From an uncultured Prevotellaceae bacterium (lineage in GTDB: Bacteria; Bacteroidota; Bacteroidia; Bacteroidales; Bacteroidaceae), in assembly GCA_945865175.1 (NCBI GenBank), contig CAMBDA010000015.1, forward strand, positions 3,082 through 67,081: a stretch of 64,000 bases of DNA, read 5' to 3'. The stretch's first letter is position 1. Each line of letters begins with the position of its first letter. Both the position numbers and the translations under genes were made by a program. A model generated the notes under the pieces. That model was not told the DNA's origin, ran no database searches, and saw only the letters and a program-made list of their open reading frames with translations. Shown here piece by piece: positions 1-64,000 of this stretch.

Positions 1-58
1 CGAGGGCTTTCTTTGTGAAGGCCTCGCCTACAACTTGAAATCGCAGTGTACTAGACAT
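1..58 (-). CDS. 5' end (19 codons, MSSTLRFQVVGEAFTKKAL) of a gene that continues past the left edge. The N-terminus is reminiscent of Bacteroides type III glutamine synthetase, but 19 residues cannot verify that.
   Basis: Minus-strand ATG at 56-58, 64 nt downstream of the dapL stop. The frame stays open to the window edge. Confidence 0.3.
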   Translation of the reverse strand, partial: MSSTLRFQVVGEAFTKKAL

Positions 59-122
59 AATCTTTTGGTTTTTTATTATGTTGATGACTATTGTTGTCTG
101 TTTTACGGGGGGCGGACGGAGG

Positions 123-1355
123 TCAGCCCAGCCATTGGGTGAGGCGGTCCATGGCCTCGATGCAGTCTTCACGCGTGCCGAAGGCCGTGAGGCGGAAATA
201 GCCTTCGCCGGCAGGGCCGAAGCCTACGCCCGGTGTGCCCACGATGTGCGGGCCGTGGAGCAGCTGGTCGAAAAACTGCCAGCTGGTGGTGCCGGAGGGT
301 GTCTTGAGCCAGATGTAGGGGGCGTTCTCTCCTCCGTACACCTTGAGCCCCACCTTTGTCAGGGCCTGGCGCATGATGCGGGCGTTCTCCATATAGTAGG
401 CTATCGTTTCCTGTATCTGTGCCTTGCCTTCGGGGGTGTAGGTGGCTTCGGCGGCCCGCTGCTGGATGTAGCCCGTGCCGTTGAACTTGGTGCACTGGCG
501 GCGGTTCCACAGGGCGCCCAGCTCCACGCGTTCGCCCGTGACGGTGGTGGCGGTGAGCTCGCGCGGCACGATGGTGTAGCCGCATCGCACGCCGGTGAAT
601 CCGGCCGTCTTGCTGTAGCTGTGAAACTCGATGGCGCACCGCTTGGCTCCCTTTATCTCATAGATGGAGTGGGGGATGTCCTTGTCCTGGATATAGGCCT
701 CGTAGGCGGCGTCGTACATGATGATGCTGTCGCTCTTGAGCGCATAGTCGACCCATTTCTTCAGCTCGGCGCGTGTGATGACCGTGCCTGTGGGGTTGTT
801 GGGATAGCACAGGTAGATGACGTCCACCTTCTGGTCGGGCAGGGCGGGGACAAAGTTGTTCTCCGCGTTGCAGGGCGTGTAGATGATGTTGGACCACACG
901 CCGCCCGGGGTGAGGTTGCCTGCGCGGCCGCACATGGCGTTGGAGTCCACGTAGACGGGATAGATGGGGTCGGTCATGCAGATGCTGTTGTCGAGCCCCA
1001 GGATGTCGCCGATGTTTCCGGTGTCGCTTTTCGCACCGTCGTTGACAAACACCTCTTTGGGGTCGAGGTGGATGCCCCGGGGGGCGAAGTCGTTCTTGAT
1101 GATGGCTTCCCGCAGGAAGTCGTAGCCTGCTTCAGGGCCGTAACCGCGGAAGGTGGATGTCCGGGACATTTCGTCGACAGCCTTGTGCATGGCCTCGATG
1201 ACGGCCGGGGCCAGCGGGCGTGTGACGTCGCCGATGCCCAGACTGATGACGCGGGCCGTGGGGTGGGACACCTTGAAGGCGTTCACCTTCTTGGCAATGT
1301 CGCTGAAGAGGTAGCTGACCGGCAGCTTCAGGAAGTTTTCGTTTACAAGTGCCAT
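123..1355 (-). CDS. dapL: LL-diaminopimelate aminotransferase
   Basis: 410-aa ORF (MALVNENFLKLPVSYLFSDIAKK...). Class I/II aminotransferase with PLP-lysine context SYSKTAGFTGVR. Lies directly downstream of dapF. Confidence 0.9.
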   Translation of the reverse strand: MALVNENFLKLPVSYLFSDIAKKVNAFKVSHPTARVISLGIGDVTRPLAPAVIEAMHKAVDEMSRTSTFRGYGPEAGYDFLREAIIKNDFAPRGIHLDPKEVFVNDGAKSDTGNIGDILGLDNSICMTDPIYPVYVDSNAMCGRAGNLTPGGVWSNIIYTPCNAENNFVPALPDQKVDVIYLCYPNNPTGTVITRAELKKWVDYALKSDSIIMYDAAYEAYIQDKDIPHSIYEIKGAKRCAIEFHSYSKTAGFTGVRCGYTIVPRELTATTVTGERVELGALWNRRQCTKFNGTGYIQQRAAEATYTPEGKAQIQETIAYYMENARIMRQALTKVGLKVYGGENAPYIWLKTPSGTTSWQFFDQLLHGPHIVGTPGVGFGPAGEGYFRLTAFGTREDCIEAMDRLTQWLG

Positions 1356-1391
1356 TGTCTGTTGGGGATATAATATATGTATGGTTGTTTC

Positions 1392-2237
1392 CTATAGTTC
1401 GATTTCGCCTTCGAATACCGTGGTGGCGGGCCCTGTCATGTAGACACAGCCGTCGCCCTGGCACCAGCGGACGTGGAGGGTGCCGCCGTCCATCTGGATG
1501 GTGCTTTCGCGCGTGGCCAGTCCGTTCAGATAGGCGGCCACGGCTGTGGCGCACGCTCCTGTGCCGCAGGCCATGGTGATGCCGCTGCCGCGCTCCCACA
1601 CTCTCATGCGGATGGTGCCGTCGGGGCGGATGGTGGCAAACTCGATGTTGCACCGTTCGGGAAAGACGGGGTCGTTCTCCAGCACAGGGCCTTCCTTGGC
1701 CAGGTCGATACGCATCACATCGGGCACGAAGACCACGAAATGGGGGTTGCCCATGCACACGTAGGTGCCTTCCCTGCCTGCCACCTTGCCGGCCTTCATG
1801 CTGCCGTCGGCGGTGGCCAGCTGACGGCGGTTGGCCAGTATGGGGGCGCCCATGTTGACGGTGGCCTCCTTCACCTTGTCGCCGTCGTCCACGAGCAGGT
1901 CAATCACCTTGATGCCGCTGAGCGTGTCGATGGCCACGGTGGTGCGGTCGGTGAGCCGGTGGTCGTAGACGTATTTTCCCACGCACCGCACCCCGTTGCC
2001 GCACATCATGGCCTCGCTGCCGTCGTTGTTGAAGATGCGCATGCTGAAGTCTGCTTCAGGGATGGGGCTGGGGGAGATGAGTATGAGTCCGTCGCTGCCG
2101 ATTCCGAAGTGGGGCCGGCTCCATTCGATGCTGGTCCTGGAGGGGTCGGGGATTTCCCCGTTGGGGGTGTACACATAGATGTAGTCGTTGCCTGCACCCT
2201 GCATTTTGGTGAATGGTATCTTTCTTTTTTGTGCCAT
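1392..2237 (-). CDS. dapF: Diaminopimelate epimerase
   Basis: 281-aa ORF with FTKMQGAGNDY and the two catalytic-Cys contexts MCGNGVRC and ACGTGACA. Confidence 0.9.
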   Translation of the reverse strand: MAQKRKIPFTKMQGAGNDYIYVYTPNGEIPDPSRTSIEWSRPHFGIGSDGLILISPSPIPEADFSMRIFNNDGSEAMMCGNGVRCVGKYVYDHRLTDRTTVAIDTLSGIKVIDLLVDDGDKVKEATVNMGAPILANRRQLATADGSMKAGKVAGREGTYVCMGNPHFVVFVPDVMRIDLAKEGPVLENDPVFPERCNIEFATIRPDGTIRMRVWERGSGITMACGTGACATAVAAYLNGLATRESTIQMDGGTLHVRWCQGDGCVYMTGPATTVFEGEIEL

Positions 2238-2264
2238 ATTTATCCTTTTGCCTTAAATTCGGTG

Positions 2265-2272
2265 CAAAGGTA
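2265..2272 (-). promoter_or_regulatory. -7 promoter box for dapF-dapL
   Basis: Minus-strand TACCTTTG matches the Bacteroidota TAnnTTTG consensus, ~27 nt upstream of the dapF ATG. Confidence 0.5.
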
Positions 2273-2385
2273 TAACAATTTGTCCATATATTATAATATT
2301 TTGGTGACTTTTTTACATAAAAACAGGAAAAATGCTTGCTTTGTGGCATTTTGTTGGCATAAAACCGTGCTTTGCTTCCGTTTTG

Positions 2386-3660
2386 TCAGTCATCGGTGAG
2401 GTTTTCGTCGATTTGCTTCTTGGGGGTCACGCCCAGCTGTTTGAGGCTTTCCAGCCGCCTCACGATGTTGCCGCGTCCGGCGCTGAGTGTGTTCAGTGCA
2501 TCGTCGGCATGGGTGCGCAGGCCGTCGATGTCCTGCCGGATGCGGTTGAACTTTTCGCAGAATACGGCAAACTTGTCGTAGAGTTCTGCGGCCTGCTTCA
2601 TCACGCGCTCGGTGTTCTTGTTCTGCCTCTCGGTCTGCCACAGGTTGTAGATCATCTGCAGCGAGAGCATGAGGTTGGTGGGGTTGATGAGGATGATGTG
2701 CTTGCGGTAGGCATACTGGCCTATCTGGGGGTCGGTGCGGAGGGCCAGGATGTAGCTTCCCTCGTTGGGGATGAACATGAGCACCTGGGGCAGCGCGCCT
2801 GCCACCAGCTGGTCGTAGTGCTTGCGTTCGAGCTCGTCGATGTGGGTGCGGATGCTCCTGAGGTTGTCCTTCTTGGCGGCTTCCGCCTCTTCGGGCGTGT
2901 GGGCGGCATTGTAGTTGAGATAGGCCGTGAGGCTCACCTTGCTGTCGATGATGATGTTCCGTCCGCCGGGGCAGTGGACAATCACGTCGGGGCGCAGGTT
3001 GTTCCCCTCGTTGTCTTTCACGCTGGCTTGTGTTTCGAATTCTTCGCCGGGCCTGAGTCCGCTGCCTTCCAGGATGCTCGCCAGCAGCTGTTCGCCCCAG
3101 TCGCCCTGCATCTTCCCGCCCGCCTGGAGGGCGCGTGTGAGGTCGGCTGTCTTCTGGGCCATGTCGTGGGCAAAGAGGCTGAGGCTCTCTATGGTCTTGT
3201 CGAGGGTGGCGTGCTGCGATGCGCTGCTCATGCGGGCGTTCACCATGCTCTGCTGCATCTTCTGCAGGTCTTCGCGCACGGGGCGCACCATGGCCGTGAG
3301 GGTTTCCCGGTTGGCCTTGTCCAGTTCGTCCTGCCGTTTGCGCAGCACTTCCTCGGAGAGGCTCACGAAACGGTGCTCCATCTGTGCCATCGCTTCCTTG
3401 CAGGAGGCTTCCGTCCTTGCCTGCAGCTCCTTGGCGGCCTGTGCCTCGTAGCGGCATCGGCCGGCCTCCATCTCCAGTGTCTTCAGCTGTTGCCCGTACG
3501 TGTCGTGCACCTGCCGGAGCTGTTTGTCGTGGTCCATGCGGAGCGTCATTTCCTGCCTGTCCCGCTTGTTCTTGTAGGCCAGTGCCAGGGCCAGTGCGCC
3601 CAGGCAGCAGGGAATGGCGCCCATGAGGAAGGGGGTGAGCATGAATGCGGATGTGTCCAT
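2386..3660 (-). CDS. rmuC: DNA recombination protein RmuC
   Basis: The track ORF (575 aa) has an Arg/Pro-rich N-terminal extension that overlaps aguB. I trimmed the start to the ATG at 3660 (MDTSAFMLTPFLMG...). The protein has a TM helix, a coiled coil, then an RmuC-type C-terminal domain. Confidence 0.85.
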   Translation of the reverse strand: MDTSAFMLTPFLMGAIPCCLGALALALAYKNKRDRQEMTLRMDHDKQLRQVHDTYGQQLKTLEMEAGRCRYEAQAAKELQARTEASCKEAMAQMEHRFVSLSEEVLRKRQDELDKANRETLTAMVRPVREDLQKMQQSMVNARMSSASQHATLDKTIESLSLFAHDMAQKTADLTRALQAGGKMQGDWGEQLLASILEGSGLRPGEEFETQASVKDNEGNNLRPDVIVHCPGGRNIIIDSKVSLTAYLNYNAAHTPEEAEAAKKDNLRSIRTHIDELERKHYDQLVAGALPQVLMFIPNEGSYILALRTDPQIGQYAYRKHIILINPTNLMLSLQMIYNLWQTERQNKNTERVMKQAAELYDKFAVFCEKFNRIRQDIDGLRTHADDALNTLSAGRGNIVRRLESLKQLGVTPKKQIDENLTDD

Positions 3661-3683
3661 ATCGTGCTTGTGCTTAAGGGGGG

Positions 3684-4559
3684 CTAGTCGATGAACCGCC
3701 GGGTGAGCGGGCCGAATTCCTCTATGCGGCGGTCGCGCAGGAAGGGCCACCAGCGCCGCACCTTCTCGCACCGTTGCATGTCGATGTCCACGAGCAGGTT
3801 CTCCTCCTTGCTGGCCGAGGCGCGGCACAGCAGTTCGCCCTGGGGGCCTGCCGCAAAGCTGCTGCCCCAGAACTGGATGCCGTGGGTCTGTCCGCTGGGG
3901 TCGGGCTCGTGCCCCACACGGTTGGCGGCAATCACGGGCAGGCCGTTGGCTATCGCGTGGCCGCGTTGTACGGTCATCCATGCTTCCTGCTGCCGCTGTT
4001 GCTCCTCGGGGGTGTCGGTGCTTTCGAAGCCGATGGCTGTGGGGTAGATGAGCATCTCGGCCCCTTGCAGGGCCATCAGGCGTGCGCCTTCGGGGTACCA
4101 CTGGTCCCAGCACACCTGCACGCCCAGTTTGCCCACACTGGTGGCGATGGGGCGGAAGCCCAGGTCGCCGGGCGTGAAATAGAATTTCTCGTAGTAGGCC
4201 GGGTCGTCGGGGATGTGCATCTTGCGGTGGCGTCCGGCGATTTCGCCGTCCCGGTCAATCACCACGGCCGTGTTGTGGTAGAGGCCTGCGCTCCTTTTTT
4301 CGAACAGGCTTGTCACCAGCACCACGCCCAGTTTCCTGGCCAGCCGGCCGAAGCGTTGCGTGCTGGGCCCGGGGATGGTTTCTGCCAGGTCGAAGAGGTC
4401 GGGGTTTTCGGTCTGGCAGAAGTAGGGGGTGTTGTGGAGTTCCTGCAGTATCACCAGCTGTGCGCCGTCGGCGGCCAGCCGGCTGATGTTGTGTTCCAGT
4501 TTCTGCAGATTTTCGCCGATGTTGTCCGAACAGGACTGTTGTACGATTCCGATTTTCAT
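3684..4559 (-). CDS. aguB: N-carbamoylputrescine amidase (carbon-nitrogen hydrolase)
   Basis: Start trimmed to MKIGIVQQSCSD. Nitrilase-superfamily protein with catalytic Cys context VCWDQWYPE, adjacent to aguA. Confidence 0.85.
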   Translation of the reverse strand: MKIGIVQQSCSDNIGENLQKLEHNISRLAADGAQLVILQELHNTPYFCQTENPDLFDLAETIPGPSTQRFGRLARKLGVVLVTSLFEKRSAGLYHNTAVVIDRDGEIAGRHRKMHIPDDPAYYEKFYFTPGDLGFRPIATSVGKLGVQVCWDQWYPEGARLMALQGAEMLIYPTAIGFESTDTPEEQQRQQEAWMTVQRGHAIANGLPVIAANRVGHEPDPSGQTHGIQFWGSSFAAGPQGELLCRASASKEENLLVDIDMQRCEKVRRWWPFLRDRRIEEFGPLTRRFID

Positions 4560-4603
4560 TTGTGTATGGTCCTTTCTTTTTTTTCTTTTGTTGATGTGCT
4601 GTG

Positions 4604-5755
4604 CTATTGCTTTTCTTGCGGTTCCTGGCCGATGACACCCAGGGGGAACTGCATGGTGCAGCAGTGGAGGCTTCCGTGCTGGATGATGAGCGGCTGGCAG
4701 TCGATGCCGATGATCTCGTGCCTGGGGAAGGCGTGCTGCAGCTGCTGCCGTGCCTGTGTGTCGAGTGCGGGCTGGCCGTAGGTGGGCATCAGCACGGCAC
4801 CGTTGATGACAAGGAAGTTTGCATAGGTGGCCGGCAGACGGTTGCCCTCGTCGTCGAAGGCCGGTGCTGCCATGGGGAGCGGAAGCAGGCGGTAGGGCCG
4901 GCCTTCCTCGGTGCGCAGCCCGGCCAGCTGCTCCTGCATGAGCTGCAGCTCTGTGTAGTGCTCGTCGGAGGGGTCGGTACACTGGACGTAGGCGATGGTG
5001 TCGCCCGGGCACAGGCGGGCAAGGGTGTCGATGTGGCTGTCCGTGTCGTCGCCTGCCAGGTATCCGTGGTCGAGCCACAGCACGCGTTTGGCATGGAGCA
5101 CCTGTTTCAGCCGCTGTTCGATGTCGGCCTTTCCCATGGGTTGGTTGCGGTGGGGGGCCAGCAGGCATTGGCTGGTGGTGAGGAGGGTGCCTCTGCCGTC
5201 GCTCTCGATGCTTCCTCCCTCCAGCACAAAGTCAGTCTGGTCCACATAGGTGCCGTGGAGGGCGTGCAGGGCCATCATGCGCCGGCATATCTGGTTGTCG
5301 AGCGCGGCCTCGAACTTTTCTCCCCATCCGTTGAACTTGAAGTCCACCAGCTGCGGACCCTGTGGGCCGGCCAGCGTGATGAAGCCATGGTCGCGCGCCC
5401 ACGTGTCGTTGGTGGGTATTTCCAGGATGGAAATCTGCCGGAGCGCCTGGCCGGGCAGCTGCTCGCGAAGCAGGCCCCACAGCGCATCGGCCTGTGGCGA
5501 CACGATGACGAGCCTTTCCCTGAGGGCTATCTCCATGGCCATGCGCAGGTAGCATCGGGTCACCTGGGGGAGGATGGGTGCCCAGTCGGTGTGGGCATGC
5601 GGCCATGTGAGCTGTATGCCACTCTGGGGTGCCCACTCGGCAGGCAGATGAGGCTGTTGTATGCTGTAGTGCTCAGGGTCGAGCGGGGTTTCGAGTTTCA
5701 GCTCCAGCGTAAGCCCGTTGTCGGAGAGCGTGGGGATGGTAGAATGTAGTGCCAT
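4604..5755 (-). CDS. aguA: Agmatine deiminase
   Basis: Start trimmed to MALHSTIPTL. PAD_porph family with C-terminal catalytic motif GSLHCCTMQ. Confidence 0.85.
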   Translation of the reverse strand: MALHSTIPTLSDNGLTLELKLETPLDPEHYSIQQPHLPAEWAPQSGIQLTWPHAHTDWAPILPQVTRCYLRMAMEIALRERLVIVSPQADALWGLLREQLPGQALRQISILEIPTNDTWARDHGFITLAGPQGPQLVDFKFNGWGEKFEAALDNQICRRMMALHALHGTYVDQTDFVLEGGSIESDGRGTLLTTSQCLLAPHRNQPMGKADIEQRLKQVLHAKRVLWLDHGYLAGDDTDSHIDTLARLCPGDTIAYVQCTDPSDEHYTELQLMQEQLAGLRTEEGRPYRLLPLPMAAPAFDDEGNRLPATYANFLVINGAVLMPTYGQPALDTQARQQLQHAFPRHEIIGIDCQPLIIQHGSLHCCTMQFPLGVIGQEPQEKQ

Positions 5756-5961
5756 ATTGTGGTGGTTTGTCCTTATATATATATTAATGTATAATGTATA
5801 GCGCAGCCTGTGTGCGAACAGGCGTGCTCCGGCAGTCTGTGGAAGGCCGGAAAGCATGCAAAATGCCCGTCTGGAACCGCGGTACTGCGCAAAAGCGAGA
5901 CAAAGATACCGCTAAACCGCAAAAAAACAAAATAAATTTGGTTTTTATCGCAAAAAAGTCC

Positions 5962-5969
5962 TACCTTTG
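5962..5969 (+). promoter_or_regulatory. -7 promoter box for the Nif3-family gene
   Basis: TACCTTTG, 19 nt upstream of the ATG at 5989. Confidence 0.5.
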
Positions 5970-5988
5970 TGCCCAAATATTTCTCGAT

Positions 5989-6804
5989 ATGAGCGTGAAA
6001 CTAGAGGAAGTGACCGAAGCCCTTGAACGAATCGCGCCCTTGCCGCTGCAGGAAGGCTATGACAATGCCGGCCTGCAGATAGGATTGACAGGGACGGATA
6101 TTTCAGGGGTATTATTGTGTCTTGACGTTACTGAGGAAGTGCTTCGGGAGGCTGTCGACCTGGATTGCAACCTGGTGGTGTCGCACCACCCCTTGCTCTT
6201 TTCGGGCCTCAAGCGCGTGGGTGATGCCAGCCAGGTGGAGCGTTGTGTGAGGCTGGCCATAGAGAACGGCATAGCCGTCTATTCGGCCCACACCAATCTG
6301 GACAATGCCGAGGACGGCGTCAACTATGAGGCGGCCGAACGGCTGGGCCTGATGGACGTGGAGCTGGTGGCTCCCCGCCGCGTGACCGTGTGTATCGACG
6401 GACGCGAAACGCAGGTGCGCGCAGGCAGTGGCATTGTGGGCCATTTGGCACAGGAGGAGGACTCACTGGCCTTCCTCCAGCGTGTGAAGCAGGTGTTCCA
6501 GGTGGAGTGTCTCATGCACAACGAACTGCTCGGACGCCCAGTGCAGAGCGTGGTGTTCTGTGGCGGAGCGGGGGATTTTCTGCTGCCGGAGGCCCTGAAG
6601 ATGCAGGCCGATGCTTTCCTCACGGGCGAGATGCACTACCATCGTTTCTTCGGCCATGAGCAGGAGATACAGATAGGCGTGCTGGGACACTATCAGAGCG
6701 AGCGTTTCACCATCGACCTCCTGTGCAGGATGCTGGGCGGTGTGTTCCCCGAGCTGCCCATGTTCGTGACACAGGCAGACACCAACCCCGTGAAGTACTT
6801 GTAG
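5989..6804 (+). CDS. Nif3-like dinuclear metal centre protein (YbgI/GTP cyclohydrolase 1 type 2 family)
   Basis: Start trimmed to MSVKLEEVTEAL. Shows the typical NIF3 N-terminal region (NAGLQIG, VVSHHPLLF). Confidence 0.85.
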   Translation: MSVKLEEVTEALERIAPLPLQEGYDNAGLQIGLTGTDISGVLLCLDVTEEVLREAVDLDCNLVVSHHPLLFSGLKRVGDASQVERCVRLAIENGIAVYSAHTNLDNAEDGVNYEAAERLGLMDVELVAPRRVTVCIDGRETQVRAGSGIVGHLAQEEDSLAFLQRVKQVFQVECLMHNELLGRPVQSVVFCGGAGDFLLPEALKMQADAFLTGEMHYHRFFGHEQEIQIGVLGHYQSERFTIDLLCRMLGGVFPELPMFVTQADTNPVKYL

Positions 6805-6844
6805 GAAAAAGGATGATACAACATATAGAATATACAATAAGATT

Positions 6845-7666
6845 ATGGCAAGAGAAAAAACAAAGGACGTAGCCGAAATGTCGGTGGAGCAGAAACTCAG
6901 AAACCTCTATTCGTTACAGACAAAACTGTCTGAGATAGACCACATCCGCACGCTCCGTGGCGAGCTGCCGCTGGAGGTGCAGGACCTGGAAGACGAGATT
7001 GAGGGCCTGGCCACCCGTATAGAGAAACTCAACAAGGACATTGTCTCCCTGCAGAAGCAGATTGCGGAGCGAAAGGGGAACATAGAGGTGAACAATACCA
7101 ATATCGCACGTTTCAAGGAACAGACGGAAACGGTGCGCAACAACCGTGAGTATGACAACCTGAGCAAGCAGATAGAATATGCGGAACTCGACAACCAGCT
7201 CAACGAGAAGAAGATAAACGAGGCCAAGGCAGAGGTGGAAGCCAAAACGCACGAGGTGGCACAATGCAACCTGCTGGTGCAGGAACGCCGTACCGACCTG
7301 GACATCAAGAAGAGCGAACTGGACGAGATTATCACAGAAACCAAGGCAGAGGAGGAAAAGCTGCGCGAGGACGCCAAGAACCTCGAGTGCTGCATCGAGC
7401 CCCGACTGCTGAGCGCCTTCAAGCGCATCCGCAAGAACAGCCGCAACGGACTGGGCGTGGTGTATGTGGAGCGTGACGCCTGTGGAGGATGCTTCAACAA
7501 GATTCCGCCCCAGCGTCAGCTGGACATCCGCATGCGCAAGAAAATCATCGTGTGTGAATATTGCGGGCGCATCATGGTGGACCCTGAGCTGGCAGGCATC
7601 TCACCCACGGCCAAGGTCGAAGACAAGCCCAAGCGCAGGCGTGTAACGCGCAAGAAGGGCGAGTGA
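6845..7666 (+). CDS. Coiled-coil protein with C-terminal C4 zinc ribbon (COG1579/DUF164-type), the usual Nif3 partner
   Basis: 273 aa. Long heptad-rich region followed by CGGC...CEYCGR. Confidence 0.75.
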   Translation: MAREKTKDVAEMSVEQKLRNLYSLQTKLSEIDHIRTLRGELPLEVQDLEDEIEGLATRIEKLNKDIVSLQKQIAERKGNIEVNNTNIARFKEQTETVRNNREYDNLSKQIEYAELDNQLNEKKINEAKAEVEAKTHEVAQCNLLVQERRTDLDIKKSELDEIITETKAEEEKLREDAKNLECCIEPRLLSAFKRIRKNSRNGLGVVYVERDACGGCFNKIPPQRQLDIRMRKKIIVCEYCGRIMVDPELAGISPTAKVEDKPKRRRVTRKKGE

Positions 7667-7678
7667 CAGAGACGGGAA

Positions 7679-8152
7679 CTAGACTGTGCGGGGGGAATCC
7701 CCGCAAATCTCACTCCATAGGGGAATATCGTGCAGATAGCGGTATTCCCCTGTTTCGTAGTCGATGTGGGCGCAAACATGGCACAGGCCGTTGCTGAGCA
7801 TCAGATAGGGCACGTGCAGGGCCATGTTGTAGCGGCATATCTGGTTCATCACTTCCTGGCTGAGCGTGACGGAGGGCGCCTTCAGCTCCACTATCACCAT
7901 GGGGCGCATGTGCCGGTCGTAGCACACGCAGTCACATCTCTTTTGCATGCCTGCCAGCCGTAGGGACACCTCGGTGGCCATGCGTGCTGCCGGAAACCCC
8001 TTGTGCTCCACCAGGTAGCGGGCAAAATGCTGGCGCACCCATTCTTCGGGTGTCAGCACCACATATTTTCGGCGGAAAATGTCATATACGGTGGTCCTTT
8101 GGCCTTGTTTTCCGAATTTCAGCTCGGTTTTTGGCAGATTCAGTGCTTGCAT
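7679..8152 (-). CDS. Type I restriction enzyme HsdR N-terminal domain-containing protein (stand-alone PD-(D/E)xK-like)
   Basis: Start trimmed to MQALNLPKTEL. Contains EEWVRQHF...CDCVCYD...IVELK. Confidence 0.7.
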   Translation of the reverse strand: MQALNLPKTELKFGKQGQRTTVYDIFRRKYVVLTPEEWVRQHFARYLVEHKGFPAARMATEVSLRLAGMQKRCDCVCYDRHMRPMVIVELKAPSVTLSQEVMNQICRYNMALHVPYLMLSNGLCHVCAHIDYETGEYRYLHDIPLWSEICGDSPRTV

Positions 8153-8167
8153 TTGAAGGAAATGTGT

Positions 8168-8175
8168 TAACTTTG
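8168..8175 (+). promoter_or_regulatory. -7 promoter box for the AMP nucleosidase-holA unit
   Basis: TAACTTTG, 20 nt upstream of the ATG at 8196. Confidence 0.5.
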
Positions 8176-8195
8176 CCTGCAAATGTACGAAAAAC

Positions 8196-8972
8196 ATGAA
8201 GACGAAACAAGAAATTGTGGAAAATTGGCTTCCAAGATACACACTTCACGCGCTTGAAGACTTCGGAGACCTGATTCTGCTAACCAATTTCAACAATTAT
8301 GTGGACCTGTTCTGCGACAGGTTCGGCATTCCCCATCCATCCTATGGGGCCAATATGCGCATGGCTTCGGCCGACGGCCTCACCATTATCAATTTTGGCA
8401 TGGGAAGCCCCAATGCGGCCATCATCATGGACCTCCTGAGCGCGGTGCGTCCGCGTGGCTGCCTCTTCTTGGGCAAGTGTGGAGGCATCTCCGGAAAGAC
8501 AAGGCTCGGCGACCTGATATTGCCCATTGCGGGCATCCGGGGCGAGGGCACCAGCAACGACTATTTCCCGCCCGAGGTGCCTGCGCTTCCCGCCTTCATG
8601 CTGCAGCGGGCCGTGTCCAGTGCGGTGCGCGACATGGGGTGCGACTACTGGACGGGCACGGTGTACACCACCAACCGCAGGATATGGGAGCATGACGAGG
8701 CCTTCAAGTGCTATCTGGTGAAGACGCGCGCCATGGCAGTGGACATGGAGACAGCCACGCTCTTCACATGCGGATTTGCCAACCATATCCCCACGGGGGC
8801 CCTGCTGCTCGTGAGCGACAATCCCATGACACCGGAAGGCGTGAAGACAGCGGAGAGTGACCGCCAGGTGACTGCCGGATATGTGAGGAAGCACCTGGAA
8901 ATCGGTGTGCAGGCGCTGGAGATGATCAAGGAAGACAAGAAAACCGTAAGACACCTGAAATTCGACTATTGA
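8196..8972 (+). CDS. amn: AMP nucleosidase (short PNP_UDP_1 form)
   Basis: 258 aa. Nucleoside phosphorylase fold (GKCGG, VDMETA). Confidence 0.8.
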   Translation: MKTKQEIVENWLPRYTLHALEDFGDLILLTNFNNYVDLFCDRFGIPHPSYGANMRMASADGLTIINFGMGSPNAAIIMDLLSAVRPRGCLFLGKCGGISGKTRLGDLILPIAGIRGEGTSNDYFPPEVPALPAFMLQRAVSSAVRDMGCDYWTGTVYTTNRRIWEHDEAFKCYLVKTRAMAVDMETATLFTCGFANHIPTGALLLVSDNPMTPEGVKTAESDRQVTAGYVRKHLEIGVQALEMIKEDKKTVRHLKFDY

Positions 8973-8975
8973 AAC

Positions 8976-9995
8976 ATGGCAGCAAAGGCAAACAACTATG
9001 AGGGAATCGTGCGCGACATCAAGGCCGGGCGTTATGCCCCCGTGTATTATCTGATGGGGGACGAGGCCTATTACATCGACCGCATCAGCCAGTACATTGT
9101 GGACAGTGTGCTGCAGCCCGAGGCGCGTGATTTCAATCTGGACGTGCTCTATGCCGGTGATGTGGGCATGGATGCGATTGTCGAAAGGGCGCGCACCTAT
9201 CCCATGATGGCCGAAAACAGGGTGGTGGTGGTGCGCGAGGCCCAAGGGCTGCGCAATCTGGACTTGCTGGAGGCTTACCTGAAACAGCCTTCGCCCACCA
9301 CCTTGCTGGTGTTTTGCCACAAGAACGGCAAACTGGATGCGCGCAGGAATGTGGCCAAGGCCATTCAGCAGAAAGGCGTGCTCTTTGAAAGCCGCAAGCT
9401 CTATGACCGCGAGCTGCCGTCCTTCGTGAAGGGGTATGTGGAACGCTCCGGCGCACAGATTGAGCCCAAGGCCGTGCAGATGCTTTGTGAGCATGTGGGC
9501 AACGACCTGAACCGGCTGTCGGCCGAAATTGACAAGCTGCTCTCCGGACTTCTGGGCGAAAGGCGTGTCATCGACGCGGGGATGGTGGAGCTGCTTACGG
9601 GCGTGAGCAAGGACTTCAACAGCTTCGAGCTGGTGGGTGCCCTTGCCCGGAAGGATGTGGCTGTGGCCTTCCGCATCGTGCGCTTCTTCCAGGGCAATCC
9701 CCGGTCGTTTTCCCTGCCCCAGACGCTTTCCAATATTTTTACATTTTTTTCTGATGTAATGATGGCGTTCTATTCGCCCGACCGTTCGGGTAGGGGGCTT
9801 GCGGAGTGGCTGGGAAAGCCGGAATGGAAAATCAGTCAGGAAGTGCTCCCTGCAACCAGAAACTACAGCGGGATGAAGGTGATGCAGATTCTGGGCGAAA
9901 TCAGGCGCACAGATGGTGCCTCAAAAGGGGTAGGAGGGTGCAGAACTGCGCCGGGAGATTTGCTCCAGGAGCTTGTTTTCATCATTCTCCATTAG
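8976..9995 (+). CDS. holA: DNA polymerase III subunit delta
   Basis: 339 aa. N-terminal YAPVYYLMGDEAYYID and a C-terminal delta-type helical domain. Confidence 0.8.
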   Translation: MAAKANNYEGIVRDIKAGRYAPVYYLMGDEAYYIDRISQYIVDSVLQPEARDFNLDVLYAGDVGMDAIVERARTYPMMAENRVVVVREAQGLRNLDLLEAYLKQPSPTTLLVFCHKNGKLDARRNVAKAIQQKGVLFESRKLYDRELPSFVKGYVERSGAQIEPKAVQMLCEHVGNDLNRLSAEIDKLLSGLLGERRVIDAGMVELLTGVSKDFNSFELVGALARKDVAVAFRIVRFFQGNPRSFSLPQTLSNIFTFFSDVMMAFYSPDRSGRGLAEWLGKPEWKISQEVLPATRNYSGMKVMQILGEIRRTDGASKGVGGCRTAPGDLLQELVFIILH

Positions 9996-10023
9996 TGTTT
10001 TGCGCTAGAATCCATTTTTTGGA

Positions 10024-10048
10024 GCCCACTGAAAAGTGGGCTTTTTTT
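10024..10048 (+). terminator. Intrinsic terminator after holA
   Basis: GCCCACT-GAAA-AGTGGGC followed by T7. Confidence 0.75.
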
Positions 10049-10709
10049 GTTGGTAAACAATCACTTAAATCGAAAATCGGCCTCCCAGAACCGCGTCAGA
10101 ATCCGTTTGCTGTACGCTCGTCCGTCCAGAAAGAAAAATGACACGTTTTTCCTGCCCTTTCCACCGAAAATTCACCGTTAACCTTTGTTTACATTCATGT
10201 TCGCGATTCTGTATTCAGAAGTGTGACCATGCGCCAATCGGGAATTCATGAATCAGAATCCCGAACACCCGCGAATGCCGGAGCTTTGAAAAGCCGAAAT
10301 CAAATTCATGAACACGAATTGACGATGACGAACTTTCGGATGAATAAATATCTCCAACTTTGCATATAAATATAACTATTTGCAGTTCAGTAAAATGCGA
10401 GATTTCATAAAGAATAATGAATGAATAAACAGCAAGGAAAATGGCATGATTTTCTCAAGAAATGCCTTTTATTCCCCCTTTTGACGTGCTTTCTTCACCC
10501 ATAATCCCATCAAAGCCAGTCTGGGTGGCTATCATCCTTAAAGTTCATTCTTTAACACGCATGAAGCAGGTTATGAAAGGTGAATATTTGAATTCATGAA
10601 TCTGAACGTTTCAGTGATTTGAAAACGTGAATTCAGATACTTTCAATGGTTCAGAATAGTAAAATTGAGATTTGTGTTCCTGAAATTTGGATATGTAAAC
10701 CATATTTTG

Positions 10710-10717
10710 TACCTTTG
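10710..10717 (+). promoter_or_regulatory. -7 promoter box for the HTH gene
   Basis: TACCTTTG, 46 nt upstream of the ATG at 10764. Confidence 0.5.
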
Positions 10718-10763
10718 TACCCGTAAATACAACCCAAAAAGGGGGGTACCCCCTGACAAGCGT

Positions 10764-11201
10764 ATGAAAGATCGTATATTCCAACTAATGAAAAGGACCG
10801 GCAAGAACCAAAAGGAGTTTGCCGACGAACTGTGTGTAGCCCCTGCCACCCTTTCAGGAATTTTCAAGGGCACTACAAAGCCTTCCACCAACATCGTGGC
10901 TTCTATTCACGAGCGTTTCCCGGAGATCAGTGTGCCTTGGCTCATGTTTGGCGAGGGAGACATGTATGTGTCTGCTGTGGATACAGTGCCTGCCGACAGT
11001 TCCGCGCCCGCCGGTTCCTCCGCCCCGGCCGACATGCAGGGTGCCACGGTTGTGCAGCAGGACCTCTTTGCTGTGCCTTCCACGCAGGCCCCCGTGCAGG
11101 CCGCGATTAGGGAAAGAGTAAAGTATATTGACAAACCACAAAGGAAGATTACCGAAATCCGCATCTTCTTTGATGACGGCACCTACCAGACTTTTACCTG
11201 A
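10764..11201 (+). CDS. XRE-family helix-turn-helix protein with a low-complexity linker and a short conserved C-terminal beta-motif
   Basis: Start trimmed to MKDRIFQLMKRTGKNQKEFADELCVAPATLSGIF (HTH_3-like). A Pro/Ala/Ser linker follows, then KITEIRIFFDDGTYQTFT. Confidence 0.75.
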   Translation: MKDRIFQLMKRTGKNQKEFADELCVAPATLSGIFKGTTKPSTNIVASIHERFPEISVPWLMFGEGDMYVSAVDTVPADSSAPAGSSAPADMQGATVVQQDLFAVPSTQAPVQAAIRERVKYIDKPQRKITEIRIFFDDGTYQTFT

Positions 11202-11317
11202 ATCCTCCTCCCCGGATTGCCCCTCTCCTTTCTTCTCCCTCCCTCCTGTGTGTCGTCTGCGAGGAAGGGAGGTTTTTCTCGTTTTGTGGGCGAAGATTGT
11301 GTTTTTGTGGCAAATCC

Positions 11318-11340
11318 ATGTGGAAATCCACATTTTTTTT
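11318..11340 (+). terminator. Hairpin plus T-run after the HTH gene
   Basis: ATGTGGA-AA-TCCACAT followed by T8. It abuts the pyrK promoter box. Confidence 0.5.
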
Positions 11341-11341
11341 A

Positions 11342-11349
11342 TAACTTTG
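11342..11349 (+). promoter_or_regulatory. -7 promoter box for pyrK-pyrD
   Basis: TAACTTTG, 45 nt upstream of the ATG at 11395. Confidence 0.5.
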
Positions 11350-11394
11350 CCCATACATACACGACAAACCTACATCTATATATAATATAAACCA

Positions 11395-12174
11395 ATGAAG
11401 AAATATCAGTTAAACCTGGTCCTTACACAGGTAGAACCCCTCAACGAACGTTATGCGCTCATCAAGGCACGTCCGCAGGAGGGACCGCTGCCCGAGATGG
11501 TTCCCGGACAGTTTGCCCAGCTCAGGATAGAAGGGAGCGCCACCACATTCCTCCGCCGCCCCATCAGCATCCACTTTGTGGACGAAGCGCAGGGCGAAGT
11601 GTGGTTCCTGGTACAGGTGGTGGGCGACGGCACCCGCAGGCTTGTTTCCATGAAGCCCGGCGACGTGCTCGACACCCTGCTCCCCCTGGGCAACGGATTC
11701 ACCGTCCCCAGTCCCGATGACGGACCATGCCTGCTGGTGGGAGGCGGCGTGGGCATTGCCCCGCTGCTCTATCTGGGCGCATGCATGAAGCGGTCGGGCG
11801 GGCAGCCGGTGTTCCTGCTGGGGGCACGCAAGGCATCCGACCTGGTGGAGCTCCCCCTCTTCCGCCGGTATGGCCCCGTCCATGTCACGACAGAGGACGG
11901 GTCGATGGGCGAAAAGGGATTTGTCACCCAGCATTCCCTGCTACAGGCGCAGCGGTTCGCGCATATCAGCGTGTGCGGTCCGGGCCCCATGATGAAGGCC
12001 GTGGCAGCGTACGCCCGCAGGCAGGACATTGCCTGCGAGGTGAGTTTGGAGAACATGATGGCTTGCGGACTGGGCGCTTGCCTGTGCTGTGTGGAGGACA
12101 CGCAGCACGGCCATGTGTGCGTGTGCAAGGAAGGACCGGTATTTAACATCAATCAATTGAAATGGCAGATTTAA
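11395..12174 (+). CDS. pyrK: Dihydroorotate dehydrogenase electron-transfer subunit
   Basis: 259 aa. FAD/NAD-binding fold (RRPISI) and a C-terminal 2Fe-2S Cys cluster (CGLGACLCC...C). Confidence 0.85.
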
Positions 12175-13067
12175 GCGTAAAGATAGGGAATCTTCGGCTG
12201 AAGAACCCCGTGATGACAGCGAGCGGCACGTTCGGATATGGACTGGAATATGCCGATTTTGTGAACCTGGCCGATTTGGGAGGCATCATTGTGAAGGGCA
12301 CCACCCTGAATCCCCGCGAGGGCAATCCCTATCCCCGGATGGCGGAGACGGCCCAGGGCATGCTCAACTGTGTGGGCCTCCAGAACAAGGGCGTGGACTA
12401 TTTCTGTACCCACATCTACCCCCTGATCAAGGATGTGGACACGGCCATGATCGTAAACGTGTCGGGCAATTCGCCGGAAGACTATGCGGCTTGTGCGGCC
12501 CGCATCAACGAGCTCCCCGGCATTCCGGCCATTGAGCTCAACATCTCCTGTCCCAATGTGAAACAGGGCGGAATGGCCTTTGGCACATCGCCCGAGGGGG
12601 CGGCCTCTGTGGTGCGGGCCGTGCGTGCGGCCTACGACAAGACGCTCATCGTGAAGCTGTCGCCCAATGTCACCAGCATCACCGACATTGCGCTGGCCGT
12701 ACAGGATGCCGGTGCGGATGCAGTGAGTCTCATCAACACCCTTATGGGAATGGCCATCGATGCCGAACGGCGCAAACTGGTGCTGAGCATCGGTACGGGT
12801 GGTCTCAGCGGCCCTGCCGTAAAGCCCGTGGCCCTGCGTATGGTGTATCAGGTGGCCCGTGCCGTGCACATTCCTGTGATAGGGCTCGGCGGCATCTCCT
12901 CGGCCACGGATGCGGTAGAGTTCCTGCTGGCCGGAGCGTCGGCCGTACAGATAGGCACGGCCAATTTCATCGACCCCTCTGTGAGCGTGAAGGTGGTCCG
13001 TGGAATCGACGATTACCTGGTCCGCCATGGCTTTGCCAGCGTGCAGGATATTGTAGGACTTTTATAA
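12162..13067 (+). CDS. pyrD: Dihydroorotate dehydrogenase 1B catalytic subunit
   Basis: 301 aa ([20 protein letters not shown]). Overlaps pyrK by 13 nt. Confidence 0.9.
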
Positions 13068-13081
13068 AAACAACAGATATT

Positions 13082-14437
13082 ATGATGAACAGAAGAGAAT
13101 TTATCCGTAATTCGGCCCTGTTGGCCGCTGCGGCCGAGATGCCGGAAATCGCCAGGGCTTCCCAGCAGCCGATGGCTGCCGGCCTGCAGGCACAGGCTCC
13201 TGCCGGGGACCGTCTCATCACTTCGCGTCCCATGCTCCAGAACTATGCCGAGGACAGCGTGGGCGTGGCTTTCGCCGTGAGTGCCATGGCCAACGGCTAT
13301 GTGACCTTTGGCCGGAAGCCCGACCTGAGCGACGGGCAGACGGTGAAATGCGGCGGACTGATGGTCACGGACATGAACGACCAGGTGATGCAGGTGCGCC
13401 TGACAGGGCTCAGGCCCTCCACACGCTATTACTACCGCATCGGAGCCGACCGCATCCAGTACAAGGGCGGTTATTCCATGCGCATCGTTGGCAGCGAGCA
13501 GGACGACACCGTCTACAGTTTCACCACGGCCGGCCCCAAGTCGGACGCCCATTTCTGTGTCATCAACGACACCCATGCCCAATGGCGCGCGTTCGGCCCC
13601 ATCGTCGACAAGGTGCTGGAGCTGGCCCCCCAGTGTGTGGTGTGGAACGGTGACGCCACCAATAGCGAAGAAACCATTGCCTCCCAGAAGACCATCTTCC
13701 TTTCGCCCAAGATTGCACACACCGACTATGCTGCGCGCATCCCCTATCTCTTTTGCGCGGGCAACCATGACTATCGGGGTATGGCCGGCAGGCAGCTGGA
13801 GCGCGTGTGGATGAAGCGCCAGCCCGAGGAGCGTGCCTCCCGCGACTGGCAGCTGGGACGCAACTTTGCTGTCCGTATGGGCGACGTGGCCCTGATAGGA
13901 CTCGACACGGGCGAGGACAAGCTCGACACCAACCCCCTCTTGGCCGGCCTGTTTGCAAGCACCCCCTATCGGGAGGCACAGGCAGCATGGCTCAAGGACG
14001 CGCTCCGGCGCAAGGACATTGCCTCGGCCCCCTTCCTGGTGGCCTTTTGCCACATCCCGCTCTTCGACCCCAGGCCGAGGGAGAATCCCGGCGACCTCTA
14101 TCCTGCCGACAAGTCGCCCGAGTATGACAGTGATTTTGCCAGCTGGCAACGCACCTGCTACCAGTTGTGGTCTCCCCTGCTCGAGAAGGCGGGCTGCCAG
14201 CTCGTGGTCACTGCCCATCAGCATCGCTTCCGCTACGACGCACCCGACAAGGCGCACGGCTGGGCACAGCTGGTGGGAGGCGGTCCCGATATGGAAGGCC
14301 CCGACGAGGCGTACCCCACCGTACTGGAGGGACTCGTTTCGGAGGGCAGGCTGCTGATGAGGGTCCACAACATCCGCACGGGAAAGATGGAGCAGGAGTT
14401 CACGTTCGCCCCCCGGGGCAGGAGGCGGAAATCCTGA
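13082..14437 (+). CDS. Tat-signal metallophosphoesterase (calcineurin-like/purple-acid-phosphatase-like)
   Basis: RREFIRNSALLAAAA twin-arginine signal. Metallophosphoesterase motifs INDTH, GDATN, GNHDY, CHIPLF and AHQH. Confidence 0.75.
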   Translation: MMNRREFIRNSALLAAAAEMPEIARASQQPMAAGLQAQAPAGDRLITSRPMLQNYAEDSVGVAFAVSAMANGYVTFGRKPDLSDGQTVKCGGLMVTDMNDQVMQVRLTGLRPSTRYYYRIGADRIQYKGGYSMRIVGSEQDDTVYSFTTAGPKSDAHFCVINDTHAQWRAFGPIVDKVLELAPQCVVWNGDATNSEETIASQKTIFLSPKIAHTDYAARIPYLFCAGNHDYRGMAGRQLERVWMKRQPEERASRDWQLGRNFAVRMGDVALIGLDTGEDKLDTNPLLAGLFASTPYREAQAAWLKDALRRKDIASAPFLVAFCHIPLFDPRPRENPGDLYPADKSPEYDSDFASWQRTCYQLWSPLLEKAGCQLVVTAHQHRFRYDAPDKAHGWAQLVGGGPDMEGPDEAYPTVLEGLVSEGRLLMRVHNIRTGKMEQEFTFAPRGRRRKS

Positions 14438-14506
14438 CCGGAGGCGCGATGGCCCTCTTTTGCAAAAAATAACATATCCGCCTTGGTGCATATACCATAA
14501 ATATAT

Positions 14507-14514
14507 TATCTTTG
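14507..14514 (+). promoter_or_regulatory. -7 promoter box for the ara operon
   Basis: TATCTTTG, 29 nt upstream of the araD ATG. Confidence 0.5.
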
Positions 14515-14543
14515 CAGCGTTAAACAAGAAAAAATAGCGTCTT

Positions 14544-15242
14544 ATGCTGGAAAAACTCAAGGAAACCGTATGGCGTGCCAACCTGGATTTGGTGAAGCAC
14601 AACCTCGTGGTCTTTACATGGGGCAACGTGAGCGGCATCGACCGCGAAAAGGGACTGGTGGTCATCAAGCCCTCGGGCGTGGAGTATGACCGCCTCACAC
14701 CGGAAGACATGGTGGTGGTGGACCTGGCCACAGGCAATGTGGTGGAGGGCACCCTCAACCCCTCTTCCGACACGCCCACCCATCTGGCCATCTATCGTGC
14801 CTTCGGTGATGTGGGCGGTGTGGTGCACACCCATTCCACCTATGCCACCGCATGGGCGCAGGCAGGCCTCGACATCCCCAACATCGGCACCACGCATGCC
14901 GACTATTTCAGAGCCTCCATCCCCTGTACGGAGGACATGACGGAAGCCGAGGTGAAGGGAGCCTACGAACTGGAGACGGGCCATGTCATCGTGCGCCGTT
15001 TCCAGGAGGCGGGCCTCAACCCTGTGCACACACCGGGCGTGCTGGTGAAGAACCACGGGCCCTTCAGCTGGGGCCGCGATGCCGCCGGGGCCGTGTACAA
15101 TGCAGTCGTGATGGAACAGGTGGCCAAGATGGCCTTCATCTCCCTCACCCTCAATCCCCACACCACCATGAACCCCCTGCTGGTGGAGAAGCATTTCCTG
15201 CGCAAGCACGGTCCGGGAGCCTATTACGGGCAAAAAAAGTAG
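14544..15242 (+). CDS. araD: L-ribulose-5-phosphate 4-epimerase
   Basis: 232 aa. Class II aldolase fold ([15 protein letters not shown]). Confidence 0.9.
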
Positions 15243-15294
15243 CCGATTCATTTCATTCATTTAAAATCGTTAAACAATCAAAAACTCTAAAACT

Positions 15295-16839
15295 ATGTTG
15301 AAAGCATTTGAACAATTCGAAGTGTGGTTTGTAACGGGCGCACAGCTCCTGTATGGCGGTGATGCCGTAGTGCAGGTAGACGGCCATTCCAAGGAAATGG
15401 TGGAAGGCCTCAACCAGTCGGGCCGGCTGCCCGTGAAGGTGGTCTACAAGGGCACCGCCAACAACACCCATGAGGTGGCCGAGGTGATGGCCGCAGCCAA
15501 TACGGACAAGCGCTGTATCGGCGTCATCACCTGGATGCACACCTTCTCCCCTGCCAAGATGTGGATTCACGGCCTGCAGATCCTGCGCAAGCCCCTGCTC
15601 CATCTGCACACACAATACAACGAGAAGATTCCCTACGACACCATCGACATGGACTTCATGAACCTCAACCAGAGTGCCCATGGAGACCGCGAGTATGCCC
15701 ACATCCTCACCCGTATGCGCAAGCCCCGCAAGACGGTGGTGGGCTACTGGAAGGACCAGAAGACACAGGACCACATCGCCGTGTGGCAGCGCGTGTGTGC
15801 CGGATGGGCCGACGCACAGGACTGCCTCATTCTCCGCTTCGGCGACCAGATGAACAATGTGGCCGTTACCGATGGCGACAAGGTGGCCGCCGAACAGGTG
15901 CTGGGCTACCATGTGGACTACTGCCCCTTCTCCGAGGTGATGCGCTTTTTCGACCAGGTGAAGGACGAGGACGTCACCGCGCTCGTCAAGGACGTCTACT
16001 TCAAGGAGTATGCGGTGGCCGACGCGCTCAAGGACGAGGCCGGCGAGGGCTATCGCAGAATCTGGAACTCCGCCAAGGCCGAACTCACGCTGCGTGCCTT
16101 GCTGAAGGCCTATGGCGCCAAGGCATTCACCACCAACTTTGACGACCTGGGCGACGTGAACGTGGAGACCACCGGCCGCGGATTCGACCAGATTCCCGGC
16201 TTGGCCAGCCAGCGCCTCATGAGCGACGGCTACGGATTCGGTGCCGAGGGCGACTGGAAGAGCGCCGCACTCTGCCGCACCACATGGTTCATGAGCCAGG
16301 GCCTGCCCGGAGGCACTTCCTTCCTGGAGGACTACACCCTGAACTTTGACGGCGACAACACCTCCATCCTGGAGTCCCACATGCTCGAAATCAATCCCGA
16401 TATTGCAGAGGAGAAGCCCCGCCTGGAAGTACACTTCCTGGGCATTGGCGTGCGCAAGGTACAGACTGCCCGCCTGGTGTTCACCACCAAGCAGGGAGCA
16501 GGCGTCACGGCCACCGTTGTGGACCTGGGCAACCGCTTCCGTCTCATCGTGAACGATGTGGACCTCATCAAGAGCCAGCCGCTGCCCAAGCTGCCCGTGG
16601 CCAGTGCCCTGTGGATTCCGCAGCCCAGCTTCGAGGTGGGTGTGGGATGCTGGATGAATGCAGGCGGCACCCACCATTCCTGCTTCAGCTTCGGCCTCAC
16701 CGACGAGTATTGGCGCGACTATGCCGAGATTGCCGACATCGAGTGCTGCATCATCAACAACGACACCACCTATGAAGGCTTCCGTCAGGACCTGCGCGTC
16801 AACGAGGTGTACTACATGTTAAGCAAAGCCCTCCGTTGA
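15295..16839 (+). CDS. araA: L-arabinose isomerase
   Basis: 514 aa. N-terminus FEVWFVTGAQLLYG is typical of AraA. Confidence 0.9.
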   Translation: MLKAFEQFEVWFVTGAQLLYGGDAVVQVDGHSKEMVEGLNQSGRLPVKVVYKGTANNTHEVAEVMAAANTDKRCIGVITWMHTFSPAKMWIHGLQILRKPLLHLHTQYNEKIPYDTIDMDFMNLNQSAHGDREYAHILTRMRKPRKTVVGYWKDQKTQDHIAVWQRVCAGWADAQDCLILRFGDQMNNVAVTDGDKVAAEQVLGYHVDYCPFSEVMRFFDQVKDEDVTALVKDVYFKEYAVADALKDEAGEGYRRIWNSAKAELTLRALLKAYGAKAFTTNFDDLGDVNVETTGRGFDQIPGLASQRLMSDGYGFGAEGDWKSAALCRTTWFMSQGLPGGTSFLEDYTLNFDGDNTSILESHMLEINPDIAEEKPRLEVHFLGIGVRKVQTARLVFTTKQGAGVTATVVDLGNRFRLIVNDVDLIKSQPLPKLPVASALWIPQPSFEVGVGCWMNAGGTHHSCFSFGLTDEYWRDYAEIADIECCIINNDTTYEGFRQDLRVNEVYYMLSKALR

Positions 16840-16842
16840 GCC

Positions 16843-18435
16843 ATGTCCGATGCCAAGACCGTCATCCAGCAGGGCCAGGCCGTGCTGGGTATAGAATTTG
16901 GTTCCACACGCATCAAGGCCGTCCTCACCGACGATGAGGGACACCCCATCGCCCAGGGCAGCCACACGTGGGAGAACCAGCTGGAAAACGGCTTCTGGAC
17001 CTACAGCCTCGATGCCGTATGGAAGGGGCTCCAGGACTGCTATGCCTCGCTCCGCAAGGACGTGAAGGAGCAGTATGGCGAGGAAATCACCTCGCTGGCC
17101 GCGCTCGGCATCAGTGCCATGATGCACGGCTACATGCCCTTTGCGGCCGACGGCCGCATGCTGGCGCCCTTCCGCACCTGGCGAAACACCAATACGGGCC
17201 AGGCCGCAGCCGAGCTCTCCAGCCTCTTCTGCTTCAACATCCCCCTGCGGTGGAGCATCTCCCATCTCTACCAGTGCATCCTCGACGGGGAGCAGCACGT
17301 GGGCGACATCGCCTTCCTCACCACACTGGCCGGCTATGTGCACTGGCAGCTCACGGGCGAGAAGGTGCTGGGCGTGGGTGACGCCTCGGGCATGATTCCC
17401 GTGGACCCCGCCACCCGGCAGTACGATGCCGCCATGGTGGAGAAGTTCGAGGCCCTGGTGGCCCCCAAGGGTTATGGCTGGACGCTTTCCGCCATCCTTC
17501 CGCGGGTGCTCCAGGCCGGCGAGGCGGCCGGCACCCTCACGCCCGAAGGTGCGGCCCTGCTCGACCCCTCCGGCCATCTCCGTCCGGGCGTGCCCTTCTG
17601 TCCGCCCGAAGGCGATGCAGGCACGGGCATGGCAGCCACCAATGCCGTGCGTCCCCGCACGGGCAATGTGTCGGCCGGCACCTCCTCCTTCTCCATGATC
17701 GTGCTGGAGAAAAACCTGTCGCGCCCCTATGAGGTCATCGACATCGTCACCACGCCCGACGGCAACCCCGTGGCCATGGTCCATTGCAACAACTGCACCT
17801 CCGACATCAATGCCTGGGCCCAGGTGTTCGCCCAGTTCCAGCAGCTGATGGGGCAGCCGGCCGACATGGGCACCATCTTCACCCGCCTGTTCCAGGTGGC
17901 CCTGGAGGGCGATGCCGACTGCGGCGGTGTGCTGGCCTACAACTACATCTCCGGCGAGCCCGTGACCGGCCTTTCCGAAGGCCGCCCCATGGTGGTGCGT
18001 TCTCCGCAGGACCGCTTCACGCTGGCCAATCTCATGCGCTCCCATCTCTATGCAGCCGTGTGTGGCCTCAAGATAGGCAACGACATCCTCTTCAACGAGG
18101 AGAAGATTGCCGTGGACCGCATCACCGGCCATGGCGGCTACTTCAAGACGCCCGGTGTGGGCGCGCGCATCCTGGCGGCAGCCCTCTCTTCGCCCATCTC
18201 CGTGATGGAGACGGCCGGCGAGGGTGGGGCATGGGGCATCGCCCTGCTGGCCTGCTATATGGTGAAGGGTGGCGGCCAGCCGCTCGACCAGTGGCTCGAC
18301 TCCGCCGTCTTTGCCGGCAGCAAGGGCGTGGAGATTGCTCCCTCTCCCGAGGATGTGGCAGGCTTCAATGCCTACATCTCCAGCTTCACCCGTGGACTCG
18401 ACATCGAGCGCGCGGCCGTGGCGTGCAAGGCCTGA
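16843..18435 (+). CDS. araB: FGGY-family ribulokinase
   Basis: 530 aa. FGGY N-terminal motif [13 protein letters not shown]. Third gene of the ara cluster. Confidence 0.8.
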
Positions 18436-18466
18436 TTCCAGCCCTCTCTCTACCGTAACATAGCCC

Positions 18467-18509
18467 ATCCGCAAGATAGCCTCAAAAAGGCGCGTCTTGC
18501 GGATTTTTT
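18467..18509 (+). terminator. Intrinsic terminator after araB
   Basis: 10-bp stem ATCCGCAAGA/TCTTGCGGAT followed by T6. Confidence 0.75.
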
Positions 18510-18581
18510 GTTCATTTTGGCCCTTCCGGATTGATTTACATCAAGAAAAAGGCATTTTACACGAAAGTTTTTCCCCGGATG

Positions 18582-18612
18582 TTTGCAGAATTGCAGAAAA
18601 GCAGTAATTTTG
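18582..18612 (+). promoter_or_regulatory. Complete Bacteroidota-type promoter with no ORF downstream
   Basis: TTTG (18582-18585), a 19-nt spacer, then TAATTTTG (18605-18612). Confidence 0.5.
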
Positions 18613-18618
18613 CATCGT

Positions 18619-18692
18619 GTTTTTCATGGTATTAGATTTTTTTTAAGGTTTACAAAAAGATTGGTTGTCGTGATGACAACCTTCTTTTTTTT
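18619..18692 (+). ncRNA. Candidate small RNA of ~70-80 nt (promoter to terminator, no plausible ORF)
   Basis: Bounded by the promoter at 18582-18612 and the hairpin/T8 at 18663-18692. The only ORF inside is 6 codons. Confidence 0.3.
18663..18692. terminator. Bidirectional-looking intrinsic terminator
   Basis: GGTTGTC-GTGAT-GACAACC. An A-run sits upstream and TTCT8 downstream. Confidence 0.65.
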
Positions 18693-18790
18693 ATGTAAAC
18701 GGGAAAAATACGCTGGAATCTTATGGGAATGTAAGGGAGATACAGCTCCGCCTCCACTGCGCGGTGCTGTTGCAGTTAGGGCTTCAAAAT

Positions 18791-18826
18791 AACTGCAACA
18801 ACTGCAACAACTGCAACAGCTGCAAC
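18791..18826. repeat. 9-bp tandem repeat, 4 units (AACTGCAAC x3, AGCTGCAAC x1)
   Basis: Read directly from the sequence. An inverted partner GCTGTTGCAGTT lies at 18766-18777. Confidence 0.9.
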
Positions 18827-18935
18827 GGCAGGTGCCTCCGGAGGGCGCAAAAAACATCCCCGCCACCCCCTCAGGGCCGGGGGGGTGAACGGGGAATGCT
18901 TCAAAAAGGGAAGTACCCAGTCCGGTGGGGAGGGG

Positions 18936-21413
18936 TCAGATGAAGAGGTTGACATTGGCCTCCTCGGCACGGGCCATATAGGTGGCCACGCCCCCCACGG
19001 TCACATTGTCGAGCAGTTCTTCGCGTTTGATGCCCATCACGTCCATCGACATCTGGCAGGCAATGAACTCCACTCCGCTGTCGATGGCCTGCTGGCGGAG
19101 CGTTTCGAGCGCGTCCACGCCCTTCTTTGCCATCAGGAAGCGCATCATCCGCGCGCCTATGCCCATCATGTTCATCTTGGAGAGCGCGAGACGGGTGGAG
19201 TCGGCTGGCAGCATCCATCCGAACATCCTTCCCCAGATGTCCTTCTCCACCTTGGGTTTGCGGGTCTTCTTGATGGCGTTGAGCCCCCAGAAGGTGAAGA
19301 AGATGCTCACCTTTTTGCCCGTGGCGGCTGCACCGTTTGCGAGCACAAAGGTGGCCAGCACCTTGTCCAGGTCGTCGCTGAAGAGGATGAGCGTCTTGCC
19401 GTCACCGCCTGTGGCCAGCGGGCGGCCTGCCTCCGGGCTGCAGGCGGTGGCCTTCTCTATCTCCACCACCTGCACGCCTCCCTCGGCATGCCCTGCGATG
19501 AACCGGTTGCCTGTGGTGTGGCACCATGCTTCGGCATCGCGGGGGAAGCCCGCATCGGTGGCGCGCACCTGTAGCCGCTGGCCTGCCGTGAGCCCCTCCA
19601 TCGCCTGCTTGAGTTTCAGGATGGGGCCGGGGCATTGCAGGCCGCAGGCGTCCAGCCGTACAACGGGTTGCCCGCCGGTGGGGGCACCTCCGCAGGGCGC
19701 GGTCTTTGCAGCAGCGCTGCTGAATCCCTGGGGAGCAGGCAGGCAGGCGGTGGCAGCCTTATAGGTCCTGATGCCGCCAATCAGGTTGCGCACGTGCCTG
19801 TAGCCGTTTGCCTTGAGGATGTTGGAGGCCAGATAGCCGCGCAGGCCCACGCCGCAGAAGATCCATACGGGCTTGTCGGAGGGAATCTCGCCCAGGCGGC
19901 CGCGCATGTCGTCGAGAGGGATGTTGACGGCTCCCGGAATGGTGCCCAGGGCATATTCGTCGGGCGTGCGCACATCCAGGAGCGTCACCCCGGCGAGGTC
20001 GGCGTCCTTCAGCTCGCGCCAGTAGAGCGGGTCCATCTTCCCCGAGAGGATGTTGCCGGCCACATAGCCCGAAATGGCCACGGGGTCCTTGGCCGAGGAG
20101 AAGGGAGGCGCATAGGCATGCTCAATCCGGGCCAGGCCGTCCACCGTGGAGTGGTGCTTGATGGCCATGGCATACTGGTTGATGCGTGCGTCCACCCCGT
20201 CATAGCCCACTATCTGTGCGCCGTAGAGCCGGCCGTCGGCGGGCGAGAAGGTAATCTTGATGGCCATCTGGGTGGCTCCGGGATAGTAGCCCGCATGGGA
20301 GCCGGAATGGATGGTGGCGGTGAGGTAGGGGATGTCCATCTGCTTCAGCCGCTTGGCCGGCAGACCGGTGGCTGCCACCGTGATGTCGAACACCTTGGCG
20401 ATGGCCGTGCCTATTGCACCCTCGTATTCCACCGTGTCGCCCAGCACCATGTTGTCTGCCACGATGCGTGCCTGCCGGTTGGCGGGTCCTGCCAGGAAAT
20501 TGAGCCAGGGCTTTCCCGTGACGGGATGGGGGAACTCAATGGCATCGCCCACGGCATAGATGTGCTCGTCCGAGGTCTGCAGATACCGGTTCACCCATAT
20601 GCCCCCCATCTCTCCCAGCCGCAGGCCGGCGGCTGCGGCCAGTCCAGTTTCCGCCCTCACGCCGATGGAGAGGAGCACCATGTCGGCCTTCAGTTCCACC
20701 CCCGACTTGAAATGGACGGTCAGTTCGTCCCCGTCCCTGGAAAACGATTCCACGGCCTGCTGCAGATACAGCCTTACGCCATGCTGCAGCAGATGCTCGT
20801 GCACCAGGGAGGCCATCGAGAAGTCGATGGGTGCCATCACCTGTGGCGCCATCTCCACGACAGCCACTTCCGCTCCGGCATGAACAAGGTTTTCCGCCAT
20901 CTCCAGCCCGATGAAGCCGCCGCCCACGATGACCGCCCTCTTCACCCGATGCTGCTCTATGTATGCCTTTATCCTGTCCGTGTCGGCCACGTTCCGCAGC
21001 GTGAAGATGCCTTCGCTGTCGATGCCCTTCAGCGGCGGACGCACGGGCGAGGCACCGGGCGAAAGCAGCAGCTTGTCGTAGGGCTCGGTGTATGCCTGTC
21101 CGTCGGCGGTCCTCACGCTCACCGTGCGGGCCTTGGGGTCGATGGCCGTCACCTCGCTGCCCGTGCGCACATCGATGCCGAAGCGGCGGCCGAAGGCCTC
21201 GGGCGTCTGCACGAACAGGCGGTCGCGCGCTTCTATCACTCCGCCTATGTAATAGGGCAGTCCGCAGTTGGCATACGATATGTATGGTCCCTTCTCGAAG
21301 AGGATGATTTCGGCCTCTTCCGTCAGTCGCCTCATGCGGGCAGCGGCCGTGGCACCTCCTGCCACACCGCCCACAATCACCAGTCTTTTCTTCCTTGTTT
21401 CCATTGTCTTCAT
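18936..21413 (-). CDS. CoA-disulfide/persulfide reductase fused to rhodanese, TusA/SirA and DsrE-like domains
   Basis: 825 aa. N-terminal FAD motif VIVGGVAGG and redox Cys SYANCGLPYY. Rhodanese loop FCGVGLRG, TusA motif CGLQCPGP, and a C-terminal DsrE/F-like domain. Confidence 0.85.
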   Translation of the reverse strand: MKTMETRKKRLVIVGGVAGGATAAARMRRLTEEAEIILFEKGPYISYANCGLPYYIGGVIEARDRLFVQTPEAFGRRFGIDVRTGSEVTAIDPKARTVSVRTADGQAYTEPYDKLLLSPGASPVRPPLKGIDSEGIFTLRNVADTDRIKAYIEQHRVKRAVIVGGGFIGLEMAENLVHAGAEVAVVEMAPQVMAPIDFSMASLVHEHLLQHGVRLYLQQAVESFSRDGDELTVHFKSGVELKADMVLLSIGVRAETGLAAAAGLRLGEMGGIWVNRYLQTSDEHIYAVGDAIEFPHPVTGKPWLNFLAGPANRQARIVADNMVLGDTVEYEGAIGTAIAKVFDITVAATGLPAKRLKQMDIPYLTATIHSGSHAGYYPGATQMAIKITFSPADGRLYGAQIVGYDGVDARINQYAMAIKHHSTVDGLARIEHAYAPPFSSAKDPVAISGYVAGNILSGKMDPLYWRELKDADLAGVTLLDVRTPDEYALGTIPGAVNIPLDDMRGRLGEIPSDKPVWIFCGVGLRGYLASNILKANGYRHVRNLIGGIRTYKAATACLPAPQGFSSAAAKTAPCGGAPTGGQPVVRLDACGLQCPGPILKLKQAMEGLTAGQRLQVRATDAGFPRDAEAWCHTTGNRFIAGHAEGGVQVVEIEKATACSPEAGRPLATGGDGKTLILFSDDLDKVLATFVLANGAAATGKKVSIFFTFWGLNAIKKTRKPKVEKDIWGRMFGWMLPADSTRLALSKMNMMGIGARMMRFLMAKKGVDALETLRQQAIDSGVEFIACQMSMDVMGIKREELLDNVTVGGVATYMARAEEANVNLFI

Positions 21414-21458
21414 GTGTTAGTGTTAGTAATTTATATATGAATATTGGCTCCGTGTGCA

Positions 21459-21466
21459 CAAAGTTA
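21459..21466 (-). promoter_or_regulatory. -7 promoter box for the CoADR fusion gene
   Basis: Minus-strand TAACTTTG, 45 nt upstream of the ATG at 21413. Confidence 0.5.
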
Positions 21467-21633
21467 CGCAAATATTCTGGAAGGAGCCCCTCTTTTCGAC
21501 GAAAAAGTGTCCGATGGCTTGTGATAGCCGTGTGTATGATGCTTTCCGCGCAGGGTCCGGGCCGGTGCGGCCGTCATCGGCGTGTCGCACCCCGGGGGGC
21601 TTCGGGTGGGCCGTCCACCCCGGGGGCGTGCCC

Positions 21634-21732
21634 TCACCCTACGGTGAATCCGAGGGCCGAGAGGAGGGCGGTGAGTGTGGTGAGCGCGATGTTGATGATT
21701 ACGCTCCAGCGGTTCTTGCTTTCTTGGGTCAT
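21634..21732 (-). CDS. 32-aa single-TM peptide (MTQESKNRWSVIINIALTTLTALLSALGFTVG). As far as I recall, it resembles the ~30-aa Bacteroidales peptides annotated 'smalltalk protein'.
   Basis: Not in the ORF track because it is under 60 aa. Its ATG overlaps the upstream stop (ATGA). Third positions are strongly G/C-biased, as in genuine genes here. Confidence 0.55.
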   Translation of the reverse strand: MTQESKNRWSVIINIALTTLTALLSALGFTVG

Positions 21733-21998
21733 AATGGTTTGGGGTGGTTTGGAGGGTTCATGTCACGCAGCTTGCGGCTGATGTAGGAATCGATGCCGAA
21801 GATGGAGCCACAGTAAATGAGGATTTGTGCAAAGATGTAGAGGACACTGTCGTGAATCTGGCCGGGCGGAGGCATCTTCTTTTCGGTGGCCACCAGCTCC
21901 ACGTCCTCCTGTGCGGGAGTCTGTCCGGCGGCCTTGGCGGCATTGATGCGGCTCTTGGCCTGGTTGATGTTGAGAAGGTTGGAATTGATGCTGCGCAT
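21729..21998 (-). CDS. 89-aa hypothetical membrane protein (one predicted TM helix, VLYIFAQILIYCGSIFGI)
   Basis: The track ORF starts at a GTG (22019). I prefer the ATG at 21998 (MRSINSNLL...). Codon usage is genome-typical and G/C3-rich. No recognisable family. Confidence 0.6.
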   Translation of the reverse strand: MRSINSNLLNINQAKSRINAAKAAGQTPAQEDVELVATEKKMPPPGQIHDSVLYIFAQILIYCGSIFGIDSYISRKLRDMNPPNHPKPL

Positions 21999-22020
21999 CA
22001 CGATGGAATAGTTAAGCACC

Positions 22021-22167
22021 GCGCAGTGGATGTGGAATTGTGCCGCCCCTTACGGTGTGTGAGGGACATGCCATTGTTTTTTTGTGTTAATTGTGCCCTT
22101 TTCGCTTGCCATGTCGGGGAAAAACCGTACATTTGCAGCAGAAAAAGGAAAAATGGTATGGACCAGT
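22021..22167 (+). repeat. Repeat copy A: hairpin/T-run, a TAcaTTTG promoter (22128-22135), a 5' UTR and the first 10 nt of a gene. Near-identical to rc(59265-59413).
   Basis: Hand alignment. The last ~80 nt are identical and the first ~70 nt carry a few substitutions or indels. In copy A the start codon is followed by a stop (ATG GAC CAG TAG, 22158-22169). Confidence 0.9.
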
Positions 22168-22275
22168 AGACACCGCAGGAACGGGCCAGCCTAATAGCCA
22201 CCAGGCTGACTTACTGCAAATCCTAGGAATTTGATTCTCTTATGTAAGTATATCTTCTCCCCAAAAGGCGTTTTT

Positions 22276-23073
22276 CTAGTGGCTCCGCCAATACCTCACA
22301 AACAGGACTATGCTTACGACTGCAGCCAGCAGGCCGGCCAGTACCGACAAGACTACACTGTCCGCCCACTCTGTGAAGGAGGCATCCTGTCCAAAGGTGA
22401 CCGTCAGGAAGGTAGCCACGGAATTGTTGAGGATGTGAAGGACGGTGGGGAGCACAATGCTGCCGGACTTGTAATAGATGATGCCCAGCATGATGCCCAT
22501 CAGGCCCGCCACTACTATCTGCACGGGATTGGCATGAATCAGCCCGAAGAGCAACGCGGAGATGAGGATGGCGGTCCATGGCGCTGCACCCCTTCTGAGC
22601 AGGCCTCCCGTGACAGCCTCGCGGAAACACAGTTCCTCTACCACGGGAGCCACCAGGCAGATGGTGAGAATGCCAAGGGTGGAGTGCATCATGTCGGCAA
22701 ACTGGGCTTCCAGAAGATTGGGCAGATGGAGCTGCTCCTCCAGCACATCAATGGCAAAGATGCCCACCACGGCAGCCAGCAGCGGCAGCCATGCTCCAGC
22801 GGTCTGCCGGCCGGACCAACGGAATGCGGCACGCCAGCTGATGAGCTTCATAGCCGAGGCAACAAGCACCGTGAGGATGCCCGCCACGACGGTGGCCATG
22901 GCCAGCCAGCTGACAGGCAGGGCCTCCATCGCAGCCTCCTGGGAACCTGCAAGCGTAGCCTCCTTGAAGTCCGGGTTTACAAAAAGAAGAATACCTGTCA
23001 TCACAACACCTGCCAGTCCCTGCATCACCAGAAAGACAACGGCAAGAAGAATCGGTTTGAAATACTGTTTCAT
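22276..23073 (-). CDS. CPBP-family intramembrane glutamic endopeptidase (CAAX protease/Abi-like)
   Basis: Start trimmed to MKQYFKPILL. Motifs EELCFRE (EExxxR), FGLIHA (FxxxH) and HILNN (HxxxN). Confidence 0.8.
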   Translation of the reverse strand: MKQYFKPILLAVVFLVMQGLAGVVMTGILLFVNPDFKEATLAGSQEAAMEALPVSWLAMATVVAGILTVLVASAMKLISWRAAFRWSGRQTAGAWLPLLAAVVGIFAIDVLEEQLHLPNLLEAQFADMMHSTLGILTICLVAPVVEELCFREAVTGGLLRRGAAPWTAILISALLFGLIHANPVQIVVAGLMGIMLGIIYYKSGSIVLPTVLHILNNSVATFLTVTFGQDASFTEWADSVVLSVLAGLLAAVVSIVLFVRYWRSH

Positions 23074-23282
23074 TTGTTTTTGAAAATTTTTATTGGTTAT
23101 CTGATAATTCTCTATACACCTTTGACTGCGCAACCCCATTGTTTGCTACAAGAATCTGCGTTTTTTTTTGCAGGAGGGTATAAAAAAGCCCTCCCGCAGA
23201 AGCGCTGACACATGGGCACAGGCCGTTGGTAGTCAGATGCAGGCCGGTCTGTGGAACAGCAGGCCAAACAAGGAGACGGGCA

Positions 23283-24056
23283 TTACTTGATGTGCTCGCG
23301 GATGCGGGAAAGATAGGCGCCCAGTGCCTCCTCGTCGCGATTGTCGATGATTTGGATGAGTTCCTTCAGCTCGGCCCGGATATCCTCCACATGCGACTTG
23401 GTGCGCGGATTGAAGAGGATTTCCCTCAACAGCGTGTCATCCTCCGAGAGTACGCCCCTGGCTATCCTGAGGTGGCGCTTGAAAGTGGTGCCCGGCGCGT
23501 CCTGATGCTTCATCACCGCGCTGAACACGAAGGTGCTCACGAAAGGCACGGACAGGGAATAGGCCATGGCCTCGTCGTGCTCGTCAAAGGTGTACTCATG
23601 CACATTGAGCCCCAGCCGCTTGTAGAGGTCGAGGAAAAAGATGCGGCCCATATAGTCGCCCTCGTTGATGACAATGGCGTTCTCCGTACTCAGCTGGCCC
23701 AGATTGGCAAAGGTAGGTCCGAACATCGGGTGGGTGCTCACATAGCGCAGCCCTGTGTGCTCGTAAAAGTCCTTGAACCCCGTCTTCACCGAACTGATAT
23801 CGCTGATGATACATTCCTGGGGCAGATGGGGAATCACCTGCTCAAATACCGAAAGGGTATACTTCAGCGTCACGGCGTTGATGACCAGCTCGGGCTTGAA
23901 GTCTTCAATCTCCTGCATCGAGGTGAAACGCTGGGTATTGTAGAGGAAACGCATCCGCTTGGGATCTATCTCATACACGGCACAGTCGTGTTGGAAGGAG
24001 AGCACGTCTGTGAAAAAGATGCCCATCTTGCCGGCACCCAGAATAAGTATGCGCAT
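23283..24056 (-). CDS. tyrA: Prephenate dehydrogenase
   Basis: 257 aa. N-terminal Rossmann motif ILILGAGKMG. Last gene of the aromatic operon. Confidence 0.85.
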   Translation of the reverse strand: MRILILGAGKMGIFFTDVLSFQHDCAVYEIDPKRMRFLYNTQRFTSMQEIEDFKPELVINAVTLKYTLSVFEQVIPHLPQECIISDISSVKTGFKDFYEHTGLRYVSTHPMFGPTFANLGQLSTENAIVINEGDYMGRIFFLDLYKRLGLNVHEYTFDEHDEAMAYSLSVPFVSTFVFSAVMKHQDAPGTTFKRHLRIARGVLSEDDTLLREILFNPRTKSHVEDIRAELKELIQIIDNRDEEALGAYLSRIREHIK

Positions 24057-24079
24057 GGTTATAAGAGGTAATTTGACTG

Positions 24080-25147
24080 TTACTTGTTGATAATCTCCAT
24101 CTGCTGGCGCACGCTCTCCTCATGGATGAACTCATAGATGCGACGCACAAAGTCGGGGTTCATGCCACACAGGCTGCCCTGGGCGCAACGCTTGTCCAGA
24201 ATCTCGGCATAGCGCTGGGTCTGCACCACGCCCATGTTGTGTTCCTTCTTGTACTTTGCAATCTCGCGGCTCACGCGCATTCGTTTGGTAAGGAGGTCGA
24301 GCAGCTGGTCGTCCATCACGTCAATCTGCTTGCGCAGGCTGCTGAGCGATTCGGTGAGTTCGATATTGTCGCGGATGACCAGACGGTCCAGAATGAAGTC
24401 GAGCACATCGGGGGTCACCTGCTGCTTGGCATCGCTCCATGCGCAATCGGGGTTGCAATGGCTCTCCACGATGAGGCCTTCGAATCCCATGTCCATGGCC
24501 TGCTGGCAGAGGGGTGCGATGAGGTCGCGCCGTCCACCTATATGACTGGGGTCGCAGATGATGGGCAGATTGGGATAGCGACGGTGCAGTTCGATAGGAA
24601 TATGCCAGAGAGGCACGTTGCGATAGAGTTTCTGGTCCACGCTGCTGAAACCGCGGTGAATAGCGCCCAGCCGCTTGATGCCAGCCCCATAGATGCGCTG
24701 CAGGGCACCAATCCACAACTCAATGTCGGGGTTCACTGGGTTCTTCACCAGCACCGGCACATCCACTCCCTTGAGGCTGTCGGCCAGTTCCTGCATGGCA
24801 AAGGGATTGGCCGTGGTGCGGGCACCCACCCACAACAGGTCCACGCCAGCTCCCAGGGCAGCCTCCACATGTTTGGGCGTAGCCACCTCGGTGGTTATGA
24901 GCATGCCCAGTTCCTGCTTCACACGCTGCAGCCATGGCAGGGCCGTTTCGCCGTGGCCCTCAAAGCCTCCGGGCTTGGTGCGGGGCTTCCACACTCCCGC
25001 ACGGAATATCTTCACCCCCTTGGCAGCCAACTGGCGTGCCGTGTCCATCACCTGCTCTTCCGTCTCGGCACTGCAGGGACCTGCAATCACCAACGGACGT
25101 TTCTCATCCAGGCCATTGAGGCCCAGTTTCTTCAGTTCAAAATCCAT
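24080..25147 (-). CDS. Bifunctional 3-deoxy-7-phosphoheptulonate (DAHP) synthase / chorismate mutase type II
   Basis: Start trimmed to MDFELKKLGL. DAHP synthase (KDO8P-like class) N-terminal ~260 aa plus a C-terminal CM_2 domain (LRKQIDVMDDQLLDLLTKRMRVSREIAKYK). Confidence 0.85.
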   Translation of the reverse strand: MDFELKKLGLNGLDEKRPLVIAGPCSAETEEQVMDTARQLAAKGVKIFRAGVWKPRTKPGGFEGHGETALPWLQRVKQELGMLITTEVATPKHVEAALGAGVDLLWVGARTTANPFAMQELADSLKGVDVPVLVKNPVNPDIELWIGALQRIYGAGIKRLGAIHRGFSSVDQKLYRNVPLWHIPIELHRRYPNLPIICDPSHIGGRRDLIAPLCQQAMDMGFEGLIVESHCNPDCAWSDAKQQVTPDVLDFILDRLVIRDNIELTESLSSLRKQIDVMDDQLLDLLTKRMRVSREIAKYKKEHNMGVVQTQRYAEILDKRCAQGSLCGMNPDFVRRIYEFIHEESVRQQMEIINK

Positions 25148-25199
25148 ATTGTTTTTCTGTTTTCTTGATTTCCTGTTTTTTTCTATATATATTATTGTA

Positions 25200-26384
25200 T
25201 CACCCAAAGACCTTGCGAATCCTCTCCAGCGCCTCCTCCATCTTTTCGTCCTTGGCACAGAGACTGATGCGCACATAGCGGCTGCCTCCGCTGCCGAAGA
25301 TGAATCCCGGCGTGATGAACACCCTGGCTTCGTGGAGCACGCGTTCGGTAAGCTGCTCCACATCGGCATACGTCTCGGGGATGCGTCCCCACAGGAACAT
25401 GCCCACCTGGTCCTGGTCATAGACGCAGCCCAGCGCATCCATGATTTGCTCTGCCAACTTCCTACGACGGGCATAGGTGGCCACATTGGCCTGGGCATGC
25501 CACTGGTCATCGTTGGCATAGGCCTCGGCCGCAGCCAGTTGCATGGCCCTGAACGTACCGCTGTCGATATTGCTCTTCACCTTCAGTATCCAGCCCACAA
25601 ACGCAGCGTTGGTGGCCAGCATGCCCACACGCCATCCCGGCATGTTATGACTCTTGGACATGGAATTGAGCTCTATGCAACAGTCCTTGGCTCCGGGCAC
25701 CTGCAGGATGCTCAGCTTCTCACCCTTGTTGAGGATAAAGCTGTAGGGGTTGTCGTTAACCACCACCAGTCCATGCCGACGGGCCAGACCCACCAGCTGC
25801 TCATAGGTGTGCCTTCGTGCGGGCGCTCCGGTAGGCATGTGGGGATAGTTGGTCCACAAGAGTTTCACACGCGAGAGGTCCATCCGTTCGATAGCCTCAA
25901 AGTCGGGCTGCCAACCGTTCTCGGGCTTCAGGTCGTAATATCTCACCTTGGCCCCCAGCAGGGTACTCAGGCTGGTGTAGGTGGGATAGCCGGGGTTGGG
26001 CACCAGCACTTCATCGCCCGGATTCACAAAGGCCAGCGTGATGTGAAGGATGCCTTCCTTGGAGCCGATAAGGGGCTGTATCTCTCCCGTAGGGTCAAGC
26101 GTCACGCCATACCATCGGTCATAGAATGCAGCCATGGCCTGCCTCAGTTCCGGAATGCCCACCGTAGGCTGGTAGCCATGGCTAGTGGGCTTCATGGCCT
26201 CACGGCAGAGCGTTTCCACAGTCTGCGGGCTGGGTGGCATGTCGGGGCTTCCGATGGCCAGGCTGATGATGTCCATGCCCTGGGCGTTGAGGCGTGCCAC
26301 CTCCTTTCCCTTGCGGCTGAAATAGTATTCATTGACCGAGGCCAGACGCTCGGCCGGACGTATCTCAAATGCTTTGTTTTCCAT
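25200..26384 (-). CDS. Class I/II aminotransferase (probable aromatic/prephenate aminotransferase)
   Basis: 394 aa. PLP-lysine context SMSKSHNMPGWR. Lies inside the phe/tyr operon. Confidence 0.8.
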   Translation of the reverse strand: MENKAFEIRPAERLASVNEYYFSRKGKEVARLNAQGMDIISLAIGSPDMPPSPQTVETLCREAMKPTSHGYQPTVGIPELRQAMAAFYDRWYGVTLDPTGEIQPLIGSKEGILHITLAFVNPGDEVLVPNPGYPTYTSLSTLLGAKVRYYDLKPENGWQPDFEAIERMDLSRVKLLWTNYPHMPTGAPARRHTYEQLVGLARRHGLVVVNDNPYSFILNKGEKLSILQVPGAKDCCIELNSMSKSHNMPGWRVGMLATNAAFVGWILKVKSNIDSGTFRAMQLAAAEAYANDDQWHAQANVATYARRRKLAEQIMDALGCVYDQDQVGMFLWGRIPETYADVEQLTERVLHEARVFITPGFIFGSGGSRYVRISLCAKDEKMEEALERIRKVFG

Positions 26385-27207
26385 TGACGTATTCTCCTAG
26401 TAGTTTTAATTCTTGTGTGAGCGGTGCGATGGCGTTTACGGCCTGTTGGTAATGGGTATGGCTGGTAAAGCACACATCGGTGTAGAACATATATTGCCAT
26501 TCCTTCCCGATGATGGGAAGCGACTGTATTTTGGTAAGATTGAGCTTGTAGAACGACAGGATGCTCAGTATGGCACTCAGGCTTCCCTCCTCGTGGGGAA
26601 GGGTGAACACCAGGCTGGCCTTGTTGGTGGTGCACACATCACGCATCATACTGGCCCTCTGGCTGCTACACAGCACCAGGAAGCGGGTGAAATTGTGCTT
26701 GTTGGTCTCGATGCCCTCCTGCAGCACCTTCATGCCATATATCTGGGCTGCATCGCGATGGCAGATGGCGGCGTGTCCATGAAGCTGACGGCGGCTGATG
26801 TCGGCTGCCGCACCGGCAGTATCGGCCACTTCCACCACCTTCAGCATGCCGTGGCGGGCCAGGAACTCGCGGCATTGCATCAGCGCCACGGGGTGTGAGT
26901 TCACCTCCTCTATGTCGGCCCAATAGTCATCGGGCAGGCACATGATGCTGTGGCTGATGCGCAACTTATGCTCCCCCACGATGGTGAGTCCACTCTCGCG
27001 CAGCAGCTCATAGTTGTGGAGCAGGCTGCCGGCAATGGTGTTCTCGATGGCCACCATGGCCACCACTGTATCATCGGCCTCCACAGCTGCAAACACTTCC
27101 TCGAAGGTGTCGCAACAGATGAGTTCCACGTCCTCTCCTTCAAAGTAGCGGTGGGCGGCAATGTCGTGAAAACTGCCCTTGATGCCCTGTATCGCAACGC
27201 GTATCAT
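26365..27207 (-). CDS. pheA: Prephenate dehydratase
   Basis: 280 aa. PDT domain (IAIQGIKGSF-type start, ENTIAGS) plus a C-terminal ACT domain. Overlaps the aminotransferase start by 20 nt. Confidence 0.85.
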   Translation of the reverse strand: MIRVAIQGIKGSFHDIAAHRYFEGEDVELICCDTFEEVFAAVEADDTVVAMVAIENTIAGSLLHNYELLRESGLTIVGEHKLRISHSIMCLPDDYWADIEEVNSHPVALMQCREFLARHGMLKVVEVADTAGAAADISRRQLHGHAAICHRDAAQIYGMKVLQEGIETNKHNFTRFLVLCSSQRASMMRDVCTTNKASLVFTLPHEEGSLSAILSILSFYKLNLTKIQSLPIIGKEWQYMFYTDVCFTSHTHYQQAVNAIAPLTQELKLLGEYVNGKQSI

Positions 27208-27278
27208 GTTTCTTTCCCTTTTCTTTTCTCTACTTTATTATATTGAATGTATTCTCTCTGCTCTGTCCTTTTTCACAA

Positions 27279-27308
27279 GAAAAAATCCCGCTTCGTGTGG
27301 AAGCGGGA
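27279..27308 (-). terminator. Attenuator terminator in the pheA leader
   Basis: Minus-strand UCCCGCUUC-CACAC-GAAGCGGGA followed by U6, ~70 nt before the pheA ATG. Confidence 0.6.
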
Positions 27309-27363
27309 CCTTATGCCTTGTTCTAAGTATGTTCTTTTTCTGTTCCTTTCATGTACACAACGA

Positions 27364-27371
27364 CCCGCTTC
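27364..27371 (-). promoter_or_regulatory. Candidate anti-terminator segment (GAAGCGGG), a duplicate of the terminator 3' arm
   Basis: Lies 4 nt after the leader-peptide stop. It can pair with CCCGCUUC of the terminator 5' arm. Confidence 0.5.
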
Positions 27372-27374
27372 ACT

Positions 27375-27437
27375 TCATTTGCTAAAGTAAAAGTAATAAT
27401 AAAAGCCGTTAAAATAAGTACCTGTCAGGTGCATCAT
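27375..27437 (-). CDS. Aromatic-amino-acid leader peptide MMHLTGTYFNGFYYYFYFSK
   Basis: 20-codon ORF absent from the track. 9 of the last 13 codons are Tyr or Phe. An A-rich 5' UTR and a promoter box lie upstream. Confidence 0.6.
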   Translation of the reverse strand: MMHLTGTYFNGFYYYFYFSK

Positions 27438-27475
27438 ATTATTCTGTTTTTATTGTTTATTGTAACATTTTGATG

Positions 27476-27483
27476 CAAAATTA
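27476..27483 (-). promoter_or_regulatory. -7 promoter box for the leader-pheA operon
   Basis: Minus-strand TAATTTTG, 38 nt upstream of the leader ATG. Confidence 0.5.
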
Positions 27484-27538
27484 GCGCTTTTTCTGAAAAC
27501 AGCAAAGGATTTTCCCATTTTTTTATTAAAAAATATCC

Positions 27539-27610
27539 CTACTTGTTTTTTCCGCCCATAAGCCAGTTCCAGACAATGACCAGAAACAGGGCCCACAACA
27601 ACAGTTCCAT
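27539..27610 (-). CDS. 23-aa hydrophobic peptide MELLLWALFLVIVWNWLMGGKNK (tentative)
   Basis: Absent from the track. GGAGG lies 6 nt upstream of the ATG. Sits 38 nt downstream of the TPR gene. Mostly G/C-ending codons. Confidence 0.35.
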   Translation of the reverse strand: MELLLWALFLVIVWNWLMGGKNK

Positions 27611-27648
27611 CTACGCCTCCGTTTTTTATTGAAAAGGATTATCCCTGC

Positions 27649-27849
27649 CTATGCCTTGAACGCTCCGCTGAGGCCCGCCAACAAATCCGGATCCATGCGT
27701 GCAGCCTGCTGCAGGTCGGCCAAGGCACCCTCATGGTCACCCACCATCATGCGCAAGCGTCCACGTTCCTTCAGCAGCTGCGCTGTGGGATTGTTTGCAA
27801 TCTCCTTGTCCAGGGCCTGAATAGCCACGTTGATTATCTCCTTGTCCAT
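27649..27849 (-). CDS. Small tetratricopeptide-repeat-like protein (66 aa)
   Basis: MDKEIINVAIQALDKEIANNPTAQLLKERGRLRMMVGDHEGALADLQQAARMDP fits one to two TPR helices. Confidence 0.6.
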   Translation of the reverse strand: MDKEIINVAIQALDKEIANNPTAQLLKERGRLRMMVGDHEGALADLQQAARMDPDLLAGLSGAFKA

Positions 27850-27888
27850 ATTCTGATATTTTTGACAGTTTCTATATCCTTCGATTGT

Positions 27889-29160
27889 TTACGCCTCCAC
27901 CCGGGCCGTAAAGCCCAACGCGGCCAGGGCCTCCACCAGCTTTTGCCCGTCCGGCTGGCCGCCTTCCACAAAGGCCGTGCCCGAGGCCAGGTCCACCTCA
28001 GCCTTCTCCACACCCTCCACAGACTCCAGGGCCTTGCGGGCGTTGGCGGCACAATGGTTGCAGTTCATGCCCTCCACACGGAGCACGGTGCGGGCATGGC
28101 AAGGAGCATGATGATGGGCATGCAGGCGACCCCTCAGACGGTTCACCACCAGCGCGTTGAGCAGCAGCAACAACAGCACGCCTGCAGCTGCCACATGCCA
28201 CCACGAAGCGCCTCCTTCCATGCAGCAGCCCACCGTCTGCAGCCTCCCGTCAAACCAGACACGGGGCAGCAGCCAGTCCATAGCCAAGGCAAAGGCCACC
28301 GACCCCGTGACGATAGCCGCCAGATAGGTCCACAGCGTGCGCTTGCCCATCACCTTGCCGATGACCAGCATGCTGGCTACATTGCAGGCCGGACCGGCCA
28401 TCAGCAACACCAGCGCGGCTCCCGGTGTAATGCCCTTCATCATCAGCGCCACGGCGATGGGGATGCTGCCTGTGGCACACAGATACATGGGAATGCTGAA
28501 CAACAGCACAAACAGGATGCTCAGAAGTGTGTTGTCCCGAAAGGCATCGAACAGGCTCTCGGGCACCAGAGCGGTGATGAGACCGGCCACCAGCAGCCCC
28601 ACTACCAGCCATTTGCCGATGTCCTCCATCATCTCTACAAAGGCAAACCGCAAAGCCTCCTCCAGCCTTCGGCCGATAGAAGAGTCTGCAACAGGAACCT
28701 CCGACCCGCAGCATGCAGCCTGGGGGCCACAGGCCTCCTCTGCCCCACAGCGGGCCACACGGGATGTCAGGAAGCCTCCCCACAGTGCTGTGAGCAAGGC
28801 CGCAAGCGGCCGCACCACGGCAAAGGGAAGCCCCATGAGGCTATAGGTGGCCATGATGCTGTCCACTCCCGTCTGGGGTGTGGCAATGAGAAACGACACC
28901 GTTGCGCTCCCCGACGCACCCTCGCGCCGAAGACTCATAGCAGTGGGGATGACCCCGCACGAGCACAGGGGAAGCGGCACACCCAGCAAGGCTGCCATCA
29001 CCACGCTGCGCATACCATCGGCCGACAGATAGCGGGCAAAGAACTGGCTGGGGACAAAGGCATGCAGGATTCCCGCCAGCAGGAAACCCAGCAGAAGGAA
29101 AGGCGACATCTCCAAGAACAGCGATGCCGTGTCCTGTGCCACAGACAAAATGTAATCCAT
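27889..29160 (-). CDS. Permease (DUF318/SO_0444-type putative Cu/Zn efflux transporter) with a C-terminal heavy-metal-associated domain
   Basis: Start trimmed to MDYILSVAQD. Multi-TM protein with internal Cys clusters. C-terminal HMA fold has GMNCNHC. Confidence 0.8.
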   Translation of the reverse strand: MDYILSVAQDTASLFLEMSPFLLLGFLLAGILHAFVPSQFFARYLSADGMRSVVMAALLGVPLPLCSCGVIPTAMSLRREGASGSATVSFLIATPQTGVDSIMATYSLMGLPFAVVRPLAALLTALWGGFLTSRVARCGAEEACGPQAACCGSEVPVADSSIGRRLEEALRFAFVEMMEDIGKWLVVGLLVAGLITALVPESLFDAFRDNTLLSILFVLLFSIPMYLCATGSIPIAVALMMKGITPGAALVLLMAGPACNVASMLVIGKVMGKRTLWTYLAAIVTGSVAFALAMDWLLPRVWFDGRLQTVGCCMEGGASWWHVAAAGVLLLLLLNALVVNRLRGRLHAHHHAPCHARTVLRVEGMNCNHCAANARKALESVEGVEKAEVDLASGTAFVEGGQPDGQKLVEALAALGFTARVEA

Positions 29161-29193
29161 ATACACGTGTGAATGTTTTTTTGTTTTCGAATG

Positions 29194-29201
29194 CAAAATT
29201 A
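29194..29201 (-). promoter_or_regulatory. -7 promoter box for the efflux-permease operon
   Basis: Minus-strand TAATTTTG, 33 nt upstream of the ATG at 29160. Confidence 0.5.
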
Positions 29202-29255
29202 CAGTTTTTTTTGTGCAATGGCGTTGCAAAATTTGGATTATTTCGCAAAAGGCCC

Positions 29256-29263
29256 TAACTTTG
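29256..29263 (+). promoter_or_regulatory. -7 promoter box for mtnN-luxS
   Basis: TAACTTTG, only 7 nt upstream of the mtnN ATG. Confidence 0.45.
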
Positions 29264-29270
29264 CACATCA

Positions 29271-29981
29271 ATGAACAAGACTATAGCAATCCTTACTGCC
29301 ATGTCGGTAGAACATAGGCAGATTCTGGCCATGCTCTCGGATGTCCGGGAGGAACAGCACGGCCCCTACACCTACAGCATCGGCCTGTTGGGCCCCAACC
29401 GCATCGTGCTGCTCCAATGCGGCATAGGCAAGGTGAACGCCACCGCTGGCGTGGTGGACCTCATCCTCCACTACCGGCCCCAATGTGTGGTGAGCACAGG
29501 TGTGGCCGGGGGCATAGACAGCCATCTGGAAGTGATGGACGTGGTGGTGGGCACCCACACCTGCCACCATGATGTATGGTGTGGCGATGGTTACGAACCC
29601 GGACAGGTGCAAGGCCTGCCCGCTCGCTTTGAGGGCGACCCCGTCCTGCTCCGCAAGGCCACCGCCCTGCAGGCCGATGTGCGCATTGTGCCCGGCCTCA
29701 TCCTCACCGGTGACCGTTTCATCACCAGCCACAGCGAACAGCAGAGCCTCAAGCAGGCCTATCCCGACGCGCTGGCCGTGGACATGGAAAGCGCAGCCAT
29801 CGCACAGGCATGCTACCTCTATGGCCTGCCCTTCGTGAGCATTCGCATCATCAGCGACACACCGGGAGCCGAGGGCCACTTTCAGCAGTACCTCAATTTC
29901 TGGCAGACCATGGCCGACAGGAGTTTCAGCGTGACACGTGCCTTCCTTTCCTCCCTACTGACCCAGTCCCACCACTGTTGA
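29271..29981 (+). CDS. mtnN: 5'-methylthioadenosine/S-adenosylhomocysteine nucleosidase
   Basis: 236 aa. IAILTAMSVE, GIGKVNA, VDMESAAIAQ. Confidence 0.85.
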   Translation: MNKTIAILTAMSVEHRQILAMLSDVREEQHGPYTYSIGLLGPNRIVLLQCGIGKVNATAGVVDLILHYRPQCVVSTGVAGGIDSHLEVMDVVVGTHTCHHDVWCGDGYEPGQVQGLPARFEGDPVLLRKATALQADVRIVPGLILTGDRFITSHSEQQSLKQAYPDALAVDMESAAIAQACYLYGLPFVSIRIISDTPGAEGHFQQYLNFWQTMADRSFSVTRAFLSSLLTQSHHC

Positions 29982-30026
29982 CAAACATACCGCTGTTTTA
30001 ATGAATTTGTATTTATTACATAAATT

Positions 30027-30503
30027 ATGGAAAAAATACCCAGTTTCACCATCAACCACGACAAACTGCTGCCAGGCATTTACGTGAGCCGGCGCGACAG
30101 CGTGGGTCATGAGGAGGTCACCACCTTCGACATCCGCATGAAAGCTCCCGGCCGTGAGCCGGCCATCCATCCGGGAGCCCTCCACACCATCGAGCATCTG
30201 GCCGCCACTTATCTGCGCAACCATCCCCAATGGAAGGACCGCATCATTTACTGGGGGCCCATGGGATGCCTCACAGGCAACTATCTGCTCATGCGCGGCC
30301 ACCTCGAACCAGCAGACATCCTTCCCCTCATGCAGGAAACATTCCGCTTCATCTCCACCTTTGAGGGCGAGGTGCCGGGCACAGCCTCGCGCGACTGTGG
30401 TAACCATCTGCTCCACGACCTGCCCATGGCCCAATGGGAGTCTGCCCGCTATCTGGAAGTGCTTGCCCATGCCACACAGGCCAACCTTTGCTACCCCCTC
30501 TAA
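30027..30503 (+). CDS. luxS: S-ribosylhomocysteine lyase
   Basis: 158 aa. Metal-binding HTIEH motif and conserved Cys (GCLTG). Confidence 0.9.
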   Translation: MEKIPSFTINHDKLLPGIYVSRRDSVGHEEVTTFDIRMKAPGREPAIHPGALHTIEHLAATYLRNHPQWKDRIIYWGPMGCLTGNYLLMRGHLEPADILPLMQETFRFISTFEGEVPGTASRDCGNHLLHDLPMAQWESARYLEVLAHATQANLCYPL

Positions 30504-31429
30504 TGCTTACAGGCGAGATACTGTCGCTCACAGTGGCTGTGATGTGGACCTTCACAGCCATCTTTGCCGAAATGGCCAGCCGGCGCATGGGTGCCCTGCC
30601 TCTCAACGTGTGGCGCATGGCGGTGACCATCGCAGCCATCATGATGCTGCTGTGGTGCACGGCAGGCAGTCCCTGGCCGCAGTATGCCGACGGCCGCGTA
30701 TGGGCATGGATGCTGGCCAGCGGATTTATGGGATTCGTGTTTGGCGACTACTGCCTCTTTGGCAGCTACCTGCTCATAGGCAGCCGTTTCGGCCAGCTGT
30801 TCATGACACTGGCCGGACCTTTTGCCGCTCTCTCCTCCTGGCTGGTGCTGGGCGAAAGCATGTCGTGGATTGCCCTCCTGGGTATGGTGGTCACCGTGGC
30901 AGGCATAAGTATTTCCATCTGTGCACGTGATGAGGCAGGCCATCGTCGAGTGCGTCTGCCCGTCAAGGGTATCCTGCTAGGACTGGGGGCCGGCATGGGA
31001 CAGGGCGTGGGGCTGGTATTGAGCAAGGCAGGCATCCAATGCTACGAGAGCCTGCTTCCTCCCGATGCAGCTGCCACGCAGACAATGCTCCCCTTTGCAG
31101 CCACAATGATGCGTGCCCTCATGGGGCTGTTGGGCTTCGGGCTGATGCTCCTCTGGCAGGGACGCACTCGCCAGCTGGCCTCCGCATGGGCCAGCCGCAG
31201 GACTGCCCTTCCGGCTCTGGGAGCCATCCTGCTGGGACCGCTCTTCGGAGTGAGCCTGAGCCTGCATGCCGTCCATCTCACATCCGCTGGTGTGGCACAG
31301 ACACTGATGTCACTCACGCCCGTCTTCATTCTGTGGCCTTCGCATGTCTTCTTCGGAACGCCCGTAAGAATGCGCGAAGTGGCAGGTGCCACGATAGCGA
31401 TTGCCGGCGCATCGCTTTTTTTCCTTTAA
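30503..31429 (+). CDS. DMT-superfamily (EamA-like) transporter
   Basis: Start trimmed to MLTGEILSLTV. 10-TM pattern. The ATG overlaps the luxS stop (TAATG). Confidence 0.8.
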   Translation: MLTGEILSLTVAVMWTFTAIFAEMASRRMGALPLNVWRMAVTIAAIMMLLWCTAGSPWPQYADGRVWAWMLASGFMGFVFGDYCLFGSYLLIGSRFGQLFMTLAGPFAALSSWLVLGESMSWIALLGMVVTVAGISISICARDEAGHRRVRLPVKGILLGLGAGMGQGVGLVLSKAGIQCYESLLPPDAAATQTMLPFAATMMRALMGLLGFGLMLLWQGRTRQLASAWASRRTALPALGAILLGPLFGVSLSLHAVHLTSAGVAQTLMSLTPVFILWPSHVFFGTPVRMREVAGATIAIAGASLFFL

Positions 31430-31487
31430 AGACTTGTCCAGTCCGAAGAAACGGACCGCACCTGGTTCCTCACTCCTGTCAAGAAAA

Positions 31488-31535
31488 TCCCGCCCGGACC
31501 TGCAGATGTGCGGGGACCGGGCGGGAACGTTTTTT
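31488..31535. terminator. Bidirectional terminator between the DMT transporter gene and glyA
   Basis: TCCCGCCCGG...CCGGGCGGGA 10-bp stem. A-run upstream, T6 downstream. Confidence 0.7.
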
Positions 31536-31560
31536 ATGGGGAGATGCCCCTGACGGGGGA

Positions 31561-32835
31561 TTACCAGGCGAAGAGGGGATAGCCCTTCATGATTTCGTTC
31601 ACCTCGGCACGTACCTGTGCGATGGTGGCTTCGTCCTCAGGATTGTCGAGCACACGTTCGATGAAGGCGGCAATCTGTTTCATCAGGTCCTCCTTGGCAC
31701 CACGGGTGGTGATGGCAGGCGTACCCAGGCGGATGCCGCTGGTCTGGAAGGCACTGCGCGAGTCGAAGGGCACCATGTTCTTGTTGACGGTGATGTCGGC
31801 AGCCACAAGCGCCTTTTCGGCCACCTTTCCGGTGAGGCTGGGGTACTTGGTGCGGAGGTCCACCAGCATGGAGTGGTTGTCGGTGCCGCCGCTGACGATG
31901 TGGAATCCTCTTTCAATCAGGCATTCGGCCAGACAGGCAGCGTTGGCCTTCACCTGTGCGGCCCACACCTTGAAGGAGGGCTGCAGCGCTTCGCCGAAGG
32001 CAACGGCCTTGGCCGCGATGACATGTTCCAGCGGTCCGCCCTGGATGCCGGGGAAGACAGCACTGTTGAGCAGTGCCGACATCATCTTCACCTCACCCTT
32101 GGGAGTGGTCTTGCCCCATGGGTTGGGGAAGTCCTGCCCCATGAGGATGATGCCACCGCGCGGACCGCGGAGGGTCTTGTGGGTGGTGCTGGTGACGATG
32201 TGGGCATACTTGACGGGATTGTCGAGCAGGCCGGCTGCAATGAGGCCAGCGGGATGTGCCATGTCGATCATGAGGATGGCGCCCACCTTGTCGGCAATCT
32301 CGCGCATGCGGCGGTAGTCCCATTCACGGCTGTAGGCCGAGCCGCCGCCGATGATCATCTTGGGGCGGTGCTGCAGGGCCAGCTGCTCCATTTCGTCATA
32401 GTCGATGCGGCCGGTCTCCTTGCACAGGTTGTAGCCGATGGGGTTGTAGATGATACCGCTGGTGTTTACCAGCGAACCGTGTGAGAGGTGGCCTCCATGG
32501 TCGAGGTTGAGCCCCATGAAGGTGTCGCCGGGATTGAGCACGGCCAGGAACACGGCTGCATTGGCCTGCGCTCCGCTGTGGGGCTGCACGTTGGCATACT
32601 CGGCGCCAAAGAGCTCCTTCACGCGGTCGATGGCCAGCTGTTCCACCTCATCCACCACCTGGCAGCCGCCGTAGTAGCGCTTGCCGGGATAGCCTTCGGC
32701 ATATTTGTTGGTCAGGCATGAGCCCATGGCCTGCATCACCTGGTCGCTCACAAAATTCTCGCTGGCAATCAGTTCGATGCCCCGCAGTTGACGCTGATGT
32801 TCCTTTTCAATCAGGTCGAAGATGGCTTTGTCCAT
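31561..32835 (-). CDS. glyA: Serine hydroxymethyltransferase
   Basis: 424 aa. ELIASENF and [12 protein letters not shown]. Confidence 0.95.
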
Positions 32836-32875
32836 GATAATCTTTTTTTGTTTGTCTGTTTATGTAATGAGTGAA

Positions 32876-33331
32876 TTAAAGCAGTTTGGCGTCGGCGATG
32901 GAAAGCACCTTGTTGCAATAGTGACATTGGAAAAGGCCGGCTTCCTTGTCGACGACGTGCAAGCGCGTCTTCATGGGCTCGTTGTTGGTGATACATTTGG
33001 GGTTGGGGCAGCGCACGATGTCGGTCAGCTCATCGGGCATGCACACGGTCTTCTTTTCCGTCACCTCATAGTCGTGGATGATGCAGAGCGTGACATTGGG
33101 CGTGATGACCGAAAGCTGGTTGAGCTCCTCGTCGGAGAAAAACTTGTCGGCCACCTTGATGATGCCCTTGGTACCCATTTTCTTGCTCTTCAGATTGAAG
33201 CCGATGGTGATGGAAGCCTCGGCTTTTTCCAGATGGAGCAGGTTGATGACCTCGAATATCTTGGAGGAGGGGATGTGGTCGATGACGGTGCCGTTTTCCA
33301 GGGCGGCCACCTGTAGTTCTTGTCGTTTCAT
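32876..33331 (-). CDS. pyrI: Aspartate carbamoyltransferase regulatory subunit
   Basis: 151 aa. C-terminal Zn motif CPNPKC...CHYC. Confidence 0.9.
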
Positions 33332-33349
33332 ATCGGTGTGTGGGGGATT

Positions 33350-34297
33350 CTACAAGATGATGGTTTTGTCGTTCTTGATGTCTTCGAGCGTGATGCCCAG
33401 GGCATCGCAGATGAGCGCCTGACGGGCGAAAAGGCCGCCCCGGGCCTGCTGGAAATAGTAGGCATGGCGTGTGTCGTCGATGCTGTATTCAATCTCGTTC
33501 ACCCTGGGCAGCGGGTGCAGGATTTTCATGTTGGCGCGTGCGCGGAAGAGCATGTCCTCCTTGAGCAGGTAGCAGTCCTTCACGCGCTCATACTCCATGA
33601 GGTCGGTGAAGCGCTCGCGCTGTACACGCGTCATGTAGATGATGTCGGCATCCGAGAGCACGTCGGCGTTGAACTCCTTGGTCTCCACAAAGCGTATGCC
33701 GTTTTGCCGGCAATACGTCTTGTAGCTCTCGGGCATGGCCAGCTCGTCGGGGGCGATGAAGTGGAAGGTGGGGTTGAAGTGGCGCATGGCCGTGAGCAGG
33801 CTGTGGACGGTGCGCCCGTACTTGAGGTCGCCCACCAGGAAGATGTTCAGGTTGTCGAGCGTGCCCTGGGTCTTCTGTATGGAATAGAGGTCGAGCATGG
33901 TCTGGCTGGGGTGCTGGTTGGCTCCGTCGCCGGCATTCACGATGGGTACGGGGGCCACTTCCGAGGCATACTGTGCGGCCCCTTCCAGATAATGGCGCAT
34001 CACGATGATATCGGCATAGTTGGAAACCATCATGATGGTGTCCTTCAGCGTTTCCCCCTTGGTGCCGCTGGTCACCTTGGGGTCGGCAAAGCCAATCACC
34101 CGTGCTCCCAGCCTGCCCGCGGCTGTCTCGAAGCTGAGCCTTGTGCGGGTGCTGGGCTCGAAGAACAGGGTGGCCACCACCTTTCCGTCCAGTATTTTCC
34201 GGTTGGGATGTTTCTCGAACTCGTGAGCCATTTCCAGCAGATACAGGATTTTTTCCTTGCTGTAGTTGGCAATCGTTACCAAGCTTCTGTTTTCCAT
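33350..34297 (-). CDS. pyrB: Aspartate carbamoyltransferase catalytic subunit
   Basis: 315 aa. STRTRLSFE and HPLPR motifs. Confidence 0.9.
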
Positions 34298-34326
34298 AAT
34301 TTGCGTGTTAATTGTGTATAACTGGG

Positions 34327-34334
34327 CAAAATTA
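34327..34334 (-). promoter_or_regulatory. -7 promoter box for pyrB-pyrI(-glyA)
   Basis: Minus-strand TAATTTTG, 29 nt upstream of the pyrB ATG. Confidence 0.5.
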
Positions 34335-34429
34335 CAAATAAATCATTTCTTTGGCAAGGAATATGGGGTCTTTTTCTTGCTGTTTGCATACTTTTTCCGT
34401 TTTATGTTGCGTAAACCAATGTTTCTTCG

Positions 34430-34437
34430 TAACTTTG
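34430..34437 (+). promoter_or_regulatory. -7 promoter box for the PBP1A gene
   Basis: TAACTTTG, 26 nt upstream of the ATG at 34464. Confidence 0.5.
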
Positions 34438-34463
34438 TAACCTAAATTTCATGTATTGAAAGA

Positions 34464-36803
34464 ATGAGAAAGAAACTGATGTTTACCCTATGGGTAATAT
34501 TTATAGCGGCTGTGGTGGCAGTGGCGTACGTTTTTTACGAAATAGAACGGGGGGCCATTGGCTATATGCCCAACTTGCAGCAACTGGAGAATCCGGTGGA
34601 CAAATACGCCAGCCAGATCGTATCGGCCGACGGCAAGCTGCTGGGCACATGGAGCTACAGCAAGGCCAACCGCATCTTTGTGGGGTATGACGACCTGCCC
34701 CCGCATCTGGTGCAGGCCCTGGTGGCCACCGAGGACGAGCGCTTCTTCGACCATTCGGGCATCGATTTCAGGGCACTCGTGCGCGTGGCCGTGAAGACCA
34801 TCATCCTGCGGCAGAAGAGTGCGGGCGGCGGAAGCACCATCACCCAGCAGCTCGTCAAGCAACTCTATTCCGGCACGGCCTCCTCGCTCTGGGAACGTGC
34901 CCTGCAGAAACCCATCGAATGGGTGATTTCGCTCAAGATTGAACGCTATTACACCAAGGAGGAAATCATCACCATGTATCTCAACCATTTCGACTTCCTC
35001 CACAACGCTGTGGGCATCAAGACGGCCGCCAAGACCTATTTCGGCAAGGAACCACGCGACCTGGACACCTGCGAGGCGGCCACACTGGTGGGCATGTGCA
35101 AGAACCCCAGCTATTTCAATCCCGTGCGGAAAAACGAACGGTGCAGGGAACGCCGGAATGTGGTGCTGGGGCAGATGCTGAGGGCCGGCTACCTTACGGA
35201 GGCGCAGTACCAGGCCGAGCAGATACGCCCGCTCATCCTCGATTTCCACCGCGTGGACCACAAGCAGGGGGCCGGCACCTATTTCCGCGACTATCTGCGG
35301 CGCATGCTCATGGCCAAGAAGCCCGTGAGAAGCAACTATGCCTCCTGGCAGCAGCAGCTGTTCTACGAGGACTCGCTGGCCTGGGAGACCAACCCTGTGT
35401 ACGGCTGGTGCAACAAGAATCTCAACCGGGAGGGAAAACCCTATAACATCTACACCGACGGACTGAAAATCTACACCACCCTGGACAGCCGCATGCAGCG
35501 GTTTGCCGAGGAGGCCGTGCAGAAGCATGTGGTGGGTGAGCTGCAGCCGGCTTTCAACCGGGAACTGGCCAAGAGCAAGAACCGCCCCTACTACCAGGGA
35601 CTTTCGGCCGAACAGGTGAAGGCCGACCTCCAGCGGGCCGTGCGGCAGAGCGAACGCTATGTGAGAATGCAGGCCGACGGCTATTCCCACCAGGAGATTA
35701 TGGACGCCTTTGCCACACCCATGGAGATGACCGTCTACTCGCCCGCAGGCGATATAGACACCGTGATGAGCCCCATGGACAGCCTCAAGTATTACAAGAG
35801 TTTCCTGCGTACGGGCTTCATGTGCATGGAAAACGAGACGGGCTACGTGAGGGCTTATGTGGGCGGTACCGACTTCACCCATTTCCAGTATGACATGTGT
35901 ATGCAAGGACGCCGGCAGGTGGGGTCCACCATCAAGCCCTACCTGTATGCACTAGCCATGGAGAACGGATGGAGCCCGTGCGATGTGGCCCCCAATGTGC
36001 AACAGACCTATACTGTGGCCGGCGACCAGCAATGGACTCCCCGCAACGGCAGCCGCTCACATTATGGCGAGATGGTGACCCTGAAATGGGGCCTTGCGCA
36101 GAGCAACAACTGGATTTCGGCTTATCTGATGAGCCAGTTGTCGCCCGAAGCCCTGGTGCGCCTGATTCACGAGTTCGGCATCCTCAACCGAGACATCCAT
36201 CCCTCCATGTCGCTCTGCCTGGGACCTTGCGACATTTCCGTGGCCGAGATGGTGAGCGCCTATACGGCTTTTGCCGAAAAGGGCGTGCGCCGGATCCCCA
36301 TGCTGGTGACACGCATCGAGGACGGGTCGGGCAATGTGGTGGGCGAGTTTTCGCCTATGGTGCGTGAGGTGATATCCGAAGAGGCCGCCTACAAGATGGT
36401 GGTGCTGATGCAGGGCGTGATGAATGGAGGCTCGGGCTCGCGCATGCGGAACCGCTACAAGATAACGGCCGACATGGCCGGCAAGACCGGAACCACCAAC
36501 GACAATTCGGACGGCTGGTTTGTGGGCTACACCCCGAGCCTGAGCTTCGGCGCATGGGTGGGCGGCGACGAACGCGACATCCACTTTGCCAGCATGGCCC
36601 TGGGCCAGGGTGCCAACGCCGCGTTGCCCATCGTGGCGAAATTCCTGCTCGAAGTGTATGCCCATCCCGAACTGGGCTACAGCCCTGAGGAGAAATTCGA
36701 CATCCCGCAGGGGTTTGACCCCTGCAGCAGCGTGTATGGCGATGAAGACGAGGAGGTGGTGGAAATGCCAGTCTCCACCACACTGGATGACATGGCGAAC
36801 TGA
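34464..36803 (+). CDS. mrcA: Penicillin-binding protein 1A (bifunctional glycosyltransferase/transpeptidase)
   Basis: 779 aa. N-terminal TM helix, GT51 motifs (EDERFFDHSGID, GGSTITQQL) and transpeptidase motifs (STIKP, KTGTT). Confidence 0.85.
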   Translation: MRKKLMFTLWVIFIAAVVAVAYVFYEIERGAIGYMPNLQQLENPVDKYASQIVSADGKLLGTWSYSKANRIFVGYDDLPPHLVQALVATEDERFFDHSGIDFRALVRVAVKTIILRQKSAGGGSTITQQLVKQLYSGTASSLWERALQKPIEWVISLKIERYYTKEEIITMYLNHFDFLHNAVGIKTAAKTYFGKEPRDLDTCEAATLVGMCKNPSYFNPVRKNERCRERRNVVLGQMLRAGYLTEAQYQAEQIRPLILDFHRVDHKQGAGTYFRDYLRRMLMAKKPVRSNYASWQQQLFYEDSLAWETNPVYGWCNKNLNREGKPYNIYTDGLKIYTTLDSRMQRFAEEAVQKHVVGELQPAFNRELAKSKNRPYYQGLSAEQVKADLQRAVRQSERYVRMQADGYSHQEIMDAFATPMEMTVYSPAGDIDTVMSPMDSLKYYKSFLRTGFMCMENETGYVRAYVGGTDFTHFQYDMCMQGRRQVGSTIKPYLYALAMENGWSPCDVAPNVQQTYTVAGDQQWTPRNGSRSHYGEMVTLKWGLAQSNNWISAYLMSQLSPEALVRLIHEFGILNRDIHPSMSLCLGPCDISVAEMVSAYTAFAEKGVRRIPMLVTRIEDGSGNVVGEFSPMVREVISEEAAYKMVVLMQGVMNGGSGSRMRNRYKITADMAGKTGTTNDNSDGWFVGYTPSLSFGAWVGGDERDIHFASMALGQGANAALPIVAKFLLEVYAHPELGYSPEEKFDIPQGFDPCSSVYGDEDEEVVEMPVSTTLDDMAN

Positions 36804-36858
36804 GCAGACAACAACATCATAGCAACCAGCATAACAACATAAAGAAAATAGCGGAAAT

Positions 36859-37638
36859 ATGAAACCATTGAAATATATAGGACTGATACCGGCCAGGTAT
36901 GCCAGCACACGGTTCCCAGGCAAGCCGTTGGCCCTGCTGGGCGGAAAACCTGTCATCCAGCATGTGTACGAAAAGGCCAGCGGTGTGCTGCAGGAGGTGT
37001 ATGTGTGCACCGATGACGAGCGCATCCTGGAGGCGGTAAGGCAGTTTGGCGGAAAGGCCGTACTCACGGCAAGCAGCCATCGCAGCGGCACGGACCGTTG
37101 CAGGGAGGCCTATCTCAACATAGGCAGCACGGCTGATGTGGTTGTCAATATCCAGGGCGACGAGCCCTTTGTCCATCCCGGACAAATCAAGGCCCTGCAG
37201 TCGTGCTTTGCCGACCCTTCCACCGACATCGCCACGCTGGTGAAGCCGTTCCAGGCCAATGACAGTGTGGAGATGCTGGAGAACCCCAATACCCCCAAGG
37301 TGGTGCTTTCGGCCGATGGGCGTGCGCTGTATTTCAGCCGCAGCGTGGTGCCCTATCTCCGGGGAGTGGACAGGCAGGAATGGCTCCGATGCCATACGTT
37401 CTACAAGCACATAGGCCTGTATGCCTACCGTGCTGATGTGCTGGACAGGATTACGCGGCTGAATCCGGGCCGGCTGGAGAAGGCCGAGTCGCTGGAGCAG
37501 CTGCGATGGCTGGAAAATGGCTTCTCCATCCGTGTGGCCATGACCGACGTGGAAACGGTGGGCATCGACACACCTGAAGACCTGGCGCGTGCCGAGGCGT
37601 TTCTGGCATCCCGGATGCAGAAAGGAGGTGACCGATGA
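36859..37638 (+). CDS. kdsB: 3-deoxy-manno-octulosonate cytidylyltransferase
   Basis: 259 aa. IPARYASTRFPGKPL and IQGDEP. Confidence 0.9.
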   Translation: MKPLKYIGLIPARYASTRFPGKPLALLGGKPVIQHVYEKASGVLQEVYVCTDDERILEAVRQFGGKAVLTASSHRSGTDRCREAYLNIGSTADVVVNIQGDEPFVHPGQIKALQSCFADPSTDIATLVKPFQANDSVEMLENPNTPKVVLSADGRALYFSRSVVPYLRGVDRQEWLRCHTFYKHIGLYAYRADVLDRITRLNPGRLEKAESLEQLRWLENGFSIRVAMTDVETVGIDTPEDLARAEAFLASRMQKGGDR

Positions 37639-38768
37639 GGATGGTGCGTACGGTAGTGCTGGCCGCTGTGGCTGCATGCGGAATGGCAGTGTCGGCACAG
37701 CAGGTGAAGATTGGGAACTACAAGTTCCCGGGCGGCGGAGAGTACCAGGGGGAACTGTACAAGGGCAAACCCTCGGGCACAGGCACCACCACGTTCCCCA
37801 ATGGCGACAGCCACACCGGCGAATACGTGAAGGGCAAACGTCAGGGAAAGGGCATATACCAGTTTGCCGACGGCGAGAAGTATGAGGGAGAATGGTTCCA
37901 GGACCAGCAGCATGGCCAGGGCACCTATTACTTTGCCAACAACAACCGCTACGAGGGACTCTGGTTCCGCGACTTCCAGCAGGGCGAGGGCACGATGTAC
38001 TATTACAATGGTGACAAATACGTGGGCAACTGGTTTGAGGACAAGCGTGAGGGCCATGGCACATACACCTATGCCAACGGAGCCTATTACAAGGGACAGT
38101 GGAAGAACGACGAGAAAAACGGTAGCGGCATCTTCGACTGGCACGACGGCAACGTGTATGAAGGCAACTGGAAGAACAACAAGCGCAACGGCCATGGCAC
38201 ATACACCTATGCCAGCGGTGACAGCTATACCGGCGAATGGCTCAATGACCAGCAGCACGGCAAGGGCATCTACAAGTTTCAGGACGGCAACCGGTATGAG
38301 GGCCACTATGTGAAGGGTGAACGCACGGGCGAGGGCATCTATACCTTCTCAAACGGTGACAAGTATGTGGGCCATTTCCTGAACGGAGAACAGGACGGAC
38401 AGGGTACCTTCACCTGGCACACGGGTGCCATCTATACGGGCGGGTGGAAGAACAACAAGCAACACGGCCAGGGCAAATACGTGTGGGCCAATGGTGATGT
38501 GTATGAAGGCTCATGGGTAGGCGGGCTGATGGACGGCACGGGCATCCTCCGGCAGGCGGACGGCGTGAAGTTCAAGGGCAGCTTCAAGGGCGGCCTGAAG
38601 GAAGGAAAGGGCGTGATGGAGGATGCCGAGGGCATTCGCTACGAAGGCACATTCCACAACGACCTGAAGGACGGTCTCTTTGTGGAGACCGACAAGAGCG
38701 GCAATGTGATAAGGGAAGTGACCTATGTGAAGGGTATCGAGCAAACCAAGCACACGGCCCATAACTGA
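37635..38768 (+). CDS. Secreted MORN-repeat protein (14 tandem 23-aa repeats)
   Basis: Signal peptide MRMVRTVVLAAVAACGMAVSAQQ. 14 units of Y-x-G-x-W-x(5)-G-x-G-x(6)-G. The start overlaps the kdsB stop (ATGA). Confidence 0.8.
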   Translation: MRMVRTVVLAAVAACGMAVSAQQVKIGNYKFPGGGEYQGELYKGKPSGTGTTTFPNGDSHTGEYVKGKRQGKGIYQFADGEKYEGEWFQDQQHGQGTYYFANNNRYEGLWFRDFQQGEGTMYYYNGDKYVGNWFEDKREGHGTYTYANGAYYKGQWKNDEKNGSGIFDWHDGNVYEGNWKNNKRNGHGTYTYASGDSYTGEWLNDQQHGKGIYKFQDGNRYEGHYVKGERTGEGIYTFSNGDKYVGHFLNGEQDGQGTFTWHTGAIYTGGWKNNKQHGQGKYVWANGDVYEGSWVGGLMDGTGILRQADGVKFKGSFKGGLKEGKGVMEDAEGIRYEGTFHNDLKDGLFVETDKSGNVIREVTYVKGIEQTKHTAHN

Positions 38769-38873
38769 CGAGCGAAAAGGAAGAAGACAAAGCCGGGCGG
38801 AATTATACCATATTAATATATATATATACGACTATATATACGACAACCGACAATAATAACAAAACAATATATT

Positions 38874-41018
38874 ATGGCTAGAACCACAAAGAAAGCTGAA
38901 TCGACAGACAGCGGTAAAGCGAAAGCCAAGAAGGCTGCAGCAAAGAAGTCTACCACCAGGAAATGTGCCTCTGCCCCGACAAAGAGCAAGCGCACCAAGA
39001 CACCGCCTATGTTAAAACTGCTGAAGAATGATGTCTACCTGCAGGAATATGCTGCTGCGGTGGACGGTCGCCACAAGCATGCTGTGGACAAAATCAACGA
39101 ACTGACCAACAAGGGAAAAACCACCCTGAGTGAATTTGCAAGCGGTTACCTCTATTTTGGGCTGCACCGTACGGAAAAGGGATGGGTGATTAGAGAGTGG
39201 GCCCCCAATGCCACGGAAATCTATCTGGTGGGCGATTTCAATGGCTGGAAGGAGGAGCCCAAGTATGCATTCAAGCGTCTGCGCAATTCCGGCAACTGGG
39301 AACTCAAACTTTCGCCCAATGCCATCAAGCACGGCGACCTGTACAAACTGAAGGTGCATTGGGAAGGCGGAGAAGGCGAACGCATCCCGGCATGGGTGCG
39401 CAGGGTCGTGCAGGACGAGCAGACCCACATCTTCAGCGCGCAAGTGTGGAATCCCGAGGAAGAATATGTGTGGAAGAAAGCCCATTTCAAGCCCGACACC
39501 AATCCCCTGCTCATCTATGAGTGCCATGTGGGCATGGGACAGGATGCTGAGCGAGTGGGCACCTATGTGGAGTTCCGTGACAACGTGCTGCCTCGCATCG
39601 CCAAGGAGGGATACAACTGCATCCAGATGATGGCCATTCAGGAGCACCCCTACTATGGCAGCTTCGGCTACCATGTGAGCAGTTTCTTTGCCGCCAGCAG
39701 CCGGTGTGGTACACCCGAGGAGCTGAAGTCGCTCATCGACACGGCCCACAGCATGGGCATTGCAGTGATTATGGACATCGTACACAGCCATGCCGTGAAG
39801 AACGAGAACGAAGGCCTGGGCAATTTTGCGGGCGATCCCTGCCAGTATTTCAATCAGGGGGAGCGGCGCGAGCATCCGGCATGGGACAGCCTCTGCTTCG
39901 ACTATGGCAAAAACGAGGTGATACATTTCCTGCTCTCTAACTGCAAGTTCTGGCTGGAGGAGTATCATTTCGACGGTTTCCGCTTCGACGGGGTCACCTC
40001 GATGCTCTATTACAGCCATGGGCTGGGCGAAGCATTCGGCAGCTACGGTGACTACTACAACGGCCACCAGGATGACAACGCCATCTGCTACCTCACCCTG
40101 GCCAATGTGCTCATTCATCAGGTGAACAAGAATGCCATCACCATTGCAGAGGAGGTGAGCGGCATGCCGGGCCTGGCTGCTCCCTTTGAGGACGGCGGCT
40201 ATGGATTTGACTACCGCATGGCCATGAACATACCCGACTACTGGATCAAGTGTATCAAGGAACTGCGTGACGAGGACTGGAAGCCCAGCTCCCTGCTGTG
40301 GGAGGTGACCAACCGCCGTCACGACGAAAAGACCATCTCCTATGCCGAAAGCCACGACCAGGCCCTGGTGGGCGACAAGACCATCATCTTCCGGCTGGTG
40401 GATGCCGACATGTACTGGCATTTCAAGAAGGGGGATGAGAACAGCATCGTCAACCGCGGCATCGCCCTTCACAAGATGATACGCCTGCTCACGGCCACCA
40501 CCATCAACGGAGGCTATCTCAACTTCATGGGTAATGAGTTCGGTCATCCCGAATGGATCGATTTCCCCCGCGAAGGCAACGGATGGAGCTACAAGTATGC
40601 ACGCCGCCAGTGGAACCTGGTGGACAACAAGGAACTGTGCTACCATTATCTGGGCGACTTTGACAGGGCCATGCTGGAGCTCATCAAGAGCCAGCGTGGC
40701 ATGCAGCGGCTGAGCGTACAGGAAATATGGCACAACGACGGTGACCAGGTGCTGGCCTATCAGCGTGGCGACCTCCTGTTCTTCTTCAACTTCAGTCCCA
40801 CAAAGTCGTTTACCGACTATGGTTTCCTGGTGCATCAGGGTGCCTACAAGTATGTGCTCAATACCGATGACGTGAAGTATGGCGGTATGGGATTCAACGA
40901 CGACAGCGTGGTGCATTTCACCAACTACGACCCCGTTTTGAGCCGTGCCAACAAGGGATGGCTGAAACTTTATTTGCCGGCTCGCACTGCTTGCGTGCTG
41001 CGTGTGGTGAAAGACTGA
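38874..41018 (+). CDS. glgB: 1,4-alpha-glucan branching enzyme (GH13, eukaryote-like type)
   Basis: 714 aa. CBM48-like N-terminal region and GH13 catalytic motifs (DIVHSH, GFRFDGVTSM, EESG..P, SHD). An alternative start at 39009 would drop a Lys-rich 45-aa extension. Confidence 0.85.
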   Translation: MARTTKKAESTDSGKAKAKKAAAKKSTTRKCASAPTKSKRTKTPPMLKLLKNDVYLQEYAAAVDGRHKHAVDKINELTNKGKTTLSEFASGYLYFGLHRTEKGWVIREWAPNATEIYLVGDFNGWKEEPKYAFKRLRNSGNWELKLSPNAIKHGDLYKLKVHWEGGEGERIPAWVRRVVQDEQTHIFSAQVWNPEEEYVWKKAHFKPDTNPLLIYECHVGMGQDAERVGTYVEFRDNVLPRIAKEGYNCIQMMAIQEHPYYGSFGYHVSSFFAASSRCGTPEELKSLIDTAHSMGIAVIMDIVHSHAVKNENEGLGNFAGDPCQYFNQGERREHPAWDSLCFDYGKNEVIHFLLSNCKFWLEEYHFDGFRFDGVTSMLYYSHGLGEAFGSYGDYYNGHQDDNAICYLTLANVLIHQVNKNAITIAEEVSGMPGLAAPFEDGGYGFDYRMAMNIPDYWIKCIKELRDEDWKPSSLLWEVTNRRHDEKTISYAESHDQALVGDKTIIFRLVDADMYWHFKKGDENSIVNRGIALHKMIRLLTATTINGGYLNFMGNEFGHPEWIDFPREGNGWSYKYARRQWNLVDNKELCYHYLGDFDRAMLELIKSQRGMQRLSVQEIWHNDGDQVLAYQRGDLLFFFNFSPTKSFTDYGFLVHQGAYKYVLNTDDVKYGGMGFNDDSVVHFTNYDPVLSRANKGWLKLYLPARTACVLRVVKD

Positions 41019-41034
41019 TGTCACACATCATTTC

Positions 41035-41075
41035 TGTATGGGGAGGGCGAAATGCCCTTCCCATACAAAGTTTTT
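41035..41075 (+). terminator. Intrinsic terminator after glgB
   Basis: 14-bp stem TGTATGGGGAGGGC/GCCCTTCCCATACA (one G-U pair), GAAA-type loop, then AAGTTTTT. Confidence 0.75.
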
Positions 41076-41108
41076 GTGTTTTTTCTTGCCATATTCTCCA
41101 ACATGTCG

Positions 41109-41116
41109 TAACTTTG
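41109..41116 (+). promoter_or_regulatory. -7 promoter box for the aminotransferase gene
   Basis: TAACTTTG, 46 nt upstream of the ATG at 41163. Confidence 0.5.
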
Positions 41117-41162
41117 CACACTAATTGAATCAATCATCATATAATAAAGAACAATATTTGTA

Positions 41163-42362
41163 ATGCCAAAGATATCTGTACGAGGGTTTGAAATGCCGGA
41201 GTCGCCCATCCGCAAACTGGCTCCGCTGGCCTATGCTGCCAAGGAACGTGGTGTGCATGTGTATCATCTCAATATCGGACAGCCCGACCTGCCTACGCCT
41301 CCGCAGGCATTGGATGCCATTCGCAATATCGACCGCAGTATTCTGGAATACAGCCCTAGCCAGGGCTATCTCAGCTACCGCAGGAAACTGGTGGGCTACT
41401 ATGATAAGTTTGGCATTAAGCTCACCCCCGATGACATCATCATCACCAGCGGCGGTTCGGAGGCCGTGCTCTTCTCGTTCCTGGCATGTCTGAACCCCGG
41501 CGACGAGATTATCGTGCCCGAGCCTGCCTATGCCAATTACATGGCGTTTGCCATTTCGGCCGGAGCCGTCATCCGCACCATCGCCACCACCATCGAAGAG
41601 GGCTTTTCGCTGCCCAAGGTGGAAAAGTTTGAGGAGCTCATCAACGAGCGTACCAGGGCCATCCTCATCTGCAACCCCAACAATCCCACAGGTTATCTGT
41701 ACACCCGTAGGGAGATGAACCAGATACGCGACATGGTGAAGAAGTACGACCTGTACCTTTTCTCCGACGAGGTGTACCGCGAGTTTATCTACACGGGCAG
41801 CCCCTATATCAGCGCCTGCCATCTGGAAGGCATAGAGAACAATGTGGTGCTTATCGACTCGGTGAGCAAGCGCTACAGCGAGTGCGGCATTCGCATTGGT
41901 GCCCTCATCACCAAGAACGTGGAGGTGCGTCAGGCTGTAATGAAATTCTGCCAGGCCCGCCTGAGTCCCCCGTTGATAGGACAGATTGCGGCAGAGGCCA
42001 GCCTGGATGCTCCGGAGGAGTACACCCGCGAGGTGTATGACGAATATGTGGAGCGCAGGAAGTGCCTGATTGACGGCCTGAACCGCATACCCGGTGTCTA
42101 TAGCCCCATTCCTATGGGTGCGTTCTATACGGTGGCCAAGCTGCCTGTGGATGACGCAGAGCGCTTCTGTGCATGGTGTCTCAGCGATTTCCAGTATGAG
42201 GGCGAGACCGTGATGATGGCTCCCGCAGCCGGTTTCTACACGACCCCTGGTGCAGGCAAGGACCAGGTGCGTCTGGCCTATGTGCTGAAGAAGGAGGACC
42301 TCACACGTGCGCTGTTTATCCTGCGCAAGGCCCTCGAAGCCTATCCGGGCCTTCAGCTCTGA
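41163..42362 (+). CDS. PLP-dependent aspartate aminotransferase (class I)
   Basis: 399 aa. ICNPNNPTG and PLP-lysine context SVSKRYSECG. Confidence 0.85.
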   Translation: MPKISVRGFEMPESPIRKLAPLAYAAKERGVHVYHLNIGQPDLPTPPQALDAIRNIDRSILEYSPSQGYLSYRRKLVGYYDKFGIKLTPDDIIITSGGSEAVLFSFLACLNPGDEIIVPEPAYANYMAFAISAGAVIRTIATTIEEGFSLPKVEKFEELINERTRAILICNPNNPTGYLYTRREMNQIRDMVKKYDLYLFSDEVYREFIYTGSPYISACHLEGIENNVVLIDSVSKRYSECGIRIGALITKNVEVRQAVMKFCQARLSPPLIGQIAAEASLDAPEEYTREVYDEYVERRKCLIDGLNRIPGVYSPIPMGAFYTVAKLPVDDAERFCAWCLSDFQYEGETVMMAPAAGFYTTPGAGKDQVRLAYVLKKEDLTRALFILRKALEAYPGLQL

Positions 42363-42420
42363 GGCCGCTCTTGCAGGTTCTCATTCCGCTTTCCGACAGC
42401 CTTCTTTGCGCCTATAGCCC

Positions 42421-43662
42421 ATGTTCACCTGGTTCATCGCCAAACGCCTTTTCCGCGACAACGATAACGTGAAGCGCGTGTCGCGTCCGGCCATCCTTGT
42501 TGCCACAATGGGGGTGGCCATTGGTGTGTGTGTGATGATTGTGAGCGTGTGTGTGCTGCGGGGCTTCCAGCAGGAGATACGTGGCAAGGTGATTGGCCTG
42601 GGCGGGCACATCCAGGTGGTCAACTACGAAACCCTCTACAAGACAGAAGCATCGCCCATCGTAGTGGACGACAGTCTGCTGAATAGACTCTCCCGCATTC
42701 CGGGTGTGCGGCATGTACAACGGTTCTGTGCCAAACCGGGAATGCTGAAGACCGAGGAGTCCTTCCGCGGGGTGATGTTCCGCGGGGTGGGAAAGGACTA
42801 CGACACCACCTTCCTCCATCGCCATCTGGTGGCCGGCAGTCTGCCCGCCTTTTCCGATACGGCCTCCGCAGGCCAGCTGCTCATTTCCAGCCGTTTGGCA
42901 TCCCAGCTCCATCTGGAGGTGGGCGACAGGGTGTATGCCTATTTCTTTGAACAGCAAATCCGCGCCCGGCGTTTCAAGGTGACGGGCGTTTTCAATACCA
43001 ATATGGCGGATATGGACAATAACCTGGCATTCACCGATATTTCCACCGTGCAGCACCTGTGCGGATGGGACCCCCTACAGTATGCAGGTGCCGAGGTGGT
43101 GCTGGAACGCTTTGATGAGTTGGCCCAGGTGTCGGGGCGTGTAGAGGATGCGGTCAACCACACCCACGATGCCTATGGAGCCTATTACTCTTCACCCACC
43201 ATCAGCGACCTTTATCCCAGCGTGTTTTCGTGGCTGGAACTGCTCGACACCAATGTGTGGGTCATTCTTATCCTCATGGTGTGTGTGGCAGGCTTCACCA
43301 TGATAAGCGGTCTGCTTATCATCATTCTGGAGCGTACCAACTTTATTGGAGTGATGAAGGCCATGGGAGCCACCAATGCCCAGATGCGGCGCGTGTTTCT
43401 TTGCTTTGCCGCCTTCATTGTGGGGCGTGGCCTGCTCTATGGCAATCTGCTGGCAGCTGTGCTGATAGGGGCGCAGATGCAGTTTCATGTGGTCAGCCTT
43501 GACCCACAGTCATACTATATGGACACGGTGCCCATGTCGGTCCACCCGGGCTATCTGCTGCTCATCGATGTGTGTACCCTCGTGGTGAGCATGCTGGCCT
43601 TGGTGGTGCCCAGCTACCTGATTTCACACATCCATCCCGCCCGCAGCATCCGTTTCGAATAG
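42421..43662 (+). CDS. FtsX/LolE-like ABC transporter permease
   Basis: 413 aa. MacB-like periplasmic domain between TM1 and TM2, plus a C-terminal FtsX 3-TM bundle. Confidence 0.8.
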   Translation: MFTWFIAKRLFRDNDNVKRVSRPAILVATMGVAIGVCVMIVSVCVLRGFQQEIRGKVIGLGGHIQVVNYETLYKTEASPIVVDDSLLNRLSRIPGVRHVQRFCAKPGMLKTEESFRGVMFRGVGKDYDTTFLHRHLVAGSLPAFSDTASAGQLLISSRLASQLHLEVGDRVYAYFFEQQIRARRFKVTGVFNTNMADMDNNLAFTDISTVQHLCGWDPLQYAGAEVVLERFDELAQVSGRVEDAVNHTHDAYGAYYSSPTISDLYPSVFSWLELLDTNVWVILILMVCVAGFTMISGLLIIILERTNFIGVMKAMGATNAQMRRVFLCFAAFIVGRGLLYGNLLAAVLIGAQMQFHVVSLDPQSYYMDTVPMSVHPGYLLLIDVCTLVVSMLALVVPSYLISHIHPARSIRFE

Positions 43663-44493
43663 AATGGCTGTCCATTGGTTGTGGCTGTCCTGCTTCACGG
43701 GGTGCAGCCCCAGTTCTTCTGCGCTGTGGCAGATGGCATCGGCATCTTGCAGATAGAAACCGCTCAGGAGCATCCTTCCTCCCCTTTTCAGCGTACGCCT
43801 GAAGACGGGCATGTCGTGGAGCAGGATGTTGCGGTTGATGTTGGCGATGAGCAGGTCGTAGTCGGCAGCTTCGTCCTCCAGGATGCGGCTGTCGCCCAGT
43901 TTCACGTTAATGGCCGTACAATGGTTGAGTGCCATGTTGTCCAGGGTGTTGGCCACGCTCCGCTCGTCAATGTCATAGGCAAGCACGCTGCTGGCCCCCT
44001 TCATTCGGCACAGGATGGCCAGAATGCCCGTGCCCGTGCCGGCGTCAATCACCCTTTTCCCCTGGATTGGCAGTTGCTCAATCAGTTTCAGGATCATGCC
44101 GGTGGTTTCGTGGCTTCCCGTCCCGAAGGTCATGCTGGCGTTGATGACGATGTCGTAGGCCACCTCCTGTAGGGCGGGTGTGCGTGTGTCGTGGATGTGT
44201 ATGTTGTCGCCGATGCGGATGGGGCGGAATCCCTCCTGTTCCCATGTGGCATTCCAGTTCTCGTCGGGCACGGCCTCCACGCGGTAGCCTATTTCGATGC
44301 CCTCGATGGGGAAACCGGCCAGGCACAGGTCCACCTTGTCGGTGTCCAGCAGGGTGCAGGGGATAAAGCCTTGCACGCCCTTGTCCGTGTAGGCAAAAGA
44401 GTCGAATCCGATGGCGGCAATCTCTTCGCTCAGCACATCGGCAAGAGCCTCGCTGAAGGGCTCAATATGGAAGGTTACACAATAGTATCTCAT
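43624..44493 (-). CDS. prmA: Ribosomal protein L11 methyltransferase
   Basis: Start trimmed to MRYYCVTFHIEP. SAM motif VIDAGTGTGILAI and the FGTGSHETT motif. Confidence 0.85.
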   Translation of the reverse strand: MRYYCVTFHIEPFSEALADVLSEEIAAIGFDSFAYTDKGVQGFIPCTLLDTDKVDLCLAGFPIEGIEIGYRVEAVPDENWNATWEQEGFRPIRIGDNIHIHDTRTPALQEVAYDIVINASMTFGTGSHETTGMILKLIEQLPIQGKRVIDAGTGTGILAILCRMKGASSVLAYDIDERSVANTLDNMALNHCTAINVKLGDSRILEDEAADYDLLIANINRNILLHDMPVFRRTLKRGGRMLLSGFYLQDADAICHSAEELGLHPVKQDSHNQWTAILFETDAAGGMDV

Positions 44494-44598
44494 AGAAAAA
44501 CGTGAAATTTCCTGCAAAATTATACCAAAAAAAATTAATGAGAGGGTTTTTTCCCATGAAAATAGGGTAATCCCTTTGCAAGTGTCGTGCAAAGATGC

Positions 44599-44606
44599 TA
44601 ATTTTG
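44599..44606 (+). promoter_or_regulatory. -7 promoter box for the low-complexity protein gene
   Basis: TAATTTTG, 27 nt upstream of the ATG at 44634. Confidence 0.5.
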
Positions 44607-44633
44607 TGGTGTAAAACTCAAAAAACAAAGGTT

Positions 44634-45662
44634 ATGACACGTAAATTCATGCTTATGCTGGCCCTCGTCGTAATGCCGATGGCCATACATGCCCAAACCG
44701 ATGACATGTATTTTGTTCCTTCCAAGGCAAAAAAGGCCGAAGAGAAGGTAGAAAAGAAGGTAGTGGAGCGTGTGGTGGACCCTGCGCCTGAAACCGAGGC
44801 CGAGGAGGCTGATTATCATAGCGGTTCGCTGCGCGATGTGGATGAATACAACCGTCGTGGCAGCAGACAGGTGCTGGCACGCCTGGACGGCGACACGCTG
44901 TATGTGCAGCAGGCCGACACTTTGCCCGATAAGGAATACCTGGTGCGCTACCAGGATGAAGACTATTATGCCGACAGCGAATTCCGCGATGACTATTACT
45001 ATGCCATGCGCCTGCATCGCTATCATGGCTTCTATTACCGCGACCCCTTCCTGTGGGATGTGTGCTTCGGATGGTACGACCCCTGGTACGATCCCTGGTA
45101 TGGATGGTATGGGCCCTATTACCGTTTCGGCTGGTGTGCATGGGACAGCTGGGGCTGGGGCTGGGGTTATCATTACCCCGGGTGGTGCCATGGCTGGGGA
45201 CCCGGCTGGCACCACGGATGGGTGCCCACTCCCCATCGGCCCTATCGGCCAGGCGGAAGCGCGCTGGCCAATCGTGGCTACCGTGCAGGGTCGGGCCTTG
45301 CAGGAGGCAGCAGTGTGAGGGGCGGACGCACCGCGACCAGCACCGTCAGCCGTTCATCGGCCATGTCGGGCTTGCGTTCCAGCCGTATGCTCAACAGCAC
45401 CCGTGTGGCTACCGATGCCACCAATGTGCGCATGCCTTCCCGCACCGTCACTTCCCGTGGCGCACGCGTGGGCACTTCCTCGCGTTCTTCCCTCCCCACC
45501 ACATCTTCCTCCTCGCGTTCCAGCCGTTCTTCCATGCCAACGGTGAGCAGTTCTTCGCGTGGCAGCATGGGCAGCGGTTCGTTTGGCGGCGGTTCGTTTG
45601 GCGGTGGTCGCAGTTCGGGCGGCGGTAGCGGAGCCAGTCGTGGAGGCCGTGGAGGCCGTTGA
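44634..45662 (+). CDS. Secreted hypothetical protein with an acidic region, a Trp/Tyr/Gly-rich core and a Ser/Arg/Gly-rich (RGG-like) tail
   Basis: Start trimmed to MTRKFMLMLALVVMPMAIHAQ (signal peptide). Contains WYDPWYDPWYGWYGPYYRFGWCAWDSWGWGWGYHYPGW and a C-terminal GGSFGGGSFGGGRSSGGGSGASRGGRGGR. Confidence 0.65.
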   Translation: MTRKFMLMLALVVMPMAIHAQTDDMYFVPSKAKKAEEKVEKKVVERVVDPAPETEAEEADYHSGSLRDVDEYNRRGSRQVLARLDGDTLYVQQADTLPDKEYLVRYQDEDYYADSEFRDDYYYAMRLHRYHGFYYRDPFLWDVCFGWYDPWYDPWYGWYGPYYRFGWCAWDSWGWGWGYHYPGWCHGWGPGWHHGWVPTPHRPYRPGGSALANRGYRAGSGLAGGSSVRGGRTATSTVSRSSAMSGLRSSRMLNSTRVATDATNVRMPSRTVTSRGARVGTSSRSSLPTTSSSSRSSRSSMPTVSSSSRGSMGSGSFGGGSFGGGRSSGGGSGASRGGRGGR

Positions 45663-45732
45663 TCGCTGGCGATGGATAGCACATGTGTGAGAATTGAAAT
45701 GATTACTTAAGGACAAACAGAACAGACGTATT

Positions 45733-47310
45733 ATGAACAGACTACTTTTTGCCACACTCTTTTGTGCCACAGCCACTCCTCTGCTGGCCCAAACCGCATA
45801 CACCAATGCCGAGTTGTCTTCCACCTCCGATGTCATCGGAACGGCCCGCTATGTGGGCATGGGTGGTGCCCTGGGTGCCCTGGGTGCCGACATCAGCGCC
45901 ATCAGCAGCAATCCGGCGGCCATCGGACTTTACAGGCGTGCCGACGTGGCCCTCACGGCCGGCGGCCTTTGGCAGAAAAACAAGCAATACAAGGAGGACA
46001 ACACCGGGCGTGGCACCTTTGACCAGTTTGGTATTGTGGGCGCATGGAAGATTGATGCACCCAAGGTGCGCTATTTCAATGTGGGATTCAATTATCAGAA
46101 GAAATACAACTTCTTTAACGCCTACTATGCCGACAACGACACCCCCGGCGGCCTTTCACAGGCCGACATGATGGCGGATCTGGCCAACAAGTTCTATAAT
46201 GAAGACACCTTCGACAAGACCCTCTACGGTGCCATGTATAATGCCTGGATTTATGATAACGATGAGCAGGGATTCTATAACGGCGTGGGTGCCGACAAGA
46301 ACCGCTTCTCCAGCTACACCACCGGCTCGGTGCAGGCCTTCGACATCAACTTCAGCACCAATGTGCTCGACCGCTATTATCTGGGTCTCACTATTGGTAT
46401 AGACAATGTGGAATATAACCGATTCACCGAATACACTGAGGAGCGCACCTTCAACGAAACCATCCAGGACTACACCCTGGCTTCGGAACACCACATCAGC
46501 GGCTATGGCGTGAACGTGAAACTGGGTGCCATTGTCCGTCCCTTCGAGGACAGTCCGTTCCGTGTGGGCCTTACGGTGGAGACCCCCACGTGGTACAAGC
46601 TCAAGTCGACGGTCTTCTACGACATCTATTCCAAGTATGACAAGGACGGAAACTACATCCAGGACGGCTATAGCATGTTGCACTCGGGCGATGACAACTA
46701 TCTGGAATACAATCTGCGCACACCCTGGCGTGCCCGTGTGAGCATGGGAAGCACCATCGACCGTTTCTTTGCCTGGGGGCTGGAATATGAGTATGCCAAC
46801 TATGGCAAGAACCACATGAGCTATCCCGGCTACGACACCTGGGACGGTTTTTCGGCCTCTTCCACTCCCGACCGCGAGATGAACAAGCTGAACAGGCGCA
46901 CCTTCCAGGGACAGCATACCGTAAAGGCTGGTGCTGAGCTCAACCTCACCGACAGGCTGGCCCTGCGGCTGGGCTACAACTACATCACCACGCCCTACAA
47001 GAAGAACGCCCGCCTGCAGCAGGACATCGACAGCTATGCCATGGACTATGTGGCTGGTACGGCCTACTCAAACCTGAGCGACGTGAACATCATCACCTGT
47101 GGCCTGGGCTACCGCTACAAGAAGTTCTATGTGGACCTTGCCTACCGGTTCCGCCAGCAGCGTGCCGACGTGTATGCCTTTGACGACAGTTTCACCTCGA
47201 ATGCAGATTTTGTGCGGGACAATCCCACGCTTGCCAACAAGACACTGGACCCGGTCGACGTGAACCTCAACCGTCATAGTATCACCTGCACGCTGGGCTT
47301 CAAGTTTTAG
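45733..47310 (+). CDS. Outer-membrane beta-barrel of the FadL/OmpP1/TodX-like type (often annotated 'putative hemin receptor' in Bacteroidales)
   Basis: Signal peptide. N-terminal GTARYVGMGGALGALGADISAISSNPA motif, alternating beta pattern, and terminal ...LGFKF. Confidence 0.7.
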   Translation: MNRLLFATLFCATATPLLAQTAYTNAELSSTSDVIGTARYVGMGGALGALGADISAISSNPAAIGLYRRADVALTAGGLWQKNKQYKEDNTGRGTFDQFGIVGAWKIDAPKVRYFNVGFNYQKKYNFFNAYYADNDTPGGLSQADMMADLANKFYNEDTFDKTLYGAMYNAWIYDNDEQGFYNGVGADKNRFSSYTTGSVQAFDINFSTNVLDRYYLGLTIGIDNVEYNRFTEYTEERTFNETIQDYTLASEHHISGYGVNVKLGAIVRPFEDSPFRVGLTVETPTWYKLKSTVFYDIYSKYDKDGNYIQDGYSMLHSGDDNYLEYNLRTPWRARVSMGSTIDRFFAWGLEYEYANYGKNHMSYPGYDTWDGFSASSTPDREMNKLNRRTFQGQHTVKAGAELNLTDRLALRLGYNYITTPYKKNARLQQDIDSYAMDYVAGTAYSNLSDVNIITCGLGYRYKKFYVDLAYRFRQQRADVYAFDDSFTSNADFVRDNPTLANKTLDPVDVNLNRHSITCTLGFKF

Positions 47311-47334
47311 CAGACAACGGGTATATTAATTATA

Positions 47335-48432
47335 ATGTATAAGGACAAGATGCAAGCATCCAATCATAGAATTGTGGCCGTGGACGTACTCCGCGGCCTC
47401 ACTATTTCCTGCATGGTACTGGTGAACAACCCCGGCTCATGGTCGACAGTGTATGCCCCCCTGTGCCATGCCCATTTCAATGGACTTACCCCCACCGACC
47501 TCGTGTTTCCCTTTTTCATGTGTCTGATGGGCATGTCCATGTATCTGAGCCTTGTGCGCAAACAGCAGGACACAGCCACACAGACAAGGCACATTTTTCG
47601 CCGCACAGCCCTCATTTTTCTGTTCGGACTGCTTATCAACGCGCTGAGCCACACGATGTGGCACCCTTTCAATCCCCATGAATGGCGCATTCTGGGCGTG
47701 CTGCAGCGTCTGGCCCTGGCCTATGGTGGAGCCGGATTGCTGTTGTTGTGGCTCAAGCCCCGCCGTGCCCCATGGGCCATTGTGGTGCTGCTGGCGGCCT
47801 ATTCCCTGATGCTGCTTCTGGGGCAGGGCTATGAACTGTCTGCCCAGAATATCGTGTGTCGTGTGGACCTGGCCTTGCTGGGAGAAGCCCACATGTACCA
47901 TGGTGAGGGCTTCGCCTTTGATCCCGAGGGGCTGCTCAGCACGATACCCAGCGTGGCGCATGTGCTGCTGGGTGCATGGCTGGCCCATGGGGCGCTGGAC
48001 AGGCCTTCGTTGCCCGAGCGCATGCTGCGCCTGCTGCTCCCCGGTTTCCTGCTGATGGCATCCGCCTGGCTCCTGTCCTACGGTCTGCCCATCAACAAGA
48101 AGATATGGAGCCCCACGTTCGTGATGGTCACCTGTGGTGCCTGTGCCTGCCTGCTGGCTGTGGTGATGAAATGGCTGGATGGGAATGGACGTACAGCCGG
48201 TCTGTCGGAGCCTCTGCGCGTGATGGGCATGAACCCCATGCTCATGTTTGTAACGACCGACCTGATTGCGCTTTTCATGTCCTATTGGAACCTGCATGGT
48301 CCCGTATATGCCTTCTTCCAGTCGTTCATGGGCGACTATCAGGCCTCCCTGGCCTATGCGCTATGCAATGTGGCCGCGTGCATGGCTGTGGCTTACGGCC
48401 TGCACAGGAGAGGCATCGTATTCAGCGTCTAG
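47335..48432 (+). CDS. Membrane acyltransferase of the heparan-alpha-glucosaminide N-acetyltransferase-like family (DUF1624/DUF5009)
   Basis: 365 aa. RIVAVDVLRGLTISCMVLVNNPGSW start motif, ~10 TM helices. Confidence 0.7.
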   Translation: MYKDKMQASNHRIVAVDVLRGLTISCMVLVNNPGSWSTVYAPLCHAHFNGLTPTDLVFPFFMCLMGMSMYLSLVRKQQDTATQTRHIFRRTALIFLFGLLINALSHTMWHPFNPHEWRILGVLQRLALAYGGAGLLLLWLKPRRAPWAIVVLLAAYSLMLLLGQGYELSAQNIVCRVDLALLGEAHMYHGEGFAFDPEGLLSTIPSVAHVLLGAWLAHGALDRPSLPERMLRLLLPGFLLMASAWLLSYGLPINKKIWSPTFVMVTCGACACLLAVVMKWLDGNGRTAGLSEPLRVMGMNPMLMFVTTDLIALFMSYWNLHGPVYAFFQSFMGDYQASLAYALCNVAACMAVAYGLHRRGIVFSV

Positions 48433-48448
48433 GACAGGGGGAGAGGCT

Positions 48449-49875
48449 TCATTCAGTCACCTTCTTGCCTATCCATCCCTTTCCCCAGAGCCGCCACAGG
48501 AAGATGGCTCCGCGGAATGTGAGTTCGGCAGCCATGGCCACCCATACACCGTGGAGTCCCATTGTGCCCACCATGATGGCAGCCAGGGGGATGCGCACCA
48601 TCCAGATGCTTACCAGGTTCATGCAGCAGGGCAGAAGTGTGTCGCCTGCTCCCACAAACACCCCGTAGGCCACGATGCTGGCGGCAAACATGGGCTCTGC
48701 AAAGGCTTCGATGCGGATGACCTCCACGGTGAGCTGCTGCACCATGGTGTCAGGGGTCATGAATGCCATGAGCCAGGGCGAAGCAAAATAGATGACTGCG
48801 CCCATCACGCTCATGATGGCCATGCCCAGCCCCACGCTCACGAATCCCAGTTGACGGGCCAGCCTGCGGCGTCCGGCCCCCAGACTCTGCCCTACGAGGG
48901 TGGTGGCGGCATCGCCTAGTCCGTAACCCGGCATGTAGCACAGGCTCTCCAGTGTGATGCCGAAGGCGTTGGCCGCTATGGCCAGTGTGCCCAGGGGCGA
49001 CACGATGATGGTGGCCATAATCTGGGCCGAGCACATGATGAAATGCTCCACGCCCAAGGGAAGGGAAATGCGCAGGCAGCGTCTGATGGTAGAAATGCTG
49101 GGGAGGTAGCTGCCCGAGTCCTGCTGCAGGTTGAGTTCGAGCGAGCGTCGTGTGAGCGCGTGGAACATGGCTAGCGAGCACACGACAAACGAGAGGGCTG
49201 TGCCCAGCACCGCTCCCGTCACACCCAGTCCTGCACCTGGGACAAGCAGTGCGAAGGGTCCCATCTGCACGCTTCGTGTGGGAAAGATGAGCAGGAAATT
49301 GAAAAGCACGTCCAGCACACACATCCACACATTCAGCCGTCCGGGCGTCTGGGTGTTGCCCGATGCCCGCAGCATGCCGCCACACAGGGCGTTGAGCTGC
49401 ATGAAGGGCATGCACAGCGAGAAGACCAGGAAGTAGATGGTGGCATCGCGCCGGATGGCCTCCTCGGCCCCCAGCCACACGGGCAATTGGCCGCTGATGG
49501 CCACTCCGATGGCTCCCAGCAGCACGCTCAGCAGCAGGCAGGCGGGGAAGCTCTGGCGCAGCACAGCGCGCGCATCGCCCCACCGGCAGCCTCCTATATG
49601 GTGGGCCACTTGCACGTAGAATCCCGTGCAGAGCGAGGTGGCCAGGCCGCTAAAGAGCCAGATGGTGGTGGACACCAGCCCCACAGATGCGCTGGCACCT
49701 GCCCCCAGCGCCCCCACCATGGCTGCATCGATGTATTGCATCACGACGCTGCTGGCCTGTGCCAGCATGGAGGGTATGCTCAATGTGAGTGTGAGCAGGA
49801 ATCCGTCCTTCAAGCTCAGGTGCTTGTGGTCGCGGATCCTGCCCAGCAGAAGGTCTTTCCTCTCAATAATCCCCA

Positions 49876-49879
<4 letters not shown>
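48449..49879 (-). CDS. MATE-family efflux transporter
   Basis: 476 aa, 12-TM. Typical MatE N-terminus (LTLSIPSMLAQASSVVMQYIDAAMVG). Confidence 0.85.
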
Positions 49880-51573
<1,694 letters not shown>

Positions 51574-51633
51574 TCTCTTCTGTGTATTGTTATAGGGTTT
51601 ATGAAATAATGTTATGATATGATGATTCGGATT

Positions 51634-52530
51634 CTAGGGAATCAGCCTTATGCTCAGCAGCGCCAGGCTCACCACGATGCCATAGGCCAGGATGAAAAGG
51701 CTGGTGAGCCCCAGCACGCCGTTGAGTGCGCGTCCGTGGTGAATGGCCTTCATCCTGTGCCAGGGCAAGGCCGCAAAGAGCAGCAGCCATCCCGCAAGGG
51801 CACATCCCCGGGGCCATGGCAGGCAGCACACGGCACATGCACAGGCTGCCGCGCCCAGGGCCAGATAGAGCCATTCGGTGGCTTTTTCGCCGATCAGGGT
51901 CACCAGGGTGCGCTTTCCGCACGCACGGTCGGTGTGGCGGTCCCTGTAGTTGTTGACGATGAGGAGGCAGTCGGTCACCAGTCCACACCCCAGCGCCAGC
52001 AGCAGGATGTCGGTTGTGAACTGCTGTGTCTGCAGGTAGTAGGTGGCCCCCACGGGCACCAGACCGAAGAAGACCACCACCAGCACATCCCCCATGGCAC
52101 GCTGGGCCAGCAGGGTGGTGTAGAGAAAGCAGAACACTACGCAGGCCACCCCCACGCCCACCATCTCCATGCCGCCCCATAGAATAAGGGGAAGGCCTGT
52201 GAGACAGGCAATTGTGGTGACCAGGGCAATGGCCCGTCGCATGGCTCCGAGGGTCACCCATCCCTGGGCACAAGCACGGGGCGGTCCCATGCGTTCGGCG
52301 CGGTCGATGCCCCTGACGCAGTCGAAATAGTCGTTCACAAAGTTGGCATCCGTCTGCATGAGCAGGGCAAAGGCCAGACACAACACGGCGGGAACCCATT
52401 GTATCGGGCTCCCGTCGGCATAGGTCTTGCTCAGGGCGATGGCTACAGGCACCATTGCCCCCGTAAGGGTCTTCACCCGGATGGCGGCCAGCCATGCAGC
52501 GGGCGAGTTGGTGGCTATGTTCACGGCCAT
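51634..52530 (-). CDS. menA: 1,4-dihydroxy-2-naphthoate polyprenyltransferase
   Basis: 298 aa. UbiA family (NDYFD and NNYRD Asp-rich motifs). Confidence 0.85.
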   Translation of the reverse strand: MAVNIATNSPAAWLAAIRVKTLTGAMVPVAIALSKTYADGSPIQWVPAVLCLAFALLMQTDANFVNDYFDCVRGIDRAERMGPPRACAQGWVTLGAMRRAIALVTTIACLTGLPLILWGGMEMVGVGVACVVFCFLYTTLLAQRAMGDVLVVVFFGLVPVGATYYLQTQQFTTDILLLALGCGLVTDCLLIVNNYRDRHTDRACGKRTLVTLIGEKATEWLYLALGAAACACAVCCLPWPRGCALAGWLLLFAALPWHRMKAIHHGRALNGVLGLTSLFILAYGIVVSLALLSIRLIP

Positions 52531-52929
52531 CTATTCCACCTTGTCGTTACACAGGCGGATAGCCTTGTAGGCCTGCTGCACGGTGAGCACGGTCTTGAAC
52601 TGGGCATAGTACTTCTTGCGAACGGCCAGTTCGTCGGCCTCCTGCTTCTGCTTGCTGTTGAAGAGCAGGTCGCACTGGGCATCGGTGAGCTTGCCGGCGT
52701 CATCGGCTGCCCTGTATTTTTCCTTCAGTTCCTTGTTGTCCTTCTTTACGGCAGCTATGTCCTCATAGTAGCTCAGCAGCATGGGACGGAACTTTGTCTT
52801 GGTGGCATTGTCCAGCTTCATGTTCTTGAGTACATAGTTGATATGTGCGGTCTGCTTGGCAGTCTGTGCCTGCAGCGTGGCGGAGCCGGCCATGGCCAGC
52901 AGCGCAAGGGCGATGATGTACTTCCTCAT
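52531..52929 (-). CDS. Secreted helical hypothetical protein (Spy/CpxP-like composition)
   Basis: Signal peptide MRKYIIALALLAMAGSATLQAQ. An alternative ATG lies 24 nt upstream (52953). The stop abuts the menA start. Confidence 0.6.
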   Translation of the reverse strand: MRKYIIALALLAMAGSATLQAQTAKQTAHINYVLKNMKLDNATKTKFRPMLLSYYEDIAAVKKDNKELKEKYRAADDAGKLTDAQCDLLFNSKQKQEADELAVRKKYYAQFKTVLTVQQAYKAIRLCNDKVE

Positions 52930-52969
52930 AGGATTTCCTTGTTTTTTGTGCATTCTTGATAACTTTCTG

Positions 52970-52977
52970 CAAAAGTA
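52970..52977 (-). promoter_or_regulatory. -7 promoter box for the 52929-menA-ettA-MATE unit
   Basis: Minus-strand TACTTTTG, 40 nt upstream of the ATG at 52929. Confidence 0.45.
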
Positions 52978-53061
52978 TACAAAAAATGTCGTTTGTCCAA
53001 TCTCCTACCCTTCAAATAACCTTTTTTAACCCTCCCGGGCCCATCTTTGGAATATTTTTTT

Positions 53062-53069
53062 TAACTTTG
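53062..53069 (+). promoter_or_regulatory. -7 promoter box for dnaB
   Basis: TAACTTTG, 27 nt upstream of the ATG at 53097. Confidence 0.5.
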
Positions 53070-53096
53070 CAGACCAGAACACCTAATCAACCAGCA

Positions 53097-54650
53097 ATGG
53101 CAACAACAAAAGGCAACAAAACAAAGATAATCGAGGTGCCCCAGACGGACACCTTCGGACACAAGCAGCCCCAGAACCTCGACATGGAGGCTGCCATCCT
53201 GGGCGCTCTGATGATTGAGCAGGAGGCCTATGCCCAGGTGTGCGAAATCCTGAAGCCCGAGAGTTTCTACGACCACCGTCATCAAATCATCTACCGGGCC
53301 ATCCAGTCGCTCAATGTGGAGCAACGGCCTGTAGACATCATCACGGTGGGCGAACAGCTCGACAGGGACGGTGCCAAGGAGGAGGCCGGCGGTGAGGCCT
53401 ACATCATGCAGCTGAGCGCAGGCGTATCGAGCAGCGCCCACATCGAGTACCATGCCAAGATTGTGGCACAGAAGTATCTGGCCCGCCAGCTCATCACCCT
53501 GAGCAGCTACATGCAGCAGCTGGCCTTCGATTCCACCGTAGACGTGGCCGACCTGATGCAGGACGTGGAAGGCCGTATGTTCGAGATAAGCCAGAACAAC
53601 CTGAAGAAGGAATACACCCAAATCAATCCCGTAATCGGGCGCGTCTATGACCTGCTCAAGAAGGCCGCCGCCCGCACCGATGGCCTGAGCGGCCTGAGCA
53701 CGGGCTTTGAGAAGCTCGACCGCATGACCAGCGGCTGGCAGAACAGCGACCTCATCATTATTGCGGCCCGTCCGGCCATGGGAAAGACCGCCTTTGTCAT
53801 CTCCATGGTGCGCAAGATGGCTGTGGACATGAAGACCCCTGTGGCCATGTTCAGTCTGGAAATGGCCAACGAGCAGCTGGTACAGCGTCTGATGGTGAAC
53901 GTGTGTGAGATTAGCGGCGAGAAACTGAGGAGCGGCAATCTGGCCCCCCACGAATGGGGACAGCTCGACACCCGTGTGAGTCTGCTCTATGACGCACCCA
54001 TCTACGTGGACGACACCCCCAGCCTGTCCATCTTTGAACTGCGCACCAAGGCCCGCCGCCTTGTGCGCGAACATGGGGTGAAAATCATCATGATCGACTA
54101 CCTCCAGCTCATGAACGCCAGCGGCATGAGCTTTGGGTCGCGCCAGGAGGAGGTGAGCACCATCAGCCGTTCGCTCAAGGGACTGGCCAAGGAACTCAAT
54201 ATCCCCATCATCGCCCTGAGCCAGCTGAACCGTGGTGTGGAGTCGCGCGAAGGCAACGAAGGCAAGCGGCCTCAGCTGAGCGACTTGCGCGAGTCGGGCG
54301 CCATCGAGCAGGATGCCGACATCGTATGTTTTATCCACCGTCCCGAATATTACAAGATTTATCAGGACGAGAAGGGCCGCGACATGCATGGCGTGGCACA
54401 GTTTATCATCGCCAAGCACCGAAACGGCAGTGTGGGCGACATCAACCTCAACTTCCGCAGCGAGTTTGCCCGCTTCAGCGACCCTGACGAGCATGTGCCC
54501 CTTCCCGGTGAAACCTTCAGCAGCGGCGACACGGGCGGCATCATCAGTTCGCGCATCACGCCCGAGGAAATGGCCGAGGCACAGGGCATGGCCAGTCGCA
54601 TGGATGTCGGCCGCGGCTTCAGCCAGAATCCCGACGACGTGCCCTTCTGA
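53097..54650 (+). CDS. dnaB: Replicative DNA helicase
   Basis: Start trimmed to MATTKGNKTK. DnaB N-terminal domain (EAAILGALM), Walker A ARPAMGKTAF, and the RESGAIEQDAD motif. Confidence 0.9.
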   Translation: MATTKGNKTKIIEVPQTDTFGHKQPQNLDMEAAILGALMIEQEAYAQVCEILKPESFYDHRHQIIYRAIQSLNVEQRPVDIITVGEQLDRDGAKEEAGGEAYIMQLSAGVSSSAHIEYHAKIVAQKYLARQLITLSSYMQQLAFDSTVDVADLMQDVEGRMFEISQNNLKKEYTQINPVIGRVYDLLKKAAARTDGLSGLSTGFEKLDRMTSGWQNSDLIIIAARPAMGKTAFVISMVRKMAVDMKTPVAMFSLEMANEQLVQRLMVNVCEISGEKLRSGNLAPHEWGQLDTRVSLLYDAPIYVDDTPSLSIFELRTKARRLVREHGVKIIMIDYLQLMNASGMSFGSRQEEVSTISRSLKGLAKELNIPIIALSQLNRGVESREGNEGKRPQLSDLRESGAIEQDADIVCFIHRPEYYKIYQDEKGRDMHGVAQFIIAKHRNGSVGDINLNFRSEFARFSDPDEHVPLPGETFSSGDTGGIISSRITPEEMAEAQGMASRMDVGRGFSQNPDDVPF

Positions 54651-54727
54651 CCGGGCCCGCTGTCCGTTTTTTTTCGGTGAACCCCTTAAAAGTGTGCGAT
54701 TTGCTTTGTCATTTGCACAAAAAAGTG

Positions 54728-54735
54728 TAATTTTG
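54728..54735 (+). promoter_or_regulatory. -7 promoter box for pheT-yebC
   Basis: TAATTTTG, 84 nt upstream of the pheT ATG. A small hairpin (GGCTC-TAAAG-GAGCC) lies in the leader. Confidence 0.4.
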
Positions 54736-54819
54736 CGCGGCTCTAAAGGAGCCTGTCCCTGTTTTGGGGCGTGTGAAAGCAGAATCAGAAACAATATTAT
54801 CCTATCTCTATAAGTAAAA

Positions 54820-57327
54820 ATGAATATATCATACAAATGGCTTCGTGAATACGTAGACACCACGCTCAGCGCACAGGAAGTGGCCGATGCCCTCACCAGC
54901 ATCGGTCTGGAAGTGGGCAGCGTGGAGGAGGTGCAGACGGTCAAGGGCGGGCTTGAAGGCCTGTGGACGGCACAGGTGCTCACCTGCGAACCCCATCCCG
55001 ACAGCGACCACATGCATGTGTGCACTGTGGACGTGGGACAGGAAAAGCCGCTCCAGATAGTGTGTGGCGCCCCCAATGTGGCTGCCGGCCAGAAAGTGAT
55101 AGCGGCCGTGGTGGGCACCAAGCTCTATGACGGCGACGAGTGCTTCACCATCAAGCGGAGCAAGCTGCGCGGTGTGGAGAGCCTGGGCATGATATGTGCC
55201 GAGGACGAGATTGGCATAGGACAGGACCACAGCGGTATCATTGTGCTGCCCGCCGACACCCCCGTGGGCATACCCGCCGCCCAATATTACCATATCGAGA
55301 GCGACTATGTGATTGAGGTGGATATCACCCCCAACAGGGCGGACGCCTGCAGCCACTATGGTGTGGCGCGCGACCTCTATGCCTGGCTCGTGCAGAACGG
55401 CCACGCCACATCGCTCCATCGCCCCTCGACCGACGACTTTGTGGTGGACAACGAGGAGCTCCCTGTCCAGATACAGGTGGAGCAGACCGAGGCTTGCCCC
55501 CGCTATTGTGCCCTCACCCTCACCGGCTGTGAGGTGAAGGAAAGCCCCGAGTGGCTCCAGAACAAGCTCCGTGTGATTGGTCTGCGTCCCATCAACAACA
55601 TCGTGGACATCACCAACTACATCATGATGGCCTATGGCCAGCCCCTCCATTGTTTCGACGTGGACATGATCAAGGGACAGAAGGTGGTGGTGAAGACCCT
55701 GCCCGAGGGCACCCCCTTTGTCACGCTCGATGGTGTGGAGCACAAGCTCAGCAGCCGCGACCTGGCCATCTGTAACGCCGAGGAGCCCATGTGCATCGCG
55801 GGCGTGTTCGGCGGCAAGGGCAGCGGCACTTATGAGACCACCCGCAACGTGCTGCTCGAGAGCGCATATTTCCACCCCACATGGATACGCAAGAGTGCAC
55901 GCCTCCATGGCCTGAACACCGATGCCAGTTTCCGCTTTGAGCGCGGCATCGACCCCGACGGACAGATCTACGCCCTCAAGCAGGCCGCCATCCTGGCCCG
56001 CCAGCTGGCAGGTGCCAAGGTGAGCATGCAGGTGGCAGACGTGTGCGCCACCCGTCCCGAAGGTTTCAAGGTGGACCTCAGCTACGACTATGTGGATGCC
56101 CTCATTGGCAAGCACATCCCTGCTGCCACCGTCAAGCGTATCGTGGAAAGCCTGGAAATGCACATCGATGAGGAGACTCCCCGGGGACTTTCCCTTACGG
56201 TGCCTCCCTACAGGGTGGATGTGCAGCGTCCTTGCGATGTGGTGGAGGACATTCTCCGCATCTATGGCTACAACAATGTGGAAATCCCCACCTCGGTCAA
56301 GAGCAGCCTCAGCGTGAAGGGCGACCCCGACCGCAGCCACAAGCTGCAGAACCTTGTGGGTGAGCAGCTCGTGGGCGCAGGGTTCAATGAGATTCTCAAC
56401 AACAGCCTCCAGCGCGGAGCCTATTATGAGGGGCTTCAGAGCCTGTCTCCCGACCATCTGGTGCGTGTGATGAACGCCCTGAGCCAGGACCTCAATGTGA
56501 TGCGCCAGACCCTCCTTTTCGGCGGACTGGAAACCATCGCCCGCAACACCAACCACCGCAACGCCGACCTCCATCTCTTCGAGTTCGGCAACTGCTACCA
56601 CTTCGATGCTTCGCGCCGCTGCCCCTCCATCATACCCGGCGAGAGTTCCAGCCGCGACCCGGAGGTAATCAAGCACGTGCTGGACGCCTATAGCGAGGAG
56701 TGCCACCTGGGCCTGTGGATTACGGGTCGTCGCGTGTGTGGCAGTTGGGCCCATCCCGACGAGCAGACCTGCTTTGCCGAGCTCAAGGCCCATGTCCTCA
56801 ATATCCTCACCCGCATCGGTGTGCCCTTTGGCATGCTTGTCTTCGGCGAGGGCAGCAGCGACCTGTTCGGCAAGAGCATTGCCGTCACCAACCGTGGTGG
56901 CAAGATGATGGTGGAGATGGGAACCGTGGCGGCCGCCCAGCTGCAAAAGTTTGACATCCAGGCCCCTGTCTACTATGCCGACTTCCATTGGAACAACCTC
57001 ATGAAGGCCGTACGCAGCCAGCATGTCACCTATCGCGAGATTTCCAAGTACCCCGCCGTGCGTCGCGACCTGGCCCTGCTCCTCGACGAGAGTGTGGAGT
57101 TTGCCGCTATCGAGCGCATTGCCTACCAGACCGAGAAGAAACTTCTCAAGGCTGTCAGCCTCTTTGATGTATACGAGGGCAAGAACCTGCCGGCAGGCAA
57201 GAAGTCCTATGCCGTCAACTTCATACTCCAGGACGAGAGCAAGACCATGAGCGACAAGGCCATAGACGCCGTCATGAACAAGCTCATTGCCGCCCTCACC
57301 AAGCAGCTGGCTGCCGAACTCAGATAG
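54820..57327 (+). CDS. pheT: Phenylalanine--tRNA ligase beta subunit
   Basis: 835 aa. MNISYKWLREYV start, with tRNA-binding, B3/4, B5 and FDX-ACB domains in order. Confidence 0.95.
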   Translation: MNISYKWLREYVDTTLSAQEVADALTSIGLEVGSVEEVQTVKGGLEGLWTAQVLTCEPHPDSDHMHVCTVDVGQEKPLQIVCGAPNVAAGQKVIAAVVGTKLYDGDECFTIKRSKLRGVESLGMICAEDEIGIGQDHSGIIVLPADTPVGIPAAQYYHIESDYVIEVDITPNRADACSHYGVARDLYAWLVQNGHATSLHRPSTDDFVVDNEELPVQIQVEQTEACPRYCALTLTGCEVKESPEWLQNKLRVIGLRPINNIVDITNYIMMAYGQPLHCFDVDMIKGQKVVVKTLPEGTPFVTLDGVEHKLSSRDLAICNAEEPMCIAGVFGGKGSGTYETTRNVLLESAYFHPTWIRKSARLHGLNTDASFRFERGIDPDGQIYALKQAAILARQLAGAKVSMQVADVCATRPEGFKVDLSYDYVDALIGKHIPAATVKRIVESLEMHIDEETPRGLSLTVPPYRVDVQRPCDVVEDILRIYGYNNVEIPTSVKSSLSVKGDPDRSHKLQNLVGEQLVGAGFNEILNNSLQRGAYYEGLQSLSPDHLVRVMNALSQDLNVMRQTLLFGGLETIARNTNHRNADLHLFEFGNCYHFDASRRCPSIIPGESSSRDPEVIKHVLDAYSEECHLGLWITGRRVCGSWAHPDEQTCFAELKAHVLNILTRIGVPFGMLVFGEGSSDLFGKSIAVTNRGGKMMVEMGTVAAAQLQKFDIQAPVYYADFHWNNLMKAVRSQHVTYREISKYPAVRRDLALLLDESVEFAAIERIAYQTEKKLLKAVSLFDVYEGKNLPAGKKSYAVNFILQDESKTMSDKAIDAVMNKLIAALTKQLAAELR

Positions 57328-57367
57328 AATCAATATACAATAAATATAATATAAGAGATACACCATT

Positions 57368-58096
57368 ATGGGAAGAGCTTTTGAATACCGCAAAGCGGCC
57401 AAACTGAAGAGATGGGGCCACATGGCCAAGACATTCACCCGCCTGGGCAAGCAGATTGCCATTGCCGTGAAGGCCGGCGGTCCCGAACCCGACATGAACC
57501 CTGCGCTCCGCTCTGTCATTGCCGTGTGCAAGCGCGAGAACATGCCTAAGGACAACATCGAGCGTGCCATCAAGAACGCCCTGGGCAAGGACCAGAGCGA
57601 CTACAAGACCATGACCTACGAGGGGTACGGACCCCATGGCATTGCCATTTTTGTGGACACCCTCACCGACAACCCCACCCGTACGGTGGCCGACGTGAGA
57701 AGTGTCTTCAACAAGTTCAACGGCAACATGGGCACGATGGGCTCCCTGTCATTCCTCTTCGACCACAAGTGTGTGTTCACCTTCAAGAAGAAGGACGGCG
57801 TGGACATGGACGACTTCATCCTGGAGATGATTGACTATGGCGTGGACGAGGAGTTTGACGAGGACGAGGAGGAAGGCACCATCACCATCTATGGCGACCC
57901 CAAGTCGTACAGCGAAATCCAGAAGAAACTCGAAGGCGACGGCTACGAAGATGTGGGCGGCGAGTTCACCTATATCCCCAACGACCTGAAGGATGTCACC
58001 CCCGAGCAGCGCGAAACCATCAACAAGATGATAGAGCGCATGGAGGAGTTTGACGACGTACAGACCGTCTACACCAACATGAAGCCCGAAGAGTAG
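57368..58096 (+). CDS. yebC: YebC/PmpR-family DNA-binding transcriptional regulator
   Basis: 242 aa. MGRAFEYRKAAKLKRW start typical of the family. Confidence 0.9.
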   Translation: MGRAFEYRKAAKLKRWGHMAKTFTRLGKQIAIAVKAGGPEPDMNPALRSVIAVCKRENMPKDNIERAIKNALGKDQSDYKTMTYEGYGPHGIAIFVDTLTDNPTRTVADVRSVFNKFNGNMGTMGSLSFLFDHKCVFTFKKKDGVDMDDFILEMIDYGVDEEFDEDEEEGTITIYGDPKSYSEIQKKLEGDGYEDVGGEFTYIPNDLKDVTPEQRETINKMIERMEEFDDVQTVYTNMKPEE

Positions 58097-58116
58097 GCCA
58101 GCCACCCTGTGCCAAG

Positions 58117-59274
58117 CTATTCCGCCCCTTCAGGATTTGCCCCGTCCATCCCCGGCCCTGAAGGGGCGGAACATTTTGAGCCCCCTGCCAGCCAGCGCGA
58201 CGGCGGACATCCCTCTTTTTCGCGGAAGGTACGGGTGAAATGGCTTACCGACAGAAAACCCGCCATCTCGCACACCTCCGTCATCCTCAGCTGGGGCTGC
58301 TGCTTCATCAGTCGCTTGGCATACTCGATGCGGAGGTCGGAAATCCAGTCGCGGAAACTCATTCCATAGACCTTCCTGATGTGGTCCGACAGGTAGGTGC
58401 GATTGGTCCCCAACAACCGGGCCAGTTCGCCCAGGGTGATACCGGGCCGGCGATAGCCCTCGCTGTCCACCCACGTTTTCACCATGTCCGTAATCTCGGC
58501 ATGGCCGGAGCCGGAGCCAGCCACACCTTCAGGGCCTGTCTGTGCCTCCACAAGGCCCTCGTCCTCGCGTATGGCACGCTCCACCCGTTCGAAAAACAGG
58601 ATGTAGTTCTGGTAGGAACAATAGAGACAGACATAGAAGGGGATGGACGACAGAATCCACACGTACACATACGCATCCGGCAGAAAGGTGAGCAGCCCGC
58701 TGCTCACGCCGAACCCTATGGCCCAGAAGGTGAACACCCGCAGCCAGCGCACATAGGAGCCGATGTCATCGGAATGGGTTTCACAGAAGCGTCTGGTGGC
58801 CCTGGCATAGGTTCTCAGCAGCCGGACCGACAGCAACAGCCCGTACACCACCAGCACACCGGCCAGCACCCCCATGCCCCACGGCTGCCCACCGGCCGGC
58901 AACAGCAACACCATCCCCGACACGGCCGAGAAGGCCATCCACAGGGCCACATGGCATCCCATACGCACCGGAGTGACATAGCGCTTGTCGAGCAGCACGG
59001 TCATGGCCGAACTGAACAGCCAGTAGCAAAGGAAATAGGTGGAGAGATTCATCAGGATGGTGGCGTTCACATGGGTGAGCCGGATGGAAAGGAAAAGATG
59101 CACCGCATAATTGGCCGACAGCAGCAGCAAGGCCGTCCCCATCAGTCTGCGCGAGAGCAGGAAGGTGGAGAAGATGCGTTTCTCGGGAGCCCTGCCCAGG
59201 AGCATGTGAAAGCCGAAGAAAAGCATCAGCGGCAAGGCAATCTGTAACGACCGATGATAGAGCGACTGGTCCAT
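58117..59274 (-). CDS. Membrane-anchored AraC-family transcriptional regulator
   Basis: Start trimmed to MDQSLYHRSLQ. About 6-7 TM helices in the N-terminal 260 aa, then an HTH_18/AraC domain (LGELARLLGTNRTYLSDHIRKVYGMSFRDWISDLRIEYAKRLM...SHFTRTFRE). Confidence 0.8.
   Translation of the reverse strand: MDQSLYHRSLQIALPLMLFFGFHMLLGRAPEKRIFSTFLLSRRLMGTALLLLSANYAVHLFLSIRLTHVNATILMNLSTYFLCYWLFSSAMTVLLDKRYVTPVRMGCHVALWMAFSAVSGMVLLLPAGGQPWGMGVLAGVLVVYGLLLSVRLLRTYARATRRFCETHSDDIGSYVRWLRVFTFWAIGFGVSSGLLTFLPDAYVYVWILSSIPFYVCLYCSYQNYILFFERVERAIREDEGLVEAQTGPEGVAGSGSGHAEITDMVKTWVDSEGYRRPGITLGELARLLGTNRTYLSDHIRKVYGMSFRDWISDLRIEYAKRLMKQQPQLRMTEVCEMAGFLSVSHFTRTFREKEGCPPSRWLAGGSKCSAPSGPGMDGANPEGAE
58120..58171 (+). 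terminator. Long perfect inverted repeat after yebC (probable terminator)
   Basis: 15-bp arms TTCCGCCCCTTCAGG/CCTGAAGGGGCGGAA with a 22-nt loop, followed by CATTTT. It lies inside the 3' end of the convergent AraC-like ORF. Confidence 0.6.
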
Positions 59275-59413
59275 ACCATTTTTCCTTTTTCTGCTGCAAA
59301 TGTACGGTTTTTCCCCGACATGGCAAGCGAAAAGGGCACAATTGACACAAAAAAAAACATGGCATGCCCCCTCACACACTGTAAGGGGCGACACAGTTCT
59401 ACATCCACTGCGC
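59265..59413 (-). repeat. Repeat copy B: the native terminator-like hairpin, promoter (-7 box rc of 59297-59304, TACATTTG), 5' UTR and start of the AraC-like gene
   Basis: Reverse complement aligns to 22021-22167. The promoter-proximal ~80 nt are identical. Confidence 0.9.
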
Positions 59414-59534
59414 GATGGAGTGATGGGGCTAAACACCCCGATATGAAACTATTCCGCCCCTTCTTTGGGCACCATGCAATCCCTGGGGGGCGCCCAATCC
59501 CTGAGTCACCAAGCGCTGGTTTTCAATTATCCGC

Positions 59535-59960
59535 TCATGGCTTGATGATGCCGTTGTCCGTGTCCTTCAGGTGGATAGTCTTCTCTACAGCCTGATGCCT
59601 CCGGCCTCTGCTCACGCGCCACGACAGATTGAGCGAAAGGCTGTTTCCGGTATCCCGGCTGTAGCCACGGTACAGCTTGTACAGGTGACAGTTGAGCAGT
59701 TCGGTCTCGGCCGTCATGAAGTTGCGGACCTGCGGATTGGACCACGAAAGGGAAAAATGTCAGTCCTTGTGCCTGTGGGATGCCTGCAGGACAGAATAGC
59801 CGGCATAGAGCATGGTGTAGAGCAGGTCTATCGCCTTCTGGCTGGTCTGGGTGTAGAGAAACTTTTGTCATCGTCGGTCCGCTCATAGTGGGCCATATTG
59901 GGCTTGTGGCAATGTCTGTAGAACACGTCGGCAAAGGTGTTCCATCTGCTGTAGGTATTC
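59535..59960 (-). pseudogene. Frame-disrupted ORF remnants of unknown family
   Basis: Three minus-strand pieces in different frames (NTYSRWNTFADVFYRHCHKPNMAHYERTDDD / KFLYTQTSQKAIDLLYTMLYAGYSVLQASHRHKD* / HFSLSWSNPQVRNFMTAETELLNCHLYKLYRGYSR...IIKP*). I recognise no family. Confidence 0.35.
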
Positions 59961-60098
59961 TGAGTTTTAATTTAATTTGTAAAGACTAAACACTCGTTTT
60001 TTTGGTAACTACTCAGGTAGTTTTATCCATTATCCCCATACGTAGCCTCTCTCGTTGATGGCACCGAGAGTAGGTTGATTTTCAAATAAAACATGAGT

Positions 60099-60715
60099 TT
60101 ATAATTTTAGCATACTCGGTTTGATTTGTGCTATTAATTGTAACCCGAGGAATGGAGACATTGCTTGTTTTTTGGCAGTGTCTATGATAGAGTGCAACAT
60201 GGCATATGTTTCGGCTCCGGAGAACGTACGGAAAAGTCCGGCGACCTTCATTTTGGTCTTGGCCGGCCTGAAAGCCCGTTCACTTGCATTATCCCGAAGT
60301 TGGGATAACTCAAATTGTTGTCATATGGGACATCCGGGTTATCCAGGAAAGTGAAGATATAGTCTTTTTTGTTGGACAACCCGTTTTTCATTCTCGTGAA
60401 CTCCTTGTCATCTGTACCAAGAGGACGGTCAAGCAGTTCATTCAGCCGCTTCCTCAACCCATCTCGATCGATTACATCCCACGCCTTCTCTCTGCGTTGC
60501 TTCATTGGTATGATACGGCGTGCTCTTCACAGAGATACACAACCAAAGCCTGCACATTGGGACCGTAAAAGACATCCCCGTTTACACCTTCAGGAAACTC
60601 GCTGCATACCGTATCCACAATTAGGACACAACTGCTCCAGGATGAAATACTGGGTTGCGAGAGGGGCCGGAAAACACATGTCTATTATCGGAGCCACTTC
60701 TTTCTCGAGTCTAAT
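60099..60715 (-). mobile_element. IS66-family transposase remnant with multiple frameshifts and the DDE core deleted
   Basis: Minus-strand pieces, in order: a CPNCGYGMQ zinc finger; FYGPNVQALVVYLCEEHAVSYQ*; MKQRREKAWDV...FLDNPDVPYDNN; then, after a frameshift, NASERAFRPAKTKMKVAGLFRTFSGAETYAMLHSIIDTAKKQAMSPF, the typical IS66 C-terminus. GC content is visibly lower than in the flanks. Confidence 0.6.
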
Positions 60716-60813
60716 CTGTATAAATCAAGGGATTTCCCTTGATTTGGAAGAAGCAAATAATACGCTATTACTGAGCATAAGGGGGGCCATATCAGATCCT
60801 TCCTATGCATTTG

Positions 60814-61035
60814 TTACTCCGTTCCCATAGGCTTGACAACGTTGAGAGATAGTGGCCTTGACTTCAGCGTGACACGGTCAACGCTCTGTCGTTTGGTCTC
60901 GTCGCTCATGTCGGCATAGATCTGAGTGGTCTCGACATTCTTGTGTCCGAGTATTCTCTGGATGTTATAGATGCTTGTTCCGGCATCTGCCTGAAGTGAG
61001 CCGTCAGCACAGGAAGAATTGAGCGGGGATGTTTT
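60814..61035 (-). pseudogene. C-terminal remnant of a tyrosine recombinase/integrase
   Basis: LQADAGTSIYNIQRILGHKNVETTQIYADMSDETKRQSVDRV matches the LGH...TT..Y box II region. The upstream R-H box is degenerate (NSSCADGS) and no intact N-terminal part exists. Confidence 0.55.
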
Positions 61036-61227
61036 CCGCTAAACCCAACCATATCGGACAGCGCATACGTTGTAATCGCCAAAGTGGAGTCTTTGGGCAG
61101 AATGTCTTTTGCCAAACACCAAAATAACCAAAAGGGCTGATACCTCGTGAGAAGTGTCAGCCCAAATTTATTTCGTTTCTCTTCTTGACTGCAAAGATAC
61201 ACTTTTTTCCACGAACTGGTTCTCTGG

Positions 61228-61593
61228 CTATTCCTGGTTCTTGCACCTGGATGCAAAGAGCTCGTATGCCAGCAGCAGTACGATGAGGGCGATACATACC
61301 ATGCTCACCTGTTTCTGCACGAGGGTGTAGAAATAGGTGGAGCGGATGCGGTAGACCACGTCGCCTGTGACGGTGGCCCGAAGACTGTCGGCCAGATGGG
61401 GACAGTCCTTGGCCAGCCGTTCATCGTAGCGCCATGAGCCAAAGGGCTCTTCCATGGTGATGGTGATGCCGTTGCGTGTGCGCACATCGGCGGGACGTCC
61501 GGCAAAATAGAACAGCAGTCCCCAGAACATGGGTATCAGTACCAGCAGGAGCATGCGCACGGCGATGCCGCGCTTGGAGAATTTCTTTGTCAT
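61228..61593 (-). CDS. Hypothetical two-TM membrane protein (121 aa)
   Basis: MTKKFSKRGIAVRMLLLVLIPMFWGLLFYFAG... and C-terminal MVCIALIVLLLAYELF. Lies 25 nt downstream of the sulfotransferase gene. Confidence 0.6.
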   Translation of the reverse strand: MTKKFSKRGIAVRMLLLVLIPMFWGLLFYFAGRPADVRTRNGITITMEEPFGSWRYDERLAKDCPHLADSLRATVTGDVVYRIRSTYFYTLVQKQVSMVCIALIVLLLAYELFASRCKNQE

Positions 61594-61618
61594 TGTTTTC
61601 TGATGGAAGATGAGATGG

Positions 61619-62728
61619 TTACAGGCGGGGGTAGCTCCATGCGTCGAGCACTTCGCCCCAGTGCTCGTTGACCAGACTCACGGTCCGGGGGTCGTAGGCA
61701 TACTTGTTTTTCTTGTATCCCTTTTTGCCGCCGATATATTTCTCAATGGCAGGCCGGGCTTCTTCCCATCCGGGGAGCGAAAGGTCGTGATAGATGCGCG
61801 CTGTCATGCCCAGGGCGTCCTGCTCGATGTCCTCGAAGCGCACTTCAAAGAGGTTGCCTTCGGGGATAAAGCGTTTCTGCTTCTGATAGGCATGGTAGAG
61901 GTCCATGTAGATGTGCAGGATGTTCTGCTCCATCTCTTCCTGGCTGATGGAATGGAGTTCCAGCGGCTTGATGGTGTTGAGAAAGAAGTTGCGGGTGCTC
62001 TCAAACACGGTGTAGGGGTTGCGGATGAGATAGACGAACTTGGCATTGGGGTAGAGTTCGGTGAGTGCCTTCACACGGCCTGTGTGGGGCGGATTCTTGC
62101 TCAGGTATTGTGTGCCTCCGGTGTTCCACAGCGAGATGCGTACCAGTTTGTCGAACTCCTGCTTGAAGAGCGCCTCTTCCTGGGGCGTAATCTTGCTGAA
62201 AGTGAGATAGCGGTCGGCATATTCCTGCATCTTCTCGGGGAAGAACCAGAAGTTGTAGTAGTTGATGGGGCAGGCATTGTTGATGGCAAACTCCTCCTCC
62301 TGTGGCAGGTCGGGGGCCAGCTCCATGTTGTCGGTGGGCCGATGGTCGGGCATGAGCCATCCCATGGTGGGCTTGAAGAATCCCTGCAGCGCCATCACAT
62401 AGTGGGGAAAGACGGTCTGATAGGTGGTAGTGTAGCCGAAATGCTTGTCCTGGGCAAAGATGTTGTGGAGGAAGGTGGTGCCGCTCCGCCAGTGGCCGAG
62501 AATGAAGAGCGGGTCGTGGGCAGGCTTGCTTTCAGCCAGCAGTTTGCGGTATTTGCGCTCCTGAAGAGGCACACATACGCTGAGCAGCCGGCACACGGCC
62601 TTGGTGAGCAGATACTTGGTGCGCTTTTCGGGGGCAATGTGCTGTCCGCTTGTGACAGCCTTGAATGTCTGCCAGTCGGCTCCCACCAGGGTGTTGACCG
62701 GCAATTTGCTGAATTCCAGAAGTCCCAT
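61619..62728 (-). CDS. PAPS-dependent sulfotransferase-family protein
   Basis: 369 aa. 5'-PSB loop GHWRSGTTFL and 3'-PB region YLSKNPPHTGRV...YLIRNPY. Confidence 0.8.
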   Translation of the reverse strand: MGLLEFSKLPVNTLVGADWQTFKAVTSGQHIAPEKRTKYLLTKAVCRLLSVCVPLQERKYRKLLAESKPAHDPLFILGHWRSGTTFLHNIFAQDKHFGYTTTYQTVFPHYVMALQGFFKPTMGWLMPDHRPTDNMELAPDLPQEEEFAINNACPINYYNFWFFPEKMQEYADRYLTFSKITPQEEALFKQEFDKLVRISLWNTGGTQYLSKNPPHTGRVKALTELYPNAKFVYLIRNPYTVFESTRNFFLNTIKPLELHSISQEEMEQNILHIYMDLYHAYQKQKRFIPEGNLFEVRFEDIEQDALGMTARIYHDLSLPGWEEARPAIEKYIGGKKGYKKNKYAYDPRTVSLVNEHWGEVLDAWSYPRL

Positions 62729-62752
62729 ATTGATTGGCTGTTTTCTTGTTTG

Positions 62753-64000
62753 TTATTTCACTATTCTGATTTCCAGTCCCTGGCGGGCGAGGTCTTTCAC
62801 CACTTTCTCCACTACGGCTTCCTCCTCCGGGCGGATGCCCAGACGGGTGAGGTTGATGACAGGCAACTGTTCCTGCTCACGGCCCTCTTCGGCTATCGGC
62901 CTGCGAATCATACCCACGGCACAGGTGTTGTTGGTGATGGGGTCGATGAGGATAAAACTGCCGGTGGCGCGGTTGGTGGCATAGTCGTCAAAGAAGAGGG
63001 TCTTGGCTGTGGTTATCTGTACCAGACCAATCTCGTTGAGTTTGAAGTCGGTTCCCTGGAGATGCTCCATGGTGTTCACGTCCACGCGGTAGCACACCTT
63101 GTCGATGGTGGCTCGTGTGGTGTTGGTGTTGTGCTTGAGGAAGAACTGCTTGCCACGGTCCATGGGCTCTTCGTCCATCCACACAAGCATGGTCTCGATG
63201 CAGCGTCCGATGTGGGGCAGGTTGTCGGGGTGTACGAGCATTTCTCCACGGGATATGTCTATCTCGTCTTCCAGCGTAAGGGTTACACACTGGGGACAGA
63301 AGGCTTCCTTGAGGTTGCCTTCGTAGGTGACAATCTGCTTCACATGAGAGCGTTTCATGCTGGGCAGGGCCACAATCTCGTCACCCTCATGCACCACACC
63401 GCTGGCAATTTTGCCGCTGAAACCACGGAAGTCAAGATTGGGACGCAACACATACTGCACGGGATAGCGGAAATCGTTCATGTTGCGGTCCTGATGGATG
63501 GGTACAGTCTCCAGAAAGTCGAGCAGGGCTTTCCCCTGGTACCAGGGCGTGCGGGTGCTGCGCTCCACTACGTTGTCTCCGTCGAGGGCGCTGAGAGGGA
63601 AACAGGTGACATCGTCTATGCCCAGGCGTGTGGTGAGATCCAGGTATTCGTCCTTGATGCGGTTGAACACTTGCTCGTCAAAGCCCACCAGGTCCATCTT
63701 GTTCACGGCCAGTACGATGTGCTTGATGCCAAGCAGGCTTACGAGATAGGTGTGGCGACGGGTCTGGGTGATGACTCCTGTGCGGGCATCCACCAGGATG
63801 ATGGCCAGGTTGGCTGTGGAGCCGCCTGTAATCATGTTGCGTGTGTATTGCTCGTGTCCGGGGGTGTCGGCGATGATAAACTTGCGTGCGTTGGTGCTGA
63901 AATAGCGGTAGGCCACATCGATGGTGATACCTTCTTCGCGCTCGGCTTTCAGTCCGTCGAGCAAGAGGGCATAGTCGATTTGTCCGGCTCCTGCATTACC
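62753..64000 (-). CDS. cysN: Sulfate adenylyltransferase subunit 1, partial (N-terminus beyond the right edge)
   Basis: GTPase motifs DTPGHEQY and NKMD, with domains II/III. A ~45-aa C-terminal extension is present. The frame stays open to the window end. Confidence 0.85.

Follow-up and report, generated by a model that had tools for sequence, protein, structure and literature searches.

The 64-kb stretch of DNA analysed here (the window) carries on its minus strand an aromatic amino-acid operon that the first-pass annotation had read as pheA, an aminotransferase gene, a DAHP synthase/chorismate mutase gene and tyrA, and the Pfam domains agree with that assignment. The first gene, and the first that would be regulated, is pheA (26365-27207), encoding a prephenate dehydratase with an ACT domain (PF00800 PDT, E = 1.5e-56). 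Its stop is overlapped by the gene for a class I/II aminotransferase (25200-26384; PF00155 Aminotran_1_2), after which come a DAHP synthase-chorismate mutase fusion (24080-25147; PF00793 DAHP_synth_1 and PF01817 CM_2) and a tyrA-like prephenate dehydrogenase (23283-24056; PF02153 PDH_N, E = 1.4e-09). The start of the fusion was set at the ATG at 25147, giving 355 aa, by the length of its relatives (353-357 aa). Judged by these domains the operon encodes enzymes specific to the Phe branch, others specific to the Tyr branch, and shared steps. Loci L081-L084 have the same gene order.

Upstream of pheA, also on the minus strand, direct reading gives a leader ORF of 20 codons plus stop at 27375-27437, ATGATGCACCTGACAGGTACTTATTTTAACGGCTTTTATTATTACTTTTACTTTAGCAAATGA, which would encode MMHLTGTYFNGFYYYFYFSK. 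As had been reported, nine of its last 13 codons specify F or Y (TTT four times, TAT three times and TAC twice). The main run of putative regulatory codons, TTT TAT TAT TAC TTT TAC TTT (FYYYFYF), occupies 27384-27404, and two extra ones, TAT TTT, lie at 27411-27416. The accompanying claim that this genome otherwise avoids TTT and TAT did not survive counting: in six neighbouring genes, a small sample with a GC3 of 0.735, there are 39 TTT to 46 TTC and 35 TAT to 17 TAC. Among the ATG-initiated short ORFs of the window the leader is the only one with a strong F/Y run, and no second F/Y leader turned up when the rest of the 64 kb was searched. Standard pipelines miss this ORF. A 23-aa hydrophobic ORF at 27539-27610 was considered as a further component and left out of the system because it is conserved in the nearest relative only.

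The leader ORF is preceded by a -7 box, TAATTTTG (TAnnTTTG), which reads directly at 27476-27483 on the minus strand, with the previously noted 38 nt between it and the leader ATG. A -33-like element, TTTG, can be read 19 nt upstream of the box on the same strand (27503-27506), and example relatives have TTTG or CTTG at the same spacing. The combination of a -33 TTTG with a -7 TAnnTTTG is what we take to be the Bacteroidota promoter type, and from its position transcription would start at about 27469-27472. Of 144 leaders, 138 have a TAnnTTTG box in the 80 nt before their ATG (median distance 25.5 nt), against a background of 19 in 2445 windows of 80 nt. The sequence 5' of the ATG is poor in G and rich in A, which makes up 50-74% of it at -14 to -2, and no Shine-Dalgarno sequence was found upstream of the ATG in the leaders compared.

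Between the leader ORF and pheA the octamer GAAGCGGG occurs twice, at 27364-27371 and at 27287-27294. The upstream copy begins 3 nt past the leader stop, rather than the 4 nt first stated. The downstream copy, segment 4, is the 3' arm of an intrinsic terminator on the minus strand (27282-27312; 13 bp, loop CACAC) that folds at -18.5 kcal/mol and is the one such hairpin returned by the terminator scan. Its U6 tract reads directly at 27280-27285, where an attenuated transcript of about 190 nt would end, and 72 nt separate the end of the terminator from the pheA ATG at 27207. The repeated octamer and the hairpin with U6 roughly 70 nt before pheA are confirmed by reading. The other arm of the hairpin belongs to segment 3 (27300-27316, minus strand), composed of CCCGCUUC at 27300-27307, where CCCGCTTC is read, and the upstream GCAUAAGGU. 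Segment 3 can pair either with segment 4 or with segment 2 (27355-27371, minus strand), which consists of the upstream octamer and its extension UCGUUGUGU and forms the 5' arm of the antiterminator. The core of this antiterminator is 8 bp long, and with the extension the duplex of segments 2 and 3 has an energy of -18.4 to -25.4 kcal/mol. The spacer between the two segments is 55 nt long, A-rich and unconserved.

Minimum-energy folds also give a hairpin of -6.7 kcal/mol on the minus strand whose 5' arm, segment 1 (UUUUACUUUA, 27383-27392), lies within the last F/Y codons. Its 3' arm (UGAAGUGAAG, 27368-27377) holds the UGA stop and shares 4 nt with segment 2. An outer helix in the same type of fold, AACGGCUU:GGGUCGUU, was rejected, with 68% of its cells paired across relatives and poor covariation.

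We interpret this element as a ribosome-mediated transcription attenuator that couples the pheA-tyrA operon to the charging of Phe- and Tyr-tRNA, and we put the probability of this reading at roughly 0.85. Leader translation, stalling, the timing of RNA polymerase and the amino-acid response would then combine as follows. Transcription would begin a few nucleotides past TAATTTTG, and the leader ORF would be translated while the RNA is still being made. When either Phe-tRNA or Tyr-tRNA is short, the ribosome would stall in the Y-Y-Y-F-Y-F run and leave segment 2 exposed; segment 3, emerging about 55 nt later, would join it, no terminator would form and polymerase would read through into pheA. 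When both tRNAs are charged, the ribosome would reach the UGA 3 nt before segment 2 and mask that segment, and segments 3 and 4 would form the hairpin that, with U6, frees the short transcript. In many relatives an unstalled ribosome would instead translate through segment 2. Because a stall at a Phe codon and a stall at a Tyr codon have the same effect, the device should behave as an OR gate.

Folding with part of the transcript masked, as a ribosome would mask it, is consistent with this scheme. The footprint was set at about 14 nt from the A site, an assumed size. A mask at codons 13-18 makes the antiterminator the state of lowest energy. A mask at the stop codon leaves segment 3 without a partner until segment 4 has been made, and the outcome is the terminator. 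The modelled geometry thus matches the earlier proposal that the upstream octamer is free only while a ribosome is stalled on the F/Y codons. Two results tell against the scheme. On the full transcript with a stalled ribosome the two states are nearly isoenergetic (-27.8 kcal/mol for the antiterminator and -27.6 for the terminator). In equilibrium folds calculated with no ribosome, segment 3 joins segment 2 before segment 4 exists; since pairing of segments 2 and 3 is favoured there, the outcome in the absence of translation depends on kinetics.

Comparison with relatives supports this reading strongly. The leader is found again in front of pheA in about 145 further loci. In the close set, defined as loci with 70-100% PheA identity and corresponding to the Paraprevotella/Prevotella group, F/Y ORF and terminator are found in 75 of 81 loci, and among 75 distant PheA loci about 70 likewise have the F/Y-run ORF and the terminator. 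The element occurs in loci whose PheA clusters with Phocaeicola, Coprobacter, Barnesiella, Alistipes and Muribaculum, and also in loci whose PheA clusters with Paludibacteraceae, Chitinophaga and Saprospiraceae. Metagenomic loci were named via shared 90%-identity clusters, and these genus labels are approximate because co-membership in such clusters is their only anchor. Sought in 80 related loci, the element was missing in six and is therefore dispensable. The expectation that a short F/Y ORF and the octamer pairing would be kept upstream of pheA in relatives was borne out; the ORF, the promoter, the terminator and the alternative pairing are all present and conserved, with covariation.

The terminator hairpin is found in all 75 close leaders, at -13.8 to -24.6 kcal/mol, and behind it comes a T-rich tail, with T at 5 or more of the first 8 nt; 91% of the hairpin is paired, and compensatory changes occur at 8 pairs. 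RNAalifold on the full alignment gives the terminator only, which is why the alternative helices needed explicit tests. For the antiterminator core, 90.8% of cells are paired, compared with 36-59% for slid partners, and compensatory changes occur at four pairs (27 cells), a result matched in 0 of 500 shuffles. Segment 3 tracks segment 2 rather than segment 4 in several lineages. Thus L013 and L017 have GAAACGGG as segment 2 and CCCGTTTC as segment 3, with segment 4 being GAAGCGGG or GGAGCGGG and pairing via G.U; segments 2 and 3 are AGAGCGAG and TCTCGCTC in L060, L062 and L077; and in L036 the two pair in a new register, GCUGAGCG with CGCUCAGC. Across the close set the duplex of segments 2 and 3 averages -20.3 kcal/mol when the partners are cognate and -18.05 when they are swapped (0 of 5000 permutations), and in 59 distant leaders, an independent set, the corresponding values are -18.1 cognate, -13.3 swapped and -8.0 shuffled (0 of 5000). 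The suggestion that one arm has two alternative partners, and with it the ribosome-mediated layout as a whole, is supported by this anatomy and by the compensatory changes across many lineages.

The helix between segments 1 and 2 is only weakly supported as a conserved element. It is 95.5% paired in the 75 sequences, where the changes are nearly all one-sided U-A/U-G, and in the distant loci it does no better than composition (-6.5 versus -5.9 +/- 2.4 kcal/mol). In relatives with a long ORF the leader reading frame runs through segment 2 and ends about 30 nt beyond it, so that a ribosome parked at that stop leaves segment 2 uncovered.

The codons of the leader vary in a characteristic way among these loci. 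F and Y exchange for each other at aligned positions, other amino acids are rare there, and third bases vary synonymously (TTT/TTC, TAT/TAC). The last four codons, TAC TTT TAC TTT, are nearly invariant in nucleotides, and the peptide is unconserved at its N- and C-termini, with flanks that vary around the F/Y run. A 1-nt indel toggles the C-terminus between ...SK (stop) and ...SNEVKRE... in otherwise identical nucleotides. Of the 138 distinct candidate peptides, 136 contain at least two F and at least two Y (median 5 each), the two exceptions being stray ORFs beside a genuine leader, in L082 and L119.

These patterns bear on the possibility that the attenuator is real but senses a single amino acid, either Phe or Tyr, which we regard as unlikely. 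TTT and TAT are one base apart and both preserve a U-rich segment 1, the near-invariant TAC TTT TAC TTT may reflect RNA pairing and not sensing, and free F/Y swaps elsewhere would also be expected if all that counts is that a codon be aromatic or U-rich. However, a leader tuned to one amino acid would be expected to drift to one codon type, whereas F and Y are both retained in those 136 of 138 leaders, and the operon itself contains Phe-branch, Tyr-branch and shared-step enzymes. Mixed-codon leaders are, moreover, an established device, as in the E. coli thr (Thr, Ile) and ilvGMEDA (Ile, Leu, Val) operons.

It is considerably less probable that the switch is run by a protein, by uncharged tRNA in the manner of a T-box or by a metabolite, with the short ORF incidental. 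A choice between terminator and antiterminator fits many attenuation mechanisms, and the helix of segments 1 and 2 that is usual for ribosome-mediated systems is weak here. Against such a switch, the ORF, its start codon, its promoter-proximal place and its F/Y codons have been kept across classes, and the T-box and riboswitch families gave no Rfam match at E <= 10. Nor is there a place for a conserved binding site, of a ligand or of a protein, in the A-rich and unconserved spacer between segments 2 and 3. That the hairpin is instead the terminator of an upstream unit and the F/Y ORF an independent hydrophobic peptide or a chance ORF can hardly be credited: a permease gene, a TPR-like ORF and a small ORF do lie on the same strand with no obvious terminator of their own, and the peptide is strongly hydrophobic and aromatic, but in 138 of 144 loci a promoter motif separates the ORF from the upstream genes, the element stays with pheA although its upstream neighbours vary (RecQ/TPR, aminotransferase, inositol-phosphate synthase), segment 2 covaries with the terminator arm, for which a plain terminator would have no reason, and the peptide has unconserved termini, its C-terminus flipping with a single-nucleotide indel.

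Read as a ribosome-mediated attenuator, the element resembles the E. coli pheL-pheA leader (RF01859) and the proteobacterial trp, his, thr, leu and ilv leaders in having a leader ORF, mutually exclusive helices and a stop codon at which the ribosome masks segment 2; the logic of these systems is described in PMC3082878 and PMC1183508 and is in part general knowledge. Unlike pheL-pheA, it has Phe and Tyr codons and not Phe codons alone, which matches an operon that includes tyrA and the DAHP synthase-chorismate mutase fusion. It also differs from the E. coli leader in having no Shine-Dalgarno sequence, a Bacteroidota-type promoter and a weak hairpin of segments 1 and 2, and 55 nt lie between its segments 2 and 3, more than in the E. 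coli paradigms. There is no similarity to Phe_leader (RF01859) in sequence or by covariance model, a cmscan search giving no match to it at E <= 10; the only entries at that threshold, all at chance level, are Thr_leader (20.4 bits, where the gathering score is 55), PyrR and a lncRNA. No Rfam family fits at this permissive threshold, and none does in a search over the whole window. Identity with Thr_leader was rejected, the weak match being to the terminator only.

The closest known system is the pheA leader of Flavobacterium psychrophilum (MNTNNTFYSNNSFYFYWNIGRDCYMVI), for which Guerin et al. 2021 (ISME Commun) mapped a TSS, found a separate 5' transcript segment and observed condition-dependent read-through, with the operon highest in minimal nutrient media (PMC9723704). 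Like the leader in the window it precedes a pheA-aminotransferase operon, belongs to the same phylum and has a short ORF with a run of aromatic residues, F/Y(/W) (..SFYFYW..), and its terminator, AAUCCCG...CGGGAUUUUUUU, is of the same UCCCG..CGGGA-U type. Our computation gives a pairing of its segments 2 and 3 at -14.2 kcal/mol, between GGGAUUGU after the run and ACAAUCCC in the 5' arm of the terminator. The two leaders differ in that one is from Flavobacteriia and the other from Bacteroidia, the F. psychrophilum peptide has 27 aa and includes Trp, and the nucleotides have diverged; intermediates between them span several families and classes. To the account in PMC9723704 the present analysis adds the antiterminator pairing, the covariation and the phylum-wide distribution. 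The Bacteroid-trp motif (RF01692), predicted as a cis-regulatory leader of Bacteroidetes (Weinberg et al. 2010, PMC2864571) and termed 'tryptophan peptide leader RNA' in F. psychrophilum (PMC9723704), likewise serves an aromatic amino-acid operon in this phylum, but one that starts with trpE and a leader with Trp codons. It gave no match within 26800-28000 at E <= 10, nor anywhere in the window at gathering score.

Given these precedents, the novelty that the first-pass annotation claimed for Bacteroidetes was overstated, since the F. psychrophilum pheA leader and RF01692 both came earlier; what stands is that the literature searched yielded no direct proof, by mutation or in vitro, for the phylum, Bacteroides included. 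Candidate attenuators in Bacteroidetes/Chlorobi are reportedly mentioned already in the abstract of Vitreschak et al. 2004.

The element is thus a real and widely conserved case of a textbook control device and brings no new system type or principle; multivalent leader attenuation is itself textbook, and the pheA case is already annotated in Flavobacterium. Its value lies in providing a comparatively validated aromatic amino-acid regulatory element for gut and rumen Bacteroidales, where few cis-elements of amino-acid operons have been characterised. With its covarying antiterminator, the set of roughly 145 sequences could found a new Rfam family and improve annotation, and the element may offer a Phe/Tyr-responsive part for Bacteroides engineering. 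Because the ribosome must trail RNA polymerase closely for such a device to work, its conservation would, if this reading is true, argue for tight transcription-translation coupling in a phylum whose ribosomes start without Shine-Dalgarno pairing; the leader also gives a handle for testing coupling in these Bacteroidota. By analogy with rnTrpL/peTrpL of Sinorhizobium there is also a remote possibility of a function in trans, either for the leader RNA of about 190 nt after its release or for the peptide.

We see even odds for a broader reading, in which the element represents an uncatalogued, ancient and phylum-wide Bacteroidota RNA family that acts as a Phe-/Tyr-tRNA OR gate and has tandem copies in several lineages. 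Rfam has no entry for it, and the only annotation to date is in one flavobacterium. The tandem duplications of the leader that figure in this phylum-wide reading are seen in loci near Coprobacter, Paludibacteraceae, Chitinophaga and Saprospiraceae, and presumably sharpen the response.

The comparative evidence strongly indicates that the first-pass annotation, which proposed attenuation of the pheA-tyrA operon by a leader peptide sensing Phe and Tyr, is right in its essentials: the F/Y leader is conserved, both alternative helices covary, and the geometry is suitable. The layout it described (a promoter, an F/Y-rich ORF, a repeated octamer and a hairpin with a T tract) matches almost base for base what we read from minus strand 27100-27700 and the ORF listing, with the coordinates checked again. 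On this strand, the element TTTG (27503-27506) lies 19 nt before the box TAATTTTG (27476-27483), and the two form a promoter of the Bacteroidota type, 38 nt from the start of the leader ORF (27375-27437; ATG ATG CAC CTG ACA GGT ACT TAT TTT AAC GGC TTT TAT TAT TAC TTT TAC TTT AGC AAA TGA, product MMHLTGTYFNGFYYYFYFSK). The upstream copy of the octamer GAAGCGGG (27364-27371, segment 2, the antiterminator arm) follows the leader stop by 3 nt by direct reading, and not by the 4 nt stated earlier. An A-rich spacer of some 55 nt separates this copy, still on the minus strand, from CCCGCTTC (27300-27307, segment 3, the shared arm), which is followed by a CACAC loop, the downstream copy of GAAGCGGG (27287-27294, segment 4), an A and T6 (27280-27285). 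The resulting terminator has 13 pairs and a folding energy of -18.5 kcal/mol, and in the consensus scan it is the sole minus-strand terminator-like site within 26900-28000; across the whole 64-kb window, only the leader ORF combines a short ATG-initiated frame with a strong F/Y run. The operon genes that follow, all on the minus strand, encode prephenate dehydratase (pheA, 26365-27207), a class I/II aminotransferase (25200-26384), a DAHP synthase-chorismate mutase fusion (24080-25147) and prephenate dehydrogenase (23283-24056). The earlier claim that the genome avoids TTT and TAT fails: in six neighbouring genes (a small sample, GC3 = 0.735) TTT occurs 39 times vs 46 for TTC, and TAT 35 times vs 17 for TAC, so T-ending codons are not avoided.

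A PheA protein scan limited to one genome per GTDB species gave a close set of 80 loci at 70-93% identity, belonging to Paraprevotella and to uncultured Bacteroidaceae/Prevotellaceae of the rumen and gut. An F/Y-run ORF with the consensus ..(F/Y)(F/Y)YFYF(S/G).. precedes pheA in 74 of these 80 loci as well as in the window, and all 75 of the loci with such a leader also have a strong hairpin that leads into a T-rich tail. The six remaining loci appear to have lost the attenuator secondarily; four (L063, L064, L065 and L079) are without leader and terminator and have a TAnnTTTG promoter straight before pheA, about 110 nt upstream, and in the other two (L028 and L047), also without both, pheA abuts the upstream coding region. 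In about one third of the leaders the in-frame UGA is gone through a 1-nt difference and the ORF runs on as ..SNEVKRE.., the two forms being interchanged by a 1-nt indel directly ahead of the UGA (columns 80-100 of the alignment, window 27364-27380). The short form stops 3 nt before segment 2; the long form is translated through segment 2 and reaches its stop at most about 30 nt further on. Segment 2 is identical in nucleotides in both, and since the ..SNEVKRE.. codons are the same nucleotides GAAGUGAAGCGGGA, these are conserved whether translated or not.

Ahead of the invariant TAC-TTT-TAC-TTT, the codons swap between Phe and Tyr (F 49/Y 17; Y 47/F 25; Y 36/F 33), and the same aligned positions show synonymous TTT/TTC and TAT/TAC variation with other amino acids being rare. 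Across all loci, the 138 distinct candidate peptides have medians of 5 F and 5 Y, and 136 contain two or more of each; the remaining two are stray ORFs adjoining the genuine leader in L082 and L119. This combination of interchange, synonymous variation and joint presence bears the signature of selection acting on codon identity, for both Phe and Tyr, rather than on any one peptide. Of 144 leader ATGs, 138 have a TAnnTTTG box in the preceding 80 nt, at a median distance of 25.5 nt; among background windows of that length the box occurs in 19 of 2445. The 14 nt preceding the leader ATGs are 50-74% A, G-poor and contain no Shine-Dalgarno sequence, as is expected for translation starts in Bacteroidota.

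The three proposed helices were marked on a MAFFT alignment of 75 leaders, comprising 74 relatives and the window. In the terminator, 91% of cells are paired (slid controls, 37-56%), and compensatory changes occur in 8 of 13 pairs (75 cells), which was matched by 0 of 500 shuffles. The 8-pair antiterminator, formed by segments 2 and 3, has 90.8% of cells paired vs 36-59% in slid controls, with compensatory changes in 4 pairs (27 cells), again matched by 0 of 500 shuffles; at one position A-U (39) occurs with G-C (19), and at another G-C (66) with A-U (4). Most telling for the antiterminator are the loci in which segment 3 tracks segment 2 and segment 4 is left to wobble pairing. In L013 and L017, segments 2 and 3 read GAAACGGG and CCCGTTTC, with GAAGCGGG or GGAGCGGG as segment 4; in L060, L062 and L077, segments 2 and 3 are AGAGCGAG and TCTCGCTC. 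The register is shifted in L036, where GCUGAGCG pairs with CGCUCAGC: segment 2 is now GAAGCUGAGCG (L036:2830-2989), with perfect 8-bp pairing to CGCUCAGC, the 3' half of the terminator 5' arm plus loop, instead of the usual CCCGCUUC. In L012, L033, L043 and L050, a core deletion is offset by a longer helix of GGGAYUCUG with CAGAAAUCCC. A duplex test independent of column-by-column pairing agrees with these counts, the cognate mean in the close set being -20.3 kcal/mol vs -18.05 for swapped partners (0 of 5000 permutations as good). The hairpin of UUUUACUUUA (segment 1) with UGAAGUGAAG is 95.5% paired at -6.7 kcal/mol; its changes are almost all U-A to U-G, and it is without support in the distant leaders. 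RNAalifold recovered the terminator alone and no alternative helix. The outer helix of the minimum-energy fold is not conserved and was dropped.

To place the ribosome, mRNA was blocked up to a point 14 nt from where the A-site codon begins, the footprint size being assumed. With the ribosome on codons 13-18 (Y Y Y F Y F), the fold of lowest predicted energy is the antiterminator, even once segment 4 is included, by a small margin (-27.8 vs -27.6 kcal/mol for the terminator). At the UGA, segment 2 would be masked and segment 3 unpaired as segment 4 emerges, so that the terminator would form. The equilibrium fold of a ribosome-free transcript up to segment 3 already pairs segment 2 with segment 3; termination of untranslated leaders would hinge on the kinetic persistence of the earlier-made hairpin of segments 1 and 2.

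The element is also present on the contigs of all four PheA homologues fetched at 61-66% identity, where a TAnnTTTG box precedes the leader ATG by about 20 nt; one homologue clusters with Phocaeicola and one with Coprobacter. A profile of distant PheA representatives yielded 80 metagenomic loci that share 42-50% identity with a distant representative; cluster co-membership puts some of them close to Barnesiella, Alistipes, Muribaculum, Paludibacteraceae, Chitinophaga and Saprospiraceae. Upstream sequence was long enough in 75 of these loci, and about 70 of the 75 carry both an F/Y(/W)-run ORF and a terminator, typically UCCYG...CRGGA-U. For 59 distinct distant leaders, the duplex of the 40 nt past the run with the terminator arm is worth -18.1 kcal/mol for cognate partners, -13.3 for swapped ones and -8.0 for shuffles (0 of 5000 permutations as good). 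The antiterminator core differs by lineage (CGGG/CCCG, CAGG/CCUG, GGGC/GCCC) and has thus undergone compensatory evolution on a large scale. Six lineages (L083, L112, L130, L137, L138 and L146), clustering with Coprobacter, Paludibacteraceae, Saprospiraceae and Chitinophaga, have two complete leader ORF and terminator units in tandem before pheA, as in L083:1200-1500 with MMNTFSFTYFYFYFYFKRK first and MKTFQRFYFYYFYYFMST second. The element spans at least three classes of Bacteroidota.

Candidate attenuators in Bacteroidetes/Chlorobi were reportedly described by Vitreschak et al. in 2004. No Rfam family fits the leader, Phe_leader, Bacteroid-trp and T-box all being without a match. The Bacteroid-trp leader was defined by Weinberg et al. 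2010 (PMC2864571), and Ryan et al. 2020 make only a general mention of leader-peptide-like sORFs in some long B. thetaiotaomicron 5' UTRs. The closest precedent is the Flavobacterium pheA leader of Guerin et al. 2021 (PMC9723704), for which a TSS has been mapped and which shows a separate 5' transcript segment as well as read-through in nutrient-poor conditions. By our computation that leader shares the antiterminator pairing (GGGAUUGU with ACAAUCCC, -14.2 kcal/mol), and the window's element belongs with it. The element is predicted to work like the leader-peptide attenuators of E. coli, yet is outside their sequence families. Our literature search turned up neither a mutational nor an in vitro demonstration for Bacteroidota. 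A pheA leader is already annotated in Flavobacterium, and the element brings no new principle; the additions here are the direct covariation evidence for the antiterminator, the evidence of selection on both Phe and Tyr codons, the promoter context, the tandem duplications in some lineages and the spread over classes. It would make a good Rfam family and offers a handy way to test whether transcription and translation are coupled in a phylum that lacks Shine-Dalgarno sequences.

Further upstream on the minus strand, a 23-codon hydrophobic ORF (MELLLWALFLVIVWNWLMGGKNK, 27539-27610) lies between the pheA promoter and a 66-aa ORF (27649-27849; motif LKERGRLRM...GD..GA..DL..A...DP); this 23-codon frame is conserved in L001 alone, the nearest relative (83% identity). 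The 66-aa ORF, without Pfam assignment, is probably a single TPR-like repeat protein; it has 63 tblastn matches among the fetched loci, upstream of pheA or its leader where inspected. Another same-strand gene upstream (27889-29271) is predicted to encode a permease (ArsP_1) that carries a heavy-metal-associated domain at its C-terminus, and the opposite-strand 479-aa ORF (27733-29172), which has no Pfam match, is probably spurious. The window's sole Rfam hit at gathering score is on the plus strand at 18617-18693 (68.8 bits vs a gathering score of 56), to BTncRNA_FopS (RF04319), a Bacteroidetes family of paralogous sRNAs.
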